57,449 nucleotides of DNA, from NCBI GenBank assembly GCA_963788655.1, contig CAWBHS010000091.1, positions 1 through 57,449 of the forward strand, given 5' to 3'. Each line of letters opens with the position of its first letter. Position 1 is the first letter of the stretch. The translations under genes were made by a program, and so were the position numbers. Below, piece by piece: positions 1 through 57,449 of this stretch. Under the pieces are notes generated by a model. The model made no database searches. It saw only the letters and a program-made list of their open reading frames with translations, and was not told the origin of the DNA. The stretch comes from an uncultured Verrucomicrobiae bacterium (lineage in GTDB: Bacteria; Verrucomicrobiota; Verrucomicrobiia; Limisphaerales; JAFGQR01).

Positions 1-412
1 GTGGCCGGCTTTTTGCCGCGGCATGTGCGGCAGCGCGGCGGCGATGCCATACAGCACGCCCTTGACGTTCACATCGAGGGTGCGTTCCCGAGTCCCTGGA
101 GCCGTTCAGGCGCTCAACCGGTGCAAGCGGCATGATGCCGGCATTGTTCAGCATCACGTCAATGCGACCGAACTGTTGCACGGCAGCATCCACCAGTTTT
201 TGCACCTGGTCGCGATGCGTCACGTCCGTGTCAACGGCAAGCGCCTGGCCGCCGTTTGACTCCATTTCGGCAGCCAATGATTGAATGCGTTCAACCCGCC
301 GTGCCCCGAGCACAACGGTTGCGCCTTGCGCGGAAAGATGCCGGGCTGTCGCTTCGCCCATTCCGCTGCTTGCTCCGGTGATGACAACGACTTTGCCTTG
401 GATGTTTTCCAT
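1..412 (-). CDS. SDR family NAD(P)-dependent oxidoreductase (runs off window; one frameshift near 95)
   Basis: Manual translation from ATG at 412: [26 protein letters not shown]...[18 protein letters not shown], then after a frame change [21 protein letters not shown]. TGxxxGxG and NNAG motifs present. Confidence 0.9.
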
Positions 413-620
413 GTTTGAATCCTTTCTTTCCGTACCGAAGGAGATCTTAGCAACGACTTTATTCCACACGCGCCCGGCGGTCGCACGGGGTCTTGCCAGA
501 CCGGTTGTGATCTTGCTCGAAAGTGCGGTGGCGTCGGACTTGAACAGAAGCAAACGAGGAAGGGCGACACAGTCTGGATTCAGAATGGTCAATGGATTCG
601 CGAATCAGTAGCCTCTCGTC

Positions 621-2098
621 ATGCTGTGACATTGACGACAACGCACGAGCCGGCGACCGACATCGGGTTATTTGCTCCGCAAGAATCCTGCGCGTCCGCA
701 GTCGTTCAGCCTTTCGTTTGGCAAAGCGCACGTCTTTTATCCCGAAGCCACGCGGAGCGATGCACGGTCGCATTGCTGGTGGAGGTTGATCCGGTGGGCC
801 TGGTGCGAAATCGGCGCGGGCCATCCGGCGAAGGCGGCGCGTTGGCGCAATACGTCAATGACCGACCCTACGCGGCTTCCTCTTTTTTCAGCGTCGCGAT
901 TGCGGAAGTTTCGGCAGCGCGCTCTCCGGCAAAAGCAAGGAGCGTCCGGAACTCGTGGACACCCATTCCGCTGCGTGTGAATTTTCCGCGCTGCCGTGTC
1001 GTGGCGGTGAGGAGTTTTTGCGAAAACTGTTTGAGCCGCTTGGCTACACTGTGTCCGCGCGCCGGCTGCCTCTTGATGAGAAGTTTCCCGATTGGGGAGA
1101 GAGCTCCTATTTCCAGGTCGAATGGATGCCGCGACTGCCATTGCAGCAGCTTCTATCGCATCTTTACGTGCTCGTGCCGGTGCTGGACAACGACAAGCAC
1201 TATTGGGTTAGCGATGACGAAGTGGAGAAACTTTTGCGTCACGGCGAAGGCTGGCTGGCGATCGCACCCCGAACGCGAAGCCATCACACGCCGCTATCTC
1301 AAACACCAGCGCAGCCTGGTGGACGACGCGCTCGCGCAACTCGCGGATGAAAGCGAACCCAATCCGGATGCCGCCGCCGAGACGCGCGATGCCGAGGAAG
1401 CGGCGCTGGAAGTCATCACTTCGTAGCAGCCGAGGTAACGAGGCTCAAACTTCTCAGCAAACGAGTCAGAGCCTCCTCACGTCGGCTGCTACAGGACGAA
1501 GGACATCACGCTCAACGAACAGCGTCTTGGCTCGGTGCTGGCCGCGTTGAAAGCCAGTGGCGCGACTCGCGTTTTGGACTTGGGCTGTGGTGAAGGCAGA
1601 TTGCTTCAAGCTTTGCTGAAGGAAAAGCAGTTCACCGAAATCGTCGGCATGGACGTGTCGCATCGCGCGCTCGAAATCGCCCATGACCGATTGCACTACG
1701 ACCGCCTGCCGCCCGTTCAGAAGGAACGCCTGCGCTTCCTTCACGGCTCGCTCATTTACCGCGACCAACGTCTCGCCGGCTTCGATGCCGCCGCCGTGGT
1801 GGAAGTGATCGAACACCTCGACGCCGCGCGTCTGGCTGCGTTCGAGCGCGTGCTGTTCGAGTGCGCCAAACCAAAGCACATCGTCATCACGACGCCCAAC
1901 CGCGAATACAACGTGAAGTGGGAAACGCTGCCCGCCGGCAAGTTTCGTCATCGCGACCATCGCTTCGAGTGGACACGCGCGGAATTTCAGGCTTGGGCAA
2001 ATGGTGTTGCCGCGCGCTTCGGCTACAACGTGCGCTTTCTGCCCGTCGGCCCGGAAGATTCGGCGGTCGGTTCGCCGACGCAGATGGGGAGTGTTTGA
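621..2098 (+). CDS. hen1: 3'-terminal RNA ribose 2'-O-methyltransferase Hen1 (several frameshifts; true stop probably 2111)
   Basis: Segments in alternating frames: LTLTTTHEPATDIG / LRKNPARPQSFSLSFGKAHVFYPEA / QYVNDRPYAASSF / LYVLVPVLDNDKHYWVSDDEVEKLLRHGEGWL. Methyltransferase domain VLDLGCGEG, EVIEHL, TPNREYN, FRHRDHRFEWTRAEF, GSPTQMG. Confidence 0.92.
1423..1492. repeat. REP-like palindromic element (class A, GTAGCAGCCGAC...) inside hen1
   Basis: Arms gtagcagccgaggtaacgaggctc (1423-1446) and gagcctcctcacgtcggctgctac (1469-1492) are complementary at 21/24 positions. A related copy lies at 18994-19063. Confidence 0.85.
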
Positions 2099-2137
2099 AA
2101 GGAAGGGTTAGTTCGATGTGCCAGAAACCAAACTCAA

Positions 2138-2230
2138 AGGGCTGAAAGCCCTGAAATATAATAGCCCAGGGCAAGCGAAGCCGCCCTGGGTAGCAAACAA
2201 CAAATTGAACAAGCCCTGTAAAGGGCGAAA
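2138..2230. repeat. REP-like multi-hairpin element (class B, GCCCTGAAAGGGC/TAGCCCAGGGC type)
   Basis: Hairpins agggctgaaagccct, cccagggc..gccctggg and gccctgtaaagggc just downstream of hen1. Confidence 0.65.
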
Positions 2231-2257
2231 GACAATCGGATGCTGGTGGAATGAAAA

Positions 2258-3687
2258 CCACTGTCATCCCACAGGAAATTGTAGAAAATTGGTTGAATTG
2301 ACGTGAGGTTCCTGCCACGCAGCAGGAATGAAAAAGAAAAAACACATCAATTCAACCAAGAGTAAACTCACCATCCTGCGGCAGATCTGCAACTTTATTC
2401 CGAGTTTTCTCGTCAGTTCCTTAGCCCGCAAGCATCACTCGGAAAAGGATGCGCGCACCTTCTCGCATTGGAGTCATGTTGTCAGTCTGCTCTTCGCCAA
2501 GCTGACGCATAGCTTTGGGCTCAACGATGTCTGTGACGCCTTAGGGCTCTACTCGGGGCCGTTGGCGAGCATTCGTGGGGCGACGCCCCCCAAGCGCAAC
2601 ACCCTTTCGCACGCCAATAAAGAACGCCCGGCGGCGATCGCCGAGGATTTGTTCTGGGGCACGCTGGAACATCTGCGGCAGCAGAGCCCGGGCTTCGGGC
2701 GGCGGCGGTTTCCCGGCAAACTACGCCAGCTCAAGCGCACGATTCACTTGTTGGATTCCACCGTCATCGAGTTGGTAGCCAACTGTCTGGATTGGGCGGC
2801 CCATCGCCGGCGCAAGGCGGCCGCCAAGTGTCACGTGCGCCTGAATTTCGAGACGTTGCTGCCGGGGTTTGTGGTGGTGGATGTGGCGCGGGAACATGAC
2901 AACGTGCGGGCCGTCCAAGCCACCGCGGGCCTGAAAACAGGGGAGATTTTGATCGTGGACCGGGGCTACGTGGACTTGAACCACTTTGCCCTCTGGTCGG
3001 CGCGGGGCGTGATTTGGGTGACCCGTTGGAAGGCCGGCTTGAAGTACGACTTGCTGGACCGGCGGCCGGTCAAACCCGGCGGCAAGGTGCTGGCCGATGA
3101 ATGGATCATGTTGAATGAGGGCGTGCAAGCCCGACGCATTACGGCCTTGGTGGAGGTGGACGGCCAGGAACGGGAGATGGTGTTTCTGACCAACCAACTG
3201 GAGTGGAGTGCGGAAACCATCGTCGCGCTCTATCAGGCGCGCTGGGAAATCGAGTTGTTCTTCAAGCAAATGAAACAGACCCTCAAGCTGTGCGATTTGA
3301 TGAGCTATAGTGCCAACGGGATTCGCTGGCAGGTATGGACGGCCTTATTGGTGCAACTGCTCATGAGATATCTGGCCTGGGCCAGTGGCTGGAGTCATAG
3401 CTTTGTCCGCCTCTATGCGGTGGTGCGCTCGATCTTATGGCGCAAACTCGATGTGATTGGGATTTTGCAAAGCTATGGGACAGCCGGAGGCAGCTATCGC
3501 TATCTGGCGCAGCCCGAACAGGCCTATTTACCCGGATTAGAGTAAGGCTATAGGACAGCAACCACGGACTTGAGCGGCGTCGGCAGGCACCCCAAAACTC
3601 TAAACGTTAATTTCCAGAACGGGCAGGAAAACCAACGGCAATCCGTGGAATTTCCGCGCTAGCGGTGTGCCCGTGGGAAGCCAGTGG
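2258..3687 (+). mobile_element. IS4-family insertion sequence
   Basis: Imperfect terminal inverted repeats ccactgtcatcccacagg (2258-2275) and cccgtgggaagccagtgg (3670-3687), 15/18 match, bracket an intact transposase. No target-site duplication visible. Confidence 0.85.
2328..3545 (+). CDS. IS4 family transposase (DUF4372-like N-terminus + DDE domain)
   Basis: 405 aa ORF with LDST, DRGY and YxxRWxIExxFK (LYQARWEIELFFKQMK) motifs. Confidence 0.95.
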   Translation: MKKKKHINSTKSKLTILRQICNFIPSFLVSSLARKHHSEKDARTFSHWSHVVSLLFAKLTHSFGLNDVCDALGLYSGPLASIRGATPPKRNTLSHANKERPAAIAEDLFWGTLEHLRQQSPGFGRRRFPGKLRQLKRTIHLLDSTVIELVANCLDWAAHRRRKAAAKCHVRLNFETLLPGFVVVDVAREHDNVRAVQATAGLKTGEILIVDRGYVDLNHFALWSARGVIWVTRWKAGLKYDLLDRRPVKPGGKVLADEWIMLNEGVQARRITALVEVDGQEREMVFLTNQLEWSAETIVALYQARWEIELFFKQMKQTLKLCDLMSYSANGIRWQVWTALLVQLLMRYLAWASGWSHSFVRLYAVVRSILWRKLDVIGILQSYGTAGGSYRYLAQPEQAYLPGLE

Positions 3688-4390
3688 TTCGGTTGAAGCT
3701 CTCCAAATACTTGGCTCGTACTTTTGTCAACGTGGTTTTCTCATCACGGTGGCGACGAAGGCAGCTCCAAAACAATGCCCCTGCCTCCCAGTCCAATACC
3801 TGCATTTCGCTTTGACGCCCAGTCTCATCCGCAAATCGATACGAGAAACTGTAGGGCAACTTGGGAATAACTTGGAACGTCTTACGCCACGCTTCCTCCG
3901 TAAACAGTTCGCCTTGGTGCGCCTGATTTCGCATCTCGGCAAGTTTGTTCGCATCCCACTCACGAGCTTCTTCCTCCCAAACAAAATCCAGAATCTTGGT
4001 GGGCCGGAAGACTGCCAAAGAAAGTGTATTTGCCTTCGCGCCTTCAATCAGTGTCCGCAAATGAGAATACACTTTCGCGTTTTGCAGAATGAACCTTCGG
4101 CGTTCTCGCCAGTTGTTTTCGGTGCCCATATGCTCAACCGGACGCAACTGCCTCATGTCTGCCGGATGACGTGTTTCTGGCCGCGGATCGGTGCGGCTCT
4201 TGATCAAATCGCATTCTAGCCAGTCAAATTTGCGATATTGTTCTGGATCCTCCAATCGCCGGAAGGGCACAGGATACATCCGCAGCCACGATCCATCCTC
4301 GCGCACCCCGGCCGTGCAAACCGTTTCGCCATATTTCCGCGAAAGTGTCGGGTAAGTTTTTACGGTGATAAGGATTCGCTCCTTGGACAT
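3688..4390 (-). pseudogene. DUF488-associated (dual-OB-like) protein, C-terminus cut by the IS
   Basis: MSKERILITVKTYPTLSRKYGETVCTAGVREDGSWLRMYPVPFR...DPRPET...LDWE. The frame runs into the IS right end at 3687 and stops at 3659 inside the IS. Confidence 0.7.
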
Positions 4391-4413
4391 ACCTTGTGCC
4401 TTGCTTTCGTCGC

Positions 4414-5306
4414 TCAAAGATGGTTCGCGGTCAGTCGTGCCCCACCAATATGTTCCAATGCTTCGGCCACGCAATGGCGGTGGCACTGCTGCGGCCAGCG
4501 TTCGAAACAGGTCAAGGCCACTCGCTCGCCTGCCGCCACGAAACCGCGAATATGTTCCAAAGTAATTTGCTGCTGCGGCAAGCTCTCCCGTTCGTATTTC
4601 ACAAACAGCGCATCGTAATCTGCTTGTGTGTGCAACTCCCGGCGTTGGTCTGACGCTATACCTAGTTCCGGTAAGTGTTCGTAGCGAATGCCAACGCCTT
4701 CGCACACCTTGCTCAACGTGCCCTTCGAGAACCCATACTTCCGGCTCAACGGGTTTCGGCGCACGTCGCACAACAACGTCACACCATCGCGCAACAGCTC
4801 GTTCAGGTAACTTTCGAGAGTGCGACCCTCGTAACCAATCGTCACCAACCCGGCGGGTTTGGGCTTGGGCTTGGCGGCATCAATGCGTGTCAGCGTCTTG
4901 GTTGCAAGCGATAGCTTATCCAGAATCTCACTCCGCGTCGCGAAGTAGGGATGCCGCACATATTGCTCGACGATCAATGCGTTGCCGCGCAACTGGCGAT
5001 GTTGCCGACAAAAGCCGCAACCCGTAGCGGTTCGACCGCTTGACGTCGGGCTGCGGTGCATCCCGCTTCCGTGAGATTCCAGTTCTGGTCGTCGTCCGCC
5101 AACATTCCTTCTTCAATTAGTTTCCGTTTGTCGGCGTAGGAGGTGAAGGAGAACGCGCCGAACTTGTACGGTACAAAGTCGTAGCTGGGCCGGGGTTCAA
5201 ATTCCTGGGTGTAGAGGAATAGCAGCTTTTGAAAGTCGGTGTGTCCCACCGGTTCGCGAATCGCGTCCAGTAATGTTAACAATAACCGTTGGCGCTCAAA
5301 AAGCAT
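4414..5306 (-). CDS. wHTH (SocA/Panacea-like) + DUF488 domain protein (one frameshift near 5010)
   Basis: N-terminus MLFERQRLLL...FQKLLFLY...YDFVPYKFGAFS. C-terminal DUF488 motifs TIGYEG, DVRRNPLSRKYGFSK, YEHLPELG, LTCFE..CHR. The frame change sits in a T homopolymer. Confidence 0.85.
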
Positions 5307-5579
5307 GGGGCAAGATAGCTCGACGGATGTCAGGAGGAAATACCAAAGGTTGAGTTGTTTCAACCTTCCCGGGTAACAGTTGCTTTTGGCACGCGGCGAC
5401 CTAGAGCATTTGAATGCTCAGAAACTACATGACGCGTTGCGTGCTTGTTTACCCGAAAATCAAAAACTTAGTTTCAGCCCTGTCCTTCTTCACCCGTGCA
5501 ATCCGATAAATCCGCGGTTTAGCTTTCCCTTTTATTGGATTGAACCATTTAAGCGCTTCCTCACCTTTGCCGCACTGCT

Positions 5580-6915
5580 TCACGGAATCACGAGCTTGGT
5601 GCGGATGAATTCCAGCGTCTTGGGCTGACGGAAATAGTTCGAATGATGCACCTCGTCCGTGGTGCCGAAGTCCAGCACGTTGGCCGGCTTGAGGTGAATT
5701 CGTCTGCCAGCTCGTCCATCGAATTGCAGTCCACCACCAGATCGTTGTCGCCTTCGAAAACGAGGTCGGCGGACCAGTCTTTCAGGCGGACCAACGGTTT
5801 GGAAAAGTAACGCCAGAATGCCCAGCCGGGACTCGTTGGTCTCGAAGTTCGCCTTCACGGCGTAATACTCGAGGTTGGCCGAGCCGGTGTAGGTGCGAAG
5901 GCGAAGGATCTCGCCATTGGTGCCGGCCAGGGATTGCGCGGCCAATCCGGGAATCATCGCCACCGCGGCATCAATGAGTGGCGCTTTGGCCACCACGCGC
6001 GTGATCGAGTTGATGATCCGCAAGATGCCACTGGCAAACGCAAAGAACGGCACGCCGCTCAACAAGCCAGTCCCGTGTTGCAGCACCTCGCCGACGTTGG
6101 TCAGGAAATTGATTGCGTTCTTCAGCCGGGCCGGCGCCGCCAAACTGGTGCCGGCGATGGGCGAGGCGACCAGCACGGCGCGGAGCTTGGTGCGCGGATC
6201 GGCAAAGCCTTCCAGCCACCAGCGCGTCACCAGTCCGCCGCGGCTGTGGCAGATCACGTCCACGCTTTCCGGCGCCTCGCGCAGCAAGGCCGCCAATTCG
6301 AAGGCGTTCAGTACCGGACTGACGCCCACGGTGGGATGGTCGAAAGTCAGGACTCGATCGTATTTCTTCCGCGCGGCCGCGAGGAACTTGTGGCCGGTGC
6401 CGTTGGACGCCGCCTGGACTTCGCCCAGTACGTGGTCGCAATTGCTGAAGGTGCCGTGGATGAACAAGAGGATCTTTTTCCCGCTCGTCGCACCGCGAAA
6501 GGGAACCATTGCGGAGCCGTTCCACTCGCGCAAGCCGTAGGCGCGATCCGCTTGATTCTCGAGGGTGAGCTTGCGGTCCAGGGCTTGGAGGGCGGAACCC
6601 ACCTTGGACGGCTCGATTTTCTCATAGACAAACTGGTGCAGTGACCTGTCCCGGCACCACCGCTGCCCGGCCTGCCCGGCGTCGTCCACCACGCCAATAA
6701 GGCGTCACCGCGCCTTCCTCCCAACGCAAGACGCCGTCATTGCGGCGGGTGAGCGTGAGTTGGTCCACGCCGCTGGTGTCCGGCCGGAGGCCCGCGCGGC
6801 GCGAGGGTTTGAGAATGCCCGCGGGGAGCTGGCCGAAGGAATACACGCCCAACGGTTCGGCGGCGCGGCAGATTTGGTCCACCAGCGCCTGGTCGGCTGA
6901 AGGTTCAGGTAGCAT
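5580..6915 (-). CDS. alpha/beta-hydrolase (lipase/PGAP1-like) with N-terminal extension (frameshifts near 6640, 5830, 5700)
   Basis: LFIHGTFS, FDHPT, nucleophile elbow CHSRGG, SPIAGT, NDLVVD and VHHSNYF give a Ser-Asp-His triad when the frames are joined. Starts 12 bp after the upstream stop. Confidence 0.85.
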
Positions 6916-6927
6916 AAGCGAGCCGGG

Positions 6928-9267
6928 TTAATCGTTGCGGTCGTAAATGGGCAGGGGCGTCACGCCATGATTGCGCGCGGTTTGCACATCGACCATCGCG
7001 TCAAACAGGGTTTGGTCCTGCAAATTGTTCAGGCCCGCGCCGCCGGCTTCGTCGAAGGCGGCTTGTTGCGTGAGCAGCGTCGCTTCCAGTGGCACGAGGT
7101 CGCCGCTTTGGAGGGCCGGCACCAATTCGGCGTAGCCGGCGCTGCCGCCCACCATCCAGGCTTCGTCTTGACCCTCGTTGGTCCAGTCCTTGTGCGCGGC
7201 TTGTTGCGTGCCTTCCACGGCTTGGGCGTAACCAAACCGCTCGAACATGTCGTGCTTGTCGGGGCTGCGCCAATAGCCGGGGAAGGCGTGTCCGCGGATC
7301 AGGAAGATCACCGGGTAAATCCCGACGTATTCAAGGCAGGCGGCATACAGTAACGCCAAGTCAATGCACGTGCCGCGTTGCTCGGTCAGAATCCGATCCG
7401 GGGTGCGAATGCGTTGTGAGAGGTCCGTGTAGGTTGGCGGGGGATTGATGTAGCTGAGCGGGCAATCATAGATCAGAGCCGTCCACAGGGCGCGCGCTTG
7501 CAAGTCCACAACCCCCAGCGGATCGGTGGGGTCCGCGCCGACGCTTTGGTAACCGTCGAAGCCGGCCCCGCGATCGTCCGCCAGGACGGTCAGGTAACGC
7601 TGGGCGCCCGCGATGATGCGGGCGATGCCTTTGTCTTCGGGCATCACGAACGACGGCAGCCAGCAACGGTCCTGGTCGGTGTCCCGCCATTCATCGACCG
7701 GCGGCAAGGTAACCTGGTGGGTGTCGCGGTACACGTCCACGCCGCCGCAGGTTACCTCGACGAAAATCGTGGTGCGAATGCTCTCGCGCGATTGCCGTAG
7801 CAACGCCGACACCAGCGGCACGCGCACCACGGAGCGGAGGTCCAGGCGCCAGGTATCGGCTTCCAGGTTGCGCGTCAATCGATACGGGAACGTCACGTCG
7901 CCGGCGTAGAGTTCCACGGCAATCCGGATGCCGCGCAACCGGCCCGGTTTCAGTTTCTGAAGAATAAAGGTTTCAAAGAGATCGCGGTTGTTGTGCAGCA
8001 GGGAATAATTGAGCTGCGGTTCGGGTTTCACCTGAACTTCGAGCACTTCCCGCGGATCCTGTTTCGCCAAATCCGTATCGTCCGACGCGATCCTGCCGGC
8101 GGTTGGCACGCGGGGCACGGCCTTGGGTTTGGCCAGCAGCGAGTGGTCACTCCACAACACGATTCCTGCCTGCCGGCCCAGCGGGTGTGACACCAAGCGT
8201 TGGCGCGCATGTTGAAACGCGGCGAGCACGTTCCAACGGGAAGATCGCCAGGTGCTGTAGAAATCCGCATAAAACTGTTCGGCCACGGTATCGTCGATGA
8301 GATCCTGAAAGCCGATTGCCAGGCGGGCGCCACCTTCGGCCACGGCGAGCGCCGCCAGGCGGGCGGCGGCATTCCAGCAGTTGAACGCCACGAGCAGGAC
8401 TTGGTGCTCCGGCGGACGCAGGGCGTGCGCCAGTTCGAGCGGCTTGATGATGGCCGCGCTGTTGGCGCCACCGCGCAGCAGGAATCCGTCGGCTTGTTCC
8501 GGATTGTCCAACCCGATCAGCATTTCGCCCTGATGCACATCCACACCGGTGAGGTGAATGACGTGCGGGCGCCGGGTGGCGATGGCCTCAGCCAGTTGCT
8601 CGAGACTGGGATCGGTCAGCATGCTTTGGCAGGCCTGCGGCCCGGCATCGGTCAAGCCCAGCGCGCTGTGAACCAGGCGGCACTCGGAAGCAAAGGAATA
8701 ATACCCGGCCAATCTGCCGGGCGCACTTTGGGCAAACATCAATTGCGAGGGATGATCCACCGCGGTCACGGGGGACGGGGCGATTCGTTCAATCATGCGC
8801 ACCACCGTGATCCCCCGGTCGCCGCGAAGAGCCTTGGTGGCATGGGCGATGACTCCTTCCCAGGGGAAAATGCGCGCCGCCCAACCGAGGTCTTCGCGTT
8901 TGTACGGAATCCGCACCTCCACGACGCCGGCTTCGGCAAACCGGCGCAAGGTTTCCTGGTCCACGCCCATTTTCTGCAAATCCGCCGTGCTCCGTTCCAT
9001 CAGCCCCTGCCGGGTGTCGTCCGTAATGCGCCGACGGTTGCTTACGATGTAACTCCAATACCGCGCGGCGCCGTAGAAATCCCAATCATTGATTTTTAAC
9101 CGGAAGACCGGCACGTCCTTGGCATGGAAGGCGATTTCGTAGCTTTCCCGGCGCCGGGGTGATGCGGGGGCGCAGGTTGGGTGGGAGTGCCGCCGCGATT
9201 TGGAAGCGGGCTTGGATTTTTTCGCCGTCCTGGCTCGCGGGCTTTTTGAGGAAGATTTTTTGGGCAT
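6928..9267 (-). CDS. CHAT-like (caspase-fold) domain + beta-sandwich + transglutaminase/papain-like domain protein
   Basis: ATG 9267 with AAGGAG SD upstream. CHAT-like hallmarks FPWE, RPHVIHLTGVD, LVAFNCW, AIGFQDLIDDTVAEQFYADFY. C-half has DGYQS, SYINPPP, QRIRTP, RGTCIDLALLYAACLE, GHAFPGYW, LEATLL, DVQTARNHGVTPLP. Confidence 0.75.
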   Translation of the reverse strand: MPKKSSSKSPRARTAKKSKPASKSRRHSHPTCAPASPRRRESYEIAFHAKDVPVFRLKINDWDFYGAARYWSYIVSNRRRITDDTRQGLMERSTADLQKMGVDQETLRRFAEAGVVEVRIPYKREDLGWAARIFPWEGVIAHATKALRGDRGITVVRMIERIAPSPVTAVDHPSQLMFAQSAPGRLAGYYSFASECRLVHSALGLTDAGPQACQSMLTDPSLEQLAEAIATRRPHVIHLTGVDVHQGEMLIGLDNPEQADGFLLRGGANSAAIIKPLELAHALRPPEHQVLLVAFNCWNAAARLAALAVAEGGARLAIGFQDLIDDTVAEQFYADFYSTWRSSRWNVLAAFQHARQRLVSHPLGRQAGIVLWSDHSLLAKPKAVPRVPTAGRIASDDTDLAKQDPREVLEVQVKPEPQLNYSLLHNNRDLFETFILQKLKPGRLRGIRIAVELYAGDVTFPYRLTRNLEADTWRLDLRSVVRVPLVSALLRQSRESIRTTIFVEVTCGGVDVYRDTHQVTLPPVDEWRDTDQDRCWLPSFVMPEDKGIARIIAGAQRYLTVLADDRGAGFDGYQSVGADPTDPLGVVDLQARALWTALIYDCPLSYINPPPTYTDLSQRIRTPDRILTEQRGTCIDLALLYAACLEYVGIYPVIFLIRGHAFPGYWRSPDKHDMFERFGYAQAVEGTQQAAHKDWTNEGQDEAWMVGGSAGYAELVPALQSGDLVPLEATLLTQQAAFDEAGGAGLNNLQDQTLFDAMVDVQTARNHGVTPLPIYDRND

Positions 9268-9624
9268 GTTCCGCTCCTTGCTGCGCGTAATGGGTTGATG
9301 ATCGTGTCGTCGCCGTCCGTTCAATCGATTCAGTCCTAAGACATTGCGATGCAGAGCATAGAAGAAACGTATGGTTGGTGGCAACGGCAAAGTGGCGGAG
9401 GCCGGTTCGATCGGGGGGGCGCTCCTGTCGTTCGGCGCAGGCTTCGGTCGCTTCACTGTTGCGGTTAGGCAATACTGGCAACTGGCCAAACCACTGGGGC
9501 AAGAGGAACTTTAAGCGGTTTTCCGTTGCAATTGTGGTTCAGACGACTGCCAGTCCGCGATACCCCAAATTGAAAATCTGCGCTACGCCTAGCGTTACCA
9601 GCCAGGCGTTTCGTAGTTCCGCCA

Positions 9625-9980
9625 GGTCTTGGAGTGCGGCAGCCCTCTGCCGCTTTCGAACGACTCGCAGACCTCGTGACCACGAGCCGCGCCCGCCGAC
9701 TTTGCGCCGCCGCCCTCCATGCGAAAGCGCCGGCAAGCCGGGCGCACTCCAAACGCTGGCGCGTCTTTCCTGCTGGCCCGGCCCAACCTCGCGCCAGCGC
9801 TTGGAGTGCGTGGAGCTTGCTCCCGCTTTCGTTGGCGACCGGGCAAACAAAACTCCGGCACGCTCCGCCGTTGTCCCACGCCCAGCAGACGCAGACACCC
9901 CGCCATCTCACGATTTCTTCCGCCCATCCGCCGGCGATTCCCTCTCCCCTCAAAGAGGGGAGAGGGTTAGGGTGAGGGGT
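9625..9980. repeat. Cluster of REP-like palindromes (TTGGAGTGCG class and CCCTCTCCCC class)
   Basis: ttggagtgcggcagccctctgccgctttc; arms gcactccaaacgctggcgcg / cgcgccagcgcttggagtgc; perfect 12-bp hairpin ccctctcccctc-aaa-gaggggagaggg (9940-9966). Confidence 0.75.
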
Positions 9981-10041
9981 GCGAAAAGAAAGGACCGATC
10001 ACATTCCTACGGTCTCCAACCAGCACAAAACCCGCCGCCCG

Positions 10042-11967
10042 CTAAGGGACCGAAACCATTGCTTCCGTCCATTCGCGCAAGTCCCAGTCACCCCATTGCA
10101 CGTCGGCGGTCAACAATTGCAAATCCACCTTGGCGGTTTCAGGCACCGCGATTTTGAACTCGATGGCTCCTTCCTCACGCGCATTGAGGCGCAGCGGGCT
10201 GGGTGTCGTGGCGCGAGGCATCCAACCATCCGGCAGATGCAGGCGCGCAGCGAAGGTTTGTTCGGTCGGCGAATGATTGAAAAGGCGCAGGTAGAGCGTG
10301 AGGATTTCTCCGGGATGCGCTGGCGTCGCGTAAGGATAGAAACGCGCCCAGCTTTCATCGAGGCCAAAGTTCGGATCATCCCAGGGCAGCAGTGCTTGCA
10401 GAAGACCCACTCGCTGCTTCAGAACGTCGAGCATCTGGTTGATTTGCGCCTCACTAAACCGGAACGTCGGCCCAACGTGCTCGTTGATCAACCGGGCCTC
10501 GGGTGCGACGCGTTTTACCAGCTCCAGACAATAGAAATACCCCATCCCCTCGTGCAGCAGATTGCGGTTGAGCAGACAGTAATCATCGATGCCCGAGGGG
10601 GTAAATGAGTCACCGATAAAGAAGAATTGTTCACCGGAGTCTTTCTTCACCAGGAGCGCGTCGTGGTACAGGGTTTGACCGGGAAAGTAATAAAGGGTCA
10701 TTTCAAATTCCTTCCAGCGCCACCGCTCGCCGTTGACCGCGCGGCCGGACACATGAATGGGGTGGGCCGTCAGACACGGCAGACGATACGCGCTGGGATG
10801 TTCAAGCACGTCAACATTTCGCAACGACGCATGAACCGTGGCGCCAAACGTCTCGACGAGTTTCGAAACCTGGTCCGTGTGGTCGTCGTGGTAGTGAGTG
10901 ACAAATAAATGTTCGATGGAACTGAGTTTTCCGGCCGCTTGCAGTTTCTTCAATTCGTCAATGATGTGTTGGCTGCCGCAGTCCACGAGGAAACCGGTTT
11001 TATCCGTCGCCAGAATGAGGCGTGAGTTGCTAATGGGCACGATCCACGCGGGCAATTCTTCGACCGTCTCGGCCATGGGCATCCAATCGACCTTCGCTTG
11101 CGGCCCGAGCACGCGCCGGGCTTTGGCCAGGATGTGTTCGTCCTTGAAATACCAACGCAGCGCATCGATGGCGAGGTAGTTGGCGTAAAGCGCCCGAATC
11201 CTGCCAATCAGAGTGTCAATCGCCTTGGCAGGATCCCGGATGACCGGGCCACGGGCGGGAATGAGCAGATCCGGCTTCTCCGCCGCGATCTGGTTCAGGC
11301 TCGTGATGACCTCGCCGAGACGCGCCGCGTAACCGTGGTAGCCGCCGATCTTCGCCGCCGGGAGCGCATCCTGAAGACTGTACAAATCCAGGAGTTGGCC
11401 GTCCCCATAAATCAGGTCGCCGGTGAAGGCAATGCGCCGGCCCTCGAGTTCCATCAAATACGTCACCGCCCCCCGCGTGTAGCCGGGCGTGTCGAGGACG
11501 CGAATGGGTAGGCCCTGCCAATTGAGCACGTCGCCGCCCCGAACCGATTGCGCCACGGCAATTGGGTGGCGGAGAATCTTCGTGGTTTGTTGGGCATAAT
11601 CGTGAAAGCGCTTCGTCGCGAAGTCCGACCAGAATCTCCGGACCTCCGTGAACTTGTCCAATTCCGCCGCCGGCACGATGGCTTTGGCGCCGGCCGTCAC
11701 GAGCGTGTCAGCCGCCCAGACCACGTCGCGGCGGTGGTGTGTGAGCAAGACAGTATCGACCTTTGCCGGTGTGTCACGCGGATCACCATAGACCGCGAGT
11801 ATCTTTCCCTTGCGTGACAACACTGCGCCATTGACCGGGCCGTGTAATACTTGCAAGTCCTTCGCGACGTTTTCGACGGTGAGTGGTGCTGATGAGGCCA
11901 GTGCAGTGCTCCCGGCAAGGAACGTAAGCGGCACCAACCATTTGAGGTTGCGGGCGATGTGAGCCAT
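10042..11967 (-). CDS. Exported tandem MBL-fold metallo-hydrolase
   Basis: Signal peptide. Domain 1 THHRRD..TPGYT..FTGD (degenerate); domain 2 THYHDDH..PGQT..IGDS; C-terminal beta-sandwich-like segment. Confidence 0.85.
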   Translation of the reverse strand: MAHIARNLKWLVPLTFLAGSTALASSAPLTVENVAKDLQVLHGPVNGAVLSRKGKILAVYGDPRDTPAKVDTVLLTHHRRDVVWAADTLVTAGAKAIVPAAELDKFTEVRRFWSDFATKRFHDYAQQTTKILRHPIAVAQSVRGGDVLNWQGLPIRVLDTPGYTRGAVTYLMELEGRRIAFTGDLIYGDGQLLDLYSLQDALPAAKIGGYHGYAARLGEVITSLNQIAAEKPDLLIPARGPVIRDPAKAIDTLIGRIRALYANYLAIDALRWYFKDEHILAKARRVLGPQAKVDWMPMAETVEELPAWIVPISNSRLILATDKTGFLVDCGSQHIIDELKKLQAAGKLSSIEHLFVTHYHDDHTDQVSKLVETFGATVHASLRNVDVLEHPSAYRLPCLTAHPIHVSGRAVNGERWRWKEFEMTLYYFPGQTLYHDALLVKKDSGEQFFFIGDSFTPSGIDDYCLLNRNLLHEGMGYFYCLELVKRVAPEARLINEHVGPTFRFSEAQINQMLDVLKQRVGLLQALLPWDDPNFGLDESWARFYPYATPAHPGEILTLYLRLFNHSPTEQTFAARLHLPDGWMPRATTPSPLRLNAREEGAIEFKIAVPETAKVDLQLLTADVQWGDWDLREWTEAMVSVP

Positions 11968-12196
11968 GCCCGATTACACTCCCAATCCCGGCGGCTCGTC
12001 AAACCCGCAAGCGGCGTGGTTCGGTAGGACAGCGCGTCCTCCCTGTCTTGAATTACCGAAGTCCGTTAGTTTTTGCAGGAAGTGTCAACTAACCAAGGAA
12101 CAGTATCTGTTCGTTCCGGGTCTCCGTCGGTCAGACCGCTTTTACCGGGAATGGTCACATCACCCAAGACGGCAGGTCATCAAATCATGACGCGGA

Positions 12197-12903
12197 TCAC
12201 TTGCCTTCCGGTTGGTCCCGTCTCCGGTCGGCGTCTTCCTGGTGGCGGCGGCGGAAGTATTCCTCCCACATCAGCTCGACGGCGCGTTTGCTGCCAAGGC
12301 CAACGACAGCACGAAGCCCAACGCCAGCGCGCCGAAGGCGATCAGGAACGCGCCGGTCACGATGGTCACGGCGATATCCAGTTCCACCAACGCGATGGCG
12401 CACGCCACCACCAGAATCGCCGCAGCGCACGATGCGGGCCACGAGCCGCGCGCGCTCAAACTCCTCCTGGATCAACGCCCGTTGCACGGCGCGCGACATG
12501 GCGGTCGCCACCCCCCAGCCGACCAGCAGGATGATTGCCGCCGTGATCAATTGCGGGATCAAGTTGCACCAGCTTTTCCAGCAGCTCCGAGAGCACCGTC
12601 AGCTTCCAGATGACGACCGCGTTGTCCAGGAAGACCAGGAACAACAGCACGCCGAAGACCGTGCCCACCATTCCGAACAGCGAGTGGCGCACGTCGCCTT
12701 TCTCCAGCGCGCGTCCCCAGCCCAGGCGCACGACCACGCGGTCCAGCCGCAGGAAAATCAGAATCCGCACCACCAGTTTCGCCACGATCCAGGCGACGAT
12801 CGCGCCCAGGACCAGCACAATGAATCCCGCGAGCAAGGTCGGCAGGTAGCTGCACGACGTTTGACATCACGTCCCGCACTGATTCGAGAGGTTTCGTATC
12901 CAT
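12197..12903 (-). CDS. Multi-pass membrane protein, mechanosensitive-channel TM_helix/CmpX-like (frameshifted)
   Basis: Hydrophobic segments across frames: LAGFIVLVLGAIVAWIVAKLV, IPQLITAAIILLVGW, LDIAVTIVTGAFLIAFGALALGF. Confidence 0.65.
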
Positions 12904-12916
12904 AACTGTGTGCGGG

Positions 12917-15222
12917 TTAGATCATCCAACGCTCGCGGTTCGGCGGCCATTTCATAGACGGTGATCACGGGAATGCTCGTGCGGTCGGCCAGTTCCAGCG
13001 GCGGCGCGTAGGCCAGCAGTTGCTCGATCACGCCGGCCTCCGTGCCGCCGATGACGATCAGGTCCGCGTCGCTGCGACTCGCGCAACAAGCCCGTGACGA
13101 TGTCGCCGGACCTGGATCACCTTCTGTTCGCTGCGCGGACAACGCTCGCCCAGTTCCTTGTTCATCGCTTCCTCGCCGCGCGCTGCGCTTCCTCGGCGCG
13201 TGGCCGTCCAGGGCAAAACATGCACCGCCCGCACCTGCGTCTGCTGGATCCGCGCCAAACGCCTCCGCCAGATCGGCGCTCAATTTGGAATGCGGCCCGC
13301 GCTCGTAGGCGAGCAGCACGGTTTCGATCTGCTCGGGCCAGCGTTCGGCGGTCACGACCATCACCTGCGCGGGCGCGGATCGCACCACGCGGTCCACGAT
13401 GGTCGCCGCAAACCGCTCGATCAAGCCCGACGCGCCGCGCGCGGCCCATCACGATCAGGTTGCATTGTTCCTCCAGCGCCGTTTCCGTGACGCCGAAGGA
13501 AATGCGGTGGGAAATCTTGACGACGACTTTGACGGGGATGCCTTCGAATCGCAGGTCGCGCACGAGGCGATCGAGCGCTTGCTCGGCTTTCTGCGCCTCG
13601 TTCCATGCCTTGCGCCAGCAGATCGCGGTCGGGCACTTCGACCACCGACAACACAATCATTTCGCCGTCGTAATGGCGCGCCACCGCGGCGGCCGCCTGG
13701 AGGATGATTTCCGCGCGGGACAGACTGCCGACGCAGGCCAGGATGCGGTATTCCCGCCGTTCCGCCGCCTCGCGCACCGCGACCAGTTGCGCGTAGGCGC
13801 GGTCCCGCTTGCGCGAGTAACCGTAGAACACCACCAGCCCGATGCCGATCCACACGCCCGCGCTCAACCACGCCAGCGGGCTGTAGAAGAACAGGAAGAC
13901 GGCCAGCGCCAGTTGCAGCAGGATGCCGACGATGGGAACGAACGGCGAGAAGCGGCACTTTGAACCCGCGCCGCAGGTCGGGGCGTTTCTTGCGCAGGGA
14001 GATCAACGCCGCCTGCACCTGGATGAACAGCAGCAGGAACATGATGTTCGCCGCGCTCGCCACCACCTCGATCGGCAGCGTCACCGCCATCGACCGCGCT
14101 CAACACGCCCGAGGCCAGGATGGACCAGTGCGGCGTCTTGCGCAGCGGATGAATCTTGCCGAACCACGACGGCAGATTGCGGTCGCGCCCCATCGCGAAG
14201 GAAACGCGCGAGGACGAATAGATCGTCGCGTTCAACGCGCTCATGGTGGAAAACAAGCCGCCGATCAGGATCAGCACGCCGCCGCCGCGGAAGAACGTTT
14301 CCGCCACGTTCACCAGCGCGGTTTCCTTGTGCTCGCCGAGGTATTTCCAGCTGGGCATCCCCTCCGGCTGCACCGCGCCCAGCGCCGCGAACGCCACCAG
14401 CAGGTAAATCGGCACCACGATCAGCAGCGAGAGGAAGATGGCGCGCGGCACGTTGCGTTCCGGGTTGCGCACCTCCTCGCTGCACTGCGCGATGATTTCG
14501 TAACCCTCGAACGCGATGAACGTCAGCCCCATCGCGATGAACACGCTGCCCGAGCCGTTGGGCAGCGGAGTTCTCGGTGAAGGTCAGGTGCCAGTCCGGC
14601 CGCTGCAAGCGTGATCCAGATGCCGAAGCCGATGAACACCGCCAGCAGCACGATCTTGCCGCCGGTCACGATGTTGCCCGCGCCGCCCGCCTCCGACGCG
14701 CCGCGATAGTTGATGTAGCAGAACACCGCCACCACCGCCACGGCCATCCATTTTTCCATCGGCAGAAACGGCAGGGTGAAGTCTCCCAGTCCGAGCAGCG
14801 GCAGACATTCCTTGCAGATACGCCCCGAAGCCCAGCGCATACAGCGCGCACGCCACCACGTAGGCGAACCACGACATCCAGCCGCTCATGAATCCCTGCG
14901 GATCCTTGAGGCCCGTCTTCACGTAGAGATAACCGCCGCCCGCGCTGTGGAACGACGAACCGAGTTCCGCATAGGCCGCCGCCGCGAAGAGCGTCACCAC
15001 GCCGTTGAGCAGGAAGACGAGAATCAGCGCCGGCCCGGCCACGCCCGCCGCGATGCCGGTGAGCACGAAGATGCCCGCGCCGATCATCGCGCCGACGCCG
15101 ATCATCGTGATGTCCAGCAGCCGCATCTCGCGGCTCAGCCGGACTTCGGAGGACGTGGCGGGCGTCGGCGCCGCGTCGGCGCCTGCGTCGTTGGCTGGTA
15201 ATTCCGGTTCGTTTCCAGGCAT
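12917..15222 (-). CDS. APC-family amino-acid permease with C-terminal universal stress protein (USP) domains (multiple frameshifts)
   Basis: IGVGAMIGAGIF, AELGS..AGGGY, FIAFEGYE..EEVRNPERN, SSRVSFAMGRD. C-terminal USP-like segments ILACVGS, LSVVEVP, CNLIVMG, ADLIVIG, IPVITV. Confidence 0.85.
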
Positions 15223-15339
15223 CGCCGTTCAGGGTTTTGCGCGGGCAGTCTGCGGCCATCCGCAGCTTGATGGCAACACACAAAACCGGGCGGGCCGGGC
15301 CGCCGCATTGGCGGACGCCGCTTCGGGAACTATTACCAG

Positions 15340-15448
15340 TGGCGCGGTCGGTGCCACGGAGAAAGCCGTCGAATCGCACTTGGGCCGCATCCGCCGCAAG
15401 CTCAAGGACGTTCTGCTAACGGAGTTGAATGATGAAACCGCTGACTGA
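15340..15448 (+). pseudogene. 3' remnant of an ECF sigma factor (region 4)
   Basis: VGATEKAVESHLGRIRRKLKDVLLTELNDE resembles the sigma region 4.2 recognition helix. No region 2 upstream. Confidence 0.6.
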
Positions 15449-15935
15449 TCAAGAACGACTTCTCGACGACGTCTTGACCAATGGAATGCCCGATGGTTTC
15501 CGCGAGGCATTGCTCGGCGAAACCGTGCGGCTGGCACGGCGACGACGCTATTAGCGGCAGGGCCGACGCGCGGCAACCGTTTTGGTTGCGGTGGCTTTGG
15601 TGGGCGCCGTCTTGTGGATCCACAGCCCAGCCGGTCGCGACACCAAGTTGCCAGTTGCGGCGCAATGCCCAATTGTCCAGAGCCAGCCGTTACCCGTTTC
15701 CGCAGTGGTGTCCACCCAGCCATTCGCACCAGTGCAGGTTGTGGCTTCAAAGCCAACCGTCGATGTCGTGACGACTTCCCCCGCCAGTGGCAATTTTCGT
15801 GTGGTCGGCGATGACGAACTGTTGCGCCTCACAGCGGCGGCAGAACACCCGGCCGCGCTGGTCCGTTACGCCCATCAAGCGGCAGAGTTGGTCTTCGTCC
15901 ATCCAACGGACGAGAAGAGCTTTCCGGTGAATTGA
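15429..15935 (+). pseudogene. Single-TM protein (possible anti-sigma partner) with an in-frame TAG at 15552-15554
   Basis: MMKPLTDQERLLDDVL...LARRRRY*RQGRRAATVLVAVALVGAVLW... continues in the same frame as ORF 15582-15935 and overlaps the end of the sigma remnant. Confidence 0.6.
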
Positions 15936-16176
15936 GAGCTTGGGATTTGTCCAGCTCAGTCGCTTCCGACCACCGTGACCGTCAACGTGAGTAAGCCATG
16001 ATTTCTTCGCCATAAAATGCCGGCCACACAGTCTCTGATCAGCTTATTCAATGGTGAAGGCAGCGTGGGTCTGCGATGCGCCTATCCCCCCATAAACCAG
16101 CACGGTTTCACGCCCACAGCCACATGTATTGAGTGGACACAGCCTGGCCGCACGGCCGTATTTTTGGCGCACTTTT

Positions 16177-16216
16177 CCCAACGAAAGCGGGAACAAGCTC
16201 CACGCGCGCCAAACGC
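16177..16216. repeat. Partial copy of TTGGAGTGCG-class element
   Basis: ccaacgaaagcgggaacaagctccacgcgcgccaaacgc is close to the reverse complement of about 9798-9835. Confidence 0.7.
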
Positions 16217-16249
16217 AACGTAACTTTTGGAGGTTGATCCCGCTTCAAC

Positions 16250-16326
16250 ATCCAGCATCTGGCATCTGGCATCTGGCATCCGGTATCTGGCATCCGGTAT
16301 CTGGCATCCGGTATCTGGCATCCGGT
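16250..16326. repeat. Heptanucleotide tandem repeat (ATCYGGY, 11 units)
   Basis: atccagc, atctggc x3, then alternating atccggt/atctggc, upstream of hemE. Confidence 0.95.
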
Positions 16327-16488
16327 ATCAGTAACAGCCCTGCTTGATTTGAGGCGCATAAGGGAAAAAAGTATGGCCATTCGGGCGGCAGCGTTTATGG
16401 TGTTGGCAGTGATTGAACATCGAACAGACTTGCCGTTTACCGTGCGTCCAGCCCCCTGAGGGGGCACCCCCGTCGGCGTGCTCCGGTC

Positions 16489-17592
16489 ATGTCCATGAAT
16501 TCAGCGACCCATCCAATTCCAGCAACCCCCGTTTCGCCGTCTCCCGCGGATGGTCCCGAAAGCACTATGACCAGCCGGCAGCGTTTCCAGCGCGCTTGCC
16601 GCTGCCAACCGGTGGGTCGCCCGCCGGTTTGGCTCATGCGACAGGCCGGCCGGGTGCTGCCGGAATATCGGGCGCTCAAAGAGAAATATTCGTTCCTCCA
16701 ACTGGTGCGCACTCCCGAGCTCGCTACCGAAGTAACCCTCCAGCCCATCCGGCGGTTTGGTTTCGATGCCGCGATTATTTTTTCCGACATTCTGGTCATT
16801 ACCGAAGCGTTGGGGCAGCCCTACGAATTCACCGATGCCGGCGGCATTCGGATGGAGTTCACGCTGGAACACGCGGACGACCTGAAGCGGTTGAATGCCT
16901 CCGGCGTGGCCGAACGCCTGCAATACGTGGGCCAGGCGCTCAAACTAACCCGTGCCGCTTTGGGCGAAGAAACCGCCTTGATTGGTTTTTCGGGCTCGCC
17001 CTGGACGCTGGCCAATTTCATGATCGCGGGCGGCGGTTCGCGCGAATACCTCAAAGCCCGCGAACTGTTCTACGGCAACCGGGCCGCGTTTGACCGGTTA
17101 AGCGAAATACTCACCCAGGCCGTCACTGAGTATCTGCAAATGCAAATCGATGCCGGTGTGGATGCCGTGCAGATTTTCGACAGCCTCGGGCAACTCCTGC
17201 CGGAGGACGAGTTTGCGGCGGCATCCGGATGTTGGATGCAGCGCATCGTCGCCGGACTGCGAGGCCAGGTGCCGGTGATCGTCTTTTCACGCGGGGCCCA
17301 CGGCGATTGGTCGTCGGTGGTCAACACCGGGGCCAACGTAGTGGGAGCGGATTGGACCATTTCGCTGAACCACCTCAAGGCTCTGCTGCCCGAGCACGTT
17401 GGCATCCAGGGCAACCTGGACCCGGCCATCCTGAACACCAATCCCGAAACGGTGGCCGCGGAAACCCGGCGGATTCTCACCACCCTGCGCGGTCGGCCCG
17501 GGCACATTTTCAACCTCGGCCATGGCGTGCCGCCCACCGCCGGACTGGAAAACGTCGAAAGTCTGGTGTACACGGTAAAGAGTTTTGTATGA
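16489..17592 (+). CDS. hemE: Uroporphyrinogen decarboxylase
   Basis: PVWLMRQAGRVLPEY, DAAIIFSDIL, GFSGSPWTLA, IQGNLDP, HIFNLGHG. Start codon may lie slightly downstream. Confidence 0.97.
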   Translation: MSMNSATHPIPATPVSPSPADGPESTMTSRQRFQRACRCQPVGRPPVWLMRQAGRVLPEYRALKEKYSFLQLVRTPELATEVTLQPIRRFGFDAAIIFSDILVITEALGQPYEFTDAGGIRMEFTLEHADDLKRLNASGVAERLQYVGQALKLTRAALGEETALIGFSGSPWTLANFMIAGGGSREYLKARELFYGNRAAFDRLSEILTQAVTEYLQMQIDAGVDAVQIFDSLGQLLPEDEFAAASGCWMQRIVAGLRGQVPVIVFSRGAHGDWSSVVNTGANVVGADWTISLNHLKALLPEHVGIQGNLDPAILNTNPETVAAETRRILTTLRGRPGHIFNLGHGVPPTAGLENVESLVYTVKSFV

Positions 17593-18968
17593 GTCGTCTT
17601 GAAGTCAATCTGGAGCTGATCCAGAAGTATAACGTGCCGGGGCCGCGATACACGTCGTTTCCGCCGGCGACGAAGTTTACCGATCAAGTTACCTGGACCG
17701 ATCTGGCCGGCGAAATCGCGCAGAACAACCAGACTGCCCGTGACCTGTCGCTCTATTTCCACATCCCGTTCTGTGAAACCCTCTGTTGGTTTTGCGGCTG
17801 CACCACGGTCATTACCTTGCAGCACAGCCAGGGAACCACCTATATCGATTACCTGCGGAAAGAAGTCGCGCAGATGGCGGCGTTGCTCCATCCGGATCGC
17901 CAGGCGGTGCAATTGCACTTTGGCGGTGGCTCGCCCACGTTTTTAACGCCGGCGGAAATTCGTGCCCTCGGGTCCATCATCCACGAGCATTTCACCGTGG
18001 CGAAGGACGTGGAAGCGTCGGTGGAAATCGATCCGCGCCGCTTGACCCAGGACCACGTGGTGGCCTTGCGCGAGATCGGTTTCAACCGGGCCTCGCTCGG
18101 GGTGCAGGATTTTAATCCGGAAGTCCAGCAAGCCGTGCATCGCATCCAACCGCGCGAAATGACCGAACAAACCATCCAATGGATTCGCGAAGCGGGCTTC
18201 AAGTCGATCAACATCGATTTGATTTACGGATTGCCGTTCCAGACGGTTGCGTCGTTTGAAAACACCCTGGACCAAATCCTGGAACTTCAGCCCGACCGGT
18301 TGGCGATTTTCAACTACGCCCACGTGCCGTGGATCAAGCCGTCGCAAAAGATTTTCGAGAAACGCGCGACACTGCCCACGCCGGAAACCAAGCTGCAACT
18401 ACTGAAATTGGTCACCGAAAAACTCACGGGGCCGGGTGGCTACGTGTATATCGGCATGGATCATTTTGCGCGACCGAACGACGAATTGGCAGTCGCGCAA
18501 CGGAACAAGACCCTCCAACGCAATTTCCAGGGCTACAGCACCCGCGGCGGCGCCGACATTTATGCCTTTGGCATGTCGGCGATTTCGCAGACCGAAAATG
18601 CCTACTGGCAAAACGTCAAAGAACTGCCCGCCTACTACGCCGCGTTGGATGCCGGAAAAGTTCCGCTGGTCCGGGGCTACCTGGTGACCGAGGACGACAA
18701 AATCCGACGCCAGGTCATCATGCATCTCATGTGCAATCTGGGATTGGAGTATGCGACAATGTCCGAACGCGTGGGCGTCAAGGTGCCGGAGTATTTCGCG
18801 CAGGAGATTGAATCGCTCAGCGACATGGAAGCCGACGGCCTGTTGCGGCGCGATGACGACGGCCTTGAGATCACCGACCTGGGGCGCCTGCTGATCCGCA
18901 ACATCGCCATGCGCTTTGACACCTACCTGCCCAAGGAAACCGAGCGACGGTTTTCGCGGACGATTTGA
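17589..18968 (+). CDS. hemN: Oxygen-independent coproporphyrinogen III oxidase (radical SAM)
   Basis: GPRYTSFP, HIPFCETLCWFCGC, HFGGGSP, IGMDHFA, RNFQGYST. ATGA overlap with hemE. Confidence 0.96.
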   Translation: MSRLEVNLELIQKYNVPGPRYTSFPPATKFTDQVTWTDLAGEIAQNNQTARDLSLYFHIPFCETLCWFCGCTTVITLQHSQGTTYIDYLRKEVAQMAALLHPDRQAVQLHFGGGSPTFLTPAEIRALGSIIHEHFTVAKDVEASVEIDPRRLTQDHVVALREIGFNRASLGVQDFNPEVQQAVHRIQPREMTEQTIQWIREAGFKSINIDLIYGLPFQTVASFENTLDQILELQPDRLAIFNYAHVPWIKPSQKIFEKRATLPTPETKLQLLKLVTEKLTGPGGYVYIGMDHFARPNDELAVAQRNKTLQRNFQGYSTRGGADIYAFGMSAISQTENAYWQNVKELPAYYAALDAGKVPLVRGYLVTEDDKIRRQVIMHLMCNLGLEYATMSERVGVKVPEYFAQEIESLSDMEADGLLRRDDDGLEITDLGRLLIRNIAMRFDTYLPKETERRFSRTI

Positions 18969-18993
18969 GCGCCGCATGAGCTGCCGATGTTTC

Positions 18994-19063
18994 GTAGCCG
19001 CCGACGTGAGGAAGCGGAACCCGGTCAGATACTTCGGTTCCGCCTTCTCACGTCGGCGGCGAC
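18994..19063. repeat. REP-like palindrome (class A)
   Basis: gtagccgccgacgtgaggaagcggaac ... gttccgccttctcacgtcggcggcgac between hemN and hemG. Confidence 0.85.
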
Positions 19064-19168
19064 AAGAGGATTTCGCTGGGTTTCCGGGATTTATCGAACT
19101 TTTTACGGCTCTGGACTTGGCATCGGCGCCTGGGCAGGCCACATTAACTTGTAGCGTTTGAAAACCTT

Positions 19169-20602
19169 ATGACGAGCGTGGCGATAATTGGCGCCGGGAT
19201 TACCGGGTTGACCGCAGCCTACCATCTGCGGAAAGCCGGCGTGGGGGTTGCCGTGTACGAAGCCAAGGATCGGGCCGGCGGAGTGATCCGCAGCCTGCGC
19301 GAGGGCGATTATCTCGCGGAGTGCGGCCCCAATACCATCCTGGAAACCTCGCCGAAAATCACCGCGCTGCTGAACGAACTGGACTTGGCGCAGCGGCGCC
19401 GGGATTCCGCTCCGGAGGCGGGCGCCCGTTACATCGTGCGGGGCAAGAAACCCGTCGAGCTTCCGGGCGGCGCATTAAGTTTCTTTACCACTCCGCTGTT
19501 TTCCTGGTCGGCCAAAATGCGGTTGCTGGCCGAACCATTTGTTGGCCGGGCGCAACGCGAGGAAAGCGCGGCCGAATTTGTGACCAGGCGACTGGGACGG
19601 GAGTTTTTGGATTACGCCATCAACCCGTTGGTCAGCGGCATTTATGCGGGCGATCCGGCCAAGCTGTCCATCCAGCACGCTTTTCCCAAGATCCAGAATT
19701 TGGAACAGCGGTACGGCTCGCTGATCCGCGGCCAGTTCCTCGGCGCCCGGGAACGCAAACGCAGCGGCGAAGTGTCCAAAGCCCACGCCAAGAAATTCTC
19801 CTTCGACGAAGGGCTCCAGGTGCTGCCGGACACGCTGCACCAGCATCTCGGCGACGTCGTGCGGTTGAATTGCCAGGTCACCGACGTCACGCGGACGGAG
19901 GCCGGTTCCTGGCGTGTGCGGTTCCAGCACGGGAACGGCGAGAGTGAGCAAGAACATGCGGCGGTTTTGTACGTGGGCACAGCCTATCGCCTGCCGGAAC
20001 TCCGTCTCGGCCTCGAAGCCGGATCGACCATTTCGTTGAAGCCATTCGGTGAAATTTACTATCCACCGGTCGCCAGCGTTGTGCTTGGCTTCCGCCGGGA
20101 AGACGTGGCCCATTCTTGCCACGGTTTTGGCGTGCTGATTCCACGGGTGGAAGGCTTTGATATTCTGGGCACAATTTTTTCGTCGTCGTTATTTCCTGGC
20201 CGCGCGCCGAAAGGCCATCACACGCTCACCACCTATCTGGGCGGCGCGCAAAATCCGGAAGTGGCGTTGCTCAGCGAAGACAAGCTGGTGGAATTAACAT
20301 TGCGCGAGCTACGCACCATGCTGGGCGTGAACGGCAAACCGACCTTCCAGCAAATTGCCGTGTGGCCCAAAGCCATTCCGCAGTACGAAGTCGGGTATGG
20401 CCGTTACAAGCAGTTGATGGACGACGTCGAGAAACAGGCGTCGGGTTTCTTCCTCGGCGGCCACTTCCGCGACGGAGTTTCACTGGGCGATTCCATTGTG
20501 GCGGGTCAGCGCGCCGCGGAGCGCGTGGACGCATTCTTGAAACAAACCAATGCCAGCGGGACGGACACGTCGCAACTGGCGGCCATGGGAGCCACCGCAT
20601 GA
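19169..20602 (+). CDS. hemG: Protoporphyrinogen oxidase (HemY-type flavoprotein)
   Basis: VAIIGAGITGL, GPNT, SGIYAGDP, GFGVLIP, AIPQY. Confidence 0.93.
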   Translation: MTSVAIIGAGITGLTAAYHLRKAGVGVAVYEAKDRAGGVIRSLREGDYLAECGPNTILETSPKITALLNELDLAQRRRDSAPEAGARYIVRGKKPVELPGGALSFFTTPLFSWSAKMRLLAEPFVGRAQREESAAEFVTRRLGREFLDYAINPLVSGIYAGDPAKLSIQHAFPKIQNLEQRYGSLIRGQFLGARERKRSGEVSKAHAKKFSFDEGLQVLPDTLHQHLGDVVRLNCQVTDVTRTEAGSWRVRFQHGNGESEQEHAAVLYVGTAYRLPELRLGLEAGSTISLKPFGEIYYPPVASVVLGFRREDVAHSCHGFGVLIPRVEGFDILGTIFSSSLFPGRAPKGHHTLTTYLGGAQNPEVALLSEDKLVELTLRELRTMLGVNGKPTFQQIAVWPKAIPQYEVGYGRYKQLMDDVEKQASGFFLGGHFRDGVSLGDSIVAGQRAAERVDAFLKQTNASGTDTSQLAAMGATA

Positions 20603-21645
20603 GCAAACAAGGCGTCTTGCTGGTCAATCTCGGCTCGCCCGATTCCCCCTCGGTCGGCGACGTGCGCCGTTATTTGGGCGAGTTCCTGATGGACCCACGG
20701 GTGCTGGACGTGGCGTATCCCTTGCGGTGGTTGATCGTCCACGGCGCTATTCTGCCCCGGCGCCCGAAAGCTTCCGCCGAAGCCTATCAAAAGATTTGGA
20801 CCGAAGAAGGTTCGCCGCTCATCGTCACGAGCCGCAAAATCCGTGACGCCCTGCGTCCGCATCTGCGGATGCCGGTGGAACTGGCCATGCGGTATCAGAA
20901 TCCGACCATCGAAGACGCCATTGCCAGCTTGCGCCAACAAGGCGTCGAACGATTGTTGCTCGTGCCGCTATTCCCGCACTACGCCATGTCGAGTTTTGAA
21001 ACGGCGGTAGTGCGCGTACAAGAAATCAAGGACCGGTTAGCGCCCCAGATGCAGGTGGAGGTGGTTTCCCCTTATTTCGAAGACCCGGATTACATCGAAG
21101 CACTCGTGGCCAGCGCCGCGGATTACCTCGAACAAGATTACGACCATCTCTTGTTCAGTTTTCACGGCTTGCCCGAGCGGCATTTGCGCAAGTCCGATCC
21201 CACCTGCCACCATTGCCTGCTGGTGGAAAGCTGTTGCGAAGTGGTCAGCGAGGCGCATCGGACCTGCTATCGTGTGCAATGCTTCCGGACCACCGAGGCG
21301 TTTGTGAACCAGGCCGGCGTCACCCGCTACTCGGTGGCCTTTCAATCCCGTCTGGGCCGCGAGCCCTGGCTGCAGCCCTACACCGATCACGAACTCGTCC
21401 GCCTGGCCAGGGACGGCATCAAGAAACTCTTGGTGATTTGTCCGGCATTCGTAGCTGACTGTCTCGAAACGCTCGAGGAAATCGGCATCCGCGGCCGCGA
21501 GCAGTTTCTGGCCAACGGCGGCGAAGAACTTACTTTGATTCCCTGTATGAACACACATCCGCGGTGGATTGGGGCGCTGGAAAAAATGGTGACCCGCGCC
21601 TTTTCAAGTCCGCAACTTAACCTGGAACCTGCAAACGCTGTATGA
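20599..21645 (+). CDS. hemH: Ferrochelatase
   Basis: LVNLGSP, AMRY, LFPHYA, FSFHGLP, FQSRLG..WLQP, FVADCLETLEE, Cys-rich insert. ATGA overlap with hemG. Confidence 0.96.
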   Translation: MSKQGVLLVNLGSPDSPSVGDVRRYLGEFLMDPRVLDVAYPLRWLIVHGAILPRRPKASAEAYQKIWTEEGSPLIVTSRKIRDALRPHLRMPVELAMRYQNPTIEDAIASLRQQGVERLLLVPLFPHYAMSSFETAVVRVQEIKDRLAPQMQVEVVSPYFEDPDYIEALVASAADYLEQDYDHLLFSFHGLPERHLRKSDPTCHHCLLVESCCEVVSEAHRTCYRVQCFRTTEAFVNQAGVTRYSVAFQSRLGREPWLQPYTDHELVRLARDGIKKLLVICPAFVADCLETLEEIGIRGREQFLANGGEELTLIPCMNTHPRWIGALEKMVTRAFSSPQLNLEPANAV

Positions 21646-23071
21646 GTCTTCTCGTTGTTCCCACTGGCAAAGCAAAATACACTTGGCGCGACGTATCCCG
21701 CCTGGGCCCCCCCAAACGCGGCGCAACCCAACGCACCCAGGACTTTTGCGAAATCTATAACCTTTACGATGAAGAGACGATTCGGCAACAGGCCAGCCGT
21801 TGCATCGGTTGCCCGGAAGGCACCTGCATGCAAGGCTGCCCGTTGAACAATCGCATTCCCGAATGGATGGCGCTCGCGGCGGAAGGCCGTTTCCTCGAAG
21901 CCGCCGAAGTCTCCCGCTCGACCAGCAACATACCGGAAATCTGCTCGCGGATCTGCCCGCAGGAGCGGCTGTGTGAATCGTCCTGCCTGCTCAACGTGCA
22001 TACCGACGCCGTTTGCATCGGGGCCATCGAACGATTCATCAACGAATATGCCTTCGCCCACGGCGCCGTCGAAACCACCGTGGCGCCGCCCAACGGATTC
22101 AAAGCCGCGATCATCGGTTCGGGTCCCGGCGGGATTGCTTGTGCCGACGAACTCGCCAAGCTCGGTTACGCGGTCACCATTTTCGAAGCCTTCAACATCC
22201 CTGGCGGTTTGCTGGTCAATGGCATTCCGTCGTTCAAACTGGAGAAAGGCGTGGTGGAACGGCGGATGAATATTCTTGCGGGACCGCGGGCGTGGAAGTC
22301 CGGCTGGGAGTCCGCCTGGGCAAGGACATTTCGCTGGGGCAATTGCAGCAGGATTATGATGCCGTGTTCCTGGCGATCGGCGCCCAAAAACACAAGCAGC
22401 TTGGCTTGCCGGGCGCCGAGTTGACCAATGTCTTCGAGTCGTTGCCATTTCTGGTGGAAAAAAATGTCAACGTCGAGGGCGAGGCGCCGCAAATCGAGGT
22501 CGAAGGCAAACGCGTCGCCGTCCTGGGCGGTGGCGACACCGCGATGGATTGTTTACGCACCGCCATCCGTTCCGGCGCGAGCGAAGCGATTTGTCTGTAT
22601 CGCCGCGATTTTGACAACATGCCCGGCAGCCGCCAGGAATACGCCAACGCCACCGAAGAAGGAGCGAAGTTTCATTTTCTCACCAATCCCATCGCCCTGC
22701 TCGGTAATTCGCATGGCGAAGTGGAACGGGTGAAATGCGTCCGCATGGAACTGGGCGCGCCCGACGCCAGCGGCCGACGTAAGCCGCGTCCCATTACCGG
22801 CTCGGAATTTGAAGAGCCTGCCGACATTGTGATTGTGGCGTACGGCTTTGACCCGGAACCATTCCCCGAGGGCAGCGATCTGGCGCAAATCCAAGTCAAC
22901 CAATGGGGCGGTGTCATTGTGGATGACAACCAAATGACCAGCGTTCCCGGTGTCTTTGCCGGCGGTGACATTGTGCGCGGGCCCAGCCTAGTCGTTCATT
23001 CCGTCCGCGACGGGCGTCTGGCGGCCGAGGGCATTCACCAGTATTTGATGGCTCGTAGCGTCGTGCTTTAG
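21642..23071 (+). CDS. GltD-like NAD(P)H-dependent FeS flavoprotein (one frameshift near 22280)
   Basis: CIGCPEGTCMQGCP, CSRICPQERLCESSC, IIGSGPGG, VLGGGDTAMDC, YRR, GVFAGGD. No gltB in the window. Confidence 0.9.
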
Positions 23072-23333
23072 GCCGGCGGTTTGCATTCACATTCTGAAGC
23101 ACGAGCACCGTAGTCTGTTCGCGCTTTCCTGCCGGCGCACCACTTGCAGCCGGCCAAATCCTGGTTGCGTCGAATAGCTCGGCCAAGCTTCCTCCTTCAA
23201 AATTGCCGCGACCCGGATGATTGCGCAACGGCGCCACCGAATCGAGGAAGCACGGCTTCCATGGTTACCGCACAAAATTCACCACACAAAATCCGCTTCC
23301 CTTTTGGAGCGGGATCGTGATTAACTCCGCGTT

Positions 23334-23669
23334 GTGCGTGTTAATGTGGGCATGTGGGACAATCTGAATCGAACGCTGCACCGAGTCGCGGTGGTCCTGT
23401 TGTTTGTGGCTGGCGGGCTGGGCGTATTCTTTTGGTACTTACCTCTCATTCATCAAAACCAACGCTACCGCAAGGAAATCCTGGAGTTGGATGCGCGCAT
23501 TACCGAGCAGGAACAGGTGGCCAAACATCTCAAGGCCGCCACTGACGCCATCGAACGGGATCCGAACATGCTCGAACGGTTGGCCCGGGAAAAACTGGGT
23601 TACGCCCGCGCGAACGAAACCGTGATCCGTTTTGAGCCGGCCGAGCGACTGCAACGCGCTGCCAGGTAA
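23334..23669 (+). CDS. Septum formation initiator (FtsB/DivIC family)
   Basis: One TM, a coiled coil, then DPNMLERLAREKLGYARANETVIRF. Confidence 0.85.
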   Translation: MRVNVGMWDNLNRTLHRVAVVLLFVAGGLGVFFWYLPLIHQNQRYRKEILELDARITEQEQVAKHLKAATDAIERDPNMLERLAREKLGYARANETVIRFEPAERLQRAAR

Positions 23670-23771
23670 TCGCAACCCCTTCCGAATCCGGTCGCGTCAA
23701 GAGTGCGTCATGGGGAAAAGCCCAAGGTTAAGTCAACGTGCCTTGGCGGTGAAATCGGGCGGGCGTTCTGC

Positions 23772-24617
23772 CTATACCTCCTTCACAATTCCCCAATACA
23801 CATCGAGCCGTTTGGCCAGGTAAAGCTTCACGGCCTTGACCAGCACTTTGGCTTCGAGTTGCTGGCCGGCGGTCACGATGTCTTGGAGCGTCATTTGTGG
23901 TCGGATGGGAAAACTGCCCTGGGCAATGATCGGGCCTTCGTCCAGGTCCATCGTTACAAAGTGCGCCGTCACCCCCACGATCTTGACCCCGCGCTCGTAA
24001 GCTTGCCGGTAGGCTTGGGCGCCGGGGAAACTGGGCAGCAGCGAAGGATGGATGTTGAGGATTTTGTTTTTGAAGCGCCACACGAAGTTTGGCGAAAGAA
24101 TCTTCATGAACCGGGCCAACACCACGAAATCCACTTCGTGTTCCTCCAAAACCTCCAGCGCCGTCCGTTCTGCTTCGGTTCGTTCTAGCCAGGGAACGTG
24201 TATGAACGGAATGCCCGCCTGCTCCGCCAGCGGTTTCAGATCAGTGCGGTTGGCCAACACGAGAATCGGGTCGGCCTTTAACCGCCGGGCGCGATGTTCC
24301 TTCAGCAGGGCTTCGAAGCAGTGCGGTTCTTTGGTGACCATGATCGCCATCCGCTGACGCCGGTGCGGTTTACTGGCCCGCAACTTGATTTCCATCTTCA
24401 ATTCGGCGGCCAGTTGTTGCAAACCAACCTGCAACTGGTCGGGATGCCATTGGCGGCGGTTCCAGGACGCTTGCAGCACCATGCTGAACTGACCGCGGGT
24501 GACTTGTTCCTCCAGCGCCTCGATATTCGCGCCCTGTTCGAACAGGAAATTCGTCACGCGGGCAATCACCCCGGTCTTATCCCGACCAATCACCGTGACG
24601 GTGGCAAACTCTTTCAT
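23772..24617 (-). CDS. purU: Formyltetrahydrofolate deformylase
   Basis: ACT domain (GRDKTGVIARVT), then VLARFMKILS, NIHPSLLPSF, TAHFVTMDLDEGPII. Real ATG is at 24617. Confidence 0.93.
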   Translation of the reverse strand: MKEFATVTVIGRDKTGVIARVTNFLFEQGANIEALEEQVTRGQFSMVLQASWNRRQWHPDQLQVGLQQLAAELKMEIKLRASKPHRRQRMAIMVTKEPHCFEALLKEHRARRLKADPILVLANRTDLKPLAEQAGIPFIHVPWLERTEAERTALEVLEEHEVDFVVLARFMKILSPNFVWRFKNKILNIHPSLLPSFPGAQAYRQAYERGVKIVGVTAHFVTMDLDEGPIIAQGSFPIRPQMTLQDIVTAGQQLEAKVLVKAVKLYLAKRLDVYWGIVKEV

Positions 24618-24624
24618 TGCCTCG

Positions 24625-26118
24625 CTACTTGGATTCGGCCGCCGGTTCCGGCGTGGCTTCGGTTTGCGGCAGATCCGATCCCACGGCGCGTTGCAATTGC
24701 GCCAGGGCCACCACATATCCATTCAACGCCTGGACATTGGTGGTGCGCGCTTCGGTCAGGGAAGTCTGGGCGTTCAGCACGTCAAGCTGAGTGCCGGTGC
24801 CGGCATCATACCGGGCCTTGGCCAGACGCAAGGCTTCGTCGGCCTGTTCGAGCACTTTCTTTTGGGATTCGAGGACTTCCTTCGCCTCGATGAATTGGGA
24901 ATAGGCGGTGCGGATTTCCAGTTCAATCCGGCGGGACAAATCCTGCACTTCCACCTGGGATTTTTCATAAAGCGCTTTGGCTTGGGCCACCTTGCCCCGG
25001 GTCAGGGTGCCGTCGAAAATATTCCAGTTGAACTCCACTCCGGCATTCAAGCCCGCGACATCCTCGTAGAAGTCGCGCCGAAAACTCGAATTGCGCGCGC
25101 CATAACCGCCATAGACCTGCACACTGGGCCAGTATCCGCCCTTCGCCATGGTGACGTTTTCCTTCTGCAAGAGACTGCCCTTACCCGCCACTTTCAACTC
25201 CGGGCGATCCCGCAACCCTTGGGCAATCGCCGCCGGCAGTTCAATCGTGTATGGCGTCTCGGCCAACCGATCCGATAGGTGCAGGGGAATGTCTTCCCAG
25301 ATATTGGAAGGCAGATTGTAGCCCAGCACATTGACCAGAGTGCTCTTGGCAATGCGATAGGCGTTTTTGGCGCGGATCAGCCGGGGTTGGGCGTTGGCCA
25401 CTTCGACTTCGGCGCGCAGCACGTTGAAGCGCGGTACCGTGCCGGCATCGAAGCGGCGGGTGGTGTCCTGCAACTCCTTCTTCAACAATTCCACCGAAGC
25501 CACCTGGACCGCGATCTCCTGTTCGGCCAGCAGGACGCTGTAATAGTTGGTGCGCACCTGCAATAGCGTATCGGCAACCACGGTCTGGTACTGGTAAACG
25601 GCCTGCTCGCGCGTAAGCCGGGCCGCCCGCAACGACGACCAGATCCGTCCGCCCTCGAAAATCGATTGCACGAGCCGGATGTTGCCGGTCCACTTGTCTT
25701 TGATCGGCGGGAACGCCTCACTGATGTTGCTGGACCCGGAACTCGAACCCGGAAAACTCGGCACCTCGACCGCTTCGTCGTGCGTGTAGCCGGCACTGCC
25801 CACCAAACGGGGAATGGCGATGGCCCGAGTTTGAATGACCACCCCATGCGCCGCTTCCAGGTCGTGATTGGCTTTGAGGATATTGGCGTTTTGCCGGAGG
25901 GCGATGTTGACGGCATCGGTGAGCGACATGGGTTGCGAAAGCCAGCCCGGCACCGCATTCGTCGAGTTCGTTTGAGCGTGCAGACCTATCCCGCTCCCAA
26001 GAACCGCGACGCAGCCGCACAAAACGATCAGTAATGGCCGGCAACGCTGCGAGTTGAATGGCAGACTTGGTTTTGCGGTCGCTTTCGAAAATATCGTCAT
26101 CAATTGTCTCATATCCAA
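24625..26118 (-). CDS. TolC family outer-membrane protein
   Basis: Signal peptide and two OEP repeats (RFDAGTVPRFNVLRAE; RYDAGTGTQLDVLNAQ). Confidence 0.92.
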   Translation of the reverse strand: MDMRQLMTIFSKATAKPSLPFNSQRCRPLLIVLCGCVAVLGSGIGLHAQTNSTNAVPGWLSQPMSLTDAVNIALRQNANILKANHDLEAAHGVVIQTRAIAIPRLVGSAGYTHDEAVEVPSFPGSSSGSSNISEAFPPIKDKWTGNIRLVQSIFEGGRIWSSLRAARLTREQAVYQYQTVVADTLLQVRTNYYSVLLAEQEIAVQVASVELLKKELQDTTRRFDAGTVPRFNVLRAEVEVANAQPRLIRAKNAYRIAKSTLVNVLGYNLPSNIWEDIPLHLSDRLAETPYTIELPAAIAQGLRDRPELKVAGKGSLLQKENVTMAKGGYWPSVQVYGGYGARNSSFRRDFYEDVAGLNAGVEFNWNIFDGTLTRGKVAQAKALYEKSQVEVQDLSRRIELEIRTAYSQFIEAKEVLESQKKVLEQADEALRLAKARYDAGTGTQLDVLNAQTSLTEARTTNVQALNGYVVALAQLQRAVGSDLPQTEATPEPAAESK

Positions 26119-26527
26119 GAACCTTCTGTGCCTTCACTGGCGGCCCTGCCGGCGTCGCCGGCCAGCATGTCGCGCAGACCTTCCCGGCCCGACGGCATTG
26201 CCGTCTCACCATAGAGGTATTGGGGTATGGGATGCCAGCGGATTCGTTGGAGCCCGCGGGAGCGGTGCGGGGTCGGTCCCGATAATTTGCAGTCGGCTCG
26301 CTTTGGTCCCTGGTGAGCAATCGGGGGTCGGAACGCTCAGGCTCGGCGGCTTCGGCTCATTCTTTAGCCCGCTTGGCGACAAGTTCTTGAGAAAGCATAC
26401 TCAGCTTGTACAGGCTGGGATCTTGAAAATTACTCACAAGTTGCCTGTGGAGGTAGTTCCTCGCCGCGGCTCTCTGACCTTGACCAATTCCGCCCGTGAC
26501 TTACGAGACGCCGTTACACCAAGACCG

Positions 26528-27871
26528 TCAACCGCCTAACGCTGCCGGGGCGCTGATGTCGCCTTTGTTGAATCCGACGTATTCTTCCGTCAGATCCGCG
26601 GCGTAGATGTAAGCGCTCGAACGACCGAGGTTCAGGTTGACGTGGAGATCAAATTCCTTGGCGGCGACTGCTTTGCAGAGCTGCTTGAAGGTGACTTTGG
26701 TCGGCTGGCCACGCTTGAGGCTCCAGAGAACCTTGGAACTGCCTGGTGTGCTGTAGCCAATATCAACCTTTCCCTCGACCACCTCGGCGGAACTGTAACC
26801 CAACGCGTCAATAATACGTCCCCAATTCGGATCGCCGCCGAACCAACTGGTTTTCACCAACGCACTGTTGGCCACCGCGCGCGCGGCGGCATCAGCATCG
26901 TGAAAATTCCGCGCGCCATTCACGCGTACTGTGACGAAACGGGTCACGCCTTCGCCATCCCGCACGATCATCTTGGCCAGCTCCAGGCAGACGTGGTTGA
27001 GGGCGTCCTGAAACACTTGGAAGTCCGGCACGCGGCGCAGCACGTTGTAACCGGACTTGAGCCGCGGATTTTCCGCCAGCCCGTTAGCCATTAGAAGCAC
27101 GGTGTCGTTGGTGCTCATGTCGCCATCCACCGTGATGCAATTGAAACTCTGGGCCACAGCCTCCTGCAATGCCGCCTGGAGCGCGCGCGGCTCGACGTCG
27201 GCATCGGTGGTCAAAAAGCACAGCATGGTTGCGTGCAGCGGTCGGGCTGCCGGACGGCGTCCCGACGCGCTCATGCCGGGTTGGATCATGCCGGCACCTT
27301 TACAGATGCCCCCAAGTCGAACGGTTTTGCCGCCCAGTTCGAAGGCCACGGCGATCTGCTTGGCGTGAGTGTCGCTGGTGAGGATGGCCTCGGCGGCGAA
27401 CGTCGCGTCGGCCACCGTGCTACCCAAGCTCGTCGCCGCCCGGTGAATGCCGGTTCGCACCCGTTCCATCGGCAGGGGCAATCCAATCCGACCGGTCGAG
27501 GCCACCAGTACCTGGTTGGCCGGTATTTTGAATTCCCGGGCCACCAGCGCCGCCATCTCAGTTGCGTCCTGCCGGCCTTGTTTGCCGGTACAGGCATTGG
27601 CGTTGCCGGAATTGGCCACCACGGCCCGGGCCACGCCGCGAGCCACGCGCGGGATACAAACTTTGACCGGGGCGGCGGCGATTTGGTTGGTGGTGAACAT
27701 GCCCGCGACGGCGCACGGCATTTCCGAAAGGATCAGGGCCACGTCCGGCTTTTGGCCTTTCTGCGAGCCTTTGCCCGTGCTCAGGCCCTGGACGCCGCAG
27801 TACACGCCCGCCGCCAGGAAACCCTGCGGAGCGACCACCGAACCAGCAATTGTTTTGAATGATGTTTTCAT
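26528..27871 (-). CDS. argJ: Ornithine acetyltransferase / N-acetylglutamate synthase
   Basis: NSGNANACTG, STGRIG, KGAGMI, ATML, DGDMSTND, DGEG, DPNWGR. Confidence 0.97.
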   Translation of the reverse strand: MKTSFKTIAGSVVAPQGFLAAGVYCGVQGLSTGKGSQKGQKPDVALILSEMPCAVAGMFTTNQIAAAPVKVCIPRVARGVARAVVANSGNANACTGKQGRQDATEMAALVAREFKIPANQVLVASTGRIGLPLPMERVRTGIHRAATSLGSTVADATFAAEAILTSDTHAKQIAVAFELGGKTVRLGGICKGAGMIQPGMSASGRRPAARPLHATMLCFLTTDADVEPRALQAALQEAVAQSFNCITVDGDMSTNDTVLLMANGLAENPRLKSGYNVLRRVPDFQVFQDALNHVCLELAKMIVRDGEGVTRFVTVRVNGARNFHDADAAARAVANSALVKTSWFGGDPNWGRIIDALGYSSAEVVEGKVDIGYSTPGSSKVLWSLKRGQPTKVTFKQLCKAVAAKEFDLHVNLNLGRSSAYIYAADLTEEYVGFNKGDISAPAALGG

Positions 27872-28012
27872 ACGATGAGAATTGAGCTTGGCCCGCGGAT
27901 GACGCGGGTTAGAGAAAAAGGAAACTGGGCGCCGGCCGCCACCGGTCGGACCGCACGAATGGCAGGCCCATTCGGAGGCGTGGAAGCAAGGCGAGAAATT
28001 GAAAGCCAGTCA

Positions 28013-29074
28013 TCATATCAAGCCGGCCGTTTCGGGATAACCACCCAGGATGTTCATGGCCTGCACCGCCTGGCCGCTGGCGCCCTTGACCAGATTATCT
28101 TCGGCGCTCATGACCAATAGCCGCCCCGTGCGTGGGTCAAGCCGCCAAGCGATCTCGATGACATTCGTGCCGGTAACATTCTTGGTGTCGGGCAACGCCT
28201 TGCCTTCCAACAGTCGCACAAACGGCTCTTGGCCGTACGCCGTCTGATAGCACCCGGCAATCTGTTCCGCGACGGCGTTCATTTCGATTTCGTTGGAAAA
28301 CGGCTGCGTCGGCGCCAAATACAGCGTGGTGAGAATGCCCCGGGTGACGGGAATCAGGTGCGGCGTGAACTGCAAGGTCACGGGCGTGCCCGCCGCCTCG
28401 GAGAGTTGTTCTTCAATCTCGGAAAGATGCCGGTGTTTCGGCACGCCGTAGGGCCGCACACTTTCGTTGCACTCGCAAAAAAGGTAACCCACTTCAGCCT
28501 TGCGCCCGGCACCGCTGACCCCGCTCAGCGAATCGGCGATCATGCCGTGCGGCTTGACCAATCGCGAGCGCAACAAAGGAATGACGGGGAGCAAGACACT
28601 GGTCGGGTAACATCCGGGCGAGGCAATGAGGAGGGCCTTTTTGATTTGGTCCCGATAGATTTCAGGCAGACCATAGACCGACTTGGCCAATAAGTCCGGC
28701 GCCGGATGGTCGTGGCCGTAGAATTCCCGGTACACGGCGGAGCTTTTCAGACGGAAGTCGGCGCTCAGATCGATGACCTGGCACCCTTGTTGGAGCAGTG
28801 GCACCGCAAATTCCGCCGCCACCCCGTGCGGCAATGCCAGAAAAACAATGGCGGCCTGTTTGGCCAGCAACTCGGGAATGGGTTCGCAGAACCGGAGATC
28901 ACGCGCCGGGGGATACTGGGCGAACTTTGGAAACACCTGGGCCAGCGTCTGCCCGGCATATTGACGGGAGGTTACCGTGACGAGATCCACGTGCGGATGC
29001 TGCAATAGCAACCGCACCAGTTCCTCGCCGGAGTAACCGGAAGCCCCGACAATCGCGACGGTGTGTTTCTTCAT
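28013..29074 (-). CDS. argC: N-acetyl-gamma-glutamyl-phosphate reductase
   Basis: IVGASGYSG, LALPHG, DLSADFR, PGCYPT, SGVSGAG, HRH, DNLVKGASGQAVQ. Confidence 0.97.
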   Translation of the reverse strand: MKKHTVAIVGASGYSGEELVRLLLQHPHVDLVTVTSRQYAGQTLAQVFPKFAQYPPARDLRFCEPIPELLAKQAAIVFLALPHGVAAEFAVPLLQQGCQVIDLSADFRLKSSAVYREFYGHDHPAPDLLAKSVYGLPEIYRDQIKKALLIASPGCYPTSVLLPVIPLLRSRLVKPHGMIADSLSGVSGAGRKAEVGYLFCECNESVRPYGVPKHRHLSEIEEQLSEAAGTPVTLQFTPHLIPVTRGILTTLYLAPTQPFSNEIEMNAVAEQIAGCYQTAYGQEPFVRLLEGKALPDTKNVTGTNVIEIAWRLDPRTGRLLVMSAEDNLVKGASGQAVQAMNILGGYPETAGLI

Positions 29075-29227
29075 GTTGTTATCGCCAACCAGTTGAGAAG
29101 GGTGCTGGGCGGCAATCATCAAAACGCCACCCTCGGCAGACCCTCGTCAACCGTGGCAAAAAATGTCGGCGTTTATATTGCTCAGGCATTCGGTCACGTT
29201 TCAAGCAATCATCGTAATTTTGCGAAC

Positions 29228-29645
29228 GCCGGCGGCACGTTCCCGCAGCGTGCTTCCGGCGTCCCGCCGGAAGAAACGAATGCACAATCGGCGCGCGCAT
29301 GGCCGGGGGGCTATGATTCGAAACGGGCCGTTCCAAACTGCCGGCAAGATGCCGGCAGCACGCTGCTGCAACGTGCTGCCGGCGTCCCGCCGGCAGAAAC
29401 GAAAGCAAGTGTCACGGTCGAATGAAAGAGCACGGTCGGGATGTGAATGACCAATCCTCAATGACCAAGCACCAGAGACTGGCCAAAGCCCAAGGCCCGA
29501 ATGAAGTAAGATCCGCAGAGCGTTGGGCAACTGGTCATTGGACATTGGAGATTGGAGATTCTCTGGGCTTTGTTTTTTGGGTTTTGGTCATTGGACCTTG
29601 TTCGGTCGGGCCGTTCCAAACTGCCGGCAAGTGCCGGCAGCACGT
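29228..29645. repeat. Repeat cluster: GTGCTGCCGGC-class palindromes plus an inverted heptamer array (29445-29598)
   Basis: ctgccggcaagatgccggcagcacg / cgtgctgccggcgtcccgccggcag; gggccgttccaaactgccggcaag repeated near 29325 and 29608; aatgacc / ttggtca-type heptamers. Confidence 0.8.
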
Positions 29646-29647
29646 TC

Positions 29648-30000
29648 TTATGGAACACTGGAGGGCGGCGCGCCACGTCGCTCAGTTCGGAACAGCTTGG
29701 CCAGTTCGTCGAGCAAGTCCTGGCACTCCGGTTTCACGGCCAGGTTTTCGTTCTCCTGGGGATCGGTCTGGTGATCGTAACGCTCACGCGATGCAAGTTC
29801 ACCTTTCCGGTTTCGCCATTCGACATAGCGGTATCGCTCGGTGTGCATTGCCGTGCCCTGGAAACCACGTTTGGGATACTCGCTGAAGACCGCCTTCTTC
29901 CACGGGCGTTGCGGAGCGGGACAAGGCTGGTGCCTTCCAGCCCGGCGGCGTCCACGGGCTGCGGCAGGCCGCAAAGCTCGACCAGCAGTTGGCGGTAGAG
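29648..30000 (-). pseudogene. C-terminal remnant of a sulfatase
   Basis: LVELCGLP..LEGTSLVPL..WKKAVFSEYP..ERYRYVEW..YDHQTDPQENENLA. The N-terminal CxPxR domain is absent. Confidence 0.7.
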
Positions 30001-30123
30001 TTCAGTTCCAAAGTAGGGGATCGTCGCGATTCTTGACGAGGACGCATAGACCCAGCAAATGCGTCCGGCTCGGTCGGCTCCAGGCTTGCTATCGGTGATC
30101 GGTGCGGTACATATTCATTCATT

Positions 30124-30735
30124 ATGGCAGCCCCCAAAACCGTGCAACATCTGAGTGAAGCCGAATACCTCACGATTGAACGCGCTGCGGAGTTCAAGAG
30201 TGAATTCTTTGATGGTGAAATGTTCGCCATGGCCGGGGGAACGCCCATGCATAGTTTAATTGGGGCCAACCTCATCGGGGAGTTGCGGACCAAACTTAAA
30301 GGCAGTCCCTGCATGCCGTTTACCAGTGATTTGCGCCTAAAAGTGGAGGCGACCGGTTTGCTCACTTATCCCGATGTGACGGTGATCTGTGGCCCCTTGC
30401 AATTCGCCGCTGGCACGGACGATACTGTGATCAATCCAACATTGATTGTGGAAGTGTTGTCCGACTCGACCGAGGCTTACGACCGCGGTGAGAAGTTTCA
30501 ACATTATCGACGGATACCTTCACTGCAAGAATACCTGCTCGTCAGTCAACGACGGCCGCGGCTTGAGCACTTCCAGCGTCGCCCGCAAGACGAATGGACG
30601 TTGCGAACGGCGGAGGAGCAAACAGCGACGCTGGCCCTGCCCTCGTTACAGATCACCCTCGAATTGCAGGAAGTCTTCGCCGGTGTCAAATTTGTGCCCG
30701 CGCCCATCCGCCCTCAATTACGACCGCCGGTTTGA
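30124..30735 (+). CDS. Uma2 (DUF820) family endonuclease-like protein
   Basis: EYLTIERAAEFKSEFFDGEMFAMAGG..H, YPDVTV, VEVLSDST..DRGEKF..Y. Confidence 0.92.
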   Translation: MAAPKTVQHLSEAEYLTIERAAEFKSEFFDGEMFAMAGGTPMHSLIGANLIGELRTKLKGSPCMPFTSDLRLKVEATGLLTYPDVTVICGPLQFAAGTDDTVINPTLIVEVLSDSTEAYDRGEKFQHYRRIPSLQEYLLVSQRRPRLEHFQRRPQDEWTLRTAEEQTATLALPSLQITLELQEVFAGVKFVPAPIRPQLRPPV

Positions 30736-30944
30736 ACCGGCAGGGTTCCGACAATTGCCGTCCGCTAGTCGCCCACCGCCACCGCAGGTGCAAGTTCGCC
30801 GTTTGAATTAACGGAAACGAACCATCATCCAAAAAAACACTGACCTGATGGAAACCGCCCAATAGTCAGCAGTCCAATCGTAGCGACCGCTTTCGCCGAA
30901 ACAGCCGTGACGTCCGGCCAGATCTCAGGCAAGCTTCAATCCTT

Positions 30945-32126
30945 ATGAGGACGGAACTTACTTTGGTGCCGAGCAAGAACAGGCTCATTCCTGGCAGCCT
31001 GGGCCGTTGGCTGTTGCTGATGGCCGTTGGAATCGGCGCCTGCCTGGGACAGTCCTCTCCGGTTCCAGATACGCTACCGGAGGCCAACGTCACTGCCAGC
31101 CACAAACAAGCGTCGGTGGCTTTGGTCCCAGCGACCATCCCGAAAGCATTCATCTGGTCCAATCCGCTTCCGTTTGAATACGCCGAAGGCCAGACGACTC
31201 CTCGCCGCGAAGTGCGCGATCCGTGCATCCTTCACGAAGGGGATCGTTACTACTTCGTCTTCACGATGTGGCCGTTTGCCAATCGCGACGAGCGACGCCT
31301 GGCGTTGCCGAACAATGGTTCGTCGCCGGGGATTGCGTTGTATTCGTCGCCGGATTTGCAGCACTGGAAGTTCGAAAACTGGCTGGTGAAGTCGTCGGAA
31401 TTGCCGGTGAACTGTCCCTACAAACATCGCTTCTGGGCGCCGGAAATTCACAAGCTGGGCGGCAAGTTCTATTTGATCTTCACGGCCGACAATTGGCTGA
31501 AGCAGGAATACAACCCGGCGGGAACGTGGGGCACCGCCGGCTACGCGTTTGTCGGCGTCGCGGACCAGGTTGCCGGCCCCTACGAACACATCACCTACAT
31601 CCCCGGCGCCGCGTGCGACACGTCGCTCTTCGAGGACACCGATGGCACAACCTACGCCCTCATCCCGCGTTACCACATTGACGTGCAGCAAATCGACCTC
31701 ACGAATTTGTCGCACGGCGAGGTGCGGCTCGTGGGCCAACCGAAGCAGGTCGTCGCGGCGGACAATACCGACCTCGGCATTGCCGCCAAACCGGACTATC
31801 TCGAAGGGCCGTGGCTGGAGCGAATCCACGGTTGGTATTACCTGTTTTATGCGGAGATTTATCGGGACAAAACCTACCCTGACTGGCTGGGTTATCACAC
31901 CGGCGTGGCGGTGGCCAAGAAGGTGTTGGGACCTTATCAGAAAGACGCGCGCGGCCGGATTTTCGAGGGCGGCCACCTGGCTGTGTTTGATGGACCGGAT
32001 CAAAGCAAATGGTTTTCCTACCGCGGCGAATCGCGCAACCCCGCCCGCGGTTTGCTTTGCGTGGATCCGTTTGAAATCGATGCCGACCATCGCGTGCAGA
32101 CCGCCGCGCCAACGCTCGGGCACTAA
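30945..32126 (+). CDS. Glycoside hydrolase family 43
   Basis: VRDP, WAPEI, DTSLF and LEGPW five-bladed propeller motifs; N-terminal signal. Confidence 0.85.
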   Translation: MRTELTLVPSKNRLIPGSLGRWLLLMAVGIGACLGQSSPVPDTLPEANVTASHKQASVALVPATIPKAFIWSNPLPFEYAEGQTTPRREVRDPCILHEGDRYYFVFTMWPFANRDERRLALPNNGSSPGIALYSSPDLQHWKFENWLVKSSELPVNCPYKHRFWAPEIHKLGGKFYLIFTADNWLKQEYNPAGTWGTAGYAFVGVADQVAGPYEHITYIPGAACDTSLFEDTDGTTYALIPRYHIDVQQIDLTNLSHGEVRLVGQPKQVVAADNTDLGIAAKPDYLEGPWLERIHGWYYLFYAEIYRDKTYPDWLGYHTGVAVAKKVLGPYQKDARGRIFEGGHLAVFDGPDQSKWFSYRGESRNPARGLLCVDPFEIDADHRVQTAAPTLGH

Positions 32127-32254
32127 ACCAATCCTTGATGCCTCGAACTCTGGATCGTCAGAGACCGGCCGAACTAAAGCGGTTTCGATTGGATCGTTTT
32201 GCACCTTGGCGGCAACCAACTTTCAATCGATTTACCCGCGGTAAACGATCCAAC

Positions 32255-34816
32255 CTACCGCCAGAAGCTGAAGCCAGACGTTTTCAGCGCTTCCGAAATA
32301 CCCCGACGTTGCGCCTCGGCCAGGAACGCATTTTTCAACTCGGTGCCGAATGCATCCGGATCGATCAAGGAGCGCAAGTCGTCGTCGTACGCACCGACCT
32401 GTTTCCACTCGCGGTCCCGCTGGGGCCGGTTGGGAAGCTTGGCGGCAACGAGCCGGTCCAGTTTGAACCGCGCGACCAGCGCGTTTTGCTTGGGATAAGG
32501 TTGCTCGGATACCGTCGTGCTGTCCAATTCGTCGCCGGCCAATCCCAGGTACGCGGCGGGTTTGCCAGTGAGGCGGGCGACGATTTCCGCGGCGGCTTTT
32601 CGATTGGGGAAGTGGGCCACCGTTTGTCCCTGCACGCGCAGCGCTCGCAGACACGGATCTTCCCCGGCTGCCACCCGGAGCAAATCCAAGTATGATGCGT
32701 CCGTCAACCGGTCAAAATTGAGGCCGGCGAGCGAGTAACTAAAAAAGACCTTGTGCGGTTGGGCGGAGCAGGCACGTCGATACGCCCGGACCAGGAACGC
32801 CTGTTCCGACTGGTCCAGATGCCGGGGCATCAACATATCCGGTGAAAGATTCAACTTCGGCGGGCCGTTTACCGGGGAACCCTGCCGGTTCAGTCGCATC
32901 GTGTCTTGATGGAACGGGAGATTGGGAGCGATCTCGAAATCAATGCCGGCGCCCTGTTGGTAAATTTCGTGATGGAAAATCGAATACAAGCCGACGCGCC
33001 GCAGAGCTTTCGTGGCGACCTCCGGGTCGGGATGCCGCGCTAACACCCAGGCAACGTAAACCGCGCGCTGCGCGTCGTCGCCGTCCAACACCGGCAGCAA
33101 TAACTGCGCAGTTGCCGGGCCGGCGCACGTGGTCAGCACCCGGAGCGCGCAGTCCTCGGTCGGTTTGCCGAACTGCGCCAGGGCGGCGGATTCGCGTTGG
33201 GCCCGTTCCGTCTCATTCGGGCAAGGAATGTCGAGCAGGCATTGCGCGGCTTGTTCGCGGACGGTTGCTTGAGGATTTCCGAGTTCCGCATTGAGTAGCT
33301 CCAGAGCTTGTGAGCGCCGTTCGCCGGTTATGGCGCGGGCGCGGACGGCGCTGAGGCGGACCGCTGAATTGGTTGAAGCTAACAAGTGATCAGTCACCCG
33401 CCCTTTGAAAGGAACCTGGTGATCCGTGCATACATTGAGGATGGTCGCCGCTGCCTGGGCGAGCGCCGGGATTTGGAAGTCCGCCGCGCCGTGGGTCGCA
33501 ACCCTTTCCGCCGCGCGAACCAGGGCTTGGTCAAACATGTGATTCGTGCCAGCCGGCACCTTCGCGGCGAAAGCCGCCAGCGTTTGCAGGTTGGTTTCGT
33601 TTTCCATTAATGGAAGCAGCACCAAGGCGAGATCGTGACGCGGCCAACCCAGACTATGCGGCACCAACCCAGGGTGCGCGCGGCCATAGATCTTTTGAAC
33701 GCGGCGCAAGAATGCCACCTTGCGGTCCAGCGCCAACTCGCTTCGCACCACCCCCTGGACCCACTGTTCGCGGGTGAAGTCGTTTTGCTGCTGGAGCAGG
33801 TTCATCACTTCGTCCACGGAAGCATCGGTGCCTTCAATCTCCAGGTAGGCGGCGAACAAGCCACCCATCTGCCAACGATTCGCATCGGTCCACAACCGCC
33901 GGATGTCCGGCAGCGCTGTCTGGTCTTTCCAAAGTTGCAAAATGCCCAGGGCATCCGCCATCGCGTCTTCGGTGTGAAGCATTTGCAGCACAAACGGGCG
34001 AAGCTCCGGGCGGGGCAGGGCGGCCAGCCTCTTCTGTCGCTCGACGTAGAACTCATTCATGACCTTGCCCGCGCGCCGGGTGTTTTCCAGGAACTCGATT
34101 TGGTTCGTCGTCAGCCCGTGCTTTGCCGGATCGAGTTTGTCCAAGGCAAGCAACGCCGCCCCCGCAATTTCCCACCGGACATCCTGCGTCTTACGTTCCA
34201 ACGGTCCAATGGCCGCAGGTTGTCCGAGTTTCACCAGGCGCTCGAGGATGGGTTTCAACTCGAAATAGTGTTTTCGGTCGAGGCACTGGACCAACAACTC
34301 TGTCGCTCGGTCCGGCTGGCCCAACGCTTCCGCAAAGCGCGCGCGGTTTTCAGGATCCGGGAAACGTTCGGCATCGTCCAGAGCCGTTGCGAGCAGCATG
34401 CGGGCGCGGGGATCGCCGGCCGCCCGACACAGGCTGAGGGTCGCTTGGTGATTCAGTCCGAGCGTCCGCTCGCTCGCCAGGCGCACCAGCGCGTCAACCA
34501 GGCTCGGGCGGACCGGCAGCGTGTCCAGGATGACCAGGCAATTGGAAGCCACGACAGTGCTGGGCGCTGCCAATCCCGCAACCAATTGGGGATACACTCG
34601 CTCGCCACGCTGTCGGAGCCAGAAGCGCGGTCGTTCGTCATAAGACAAGGTGTCATCGCGGACGGCGAGTGCCTGGATCTTCTGGTTCACCACTGCCGGA
34701 TCCGGCGCGTCATCCAGCGCCGCAGCCGCGTTGCTCCGACTGACGGCCACAATGATTGCGACCGCGAACCCCAACCAAAGGAAGGCGCGCCAACGGCACT
34801 CTTTGATCGTTATCAT
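32255..34816 (-). CDS. Exported HEAT/armadillo-repeat protein
   Basis: Signal peptide and repeated helical units (LVKLGQPAAIGPL..D.RWEIAGAALLAL; VREQAAQCL). Confidence 0.65.
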   Translation of the reverse strand: MITIKECRWRAFLWLGFAVAIIVAVSRSNAAAALDDAPDPAVVNQKIQALAVRDDTLSYDERPRFWLRQRGERVYPQLVAGLAAPSTVVASNCLVILDTLPVRPSLVDALVRLASERTLGLNHQATLSLCRAAGDPRARMLLATALDDAERFPDPENRARFAEALGQPDRATELLVQCLDRKHYFELKPILERLVKLGQPAAIGPLERKTQDVRWEIAGAALLALDKLDPAKHGLTTNQIEFLENTRRAGKVMNEFYVERQKRLAALPRPELRPFVLQMLHTEDAMADALGILQLWKDQTALPDIRRLWTDANRWQMGGLFAAYLEIEGTDASVDEVMNLLQQQNDFTREQWVQGVVRSELALDRKVAFLRRVQKIYGRAHPGLVPHSLGWPRHDLALVLLPLMENETNLQTLAAFAAKVPAGTNHMFDQALVRAAERVATHGAADFQIPALAQAAATILNVCTDHQVPFKGRVTDHLLASTNSAVRLSAVRARAITGERRSQALELLNAELGNPQATVREQAAQCLLDIPCPNETERAQRESAALAQFGKPTEDCALRVLTTCAGPATAQLLLPVLDGDDAQRAVYVAWVLARHPDPEVATKALRRVGLYSIFHHEIYQQGAGIDFEIAPNLPFHQDTMRLNRQGSPVNGPPKLNLSPDMLMPRHLDQSEQAFLVRAYRRACSAQPHKVFFSYSLAGLNFDRLTDASYLDLLRVAAGEDPCLRALRVQGQTVAHFPNRKAAAEIVARLTGKPAAYLGLAGDELDSTTVSEQPYPKQNALVARFKLDRLVAAKLPNRPQRDREWKQVGAYDDDLRSLIDPDAFGTELKNAFLAEAQRRGISEALKTSGFSFWR

Positions 34817-34908
34817 GGTGCCATCCTACCCGACTTTGGTCTGCCAGCGTGTAAGTTAGTTGTAAAACCAGATGGCGATGGTCGGCAGCTTGAACACGAG
34901 TCATTGGG

Positions 34909-35300
34909 TCATTCTTTTGGCAACGCCCGCAACCTCCGCACGGCTTCGTCGGCAAGCTGTTCCCCGGCGCCGGGCGCCAAGGGGGCTGCTCCGCACCTCG
35001 TAGCCGCCTTCGGCGTAACTCGGACGCGTCGGCACGTAGCCGGCGGCGCCGTTGCAGTGTGTGAAGCCGAACGTGTGGCGAAACGGCGAGGTGGACTTGA
35101 TCGTCCGGCCCAGTTCGTTGAACACTTCCCCGCCCAGTCCCACAAACGCAACGTCGCCCAGACATCCCACCGTGACGTTGAAGGGCACCGGCAAAGTGGC
35201 GGAAGCTGGCGTTTCGTCGCGTGGTTTGCCGGGCAGTTTGATGGTCTTGAAAGCGGTCCGGATTGGACCCTTCACGGAGGCAACCTGAATCTGGTCGAGC
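34909..35300 (-). pseudogene. C-terminal remnant of a neutral-ceramidase-like hydrolase
   Basis: GDVAFVGLGGEVFNELG..IK..SPF..T..NG..GYVPT..Y.EGGYE motif only; the 5' part is missing. Confidence 0.65.
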
Positions 35301-35522
35301 ACAAGCAAAGCGTCTGAATCCCGGAAGGCATCTGGACTGCACGCCGAAGTACAGGGACGGGGCTGTATTCCATCCACGCGGCGTCTGATCGATTTCATGC
35401 CCGGAGCGTAACTACCGGCAAACCGAAGACAAGGGCGGAGTCAGCGGCAATCCTTGATCTGCCCAATTACATTCAATTCTAACCTTTCTTTTTAAGTCGG
35501 TTCCCTCCACCCTTGCTCCAAG

Positions 35523-35951
35523 ATGGATTCACGAAAACTGGCCTTGCTTTGCCGGGAATTAGCCGACAACCGAAAAGCGGAAGACGTAGTGGTGCTGGAT
35601 GTGCGCGAGATTTCCAGCATCACCGATTATTTCGTCATCGCCTCGGCGACCAGCGAGCCGCATTTGCGGGCAATCGCTGACGAAATCAACGAAAAACTCC
35701 GGGCAGAGCAGCACTTGCGTCCCCGCGCAGTGGACGGCACCATCTCGACCGCGTGGCTGGTACTGGATTTCTTCGACGTAATCGTCCACCTCATGCGCCA
35801 CGATGTTCGCCACCATTACGATTTGGAAGGTCTTTGGGGCGACGCCGCCCGCGTCCGCGCACGGCCGAAGGCGAAAGCCAAAGTCAAAACCACGAGCACG
35901 AGCACGACCAAGGCAAAGGCCAAAGCCAAAGCCAAAGGGAATCACCAATGA
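35523..35951 (+). CDS. rsfS: Ribosome silencing factor with Lys/Ala/Thr-rich tail
   Basis: KAEDVVVLDV, TDYFVIAS, WLVLDFFDVIVH, YDLEGLWGDA. Confidence 0.95.
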   Translation: MDSRKLALLCRELADNRKAEDVVVLDVREISSITDYFVIASATSEPHLRAIADEINEKLRAEQHLRPRAVDGTISTAWLVLDFFDVIVHLMRHDVRHHYDLEGLWGDAARVRARPKAKAKVKTTSTSTTKAKAKAKAKGNHQ

Positions 35952-36079
35952 CCAACGTCCAATGACCAGAGAAGGCCCAAGACCCAAGCGCCAATTCGAG
36001 GTTGGACGGTTTTTCCGTGAATGGCAGGTCATTGGAACTTGAACATTCTCTGGTCATTGGTCATCGGGCTTCGGTCATT
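35944..36079. repeat. Inverted heptamer array (CAATGAC / GGTCATT)
   Basis: Left arm accaatgaccaacgtccaatgacc..., right arm ggtcattggaacttgaacattctctggtcattggtcatcggg.... Confidence 0.8.
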
Positions 36080-36088
36080 TGAGACGGT

Positions 36089-36556
36089 ATGTTGAAGATC
36101 ATTTCCGGCGGACAAACCGGGGCCGATCGCGCGGCGCTGGATTGGGCGATTTTCCATGGTCTTCCTTGCGGTGGGTGGTGCCCGCGGGGACGTTTGGCGG
36201 AGGATGGCCCGATTTCCAATCGTTATCCCTTGAACGAAACGCCGGAGGCAGATTACGCGCAGCGAACGGAATGGAACGTGCGCGAAGCCAACGTCACGGT
36301 GGTCTTTTCACTGGCGCGGGTTTTGTCAGGCGGCTCGCGGTTGACTTGCGAACTGGCGAGTCAGATTGGCAAACCGTGTCTGCATCTCTCGCAAGCGGAC
36401 CATGGCGCCAAGGCTGCGGACATGTTGCGCGCCTTCCTGGCTCGGCACGAGGTTCAAAGCTTGAACATTGCCGGCCCGCGCGCTTCCCAGGAACCAGCCA
36501 TCAGCGACTTTGTGCAACGGACTTTGACCGCCGCTTTGCGAGACGCACCTGATTAG
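36089..36556 (+). CDS. Putative molybdenum carrier protein (SLOG family)
   Basis: KIISGGQTGADRAALD, GGWCPRGR.AEDG, RTEWNV, LNIAGPRAS. Confidence 0.88.
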   Translation: MLKIISGGQTGADRAALDWAIFHGLPCGGWCPRGRLAEDGPISNRYPLNETPEADYAQRTEWNVREANVTVVFSLARVLSGGSRLTCELASQIGKPCLHLSQADHGAKAADMLRAFLARHEVQSLNIAGPRASQEPAISDFVQRTLTAALRDAPD

Positions 36557-37002
36557 GCCATCCCGCCAAACGAAGTGTAATCATCGAGGTCCAGCAGATC
36601 GAACCACGTCTCGATGTCTTCGCGTCCGGGAGCGATTTTGGACTGTTCTTTTTGGAAGAACTCCCGGGCCTCGATCCCGGACGGGGCACGCTGCTCCTGG
36701 TGCGCCGACCAGACAGCGATTTCCTCGGGGGAACGTTTATATATGGCGTTCTCTTCCATCCAGGCCAGCATCTCACTGTCGGATCTGCCGGCGGCCAGTT
36801 GCGTCTTCACTGCTTCCGCCTCGAGGCCCATGAACGCCAGGAGCCGTTGGTCCACGGGGCAGTCAAAATGATACTCGCCGTTCGTGCCGGCCACAGTGGC
36901 GCGGCCTTTGTCCAGCATCCGCGGCAGAGTCACATAGCCGCCCAGTCGCGCGCGCGGACTGCGGGGCGGGTGTTGGGTCAGATTCGGTTCGAACATGTTC
37001 AT
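36553..37002 (-). CDS. DUF5069 family protein
   Basis: PPRSPRARLGGYVTLPRMLDKGRA..GEYHFDCP.D...FDLLDLDD. Confidence 0.85.
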   Translation of the reverse strand: MNMFEPNLTQHPPRSPRARLGGYVTLPRMLDKGRATVAGTNGEYHFDCPVDQRLLAFMGLEAEAVKTQLAAGRSDSEMLAWMEENAIYKRSPEEIAVWSAHQEQRAPSGIEAREFFQKEQSKIAPGREDIETWFDLLDLDDYTSFGGMA

Positions 37003-37224
37003 GTGTTTCCTTTCGTCAATCGATCAATGGTCACGCTCATTTAAAATCAATAACGGTTCCGCGCTTTGCCAAACAAATTCAGTTCAGCCGCCAGCGCGCG
37101 GCCTGGTTACGCTCCCGCGCCAGCAAAAGCAAATCCATTTAACAATCCGGTTTAACCCTGCTTACGCAGGCAGTGATGCTTCCGCTTGCAAACCTCGAGG
37201 AGGGAGCTAAGCTGCGAGAAATTT

Positions 37225-37668
37225 ATGGCGAAGGTTTTGGAAACGGAAAATTTGGTTTTTAAGCGCTCCCGCATCCACGGCACGGGGGGGTATGCCCGGC
37301 GTAATTTGAAGAAGGGAACGCTCCTGATCGAGTATGTGGGCCGGAAGATTACCAAGCAGGAAACCCTCAGCCTCTGCGAAGCCGGCAATGAGTTCATTTA
37401 CACGCTGGATGAGGACTACGACCTCGACGGCAATGTGTCTTGGAACCCGGCGCGCTTCATCAACCACAGTTGCGCGCCTAATTGCGAGGCGGACGAGCGG
37501 AATGGCCGGGTATGGATCGTGGCGTTGCGCAGCATCAAGGCTGGCGAGGAAGTCACCTACGATTACTGCTACGATCTGGAAGATTACCGGGATTTTCCGT
37601 GCCGTTGCGGCGCGCCCAATTGCTGCGGCTACATGGTGGCCGAAACGCTGCGGGATTCGATCCACTGA
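37225..37668 (+). CDS. SET-domain lysine methyltransferase with post-SET Zn motif
   Basis: SRIHGTG, IEYVG, ARFINHSCAPN, GEEVTYDY, CRCGAPNCCG. Confidence 0.92.
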   Translation: MAKVLETENLVFKRSRIHGTGGYARRNLKKGTLLIEYVGRKITKQETLSLCEAGNEFIYTLDEDYDLDGNVSWNPARFINHSCAPNCEADERNGRVWIVALRSIKAGEEVTYDYCYDLEDYRDFPCRCGAPNCCGYMVAETLRDSIH

Positions 37669-37701
37669 CCGGCGGTGCCCCGGCGCCGCGTACCAACGCG
37701 C

Positions 37702-38700
37702 ATGATTCGTTCGTTTGCATTCACTACCCAAGGCCGCCTGCACACGACGGACATCGAGACGTTCTTGATGCCGACGTTGCTGGCGGACACCAACCTGTTT
37801 CTTTGGGTGGATTTGGAAAAGCCCACGCCGGAAGAGGCCAAGTATGTGTTGGAGGACATTTTTCATTTCCACCCGCTGTCCATCGAGGACTGCGTGGTGG
37901 CCAGTCCGTCACCCAAGGTTGAGGAATACACGCCCAAGGAAGAGGACAAGTTTGCGCCGTACCTGTTCATGGTGATTCACGCGGTGGATTACAGCCGCAA
38001 GGACGGCGTGTTCGCCACCAGCGAACTGAATTTTTTTCTCGGCAAGAACTTTCTCGTGTCGTTCCACGAACTGCCGCTGAAGAGCATCCAAATCACCGCC
38101 GACCGGTGCATTAAAGGCACGGTGCACATTGCGCGCGCGCCGGACCGGGTGGCGCACACGTTGTTGGACGGCATTGTGGACAATTACAAACCGGCGCTCG
38201 AGGAACTGTCGTTCGAGATCGCCGAACTGGAGAGCCAGGTAGTCGAGGAACCCACCCGGGAAACTCTGAACAAGATCGTCCAGATCAAAAAGGAGGTGCA
38301 TCATTTGCGGCAGATCATCGGGCCGCAACGGGAGGTGTTGAGCCGGTTCGCGCGAGGCGAATTCAAGCTGATCCGCCCGCACATGGTGCCGTATTACCGC
38401 GATGTCTACGATCCACTGTTCCACATTTCCGAACTGGCCCAACGACACACGGATTCCTTGACCGGCATTTTGCAGGTGTATTTGAACATGTCCTCCAACC
38501 AGACCGGCGAAGTGGTCAAGCTGCTGACGCTGATCACGGTGATCACCACGCCGCTGATGATCGTCGGCACGTGGTATGGCATGAATTTCAAGGACATGCC
38601 CGAAGTGCATACGCGCTACGGGTATTGGATGGCGGTCGGCATCACCTTGTGCTCGACCTTGGGAACATTTTGGTGGTTCAAACGGAAGAAATGGATTTGA
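37702..38700 (+). CDS. corA: Magnesium/cobalt transporter CorA
   Basis: HPLSIED, LGKNFL and YGMNF between the two C-terminal TMs. Confidence 0.95.
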   Translation: MIRSFAFTTQGRLHTTDIETFLMPTLLADTNLFLWVDLEKPTPEEAKYVLEDIFHFHPLSIEDCVVASPSPKVEEYTPKEEDKFAPYLFMVIHAVDYSRKDGVFATSELNFFLGKNFLVSFHELPLKSIQITADRCIKGTVHIARAPDRVAHTLLDGIVDNYKPALEELSFEIAELESQVVEEPTRETLNKIVQIKKEVHHLRQIIGPQREVLSRFARGEFKLIRPHMVPYYRDVYDPLFHISELAQRHTDSLTGILQVYLNMSSNQTGEVVKLLTLITVITTPLMIVGTWYGMNFKDMPEVHTRYGYWMAVGITLCSTLGTFWWFKRKKWI

Positions 38701-38756
38701 TCGTGCAGATTTGGCGGCCATTCCGAATCCTTAAAACACCGCCGGGCGAAAGCTGT

Positions 38757-38817
38757 GGAATTCGGTCTTTCGGACTTCGAGCTTCTCTCGGATTTCGACT
38801 TTTGGACCTCGGATTTG
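38757..38817. repeat. TTCGGA-type degenerate heptamer array
   Basis: ggaattcggtctttcggacttcgagcttctctcggatttcg.... Reverse-complement similar to 52900-52958 and related to 40118-40250. Confidence 0.7.
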
Positions 38818-38840
38818 CCCTGCCTCATTCGTGAATTGCC

Positions 38841-40103
38841 ATGCCTGCTGGAACGTCCAGTTTTCTTGATCGGGTGCTCGGCCGTATTGGCCGCCTGGAT
38901 GCCGAGGGATTGCAGACGGTCATCCAACGGCTGGCTCGCGAACGGGCGTTTCTCGAAACGCTGTTCAAGTCCATCGAGGACGGGGTGCTGGTCGTGGACG
39001 AGAACGAGAATGTTCTCTATTTCAATCGCGCGGTCACCCGGTTGCTCGGGCTGCCGCCGCAGGGCGTGGAAGGCCAGCCAATTAGCCGGTGGCTACCGGA
39101 ATTGGATTGGCGGAAGCTGGCGTCCTTTGACCGGGCGGGCGGGACGCACGTGGTGCGGCAAGAGATTGAGGTCACCTATCCGCGTCCGCGTTTTCTGAGT
39201 TTGTATGTCGCGCCGTTGGACGGCGAAGCCGCCGGCAGTTCGGGACTGGCGCTGATTGTTCACGATGTCACCGAGGCCCGGCAAAAAACCTTCGAAGCCA
39301 TCGAAAGCGAACGGATTCAAGCGCTGACGTTGCTCGCCGCCAGTGTCGCGCATGAAATCGGCAATCCCCTCAATGCGCTGCGCATTCATCTGCAACTCAT
39401 GGAGCGGGAGATTAAGAAACTGCGTACCGCCCCGGCGGAACGGCGCTCTGACCGCAAGCCAGGGCTTGGACGGCGCCAAGCGGCGGCTCCCGGCTCCGAG
39501 GCAGAAGCGTTGGATATTGCAGACAAACTGGATAAATATCTGGGAGTCTGCAAAGGCGAAATCACGCGGCTGGACTACATCATCACCCAATTTCTTCAGG
39601 CCATCCGGCCTTCGCCGCCGCAATTGCAGCCGGTGTCGCTTAACGACGTGGTTTTGGAAACGCTCCAATTGCTTAAGCCGGAAATTGAGAATCGCGGGTT
39701 GACGCTGCGCAAAAAGCTGGCCGTCAATTTGCCGGCAGTACCGGTTGATCCGGCGCAGATCAAGCAGGCGCTGGTGAACCTGATCAAGAACGCCCTCCAA
39801 GCCATGAGCAAAGGCGGTACGCTGACCCTGCAAACGGACCTGGCCGACGATGGCGTTTATTTGACGGTGGCGGATACCGGCGGCGGCATTGCTCCCGAGC
39901 GCATCCAGCGGTTGTTCGAGCCGTTTTACACCACCAAGAAGAAGGGCACCGGCCTGGGCTTGATGATTGTCCAGCGCATCGTCCGGGAACACGCGGGGCG
40001 CATCGGCTTGGAAAGCCACGTGGGCAAAGGGACGGCGTTCCGCGTGTGGCTGCCATTGCACGAGCGGCGGATTCGTTTGTTGCATGAAGGCAAACCGCAG
40101 TGA
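38841..40103 (+). CDS. PAS-domain sensor histidine kinase (NtrB/AtoS-like)
   Basis: PAS domain, AHEIGNPL H-box, NLIKNA, DTGGG, FEPFYTTK, GTGLGL. Confidence 0.93.
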   Translation: MPAGTSSFLDRVLGRIGRLDAEGLQTVIQRLARERAFLETLFKSIEDGVLVVDENENVLYFNRAVTRLLGLPPQGVEGQPISRWLPELDWRKLASFDRAGGTHVVRQEIEVTYPRPRFLSLYVAPLDGEAAGSSGLALIVHDVTEARQKTFEAIESERIQALTLLAASVAHEIGNPLNALRIHLQLMEREIKKLRTAPAERRSDRKPGLGRRQAAAPGSEAEALDIADKLDKYLGVCKGEITRLDYIITQFLQAIRPSPPQLQPVSLNDVVLETLQLLKPEIENRGLTLRKKLAVNLPAVPVDPAQIKQALVNLIKNALQAMSKGGTLTLQTDLADDGVYLTVADTGGGIAPERIQRLFEPFYTTKKKGTGLGLMIVQRIVREHAGRIGLESHVGKGTAFRVWLPLHERRIRLLHEGKPQ

Positions 40104-40117
40104 GAGGAGGGGCGAGT

Positions 40118-40250
40118 GAAATCCGAAGGCCGAAATCCGAGATCCGAAGGGCTCCGGCGGGGCGAAGTGCGTAGGGGAGGCGAAATGGAAGTTGATTCGG
40201 AAATTGGATATTCGGTTTCGTTCGGGTTTCGGATTTGGTCTTTGGACTTT
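40118..40250. repeat. Inverted AATCCGA/TTCGGAT heptamer array
   Basis: gaaatccgaaggccgaaatccgagatccgaagg ... ttcggtttcgttcgggtttcggatttgg, between the kinase and the regulator. Confidence 0.7.
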
Positions 40251-40300
40251 AGCTATGGCGGTTGCGATTGATCTGTTATAGTTTTGCCTTTTTAGGTTCC

Positions 40301-41671
<1,371 letters not shown>

Positions 41672-41672
41672 C

Positions 41673-43456
41673 ATGCCGATGTCATTCCAGGAATTCATTC
41701 ATCGGCTGGATGTCGGTTCCGGACATCGGATTCTCCGATACGCCCTGGCGCTGATCGCCCTGGTCGGATTGGCCGTTTTTTATGACGCCACGCGATTCCG
41801 TAATCTGGCGACCATCGAGGGAATGGATGCCGCGCAATTGGCCCGAAACATCGCCGAGGGCAACGGGTACGTAACGCAGTTTGTCCGGCCGCTAGGCCTC
41901 CACCTGTTGCAGCGGCACCGGGCGGATCACGATCCCTTGCTCAACACACCGCACCCGGATTTGGCGAATCCGCCGGTGTATCCCTGGCTGCTGGCGGGGG
42001 CGTTGAAGGTGATGCCCTTCGACTACCCGGAGCTGAACGTGCAAAGTTCTTTTTCAATTTATCTCCCCGATTTGTGGATCGCCATTTTCAACCAAGGCCT
42101 CTTCCTGGTGGCGGTGGTATTGACGTTTCGACTGGCCAAACGATTGTTTGACGAGCCTGTGGCGTGGCTGTCCGCCATTGTGCTCGTGGGCGCGGCTGCC
42201 TTCTGGCAGTTCAGCCTCTCCGGGCTCTCCACGCTGTTGCTGGTGGTCATTTTCGTGGGCTTGGCGGATGTCTTGACCCGGCTGGAGACGTCCGTCGCCA
42301 ATCCGAAGCGTCAACCAAGCGGCTGCTTGGTCTGGCAATCGGTGCCGGAGTTTTGGTAGGGCTGGGGTGCTTAACCCGGTATGCCTTTGGCTGGCTGATT
42401 CTGCCGGTCGGCATCTGGATTTCGCTGTACGGCGGGCGGAATCGCTCCAAGCTGATGCTGGCGGCGGCGGGAGCGTTCTGCGTGCTCGTGGGGCCGTGGA
42501 TCGTGCGGAACTACGTAGTCAGCGGGACGCCTTTCGGGACGGCAGGGTACGCTGTTTATCAAGGCACCTCACTATTCCCTGGCGACCAGTTGCCGCGCAC
42601 ATTGGTGCCGTCCTTCAGCGGTTTGTCCACGCAGGATTTTGGTCGGAAATTCTGGATCAACGCGCGCGAAATAGTGGCCAACGAGATTCCCCGCCTGGGC
42701 GGCAGTTGGGTCATCGGGTTGTTTATGGTGGGGTTGCTGCTGCCTTTTCGTAACTTGACCCGCGTCCGCATTCGGTATTGGCTTCTATTTTGCTTTGTCA
42801 CGCTGTTCGTGGTAGAGGCGTTCGGACGAACCGGACTGGAGGCGGATTCACCGCTAATCAGTTCGGACAATTTGCTCGTCCTGTTGGCGCCGTTGATCTT
42901 TGTCTATGGGGTCAGCTTGTTTTTTACGTTGATTGAACCGCTGACGGTGGCCGAACCGGGGGGGCGGTGGCCGGTGTGGACGTTGTTCGGAGTGCTGGCT
43001 TGCGCGCCGTTTCTGGTAAGTTTTTTGGCGCCACGAGCATCGCCGGTGGCCTATCCGCCATATTATCCGCCTTGGACGATGGCCAAATGCGGCTTAGTGG
43101 ACCGGCAAGCCCTGGTGATGGCGGATATTCCGTGGGCGGTGGCCTGGTACGGCAATCGGCAAAGCGTTTGGCTGACGTTAAAGCATCGCGGACAGCTTGA
43201 CGACAAGGCTAGCAATGACTTTTATGCGGTCAATCGTTTGAAAGCCGTCACCGCGTTGTACCTGACCGCCAAAACCTTGAAAACAGTTGAAACCAGCGCC
43301 ATTTGGCAATGGGCGAACAATGTTGAACCCGCCCGGGACTGGGTGAGTTTCGCGCTCGGAACTTATTTGAAGGGCGAAGTGCCCGATGGATTCCCGTTGC
43401 GGGTGGCCCCCGAAGGTCTGGGTCCAGAAATTTTTTTAACGGATTCTGAACGTTAG
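41673..43456 (+). CDS. GT-C fold (ArnT/PMT-like) glycosyltransferase (frameshift near 42310)
   Basis: DAAQLARNIAEG.GY, PPVYPWLLA, many TMs, PWIVRNY..SGTPFG. Confidence 0.8.
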
Positions 43457-43505
43457 CGAGCAAAAACAATCCAAGAATCGTAATCCGATAGGCTTGGATT
43501 TCTAT

Positions 43506-43535
43506 TTGACAGGAAATCGTACGTTCCATTACACC
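43506..43535 (+). promoter_or_regulatory. Possible sigma70 promoter for the EPS export cassette
   Basis: Perfect TTGACA at 43506-43511 in AT-rich intergenic DNA; only a weak -10 match. Confidence 0.3.
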
Positions 43536-43590
43536 TAAAGCCGTCATTACTTATTGAGGAAAAACTTGGTCGGAAAATTTTAAACGGATT

Positions 43591-44928
43591 ATGAAAAAAA
43601 TCATCGCCTCGGCCGGACTGATCGCAGTAGGGACCGCTGGTCTTCACGCTGCGGGCTATGCCCCGGGATTAACGCAACAAGAAGCTTCGAAAAACTGGAG
43701 TGTCGCGGCCTCGTTGCAGGGCTTTTATGACGACAACTACGCCTCGGCCAATGCCAACGTGATTGGCGCCAATGGGCAAAAGCTGAAGGAAGGCAGCGGG
43801 GGCATCGAGTTTCGGCCCAGTGTGGCTTACAATTTGCCGCTCGAACGGACGTACATTGGCCTGTCCTACGAGTATGGCTTGAAGTACTACTTTGATCGGG
43901 TCGGCGACGATATCGATCAAAGTCATACTTTCGATGGAGTAATTGATCATCGGTTTTCCGACCGCTACCGGCTGCGTGCGGAAGATAATTTGGTTTACTC
44001 TCAGGAGCCGCAGCTCACCACCGGATCAGTCGGTGCCGGAAACTACGCCACCTACCGATCCAATCTGGATTCATTCCGAAACAATCCGTCTCTCAAGTTT
44101 ACCGCTCAGCTTACGGAACTCTTTTCCGTGGATTTGGGATATCAAAACTGGTTTATCGATTACAAGGAAGGGGGCGAGGTAGTATTCGGCGCTGTTGGAC
44201 CGGGTGATGCACCGCTTTAATGTGGACGGGATGTATGCCGTTCGGGAGAACACTACTGCGGTGCTGGGTTATGCCTACACGATCATCGATTACACCAGCA
44301 AAAATTATTTGAATAATTGTACGCCTGCTCAGATTGCGGCATTAGTTGCTGGAGGCTACAGGTTTTGCGAGGCGATGATCGGGATTCCACGTCCCATTCC
44401 ATCTACGCCGGGGCAATTCACAATTTCTCTCCGACCTTGCGCGGTGAAGTCCGGGCGGGAGCACAATACACGGATTATTCAAATGATTTATTCGGCAGCA
44501 CTTGGTCGCCATACTTGGCATTGGCGGGTTCTTACTCCTACTGCCGGGCAGTTATTTGCAAGTTGGTGCCGATGTTAGTCGCGGCGCAACCGATGTAGCT
44601 GGGCTTGGCATCGACACGCTATGCCACTGATCAGGATGCAGCCAGCATCTATGCCTTGATCAACCATCGGATTTCCGGTGACCTCACGGGGCGACTGATG
44701 GGGCGATACCAATACGGGCGCTTCCGCGGGAAGGCTGGTGAACAAGCGGGAGTGCCCATCAATGGCGCGGCGGATAATTATTTTCAAGTCAGTGCCGGTG
44801 CCGAATACAAAATCAACACGTATTGGGCCGTGCAGGCCAACTATTTGTTCGACCGGCTGCGATTCAGATTTCCCGTCCGTAGCTTTAGCCGCAACCAAGT
44901 GTTTGGTGGTGTACGCGCTCAATACTGA
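43591..44928 (+). CDS. Outer-membrane beta-barrel protein associated with polysaccharide export (frameshifts)
   Basis: Signal peptide, YDDN motif, alternating amphipathic strands, C-terminal ..RNQVFGGVRAQY. Split over several frames. Confidence 0.8.
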
Positions 44929-44953
44929 GATTTTAAAACGCTGACAAAAACGG

Positions 44954-44987
44954 GAGGCTGGACCGTTCATCTGGCCTCTTTTTTTTT
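44954..44987 (+). terminator. Rho-independent terminator-like hairpin
   Basis: gaggctgga-ccgttca-tctggcctc followed by T9, ending 6 bp before the wzc ATG. Confidence 0.65.
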
Positions 44988-44993
44988 CGATTT

Positions 44994-47183
44994 ATGGAAG
45001 AGAAGAAACAGACCTTCAACACGCCGGAGATCAAACTCCACTTCCTGGACTACTGGCGAATCATCCGGATTCGTAAAACGGTGATCATCGCTGTGTTTCT
45101 GTTGGTGGCGATCACCACGACCTTGGTAACGTTCATCCTGCCCGAGTCCTACTCCAGTACGGTGCGCATGCGGGTGGATAAGAACGTGACCGACGTGGGA
45201 GGTTTGTTTACCACCGATCAGCGCAACTCGACCGCGTTTGATCCCTACTGGGTGGAGACGGAGTTCCAAACGATCCAATCCAAGTCTATTCTGTATCAGG
45301 TCATCACCAACCTGGACCTGAACAAGAAATGGGCGGAGCGATTCAAGGAGCCCCTGCCGCTCAGCACCGATCTGACCTTTGGCATTTTGAAGCATCAAAT
45401 CCAGGTCAGCCAGACGCGCAACACCAGCTTGATCGAGATCACGGTGTTTAGCGAAGATCCCCAAGAAGCGGCCGACATCGCCAACGAAGTCGCCAAAGTC
45501 TATCGGCAATCGCGGCTGGACCAGAAAATGGGGATGGCTAAAGGGGGTATCGCCGTCCTCAAGGCGAAGTACGAGGAACAGAACGCAGCGGTCACAAATC
45601 AGCAGGCCCTGGTGGACAAGCTGAAGAAGGAAAACCAAATCACCGACATCGAATCTGGACCGGGCAGCTATGCCACCGGCTGGACACTGCAACCGGAAAC
45701 CTTGCGGCGCATCGAAAATGAGCGCATTACCTCCGCGGCCGAGTTTCACGAACTCGATACGCTTTATACCACGCTCAGCAACATGCCTCCCGAGGAACTT
45801 CGGATGTCATTGTCCACGGCCACGGCCGATCCCCAATTGTCCACCCTGACCGATCAACTGGCGTCGGCACAGCGCCAGCGGACCGACTTGTTGCAAGTTT
45901 GGTCGGCCGAACATCCGGACGTCAAGCGCAGCGAGGAAATCATTGCCACCATCAACCAACAGATCGACGAGCGCGTCAAGGGCATCATGGATGGGCTTAA
46001 AGCCAAAGTGGACGCCAAAAAGGCCAAAATGGACAGCCTCCAGACTGAAGTGGACAAGGCCACTCAAAATGACATTACGTCGGCCATCGAGCGCGGGCCT
46101 TATAATCAAGCCAAGCGCGATTTGGAATCGTTGCAACGCGTACGTGAAAGTCTGGCGATTCGCGTGATTCAGGAAGAAGTGAACAACGCCATCCCGACGA
46201 CGGGCATCGTGGACGTAATTGATCCTGCCGAAGCCGGCAAACGCGCCGTCCGCCCCAACAAACCGTTGAACATCGGATTGGGTATCATCGTGGGGTTGGC
46301 CATCGGCGTCGGCTTGGCGTTCTTCATCGAGTACCTGGATACCAGTGTGAAGACCATCGACGACGTGGAACGGGCCTTGCAGGCGCCGGTCTTGGGGGTC
46401 ATTCCGCAAAATGTGGGAATTCTGCTGGAGGAAGGGCCGGACAGTCCGCACGCCGAAGCGTACCGGGTGTTGCGGACCAACATACTGTTCTCCCAGAAAG
46501 ATCCCAAGCTGAACACGGTTACCATCGTCAGCGGCGGCGCCGGCGAAGGCAAATCTACCACCACTTTCAATCTCGCGACCGTCTTCGCGCAAAACGGTCA
46601 GCGCGTCCTGGTTGTGGACTCGGACCTCCGCCGTCCGAGTCTGCACAAGGTGCTGCACGTCAGCAACGCCATCGGCTTGACCAATTACTTGTTAAAACAG
46701 AATACGCTGGAAGAAGTCATTCAAACGACGCCGTTGTCCACGCTGGACTTCATGCCGAGCGGCAAGTTGCCGAGCAGTTCCATGGGCGTGCTGAGCTCCC
46801 AGCAAATGAAAGACCTGATCCGCGATCTCAAGCGGCGTTATGATTTTGTTTTCTTTGACTCGCCGCCGATCATGGGCGTGAGCGACGCTTCCATCCTGGC
46901 CAGTGAAGTTGATATGGTGCTCCAAGTGATCCAGTATCGCCGCTACCCACAACCGATGACCATCCGCGCCAAGCAAATGATCGAAAAAGTGGGCGGCAAC
47001 TTGTTGGGCATTGTCCTCAACAACATCAACATGGCCTCCGACGAGAACTATTATTACTACAGCGGCTATTACTACGATTACTATTCCAAGAATGAAGAAG
47101 CCGGCCCGGACAAAGCCGCCACCGATGGGGACAAGCCCGCCGGCGCCGACGAAGGCCAGGTTGAAATTCACTCCAAATATTGA
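44994..47183 (+). CDS. Polysaccharide co-polymerase / tyrosine autokinase (Wzc/GumC)
   Basis: Two TMs around a coiled coil, EAYRVLRTN, GEGKS, VDSDLRRP, DSPP, Tyr cluster ENYYYYSGYYYDYY. Confidence 0.95.
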   Translation: MEEKKQTFNTPEIKLHFLDYWRIIRIRKTVIIAVFLLVAITTTLVTFILPESYSSTVRMRVDKNVTDVGGLFTTDQRNSTAFDPYWVETEFQTIQSKSILYQVITNLDLNKKWAERFKEPLPLSTDLTFGILKHQIQVSQTRNTSLIEITVFSEDPQEAADIANEVAKVYRQSRLDQKMGMAKGGIAVLKAKYEEQNAAVTNQQALVDKLKKENQITDIESGPGSYATGWTLQPETLRRIENERITSAAEFHELDTLYTTLSNMPPEELRMSLSTATADPQLSTLTDQLASAQRQRTDLLQVWSAEHPDVKRSEEIIATINQQIDERVKGIMDGLKAKVDAKKAKMDSLQTEVDKATQNDITSAIERGPYNQAKRDLESLQRVRESLAIRVIQEEVNNAIPTTGIVDVIDPAEAGKRAVRPNKPLNIGLGIIVGLAIGVGLAFFIEYLDTSVKTIDDVERALQAPVLGVIPQNVGILLEEGPDSPHAEAYRVLRTNILFSQKDPKLNTVTIVSGGAGEGKSTTTFNLATVFAQNGQRVLVVDSDLRRPSLHKVLHVSNAIGLTNYLLKQNTLEEVIQTTPLSTLDFMPSGKLPSSSMGVLSSQQMKDLIRDLKRRYDFVFFDSPPIMGVSDASILASEVDMVLQVIQYRRYPQPMTIRAKQMIEKVGGNLLGIVLNNINMASDENYYYYSGYYYDYYSKNEEAGPDKAATDGDKPAGADEGQVEIHSKY

Positions 47184-47210
47184 TTGCGTGAGCTACTGAG
47201 TTTGTACTGC

Positions 47211-47914
47211 ATGAACCGATTTGTTAAGTCATTGGCATCCTCGAACCGGGTGTTGGCCCTGGCCGCTCTGGTGCTGGCTGGATTATTGGCGACGGGATGT
47301 TACACCACGGATCCCAACCCTAAGCAACCGTTTGTATTCCCGGGGACGACGACCGTAACATCCCCAGGCAACTCTAATCCGGGCAGCCCCGACGTCGATC
47401 CGACGTTAGTTCCGCCGAGCACGACCGAATTGCGTCCCGGGGAAACCATCACCGTAAGCTTTGTCGGATCTGCCGCGGGAGAAGGCGGTGCCGCCATTGG
47501 ACGTGCGAATCGGCGATGACGGCAAAGTTACCTTGTATTGGAATGTCACATTGATGGCGGCGGGCAAAACCGCTGCGCAATTGGAGAAAGATATCCATGA
47601 AGCCTATGTTCCCCGGCCTGATCCGAGAAGTGACGGTGACGGTCAAAGGCGCGGAACTGGTTTATTTCGTTGGTGGCGAAGTTCGTAATCCTAACAAATT
47701 CTTTTTCTATCCGCACGTCACGGTGACGCGGGCGATCGATACTGCCGGTGGCTTCACCGAGTATGCGGACAAAGGAAACATTCAACTGATCCGGTCCACG
47801 GGCGAAAAGTTCACCGTTGATTACTATAAGGCCATTCGCGACCCCAGTCTCGACTTGGAAGTATTACCCAACGACCGGATTTTCGTGCCGCGGCGCGGTC
47901 CCTTTGGAATGTGA
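47211..47914 (+). CDS. Short Wza-like (OPX) polysaccharide export lipoprotein (frameshifts)
   Basis: Lipobox LATGC, LRPGETITVSF, IGDDGKVTL, AAGKT..QLEKDI, VGGEVRNP, AGGFTEYA, PNDRIFVP. Confidence 0.85.
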
Positions 47915-47987
47915 TCGCCTCGAAGTCGAGCTCGAAACTCCCGCCAACAACCGGATTTCCGTGGCCCAGCGCGGCTCCTGTGGTTAA

Positions 47988-48377
47988 GTGGTTCTCCTCA
48001 AGCATTTGAACGGTAAAGAGGCGGGTACCGAGATTTCGGCCCGCCGTTTCCCTTTTAGCATCGGCCGCTCGCCCAACTCGAATTATCGGCTGATGGCCGA
48101 CGGCGTGTGGGACCACCACGCTGAAATTCATCTGCACCGTTCACGGGACTTTGTGTTGGTCGCCAAGGACGACGCTTCGGTTTTGTTGAATGGCCATCCC
48201 GTGACCCAGGCGGTCTTGCGCAATGGCGACCACGTACATCTCGGAGGTGCCCAGTTGCTATTCAGCTTGAGTCCGCCAACGCCCCGCAGTTTGAAACTGC
48301 GGGAAACGTTCACTTGGATGGCGCTGGGAGCCTTGTTCGTCCTGCAACTTGCGCTGATCTACTGGTTGGTTGATTGA
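47988..48377 (+). CDS. FHA-domain protein with C-terminal TM
   Basis: FSIGRS, VWDHHAEI, LNG, LRNGDHVHLG, hydrophobic C-terminus. Confidence 0.85.
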   Translation: MVLLKHLNGKEAGTEISARRFPFSIGRSPNSNYRLMADGVWDHHAEIHLHRSRDFVLVAKDDASVLLNGHPVTQAVLRNGDHVHLGGAQLLFSLSPPTPRSLKLRETFTWMALGALFVLQLALIYWLVD

Positions 48378-48417
48378 ACTGGGTGGCGATGGGACTGCCG
48401 CCATCACCTCTGCCTAT

Positions 48418-50328
48418 TCAAGGGGAGGGAACAAGTTCAATCAACGTTACCGAATTGGCCGGCAACGTTTCTTCCCGCACAAACGCTTCACCGCCGAGCT
48501 GACCCGCCCCGGTTTGCTCCAATTCCGCCCGGTTTTGATCATTCCAGACGTTGCTGTGCGTGGCGTCCACCGTCCATTCCCGCCAGCGGCCGTTCCGCAA
48601 TGGCGCCGGTAACGCCTCCAATTGAAGCCGCACGTGGCGGCGCAGAGCGTATCGATCCCTAAAATTGACGAGCACGATCGCCAACCGGCCTTGCGATGCA
48701 TCCCATGCGGCCACGCCGGAAACGTCGCCATCGGTGCCGTTGACCGGCAGCCAGGAACCGCGCAGCCCATTGAAGATTTTGGCGACATTGTAGGAAGCTT
48801 TGGGAACATTGTCTTTCATGAGCAGGCTGTAATCACCGCGGAAGTTCATGTCCCCCTGTTTTACATAGAAGAAGCAAGGGCGGTCGATGCGTGCCGGCAG
48901 GAAGGCGCGGGTGATCGAATTGGCGCACCAAGCCGCGCCAACCTCGTGGTCTTGCGGGCGATCCGCCCACCAGGCTTCGTTCCATTCGGTGATCATGAAC
49001 GAGTTCACGCGCGGTTTCAGTTCGGGAACATCCTCCAGATAGCGCCGAAACGTCTCGGCTTCGCGCACGATGACTTCCGGTGGCTGAAAGTACTCATGCC
49101 AGCTCACGAAATCGAGCGGCAGCTTCTCTTGCTGGCACCATAACATCAACCCGCGCGCAAAGCCCTGCCCATGGAAGCAATGCCCGCAGTCCGAATTCTC
49201 CATGGGTCCGCTGGCCAGCGCGGGCCCGCCAATCTTCGCCTGTGGATCCGCCTTCAGGACACCCCGGGCGGTGGCCCGATAGAGTTTGCAGTAAGCCTCA
49301 AATCGCCGAACCACGCCCTCATCCGTCGGCTCCTTGCCCAGCGCCTGCGCATAGATTTTGCGAAACGCCGCCCTGCCCGTGTCTTCCGGTCCGGGTTTGA
49401 GCCAGCCGGTGTTGACTTCATTCCACACCTCCCAAAACGGGACTCGCTTCCCGCGGTCGAGGCAACGTTTGGCGGCTTGATAACACAATTCTTCCCAGAC
49501 GCCGTAGTCTTTCGGGGCGCTTTGCCGGTCGTTGTTGGGAACGGCATCCAACACCTGCGGCATGTAGGAAACCGCCAGGATCGCCTCGGCGCCCATCTGA
49601 TGGAGAAAATCCACCCGTCGGTCCAAATCCGTCCAATCGTAGGTCAATTTGCCCGTGGATTCCTTCTTCAACACGGAAGTAAACACGTTGTCCATGCGGA
49701 ACCATTTGAAGCCGCCTGCCTTCAACTTTTGCGCCGTGGCGTCTTCATAATCGGCCAGGCCGCCGCCCTGGCTCAAACCCACAATCCCTTCGGGAACGGG
49801 GCCCAACGTGCGCTGCGGTTCGACCGTCAAAAGCAAGGATTCACTGGCGCGTTGATGGTCGATAATCACCCACTGGGCTTCGCCAAAGCGGTCGCCGCCC
49901 TGGACTTTGCCATAGACCTGTACCGCCACGCGGACCGCTTTCTCCGGCACCGCTTGTTCAGCCACAACGACCAAAGCCGGATGATCGTTGTCGAAACGGC
50001 ACTGCAATTGGTTCCCCACAAAGACCTCCCCTCCGTCGCCACAATTGAATTGGAGCCCCACGGTTTGGCCGGCGGTCGGTTGGTCCTTGATTTGTGCGGG
50101 AATTGTTAAGTCGCCGATCAACCAGCGGAACTTCGCGTCGGTCGGCCACGAATCACCGGGCTTGATCGGTGTGCCGTCGGCCACGTTCTCCGGGGGACGC
50201 GACTGCCGTTGGTCACCGGCAACGAGTACCCGCCAATCGGCGAAGGCAGAGACGGTAACCATGAAGGTGGAAAGCGCCAGCGCGAACCATTGGCGCCCCG
50301 GATGCGAGGAGAACTTTGAATTGATCAT
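48418..50328 (-). CDS. GH39-like glycoside hydrolase with N-terminal beta-sandwich
   Basis: WEVWNE acid/base, KIGGPA, DFVSWHEY, ITEWN nucleophile; signal peptide. Confidence 0.85.
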   Translation of the reverse strand: MINSKFSSHPGRQWFALALSTFMVTVSAFADWRVLVAGDQRQSRPPENVADGTPIKPGDSWPTDAKFRWLIGDLTIPAQIKDQPTAGQTVGLQFNCGDGGEVFVGNQLQCRFDNDHPALVVVAEQAVPEKAVRVAVQVYGKVQGGDRFGEAQWVIIDHQRASESLLLTVEPQRTLGPVPEGIVGLSQGGGLADYEDATAQKLKAGGFKWFRMDNVFTSVLKKESTGKLTYDWTDLDRRVDFLHQMGAEAILAVSYMPQVLDAVPNNDRQSAPKDYGVWEELCYQAAKRCLDRGKRVPFWEVWNEVNTGWLKPGPEDTGRAAFRKIYAQALGKEPTDEGVVRRFEAYCKLYRATARGVLKADPQAKIGGPALASGPMENSDCGHCFHGQGFARGLMLWCQQEKLPLDFVSWHEYFQPPEVIVREAETFRRYLEDVPELKPRVNSFMITEWNEAWWADRPQDHEVGAAWCANSITRAFLPARIDRPCFFYVKQGDMNFRGDYSLLMKDNVPKASYNVAKIFNGLRGSWLPVNGTDGDVSGVAAWDASQGRLAIVLVNFRDRYALRRHVRLQLEALPAPLRNGRWREWTVDATHSNVWNDQNRAELEQTGAGQLGGEAFVREETLPANSVTLIELVPSP

Positions 50329-50351
50329 AATTGGAAAGTCGGACTTCGAGA

Positions 50352-50675
50352 TCAGTTACGGACGGCCAGCACCCCGATGAACAGGCCCACACCGAAGGCA
50401 ATTCCGACGGAGTGATACGGCTTGGCGCGAATGGCTTTGTCCGCCGCTTTGGCCCCGGCAGCGGCGCGCTTTTCAAACTCCCAACAGGTTACTTTGGCGC
50501 GTTGCAGGGCGGTCGCGAGACGGTCCCGGGCTTCCTTGGCCTTTTCGCTGACCTCCCCGGCGGTGGCGTTCATCAACTCTTCGGCGTCGGTAGCCAGGGT
50601 CTTGAGATTGGTGAACAACTTGCCTCGCGCTTCCTCGCGCAGGGTTCGTTCCATGATTTCAAAGTGGGTTTCCAT
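50352..50675 (-). CDS. DUF883 (ElaB/YqjD) family protein
   Basis: LATDAEELMNATAG...KAADKAIRAKPYHSVGIAFGVGLFIGVL. Confidence 0.9.
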   Translation of the reverse strand: METHFEIMERTLREEARGKLFTNLKTLATDAEELMNATAGEVSEKAKEARDRLATALQRAKVTCWEFEKRAAAGAKAADKAIRAKPYHSVGIAFGVGLFIGVLAVRN

Positions 50676-50779
50676 TCGCTAACTTTCTCGCTGCCAGCTT
50701 GCGTCACTCTGCCGGCGATTGCTTCCGGTGCTAAAGAAACGCTCAACACCGCCCAGTGTCAATTTCAGAACGCCTATCC

Positions 50780-50806
50780 AACGTGCTGCCGGCGTCCCGC
50801 CAGCAG
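50780..50806. repeat. GTGCTGCCGGC-class palindrome copy
   Basis: aacgtgctgccggcgtcccgccagcag matches about 29370-29396. Confidence 0.7.
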
Positions 50807-51029
50807 ACAAAGCGAGGACGGCGCTCCGAATTGAGTGCGCCCACCACCACTGGGAGGAGCGCCACAGTTTGGAGCGCGCCCGCCCTCGACGTCGTCAACC
50901 GGCGCCCATTCCGGCTGGGCCGCGACGACGAGGTCACTGGCAATCCCATTCACCTGGCGGTGCGGACAATTTTCCGCGCCCCAGTTGACAATGGGTTTAT
51001 GATACTGCCGCAATTGACATTTACTCAGA

Positions 51030-51743
51030 TTGATTATGAAAAACATTGTTCCTCTTATCGCGTTTGTGGTGGCGGGCCTGGCTGGCATTGGATGGACGGC
51101 GGAAGCAAACAAAACCAGCGAACCGGCCAAAGTTGATCCGGGTCCCATCGGCGGGCCACCGTCGGATGCTCTCGTGCTGTTCTCCGGCAAGGATTTGTCC
51201 CAATGGAAAGGAGAGAAAGGCAAGGAAGCGCGCTGGCGTATCGAGGACGGGGCCATGGTGGTCAATGGCACGGGTAGTATCATCACGAAAGAGGAATTTG
51301 GCGACTGCCAACTGCACGTCGAATGGGCGGCACCAGCCAAAGTCGAAGGCGAAGGACAGGGCCGGGGCAACAGCGGAGTTTACTTGCAGGGGCGCTATGA
51401 AATTCAGGTATTGGATTCTGTTAACAACAAAACGTATTTCGACGGGCAGGCCGGCGCCTATTACGGCCACGCGGCACCGCTGGTTAATCCAGCTCGCCAG
51501 CCCGGCGAATGGCAGGTGTATGACATCATTTTTCACCCACCCAAAATGGGCGCAGACGGCAAAGTGATTTCCGGTTCCTTTACCGTGTTGTTTAACGGTG
51601 TGCTGGTACAAGACCACGTACCGGTAGCAGGCCAAGCCACCACGGCGGCGAAGTTCACCGGGGTGACGCCCAAAGGCCCGCTCGTCTTGCAAGACCACGG
51701 CAATCCGGTGCGGTACCGGAATGTTTGGATTCGGAAGCTTTAG
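51030..51743 (+). CDS. DUF1080 (3-keto-disaccharide hydrolase-like) protein
   Basis: PPSDALVLF.GKDL, FGDCQLHVEW, GNSGVY, YEIQVLDS, LQDHGNPVRYRNVW. Confidence 0.92.
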   Translation: MIMKNIVPLIAFVVAGLAGIGWTAEANKTSEPAKVDPGPIGGPPSDALVLFSGKDLSQWKGEKGKEARWRIEDGAMVVNGTGSIITKEEFGDCQLHVEWAAPAKVEGEGQGRGNSGVYLQGRYEIQVLDSVNNKTYFDGQAGAYYGHAAPLVNPARQPGEWQVYDIIFHPPKMGADGKVISGSFTVLFNGVLVQDHVPVAGQATTAAKFTGVTPKGPLVLQDHGNPVRYRNVWIRKL

Positions 51744-51780
51744 CGCCCGTTTGCAGCATCATCCGAATGGGGACGCGTTA

Positions 51781-51843
51781 GGTTTGGAGTCCCGCCTTCA
51801 GGCGGTTTGGACGCGATGCCGCCTGAAGGCGGGACTCCAAACC
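51781..51843. repeat. Perfect 25-bp inverted repeat (REP-like; possible bidirectional terminator)
   Basis: ggtttggagtcccgccttcaggcgg ... ccgcctgaaggcgggactccaaacc between convergent genes. Confidence 0.9.
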
Positions 51844-51898
51844 AACGGTGAAATCTAAAGCAATTCACCGCCGGCAACCGTGTTGCTCTATGGGTGTT

Positions 51899-52846
51899 CT
51901 ACTGAAGTTGCTCCCCTCTTAAGTGGTGTCCGGTCAAAAAATCCCGGGCCGAAAGCCGACGGCCTCCCTCGCGCTGAAGTTCGAGGATGCGCAGCGCCTG
52001 ATTGCCACACGCCACTACAATGCCGTTCTGATCGGCTCCTAACACTTGCCCCGGCGCTCCGCTCCCTTCCGTTTCAACCTGAACCGACCAAATTTTCAAT
52101 AGCACCGCTTTGAGTTCGGCGGGCTGAAACGTGAAGGTTCCCGGCCATGGCGTAAACGCGCGCACGCGGTTCTCAATCGCTCGCGCGGATAGGGTCCAGT
52201 CGATGCGACCGTCCTCGCGGGTAATCTTCTTGGCGTAGCTGACGCCTTCCGCCGGTTGCGGTTGGGGGACGATCTTACCCTTCACGTAATCTGGAATGGT
52301 TTGCACCAGCAGTTCGGCGCCCATCCGCGCCAGGCGATCGTGCAGGGTTTGGGCCGTGTCTTCGGTTTGAATCGGCGTCGAGTCCCGGGTGAGCATCGGT
52401 CCGGTATCCAGTCCAGCGTCCATCTTCATGATAGTGACGCCGGTGTGCGATTCAGCCTCGATGATAGCCCATTGGATCGGCGCGGCGCCGCGGTACTTGG
52501 GCAGCAGCGAGGCATGCACGTTGAGGCAGCCGTGCCGCGGCAGGTCCAGCAGGGATTGGGGCAGAATTTGGCCGTACGCAGCCACAACCATCAAGTCGGG
52601 AGTCAATGGTCGGAGTTGTTCGATGAATGCGTCATTGCGTGCCCGTTCGGGTTGCAGCACCGGAAGGTTTTCCCGAAGCGCCAACTCTTTAACCGGCGAA
52701 AAGGCCAGTTGCAACGAGCGGCCTTTCGGACGATCCGGTTGCGTGACCACGGCCACCACCTCGAACGCTGGCTCGCGGCAGAGTGCTGCCAGGCTGGGAC
52801 AGGCCAGTTCCGCGGTGCCCATGAAAATGATCCGTAATACCGACAT
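51899..52846 (-). CDS. fmt: Methionyl-tRNA formyltransferase
   Basis: IFMGT, VTQPDRP, VAAYGQIL, NVHASLLPKYRGAAPI, MDAGLDTG, PWPG. Confidence 0.97.
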   Translation of the reverse strand: MSVLRIIFMGTAELACPSLAALCREPAFEVVAVVTQPDRPKGRSLQLAFSPVKELALRENLPVLQPERARNDAFIEQLRPLTPDLMVVAAYGQILPQSLLDLPRHGCLNVHASLLPKYRGAAPIQWAIIEAESHTGVTIMKMDAGLDTGPMLTRDSTPIQTEDTAQTLHDRLARMGAELLVQTIPDYVKGKIVPQPQPAEGVSYAKKITREDGRIDWTLSARAIENRVRAFTPWPGTFTFQPAELKAVLLKIWSVQVETEGSGAPGQVLGADQNGIVVACGNQALRILELQREGGRRLSARDFLTGHHLRGEQLQ

Positions 52847-52883
52847 GCAATCGTGAAGCGCGGTTTGGAAAACGATTTAACCA

Positions 52884-52958
52884 GTCCGAGCTTCGAGCGA
52901 AATCCGAACTCCGAAGGCCGAACTCCGAATGAACTCCAAAGTCCGAAGGTCCGAATTC
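52884..52958. repeat. TCCGAA-type heptamer array
   Basis: aaatccgaactccgaaggccgaactccgaatgaactccaaagtccgaaggtccgaattcc. Confidence 0.75.
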
Positions 52959-53049
52959 CCCAGCGTTCGGTTCGATGATTCGTGTTGAGTCGTGTCCATT
53001 CGTGGTTTGCAGCGTAAATTTCCCGCGGCAGCTTATTGGCTCATGGAAG

Positions 53050-53289
53050 CTATAGCAGATGCCGGCGGCCCTTTCGGCCGGGCCGACTGGGCTTGGCGGG
53101 AGCAAGCGAAAACGCCTGAGGATTGCTCACCGTACGCTGGCCCAGCGAGGTTGAACACTTGGCGCACAGGTATTCAAACAGTTCGCCGGATGGCAATACC
53201 AACAGCAACCGCTGCCGCACCGGCTGCGAGCGCTTGCACTTCGGGCAATACAACTCACTGGCTACAAAGTCGCCAAATTGACTGGGCAT
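53050..53289 (-). CDS. Small Zn-ribbon protein
   Basis: LYCPKCK..QPVR..LLLVLP.G....YLCAKC: two CxxC pairs. Confidence 0.75.
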   Translation of the reverse strand: MPSQFGDFVASELYCPKCKRSQPVRQRLLLVLPSGELFEYLCAKCSTSLGQRTVSNPQAFSLAPAKPSRPGRKGRRHLL

Positions 53290-53331
53290 AAATCAGCAAT
53301 TCTTGAGGCTCTCCCGACCGGGCTGGCTTCC

Positions 53332-54282
53332 TTACGTGTTGGCGTCCTTGTGACGGACTTGCACCTCGGTGATTTCGCTGAACGGAATCTCCACGTCAGT
53401 CGAGGCCTCGCCCTTTTTGACCAGGAAGGAAAGTTCGTTGGCTTGGATGCGGCTGATTCGCGTAGCGACGTAGTTTCCCCGCGCCGACACCACGCAAAGT
53501 ACCATGTCTTTCTCCGCTTCATTGGGAACGACTTTCAGAAACGACGCCAGTTTGGTTTCGAAGAAGCGGCGATTGAAGGTAGTCTGCGGCCGCCGATAGA
53601 TGGTGGGCGGTGGCGGACCGCCGGGAGCCAGAGGTGCGGCCGCCGCTTCCGCTTCTTCTTCGGCATCCCGGAACATCGGGCCCTTGGCGGGAACGGCAAT
53701 GGGTTCCGGCGGCGGTGGTGGTTCTTCCTCTTCGATGACTTCCTCAAAATAAGTCGGCAGGCAGAGGAAAATCACGGGACCGATAATGGGCGCAATCGCG
53801 GCAATCCCGCCCACCATGGCGGGATGATAATTCCGGTACCGGCCAATTTCCCATCCCGCATAGATGTTGGCCGCGTAAATCAACAGCAACACTGCCAGGC
53901 TCAGCGGTGAGGAAAAAACGGCCCCCAAGCCCGTCTCTGCCGACGGACGCGTCAGGCGTGGCACTGATTTAAGCGTGACCTTGGGCGTGGTCGGAATGGG
54001 CTCCAACTCCACGTCCTCTTCGATCAACGGCTCGGCAAAGGGTTGGGCTGCTTCGTATTTCATGAGCTTCTTCAGCGCCGATTGCGAGAACTTGGTCCAG
54101 CCGACCCGCGGGGCGAAGGTCTTGTCACTTCGCTTCACCACCACTCCCTCGCCATTGAAGGAAACCGGCTCGCCATCCAGAGTGGAGCCGTTCAACAGCT
54201 TGAAGCTCTCCGCCAGGGCTGCGTGCGCAAAAAACAAGCCCAGCATGACTAATAACAATCTCAATGCCATTCGGCGAATCAT
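53332..54282 (-). CDS. Hypothetical membrane protein (signal peptide, SHD1-like exported domain, 2 TMs, cytoplasmic domain)
   Basis: Intact 316 aa ORF with clear hydrophobic segments and a Pro/Glu-rich linker. Confidence 0.75.
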   Translation of the reverse strand: MIRRMALRLLLVMLGLFFAHAALAESFKLLNGSTLDGEPVSFNGEGVVVKRSDKTFAPRVGWTKFSQSALKKLMKYEAAQPFAEPLIEEDVELEPIPTTPKVTLKSVPRLTRPSAETGLGAVFSSPLSLAVLLLIYAANIYAGWEIGRYRNYHPAMVGGIAAIAPIIGPVIFLCLPTYFEEVIEEEEPPPPPEPIAVPAKGPMFRDAEEEAEAAAAPLAPGGPPPPTIYRRPQTTFNRRFFETKLASFLKVVPNEAEKDMVLCVVSARGNYVATRISRIQANELSFLVKKGEASTDVEIPFSEITEVQVRHKDANT

Positions 54283-54426
54283 GGACTTTAAATAGCAAAG
54301 CCGGCTTTTCAGGGGAAGCTATTTTCCTCTATGCACCGACAATCGGCGCAAATTGAAGTTGTAGGTGATGTCGCCCCGTTTCGGCGCTTGGCAGCGGCAG
54401 GGAAGCCGATAGACTGGAACCACATC

Positions 54427-55905
54427 ATGAAACGAACGCATTGGCCCGTGCTTCTGCTGCTGTTGCTTGCGTCCACCCTTTGGGCTCAGGCAGCGGCGGA
54501 TGCCCCCAAATCCCGGCGGCCGTCTGCTTACGCCGCAGCAGGGTTGGCCACGCGTGTCCTGCTCGATGAACAAGGGCGAGAGATCATTCCGGGCGGCTAT
54601 GTTGTCATCACCGAGGACTCGAAAGGAACCATCAGTTACACCCCGGACGATTACCGGCGCATGGTCCGCATGGGGGCCAATGTTCAGGTGATCCGCACAA
54701 CGCTCGGACGGCTGGGTGGTTGGCCGGGTAGGAAGGCGGACCCCAAGTATTTTGAGCAACTCGATGCCATGGTCCGCATGGGCCGGGAGGCCGGCCTCAA
54801 GACCGTTTTCAAGCTGGTCGTTTACGACATTCGGCCCTTTGGTCACCAACAATGGGAAGCGATTTGGCGCAATTCCGGTGGCAGTCAGGACGCGCTACTG
54901 GCGGCCTGGACCATGGTTTGGATTCGCTACCAGGACGAACCATCGGTCTTCGGCTATGACTTGCTCAACGAGCCGCAACGCGGCCTCGATCCCAACGAAG
55001 AACACTGCTGCCGCGAATACCTGCTCCCGACGTTGCGCCGACTGGCCGACGCGATGCACGCCATCAGCCCCGGCAAGTGGGCCCTCTACCAGCCGCTGTA
55101 CCGAGAGAATGGCCTCGGGACTGGCCGGTTCGAGCCAATGAAAGAGCCGTTTGGACGCGACCGCGTCATTTATGCGCCCCACCTTTACGCCATGAATCTG
55201 GCGGTGATGACCCGAACCCTCGACCGCTATGAACGCGAGGCCCAGCTTTCTCAAGCCCCGCTCCTGCTCGGTGAATGGGGGCCGGCAACGGATCTGGCGG
55301 CGGATGCCAGTCCGGAAAGGCAGGCGATCTACTCCAAGGTTTACGAAGCGACCGCCATTGCGTTCGACCAGCGTGGTGTCGGTGCGATCAAAGCCTGGTT
55401 TTGCGGCACGCGGGCGCCGTTAAGAGCGAAGAATCGGCCGGCGCCGTTCACCTGGGCGATCTTCTCGGACACCAATGCCGTTGGGCACGTCGAGCGGAAA
55501 TACATCACCGACGTGCTGGCCCGTCCCCGCCCGCTGGCCGTCGCCGGTAGGCTCGGACGCTACGGATACGACTTCACCGCGCGCACCCTGAAGGTGAGCC
55601 TTAAACCAGATGCCGCGCTCGGCAGCACGGTCCTCTTCGTGCCGGCGAAGCGCTTTTATCCCGACGGCTTTCGCTTGGAGTTGGATGGGGACTTGGTGCT
55701 GGCCTGGGAACCAGGCGAGGCGCAACTGCGCACGGTCCAAGCCGCCAACGACAACAGCCGCGAGCAGGCGCGCCTGGTGCATTGGGATGCCGAGTCGCAG
55801 CACCTCGTCATCCAGCAGTGGACCGTCACGGCACCTGAACTGACGGTGACAATTAGGCCACTGTTAGCGCCGCCGATGTTGCCCATACCCGTTTCCAGCC
55901 CTTGA
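54427..55905 (+). CDS. GH5 family glycoside hydrolase (endoglycoceramidase-like)
   Basis: Signal peptide from ATG 54427; GYDLLNEP, IYAPHLY, LLGEWG, ARPRPLAVAG C-terminal domain. Confidence 0.85.
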   Translation: MKRTHWPVLLLLLLASTLWAQAAADAPKSRRPSAYAAAGLATRVLLDEQGREIIPGGYVVITEDSKGTISYTPDDYRRMVRMGANVQVIRTTLGRLGGWPGRKADPKYFEQLDAMVRMGREAGLKTVFKLVVYDIRPFGHQQWEAIWRNSGGSQDALLAAWTMVWIRYQDEPSVFGYDLLNEPQRGLDPNEEHCCREYLLPTLRRLADAMHAISPGKWALYQPLYRENGLGTGRFEPMKEPFGRDRVIYAPHLYAMNLAVMTRTLDRYEREAQLSQAPLLLGEWGPATDLAADASPERQAIYSKVYEATAIAFDQRGVGAIKAWFCGTRAPLRAKNRPAPFTWAIFSDTNAVGHVERKYITDVLARPRPLAVAGRLGRYGYDFTARTLKVSLKPDAALGSTVLFVPAKRFYPDGFRLELDGDLVLAWEPGEAQLRTVQAANDNSREQARLVHWDAESQHLVIQQWTVTAPELTVTIRPLLAPPMLPIPVSSP

Positions 55906-55964
55906 TGATAATAATTGGGCATGAGGCATAGCGCCTGCACCTGCGAGCCGGTTTTACTGAGGAA

Positions 55965-56162
55965 AGTCCCGTAGAGACGGCCGACGATAGCCCACCATTC
56001 CAATGGGTGTCGAAGTTTTGTGAATCCAAAGCCCCAGAGGGGTGGAAATAATCATCCGGTAAGCGGAATGTGTTCTTTCGTCTTTGCCGGGAATCTTTTC
56101 CCTTTTCACACGAATTCCCAGCGATGAATCGCTGGGCTATTCTCTTTCGCCCTACCGGGCTG
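55965..56162. repeat. About 200 bp REP/MITE-like element (class B related)
   Basis: Left gtcccgtagagacg..gatagcccacc and right cccagcgatgaatcgctgggctattc..gccctaccgggct are imperfect inverted ends. Confidence 0.55.
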
Positions 56163-56179
56163 CGAAATGGCAGCCGCAC

Positions 56180-56318
56180 GACCAGCGCCCAGTCCGAGCC
56201 GAACGCATTGGCCGACATGCAGAGCACCAGCACGCGCGAGTGCTCCAGCCCTTCCTCGATCTTCGCCGGGATGCTGTCGCCGGGCTTGAGCACCCATTCA
56301 TCGAACCACACCTTCAGC
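56180..56318 (-). pseudogene. TIR-domain fragment
   Basis: LKVWFDEWVLKPGDSIPAKIEEGLEHSRVLVLCMSANAFGSDWA, cut at both ends. Confidence 0.8.
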
Positions 56319-57449
56319 CTTGTCATTACCCAGATCTTTCCGTTGCTTTGTTTAGGGTAATCGCGTAAGATATAATAACTTATAACTTTATTTTTAGAAC
56401 CCACTGTCACACTGGGCTCATGACTAATTCCTTATTAATGCCAGTTCAGTGGGCTAACTCGAATTTGGATTCGCCCAACTGGGCGACCAACGCCGGACCA
56501 AGCGCCTTGTGAACATCGCCCAACGCCTGGCCGCCAATCCTGGCGGCACTTTGCCCCAAGCCTTTTCGGGCTGGGACGAACTCAAAGCCGCCTATCGCTT
56601 CTTGGATGGCCCCGGCGTGAGCTTCAGAAATCCTGACCCCCCACTGGGAACGGACCCGGGCCGCCTGTCGGAAACCGGACGAATATTTGCTCATCGAAGA
56701 CACCACCCTGTTGGATTATTCCCGCCACCCCGCCGCCCCCGACTTGGGCCCCATCGGCGACGGTCAGGGCCGCGGGTTTGAACTGCACAGCAATCTGGCC
56801 GTCCGGGGGCGCGGACAAGCAGCACTGTTGGCCCAACAACCCGACCGCGGTGCCTTGGGGCCAGCTGCTGCCTGTTCCCGCCTTCGACCGGCGGGGGGAA
56901 CCGCGGCGCAGCGTTGGCATCGCCCCCGCAAGTCGCAGCGCTGGGCCGCGGGGCTCAAGGCGGTGGGCGCGCCGCCCGCCGGCTGCCACTGGATTTACCT
57001 GGCCGATCGCGAAGCGGACTTTTACGAGCCGATCCACACCTGCCTGCAACACCGGATTGATTTCATAATTCGCGCGAGTCATGATCGGCGCTTAGCCGAA
57101 GCCGCCGGCCATCTCAAGGAAACCTTAGCCCAGGCCCCGGTGCTGGGGCAGACCACGGTGGAACTGCGCGCGCGTCCCGGCCAACCGGCGCGCACGGCAA
57201 TCGTGGAGATTCGCCGGGGGCGCGTGGATCTGGACGGACCGTGGCGTCCGGGGGGGGCTGGCAGCCCGCGTTGACGGGGATCACGGCCGTGGAGGTGCGT
57301 GAGGTGCATGCGCCCAAGGGCATCACCGAGCCGTTGCACTGGGTCTTATTGACCTCGCTGCCCTGTGACACATGGGCGGCGGTGCAGCGGGTGGTGGGGC
57401 GGTACGCCGCGCGCTGGTGGATCGAAGAGTATCACAAGGCGCTCAAGAC
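56319..57449 (+). mobile_element. IS4-family (IS50/Tn5-like) element, partial, runs off window
   Basis: Probable left end cttgtcattacccagatct at the TIR breakpoint, followed by the transposase. Confidence 0.75.
56420..57449 (+). CDS. IS4 (Tn5-like) transposase, frameshifted and partial
   Basis: QLGDQRRTKRLV..LKAAYRFL, IEDTT, ADREADFYE, WVLLTSL, YAARWWIEEYHKALK. Confidence 0.9.

Follow-up and report, generated by a model that had tools for sequence, protein, structure and literature searches.

Two adjacent genes on the reverse strand of a contig from an uncultured Verrucomicrobiae bacterium form a real, conserved two-gene module. The contig, 57,449 nucleotides long, was analysed as a whole and is called the window. 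The first gene encodes a large protein in which a degenerate CHAT/caspase fold, an Ig-like beta-sandwich and a transglutaminase-like domain follow one another, the second a lipase-like hydrolase of the DUF7379 family preceded by an Arg-rich leader. The module is a new form of a known protease-effector theme, and its mechanism is inferred. Features are listed in Table 1.

Table 1. Coordinates of the two genes and their parts in the window
Feature	Position	Strand	Basis and remarks
779-aa pseudo-CHAT / beta-sandwich / transglutaminase-like protein gene	6928..9267	(-)	intact ORF, stop included; AAGGAG 7 nt before ATG
Lys/Arg/Pro-rich tail, ~residues 1-50	9118..9267	(-)	sequence and alignment A1; poorly conserved, no hydrophobic signal-peptide core
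Helical N-domain and CHAT/caspase fold, ~residues 60-375	8143..9090	(-)	Pfam CHAT, model, Foldseek, conservation
Ig-like beta-sandwich, ~residues 404-523	7699..8058	(-)	model pLDDT 87.3; starts with invariant LNYSLLHN motif
Transglutaminase-like cysteine-peptidase fold, ~residues 529-775	6943..7683	(-)	VIA-align and conservation
Cys634, putative triad	7366-7368	(-)
His660, putative triad	7288-7290	(-)
Glu728, putative triad	7084-7086	(-)
DUF7379 alpha/beta-hydrolase (lipase-like) gene	5580..6915	(-)	broken by three frameshifts; ATG at 6915
Hydrolase leader	6643..6915	(-)	91 aa, read in a separate frame; a helix, then an RR motif, the DGVLRW hairpin and a second motif, RRRAGR
Frameshift 1	6641..6643	(-)	a surplus base where ...PGQV meets LHQFVYE...
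DUF7379 core	5934..6470	(-)	HGTFS oxyanion motif 6444-6458; nucleophile Ser in HSRGG 6243-6245
Out-of-frame stretch	5699..5840	(-)	bounded by frameshift 2 (a surplus A at 5840) and frameshift 3 (a C lost near 5699)

Conservation and spread of the gene pair

The reality of the 779-aa gene is far beyond chance, because its full-length relatives are 34-49% identical and 187 relatives were confirmed among 185,579 species genomes (contigs of one genome per species). A DUF7379 hydrolase gene lies directly downstream in 67 of the 73 informative loci, i.e. those for which 900 bp or more of sequence is available downstream, and in 66 it resides on the same strand; the loci come from many phyla. According to ORF clustering these two genes, separated by a median gap of 15 bp, are the only ones conserved, and no third conserved gene was found across loci. 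The pair had initially been proposed as a candidate two-gene module, and the counts show that the genes are conserved neighbours. Pairwise identities of the two proteins correlate across 24 loci (r 0.946, reached by 0 of 2000 permutations, though kin are not independent). At two loci (L011 and L064) an HExxH M36-like peptidase stands in place of the hydrolase. Profile A2, run against 1.84 billion representatives, gave 5118 matches, of which the 150 listed all have the same architecture. The MBL-fold gene found upstream was rejected as part of the module, since it is absent as a conserved neighbour at other loci.

The distribution of the pair is rare, very patchy and widely scattered in bacteria. 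None of 40 relatives carries the module, which denotes sporadic spread. The 16 pattern matches obtained in viral contigs included no confirmed relative, and no full-length relatives were found on plasmids. Several Bradyrhizobium loci have flanking genes in common, suggesting stable chromosomal residence there.

Enrichment of the homologues near defence genes, as expected in the initial annotation, was not seen in the flanks of 46 loci. When the two nearest ORFs per side were compared with PADLOC, 12 of 184 matched at E<=1e-5, and only two of these matches were strong, one to PDC-S01 at locus L016, the other to a DinG-type helicase at L044. By Pfam, the first 92 flanking ORFs (23 loci) are mostly metabolic or housekeeping genes. 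The missing association is a warning that the module may serve something other than defence against phages. A check of the pair against described systems gave no PADLOC model for either protein; PADLOC-DB 2.0 returned 0 families for the proteins of the window, one intact hydrolase and two fusion relatives.

Domains of the large protein

The N-half matches Pfam CHAT (PF12770; clan CD caspase-like peptidases) at residues 189-373 with 30.1 bits (cut-off 24). The model of this region has a pLDDT of 90.9, and Foldseek finds 8tl0 first (E 2.5e-9), then Csx29, separase and caspases. Profile alignment to 8tl0 places Val242 (8542-8544) at the canonical CHAT His position and Trp297 at the Cys position, and a weak alignment to the CHAT protein P0148 (probability 9.9%) agrees with this. 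Both dyad columns are variable across the family, and the N-half features no conserved Cys. The CHAT/caspase fold thus lacks the His-Cys dyad family-wide and is catalytically degenerate, as had been proposed from TGVD and FNCW. All the motifs named earlier are present in the protein (TGVD at residue 240, FNCW at 295, GTCID at 632, GHAF at 659, LEAT at 727). Invariant residues of the pseudo-CHAT are His238 (8554-8556), Asp243, Pro-Trp-Glu 135-137, Arg157 and Glu195. No recognisable sensor domain is present in the large protein, and a sensor role of the pseudo-CHAT is speculation. In both structure and sequence the N-half is most similar to SAVED-CHAT (8tl0) and TPR-CHAT/Csx29 of type III CRISPR. 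These are active proteases that respond to cyclic oligoadenylate or target RNA; in contrast, the module has no dyad, SAVED, TPR or CRISPR context.

VIA-align matches the beta-sandwich to equivalent domains in band 4.2/transglutaminase and in GH2 enzymes (Z 8-9.6). The C-half has a transglutaminase-like thiol-peptidase fold with a conserved Cys-His-Glu set. VIA-align values are moderate (3kd4_B, Z 9.7, 135 aligned, rmsd 3.1; PNGase 2f4o, Z 8.8; TglA 9crn, Z 8.1), and PeiP/PeiW and LapG are further neighbours. BDI_1141 (3kd4), PNGase, PeiP/PeiW and LapG are alike in fold (Z 7.4-9.7), with the Cys at a helix start and the His on the next strand, but the protein described here carries a long insertion between His660 and Glu728, and Pfam family models score below cut-off (DUF553, 15.2 vs 20.5 bits; Transglut_core, 14.3 vs 23). 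Foldseek of the C-half against PDB gave weak multi-domain matches (TM <0.21). Cys634 and His660 are invariant in 49 sequences, and Glu728 is found in at least 90% of them. Such conservation argues for catalysis by the C-half and, with the fold matches, upholds the Cys-His-acidic set of the initial annotation. Amidases, isopeptidases and cross-linkers are known among transglutaminase-like enzymes as well, and for this reason a protease role is not given.

The likeness of the C-half to the N-terminal part of DUF4011/DUF3320 helicases, also proposed earlier, was found again by BLASTP. Homology to the N-terminus of these helicase-nucleases spans ~320 residues (E 9e-30, 29% identity), and the helicases carrying it are scored by PADLOC as PDC-S37 and Hhe. 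The large protein has just this N-terminal module in common with them and lacks helicase, DUF4011, nuclease and DUF3320 parts. Cys, His and Glu are all present in a Mesorhizobium plasmid DUF4011/DUF3320 protein. Two helicases from the class of the window were tested: one (L117) gave no match to profile A2 by hhalign, and in the other Ser stands in for the Cys and Gln for the His. No DUF4011 was found in the genome of the window itself, and no literature linking DUF4011 with transglutaminase was found.

The hydrolase gene and its leader

Gene 2 begins 12 bases after the stop of the large-protein gene and encodes a DUF7379 esterase/lipase-like hydrolase with a leader of ~100 aa. ORF 5580..6692 matches DUF7379 (PF24096) with 120.8 bits (cut-off 33). 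The nearest solved sequence is the putative lipase 7x2p (E 1.3e-6), and look-alike clusters carry PGAP1, DUF676 and LCAT. HGTFS, HSRGG, NDLVVD and HHxNYF are conserved in 35-49 hydrolase sequences, and the family consensus has the full Ser-Asp-His triad. The two Arg-rich motifs of the leader are conserved and ~40 residues apart: among the sequences parsed by pattern (43 of 49 examined), a di-basic motif is found upstream of the hairpin in 43/43 and downstream in 38/43. A Tat or Sec signal in the leader was rejected, as no hydrophobic stretch follows the Arg run, and neither protein has a signal peptide, judging from the sequences. Complex prediction with residues 50-779 and the 91-aa leader scored 0.00 in two runs, the partner fold being uncertain, a result that counts neither for binding nor against it. 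Literature on DUF7379 by name was not found.

The copy in the window is most likely a pseudogene, next to an intact first gene. The leader lies in a third frame, different from that of the hydrolase body and that of the Asp motif. The shifts at 5840 and 5699 compensate each other, and the catalytic-Asp motif NDLVVD (5729-5746) falls in the other frame, while Ser (HSRGG) and His (HHSNYF) are within the listed ORF. Of the lipase-like gene with a triad described earlier, therefore, gene, spacing, Ser and His stand, but the Asp is out of frame and no single reading frame holds the intact triad.

The frameshifts might alternatively be assembly artefacts of mixed strains in a metagenome-assembled genome, the living cell having an intact hydrolase gene. 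The genome is 86% complete with 5.6% contamination. Contig C64 starts with an intact 3' allele, a 96% identical copy of 6260-5540 in which the surplus A at 5840 is absent and the C near 5699 is present, and the extra base at 6643 is missing from a short contig of a related strain. We consider artefacts a somewhat improbable explanation, as none of the three indels is in a homopolymer and the 3' indels sit among 25 substitutions relative to C64, as in a diverged allele rather than noise. Hen1, PDC-M19A and an amino-acid permease are also split in the same 15 kb, in contrast to housekeeping genes at 16 to 57 kb, which match Pfam models end to end; the difference points to local decay beside an IS element. 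Contigs from small shares of three sequencing runs cover 6204-7677 and 8080-9400 in patches, and 5699 and 5840 lie outside.

Known relatives and possible functions

CHAT is present in the same chain in 62 of 65 longer DUF7379 relatives, and Peptidase_C14 in one more, which agrees with the earlier remark that such lipases often go with CHAT proteins. DUF7379 is recurrently fused to active CHAT, C14 and C25 peptidase domains. Both P0148 and the G120 fusion combine the same leader with an active-looking CHAT having SCHG and NAC. A PF24096 search of 301 genomes of the phylum gave 28 matches over cut-off, most of which cover parts of generic hydrolases; informative cases were limited to G120, G328, G271 and a second place in G000. 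The DUF7362-DUF7379-DUF7363-CHAT fusions, Pfam-defined and uncharacterised, are named by sources 'CHAT domain-containing' or 'DUF7379 domain-containing'. They share with the module the DUF7379 family joined to CHAT and, in P0148, the Arg-rich leader. In contrast to it, they are single polypeptides, keep HG and NAC, and have no beta-sandwich or transglutaminase-like part. Given the active CHAT of the 62 fusions, a dead CHAT plus a new thiol-peptidase domain replaces the active CHAT here.

The module had been called undescribed. This holds for the architecture, as a search of titles and abstracts found no literature on the dead-CHAT / transglutaminase-like / hydrolase arrangement, but not for the protease-effector logic, which is in print. 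According to the part of the text available, MoxR-vWA ternary conflict systems always combine a caspase-superfamily domain with a neighbouring alpha/beta-hydrolase gene, transglutaminase-like peptidases being a rare alternative (Kaur, Burroughs, Iyer, Aravind 2020, PMC7159879); compared with the systems as described there, no conserved MoxR, vWA or VMAP genes flank the module. In Lysobacter capsici, LcCaspase cuts an alpha/beta-hydrolase zymogen after two Arg 44 residues apart, releasing toxicity, and LcHydrolase (296 aa), cut inside the fold, has lipase-like affinities and acts as a death effector (Evans et al. 2025 preprint, PMC12642450, available in part). Going by that portion of the preprint, both cases feature an adjacent protease-family gene and alpha/beta-hydrolase, with paired Arg motifs ~40 residues apart. 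LcCaspase is active and usually fused to sensors, whereas here the caspase fold is dead, a transglutaminase-like domain is added and a sensor domain is unseen. The Arg motifs precede the DUF7379 fold in the leader, and LcHydrolase, shorter and with other motifs when compared by eye, looks like a different family.

We tentatively favour a conserved, translationally coupled protease-effector module, a reading that is possible though short of probable, in which a leader-latent hydrolase would be freed as a cell-damaging effector. The hydrolase would be held latent by its own leader. The pseudo-CHAT would keep the partner-docking role of the active CHAT in DUF7379-CHAT fusions, and the transglutaminase-like domain would take over catalysis, cutting at or near the two Arg-rich motifs. 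Once released, the hydrolase may attack envelope ester lipids as part of a response of the conflict or abortive-infection type.

A physiological role in regulated envelope/lipid remodelling is rather unlikely. The transglutaminase-like domain would act on an envelope peptide or isopeptide bond and the hydrolase on a lipid ester, the system being retained by diderm bacteria of soil and water whose genomes are large. The metabolic or housekeeping neighbours in 23 loci would suit such a role, as would PADLOC matches near generic-domain level in the 46 loci, the common Bradyrhizobium flanks, absence from the viral contigs searched and, at full length, from plasmids, and C-half neighbours including pseudomurein endoisopeptidases, PNGase and LapG. 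They are set against the patchy spread (187 relatives, 0/40), the missing signal peptides, the repeated joining of DUF7379 with active CHAT, C14 and C25 domains, the C-half common to Hhe/PDC-S37 type proteins, the partner swap to a metallopeptidase, and the decay in the genome of the window, which fits a dispensable accessory gene.

A stricter form of the protease-effector reading is unlikely. By a catalytic hand-off, the pseudo-CHAT groove would recognise the Arg-rich leader and the transglutaminase-like peptidase would both sense the trigger and cut, the pairs making up an unlisted stand-alone abortive-infection family. If true, the family would reside in about one species in a thousand and would open a first way to the function of the so far unexplained N-terminal domain in DUF4011/DUF3320 defence helicases.

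Quite unlikely is a toxin and its keeper without proteolysis, with the large protein binding the leader and so neutralising or scaffolding the toxic hydrolase, the hydrolase released upon titration or degradation of the keeper, and the Cys-His-Glu site acting elsewhere, e.g. in modifying a protein of phage or host. The two genes are tightly coupled and co-vary, which is compatible with it, the invariant pseudo-CHAT residues suggest a kept binding site, and some DUF4011 helicase homologues have lost Cys and His, so that the fold may serve non-catalytically. The near-complete conservation of Cys634, His660 and Glu728 in the 49 sequences speaks against it, as does the apparent resemblance of the Arg-rich motifs to the LcHydrolase zymogen cleavage sites in the preprint text available. 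A decayed toxin beside an intact keeper is moreover the reverse of addiction logic, though an intact allele resides on another contig.

Protease-gated effectors are an emerging main logic of bacterial immunity. To these the module would add a case of a caspase-like cutter turned pseudo-enzyme, with another thiol peptidase recruited. It ties together three uncharacterised families (DUF7379 hydrolases, CHAT partners, and the N-terminal domain of DUF4011/DUF3320 helicases) and offers testable residues in Cys634, His660, the HSRGG serine and the two Arg-rich motifs.

A longer TTG start of the large-protein gene, at 9489, was rejected, as N-termini of homologues give it no support. Promoter and terminator counts in a scan of 5300-10100 are at chance level; one promoter-like site is located at 9384-9355.

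Architecture of the large protein and of its hydrolase partner

The gene coding for the large protein carries AAGGAG 7 bases 5' of its ATG, and 12 bases separate its stop from the ATG of the hydrolase gene. The ATG at 9267 is preferred over a TTG start at 9489, because homologues begin with the same MPK/MAK-type basic tail. In Pfam searches the large protein matches CHAT (30.1 bits, cut-off 24) and, below the cut-off, transglutaminase-type models (14–15 bits); the 370-aa ORF matches DUF7379 (120.8 bits, cut-off 33) plus Abhydrolase_6. No PADLOC model matches either the large protein or the 370-aa hydrolase ORF.

Coordinates of the module, of the hydrolase frame segments and of the neighbouring PDC-M19 pair in the window
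Feature	Position	Strand	Basis and remarks
Large protein gene	6928..9267	minus	ORF, 779 aa from ATG
97-aa ORF, opened by ATG 6915	6622..6915	minus	ORF
370-aa ORF, other frame, overlapping end of 97-aa ORF	5580..6692	minus	ORF
Hydrolase frame segment 1, leader to ...PGQV	ends 6643	minus	homologue alignment
Hydrolase frame segment 2, body from LHQFVYE		minus	homologue alignment
Out-of-frame stretch	5840-5699	minus	PGWAFWRYF...NDLVVDCNSMDELADE; frame differs from that of the listed ORF
PDC-M19B	3659-4771	minus	PADLOC, 294 bits
PDC-M19A (DUF488), split	4414-5061 + 4974-5363	minus	PADLOC; profile positions 97-293 and 2-88, respectively

The large protein was modelled as two halves, residues 50–400 and 401–779, each with its own alignment (pLDDT 90.9 and 87.3, respectively). 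The N-half model has a CHAT/caspase fold, hitting in Foldseek SAVED-CHAT 8tl0 (E 2.5e-9), then Csx29, separase and caspases. When the family profile is aligned to 8tl0, Val242 occupies the position of the catalytic His of HFIGHG, and Trp297 that of the catalytic Cys in LNACC. These two columns are variable across the family, and no conserved Cys was found in the N-half of the family alignment. Judged from these alignments, the CHAT dyad is lost, as the initial annotation had supposed from the HG and NAC positions. Invariant N-half residues are His238, Gly241, Asp243, Pro-Trp-Glu 135–137, Arg157 and Glu195, a pattern which suggests that a binding surface, rather than a thiol protease, has been kept.

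By structure comparison of the model, the C-half is made by two domains, an Ig-like sandwich (404–523) and a transglutaminase-like thiol-peptidase fold (529–775), and this architecture is regarded as established. The former scores Z 8–9.6 against the sandwich domains of band 4.2/transglutaminase and GH2 enzymes, the latter Z 9.7 against 3kd4_B, 8.8 against PNGase, 8.1 against TglA, 7.7–7.8 against PeiP/PeiW and 7.4 against LapG. Cys634 begins a helix of the model, His660 the next strand. Both are invariant in 49 sequences, and Glu728 is nearly so; the Cys-His-acidic set previously read in this half is thus a conserved one.

The downstream hydrolase is a single ORF in related loci (median 458 aa), and features the consensus motifs HGTFS, cHSRGGL, NDLVVDt.SM and hHtNYF. 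The closest solved sequence is the putative lipase 7x2p (E 1.3e-6), which has HSRGG in common; Candida lipase B is a weak match. Look-alikes by features carry PGAP1, DUF676 or LCAT, and relatives are named 'esterase/lipase family protein' by the sources. The leader, approximately the first 100 residues, includes a helix, an Arg-rich motif, a hairpin (S-L-V-x-x-D-G-V-L-R-W) and a second Arg-rich motif, often RRxG or RRRGRR. This pattern parsed 43 of the 49 hydrolases examined. A di-basic motif is found 5–32 residues N-terminal of the hairpin in all 43, and after the hairpin in 38; the other 5, from Bradyrhizobium and Holophagales, have R-A-G there. The 6 unparsed hydrolases show the same layout by eye. 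The conserved neighbour is established as a Ser-Asp-His hydrolase with a two-motif leader.

Conservation of the pair and related architectures

A word-index search identified 24 full-length relatives of the large protein (34–49% identity), and 187 relatives were confirmed when one genome per species was scanned; 80 of their loci were retained. Carriers include Acidobacteriota, Gemmatimonadota, Planctomycetota, Verrucomicrobiota, Burkholderiales, Bradyrhizobium, Thiodiazotropha and others. Searched with the C-half profile, a library of 1.84 billion proteins yields 1121 representatives at E<=1e-30, and the 150 matches listed all have the same layout. The large protein is absent from all 40 genomes examined that are related to the window's (one from its genus, 39 from its order).

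At least 900 bp are available downstream of the large-protein match in 73 of the 80 loci, the others (L005, L013, L031, L038, L052, L060, L078) being too short to judge. A hydrolase homologue follows in 67 of the 73, on the same strand in 66 and on the opposite one in L046, which bears out the claim that the two genes are conserved neighbours. The gap measures 15 bp (median). The hydrolase is absent despite 8 kb of downstream sequence in L009, L011, L034, L037, L047 and L064. Its place is taken in two Acidobacteriota loci, L011 (10261-11892) and L064 (10354-11907), by HExxH proteins of 518–544 aa, 69% identical to each other and weakly matching Peptidase_M36, and in L047 by a 360-aa multi-pass membrane protein. 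When ORFs of at least 100 aa from the 80 loci were clustered, no genes but those of the large protein (all 80 loci) and of the hydrolase (69) proved truly conserved; the remaining recurrent clusters were discarded as module genes, being overlapping or antisense ORFs of the same two genes. The identity matrices of the two proteins are correlated (r 0.946 over 24 loci that, as kin, are not independent; 0 of 2000 permutations as high), which at the level of sequence comparison shows co-inheritance. The two proteins very probably function together, and the pair is a real, conserved, unlisted architecture.

CHAT is part of the same polypeptide in 62 of 65 longer hydrolase relatives (842–1974 aa), usually in the order DUF7362-DUF7379-DUF7363-CHAT, and Peptidase_C14 in 1; HGTFS/HSRGG lipases do often occur with CHAT, as the initial annotation had stated, and the recurrent fusion is established. 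The dyad is intact (SGHG, NAC) in a 1265-aa DUF7362-DUF7379-CHAT fusion (L112, 3024-9822, contig 31 of genome G120). The fusion relative P0148, 44% identical to the L012 hydrolase and provided with the same Arg-rich leader, ends in a CHAT with SCHG and NAC. Because 62 of 65 are fusions and these two keep the dyad, the DUF7379 family appears to be normally associated with an active CHAT. The CHAT of the window's family is dead, and its members have a thiol-peptidase domain. Two genes upstream of the G120 fusion is a gene for a 608-aa protein with a Peptidase_C14 caspase domain. No literature on DUF7379 was found.

In tblastn searches 79 plasmid records match the large protein, always over residues ~385–779 only; among 15 matches listed, 13 are annotated DUF3320, 1 DUF4011, and 1 is unannotated. 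A Mesorhizobium loti plasmid protein (E 9e-30) keeps Cys, His and Glu, and scores 1185.6 bits with PDC-S37 and 517.5 bits with Hhe, PADLOC names for DUF4011/DUF3320 helicase-nuclease proteins; its DUF4011 region begins at residue 396. Two DUF4011 helicases from the class to which the window belongs were compared by hhalign: one matches (probability 91.4%) and has Ser and Gln in place of Cys and His, and the other does not match. From the plasmid matches, the M. loti alignment and PDC-S37/Hhe scores, and the hhalign results, the resemblance to the N-terminal part of DUF4011/DUF3320 helicases, stated in the initial annotation, is therefore real. No literature was found that describes a transglutaminase-like domain for DUF4011 proteins. 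The M. loti DUF3320 protein (1987 aa; L120, 6800-14840) also has a MTES_1575 nuclease domain, its Cys-His-Glu residues residing in the N-terminal transglutaminase-like domain. Two IS transposases precede the gene, and genes annotated 'DNA repair exonuclease' and 'DNA-binding protein' follow it.

Probable decay of the window copy

Homologous hydrolases match the window in three frame segments. A ~95% identical strain has a short contig lacking one base exactly at 6643 (one contig, depth 2). The 3' half of the hydrolase recurs, as another allele or a second copy, in bases 37-757 of contig 64 of the window's own genome (L113), at the contig start. It shares 96% identity with 6260-5540 of the window and reads through unbroken; compared to it, the window carries one A too many at 5840 and is short of a C near 5699. 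Mismatches number 2 in the first 420 bases and 23 in the last 300, and the likeness stops ~40 bases past the hydrolase stop. The large gene was found in single copy in this genome. None of the hydrolase indels sits in a homopolymer. Genes of the 16-57 kb region match Pfam models end-to-end (hemE, hemN, hemY, hemH, argJ, argC, corA, fmt, others); in the first 15 kb Hen1, PDC-M19A and an amino-acid permease are split like the hydrolase, near an IS4-type transposase. The breakage, itself established, is read as local decay of an accessory region, and the window's copy of the module is probably inactive. Assembly of mixed strains, to be weighed beside the strain contig and the unbroken copy, is an improbable source of the frameshifts.

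PDC-M19A is probably frameshifted too, because it is split over two overlapping frames. The Hen1 RNA-repair methyltransferase is found as two ORFs (+), Hen1_L (626-1426) and methyltransferase (1535-2098), directly followed by the IS4-type DDE transposase with DUF4372 (2328-3545, +). The permease (13864-15222, -) is in at least 2 pieces, 14584-15222 (profile positions 3-106) and 13864-14544 (190-334). ARAGORN places in it a tRNA-Ala(tgc) (15149-15227), and a 100-nt tRNA-Ala(ggc) (27562-27661) in the argJ ORF, both doubtful-looking. Genes downstream of the contig 64 copy (SecG, others) are unlike those of the window.

Possible mode of action and genomic surroundings

The pair is a variant of a known protease-effector theme, and no new category. 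According to passages of Kaur et al. 2020 (PMC7159879), an alpha/beta-hydrolase gene is always adjacent to MoxR-vWA caspase-superfamily domains, and transglutaminase-like peptidases are a rare alternative in these systems. In sections of the preprint by Evans et al. 2025 (PMC12642450), LcHydrolase is cut by LcCaspase after Arg73 and Arg117 (R then G), and its N- and C-fragments jointly kill E. coli. In the module described here, the leader would hold the hydrolase latent, the pseudo-CHAT would dock it, and the transglutaminase-like domain would cut at the Arg-rich motifs; the product might harm membranes, in a response of the conflict or abortive infection type. The chain as a whole is tentative, its chances lying somewhat short of even.

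The idea that the module sits beside defence-type genes stands for the window, where the PDC-M19 candidate pair and the split Hen1 flank it, and fails elsewhere. The survey covered the two nearest ORFs per side at every locus flanked by 5 kb or more in both directions (46 loci); 12 of the 184 (8/92 + 4/92; no background control) match PADLOC at E<=1e-5, mostly generically, giving no sign of the expected defence-island enrichment. Strong matches number just two, to PDC-S01 (L016) and to a DinG-type helicase (L044). The others are partial and fall on generic domains; they include HTH, HtrA-like, subtilase, methyltransferase, radical SAM and cyclase, which Pfam names as well, and in addition a TAP-like hydrolase, SspA/DndA, TPR and SduA. 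Among the first 92 flanking ORFs (23 loci), run against Pfam, metabolic and housekeeping genes prevail. Next to such neighbours a physiological role of the pair, in the envelope or in lipids, has to be considered, and is held unlikely; a keeper-toxin pair, in which the conserved Arg-rich motifs would stay uncleaved, is more doubtful still.

A 641-aa metallo-beta-lactamase-fold protein, weakly matching LmuA (E 3.4e-4), is encoded on the same strand 775 bp upstream of the module (10042-11967, -). Effectors with this fold are linked to proteases in portions of Evans et al. 2025 (PMC12642450); in the ORF clustering of the 80 loci this gene is no conserved neighbour of the module. Phospholipase genes adjoin the module in single cases, a T6SS Tle1-like one just downstream in a Lysobacterales locus (L070, 11504-12763) and a patatin-like one just upstream in a Vicinamibacterales locus (L075, 5481-7562). 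A Uma2-family putative restriction endonuclease (30124-30732, +) resides amid housekeeping genes of the window.
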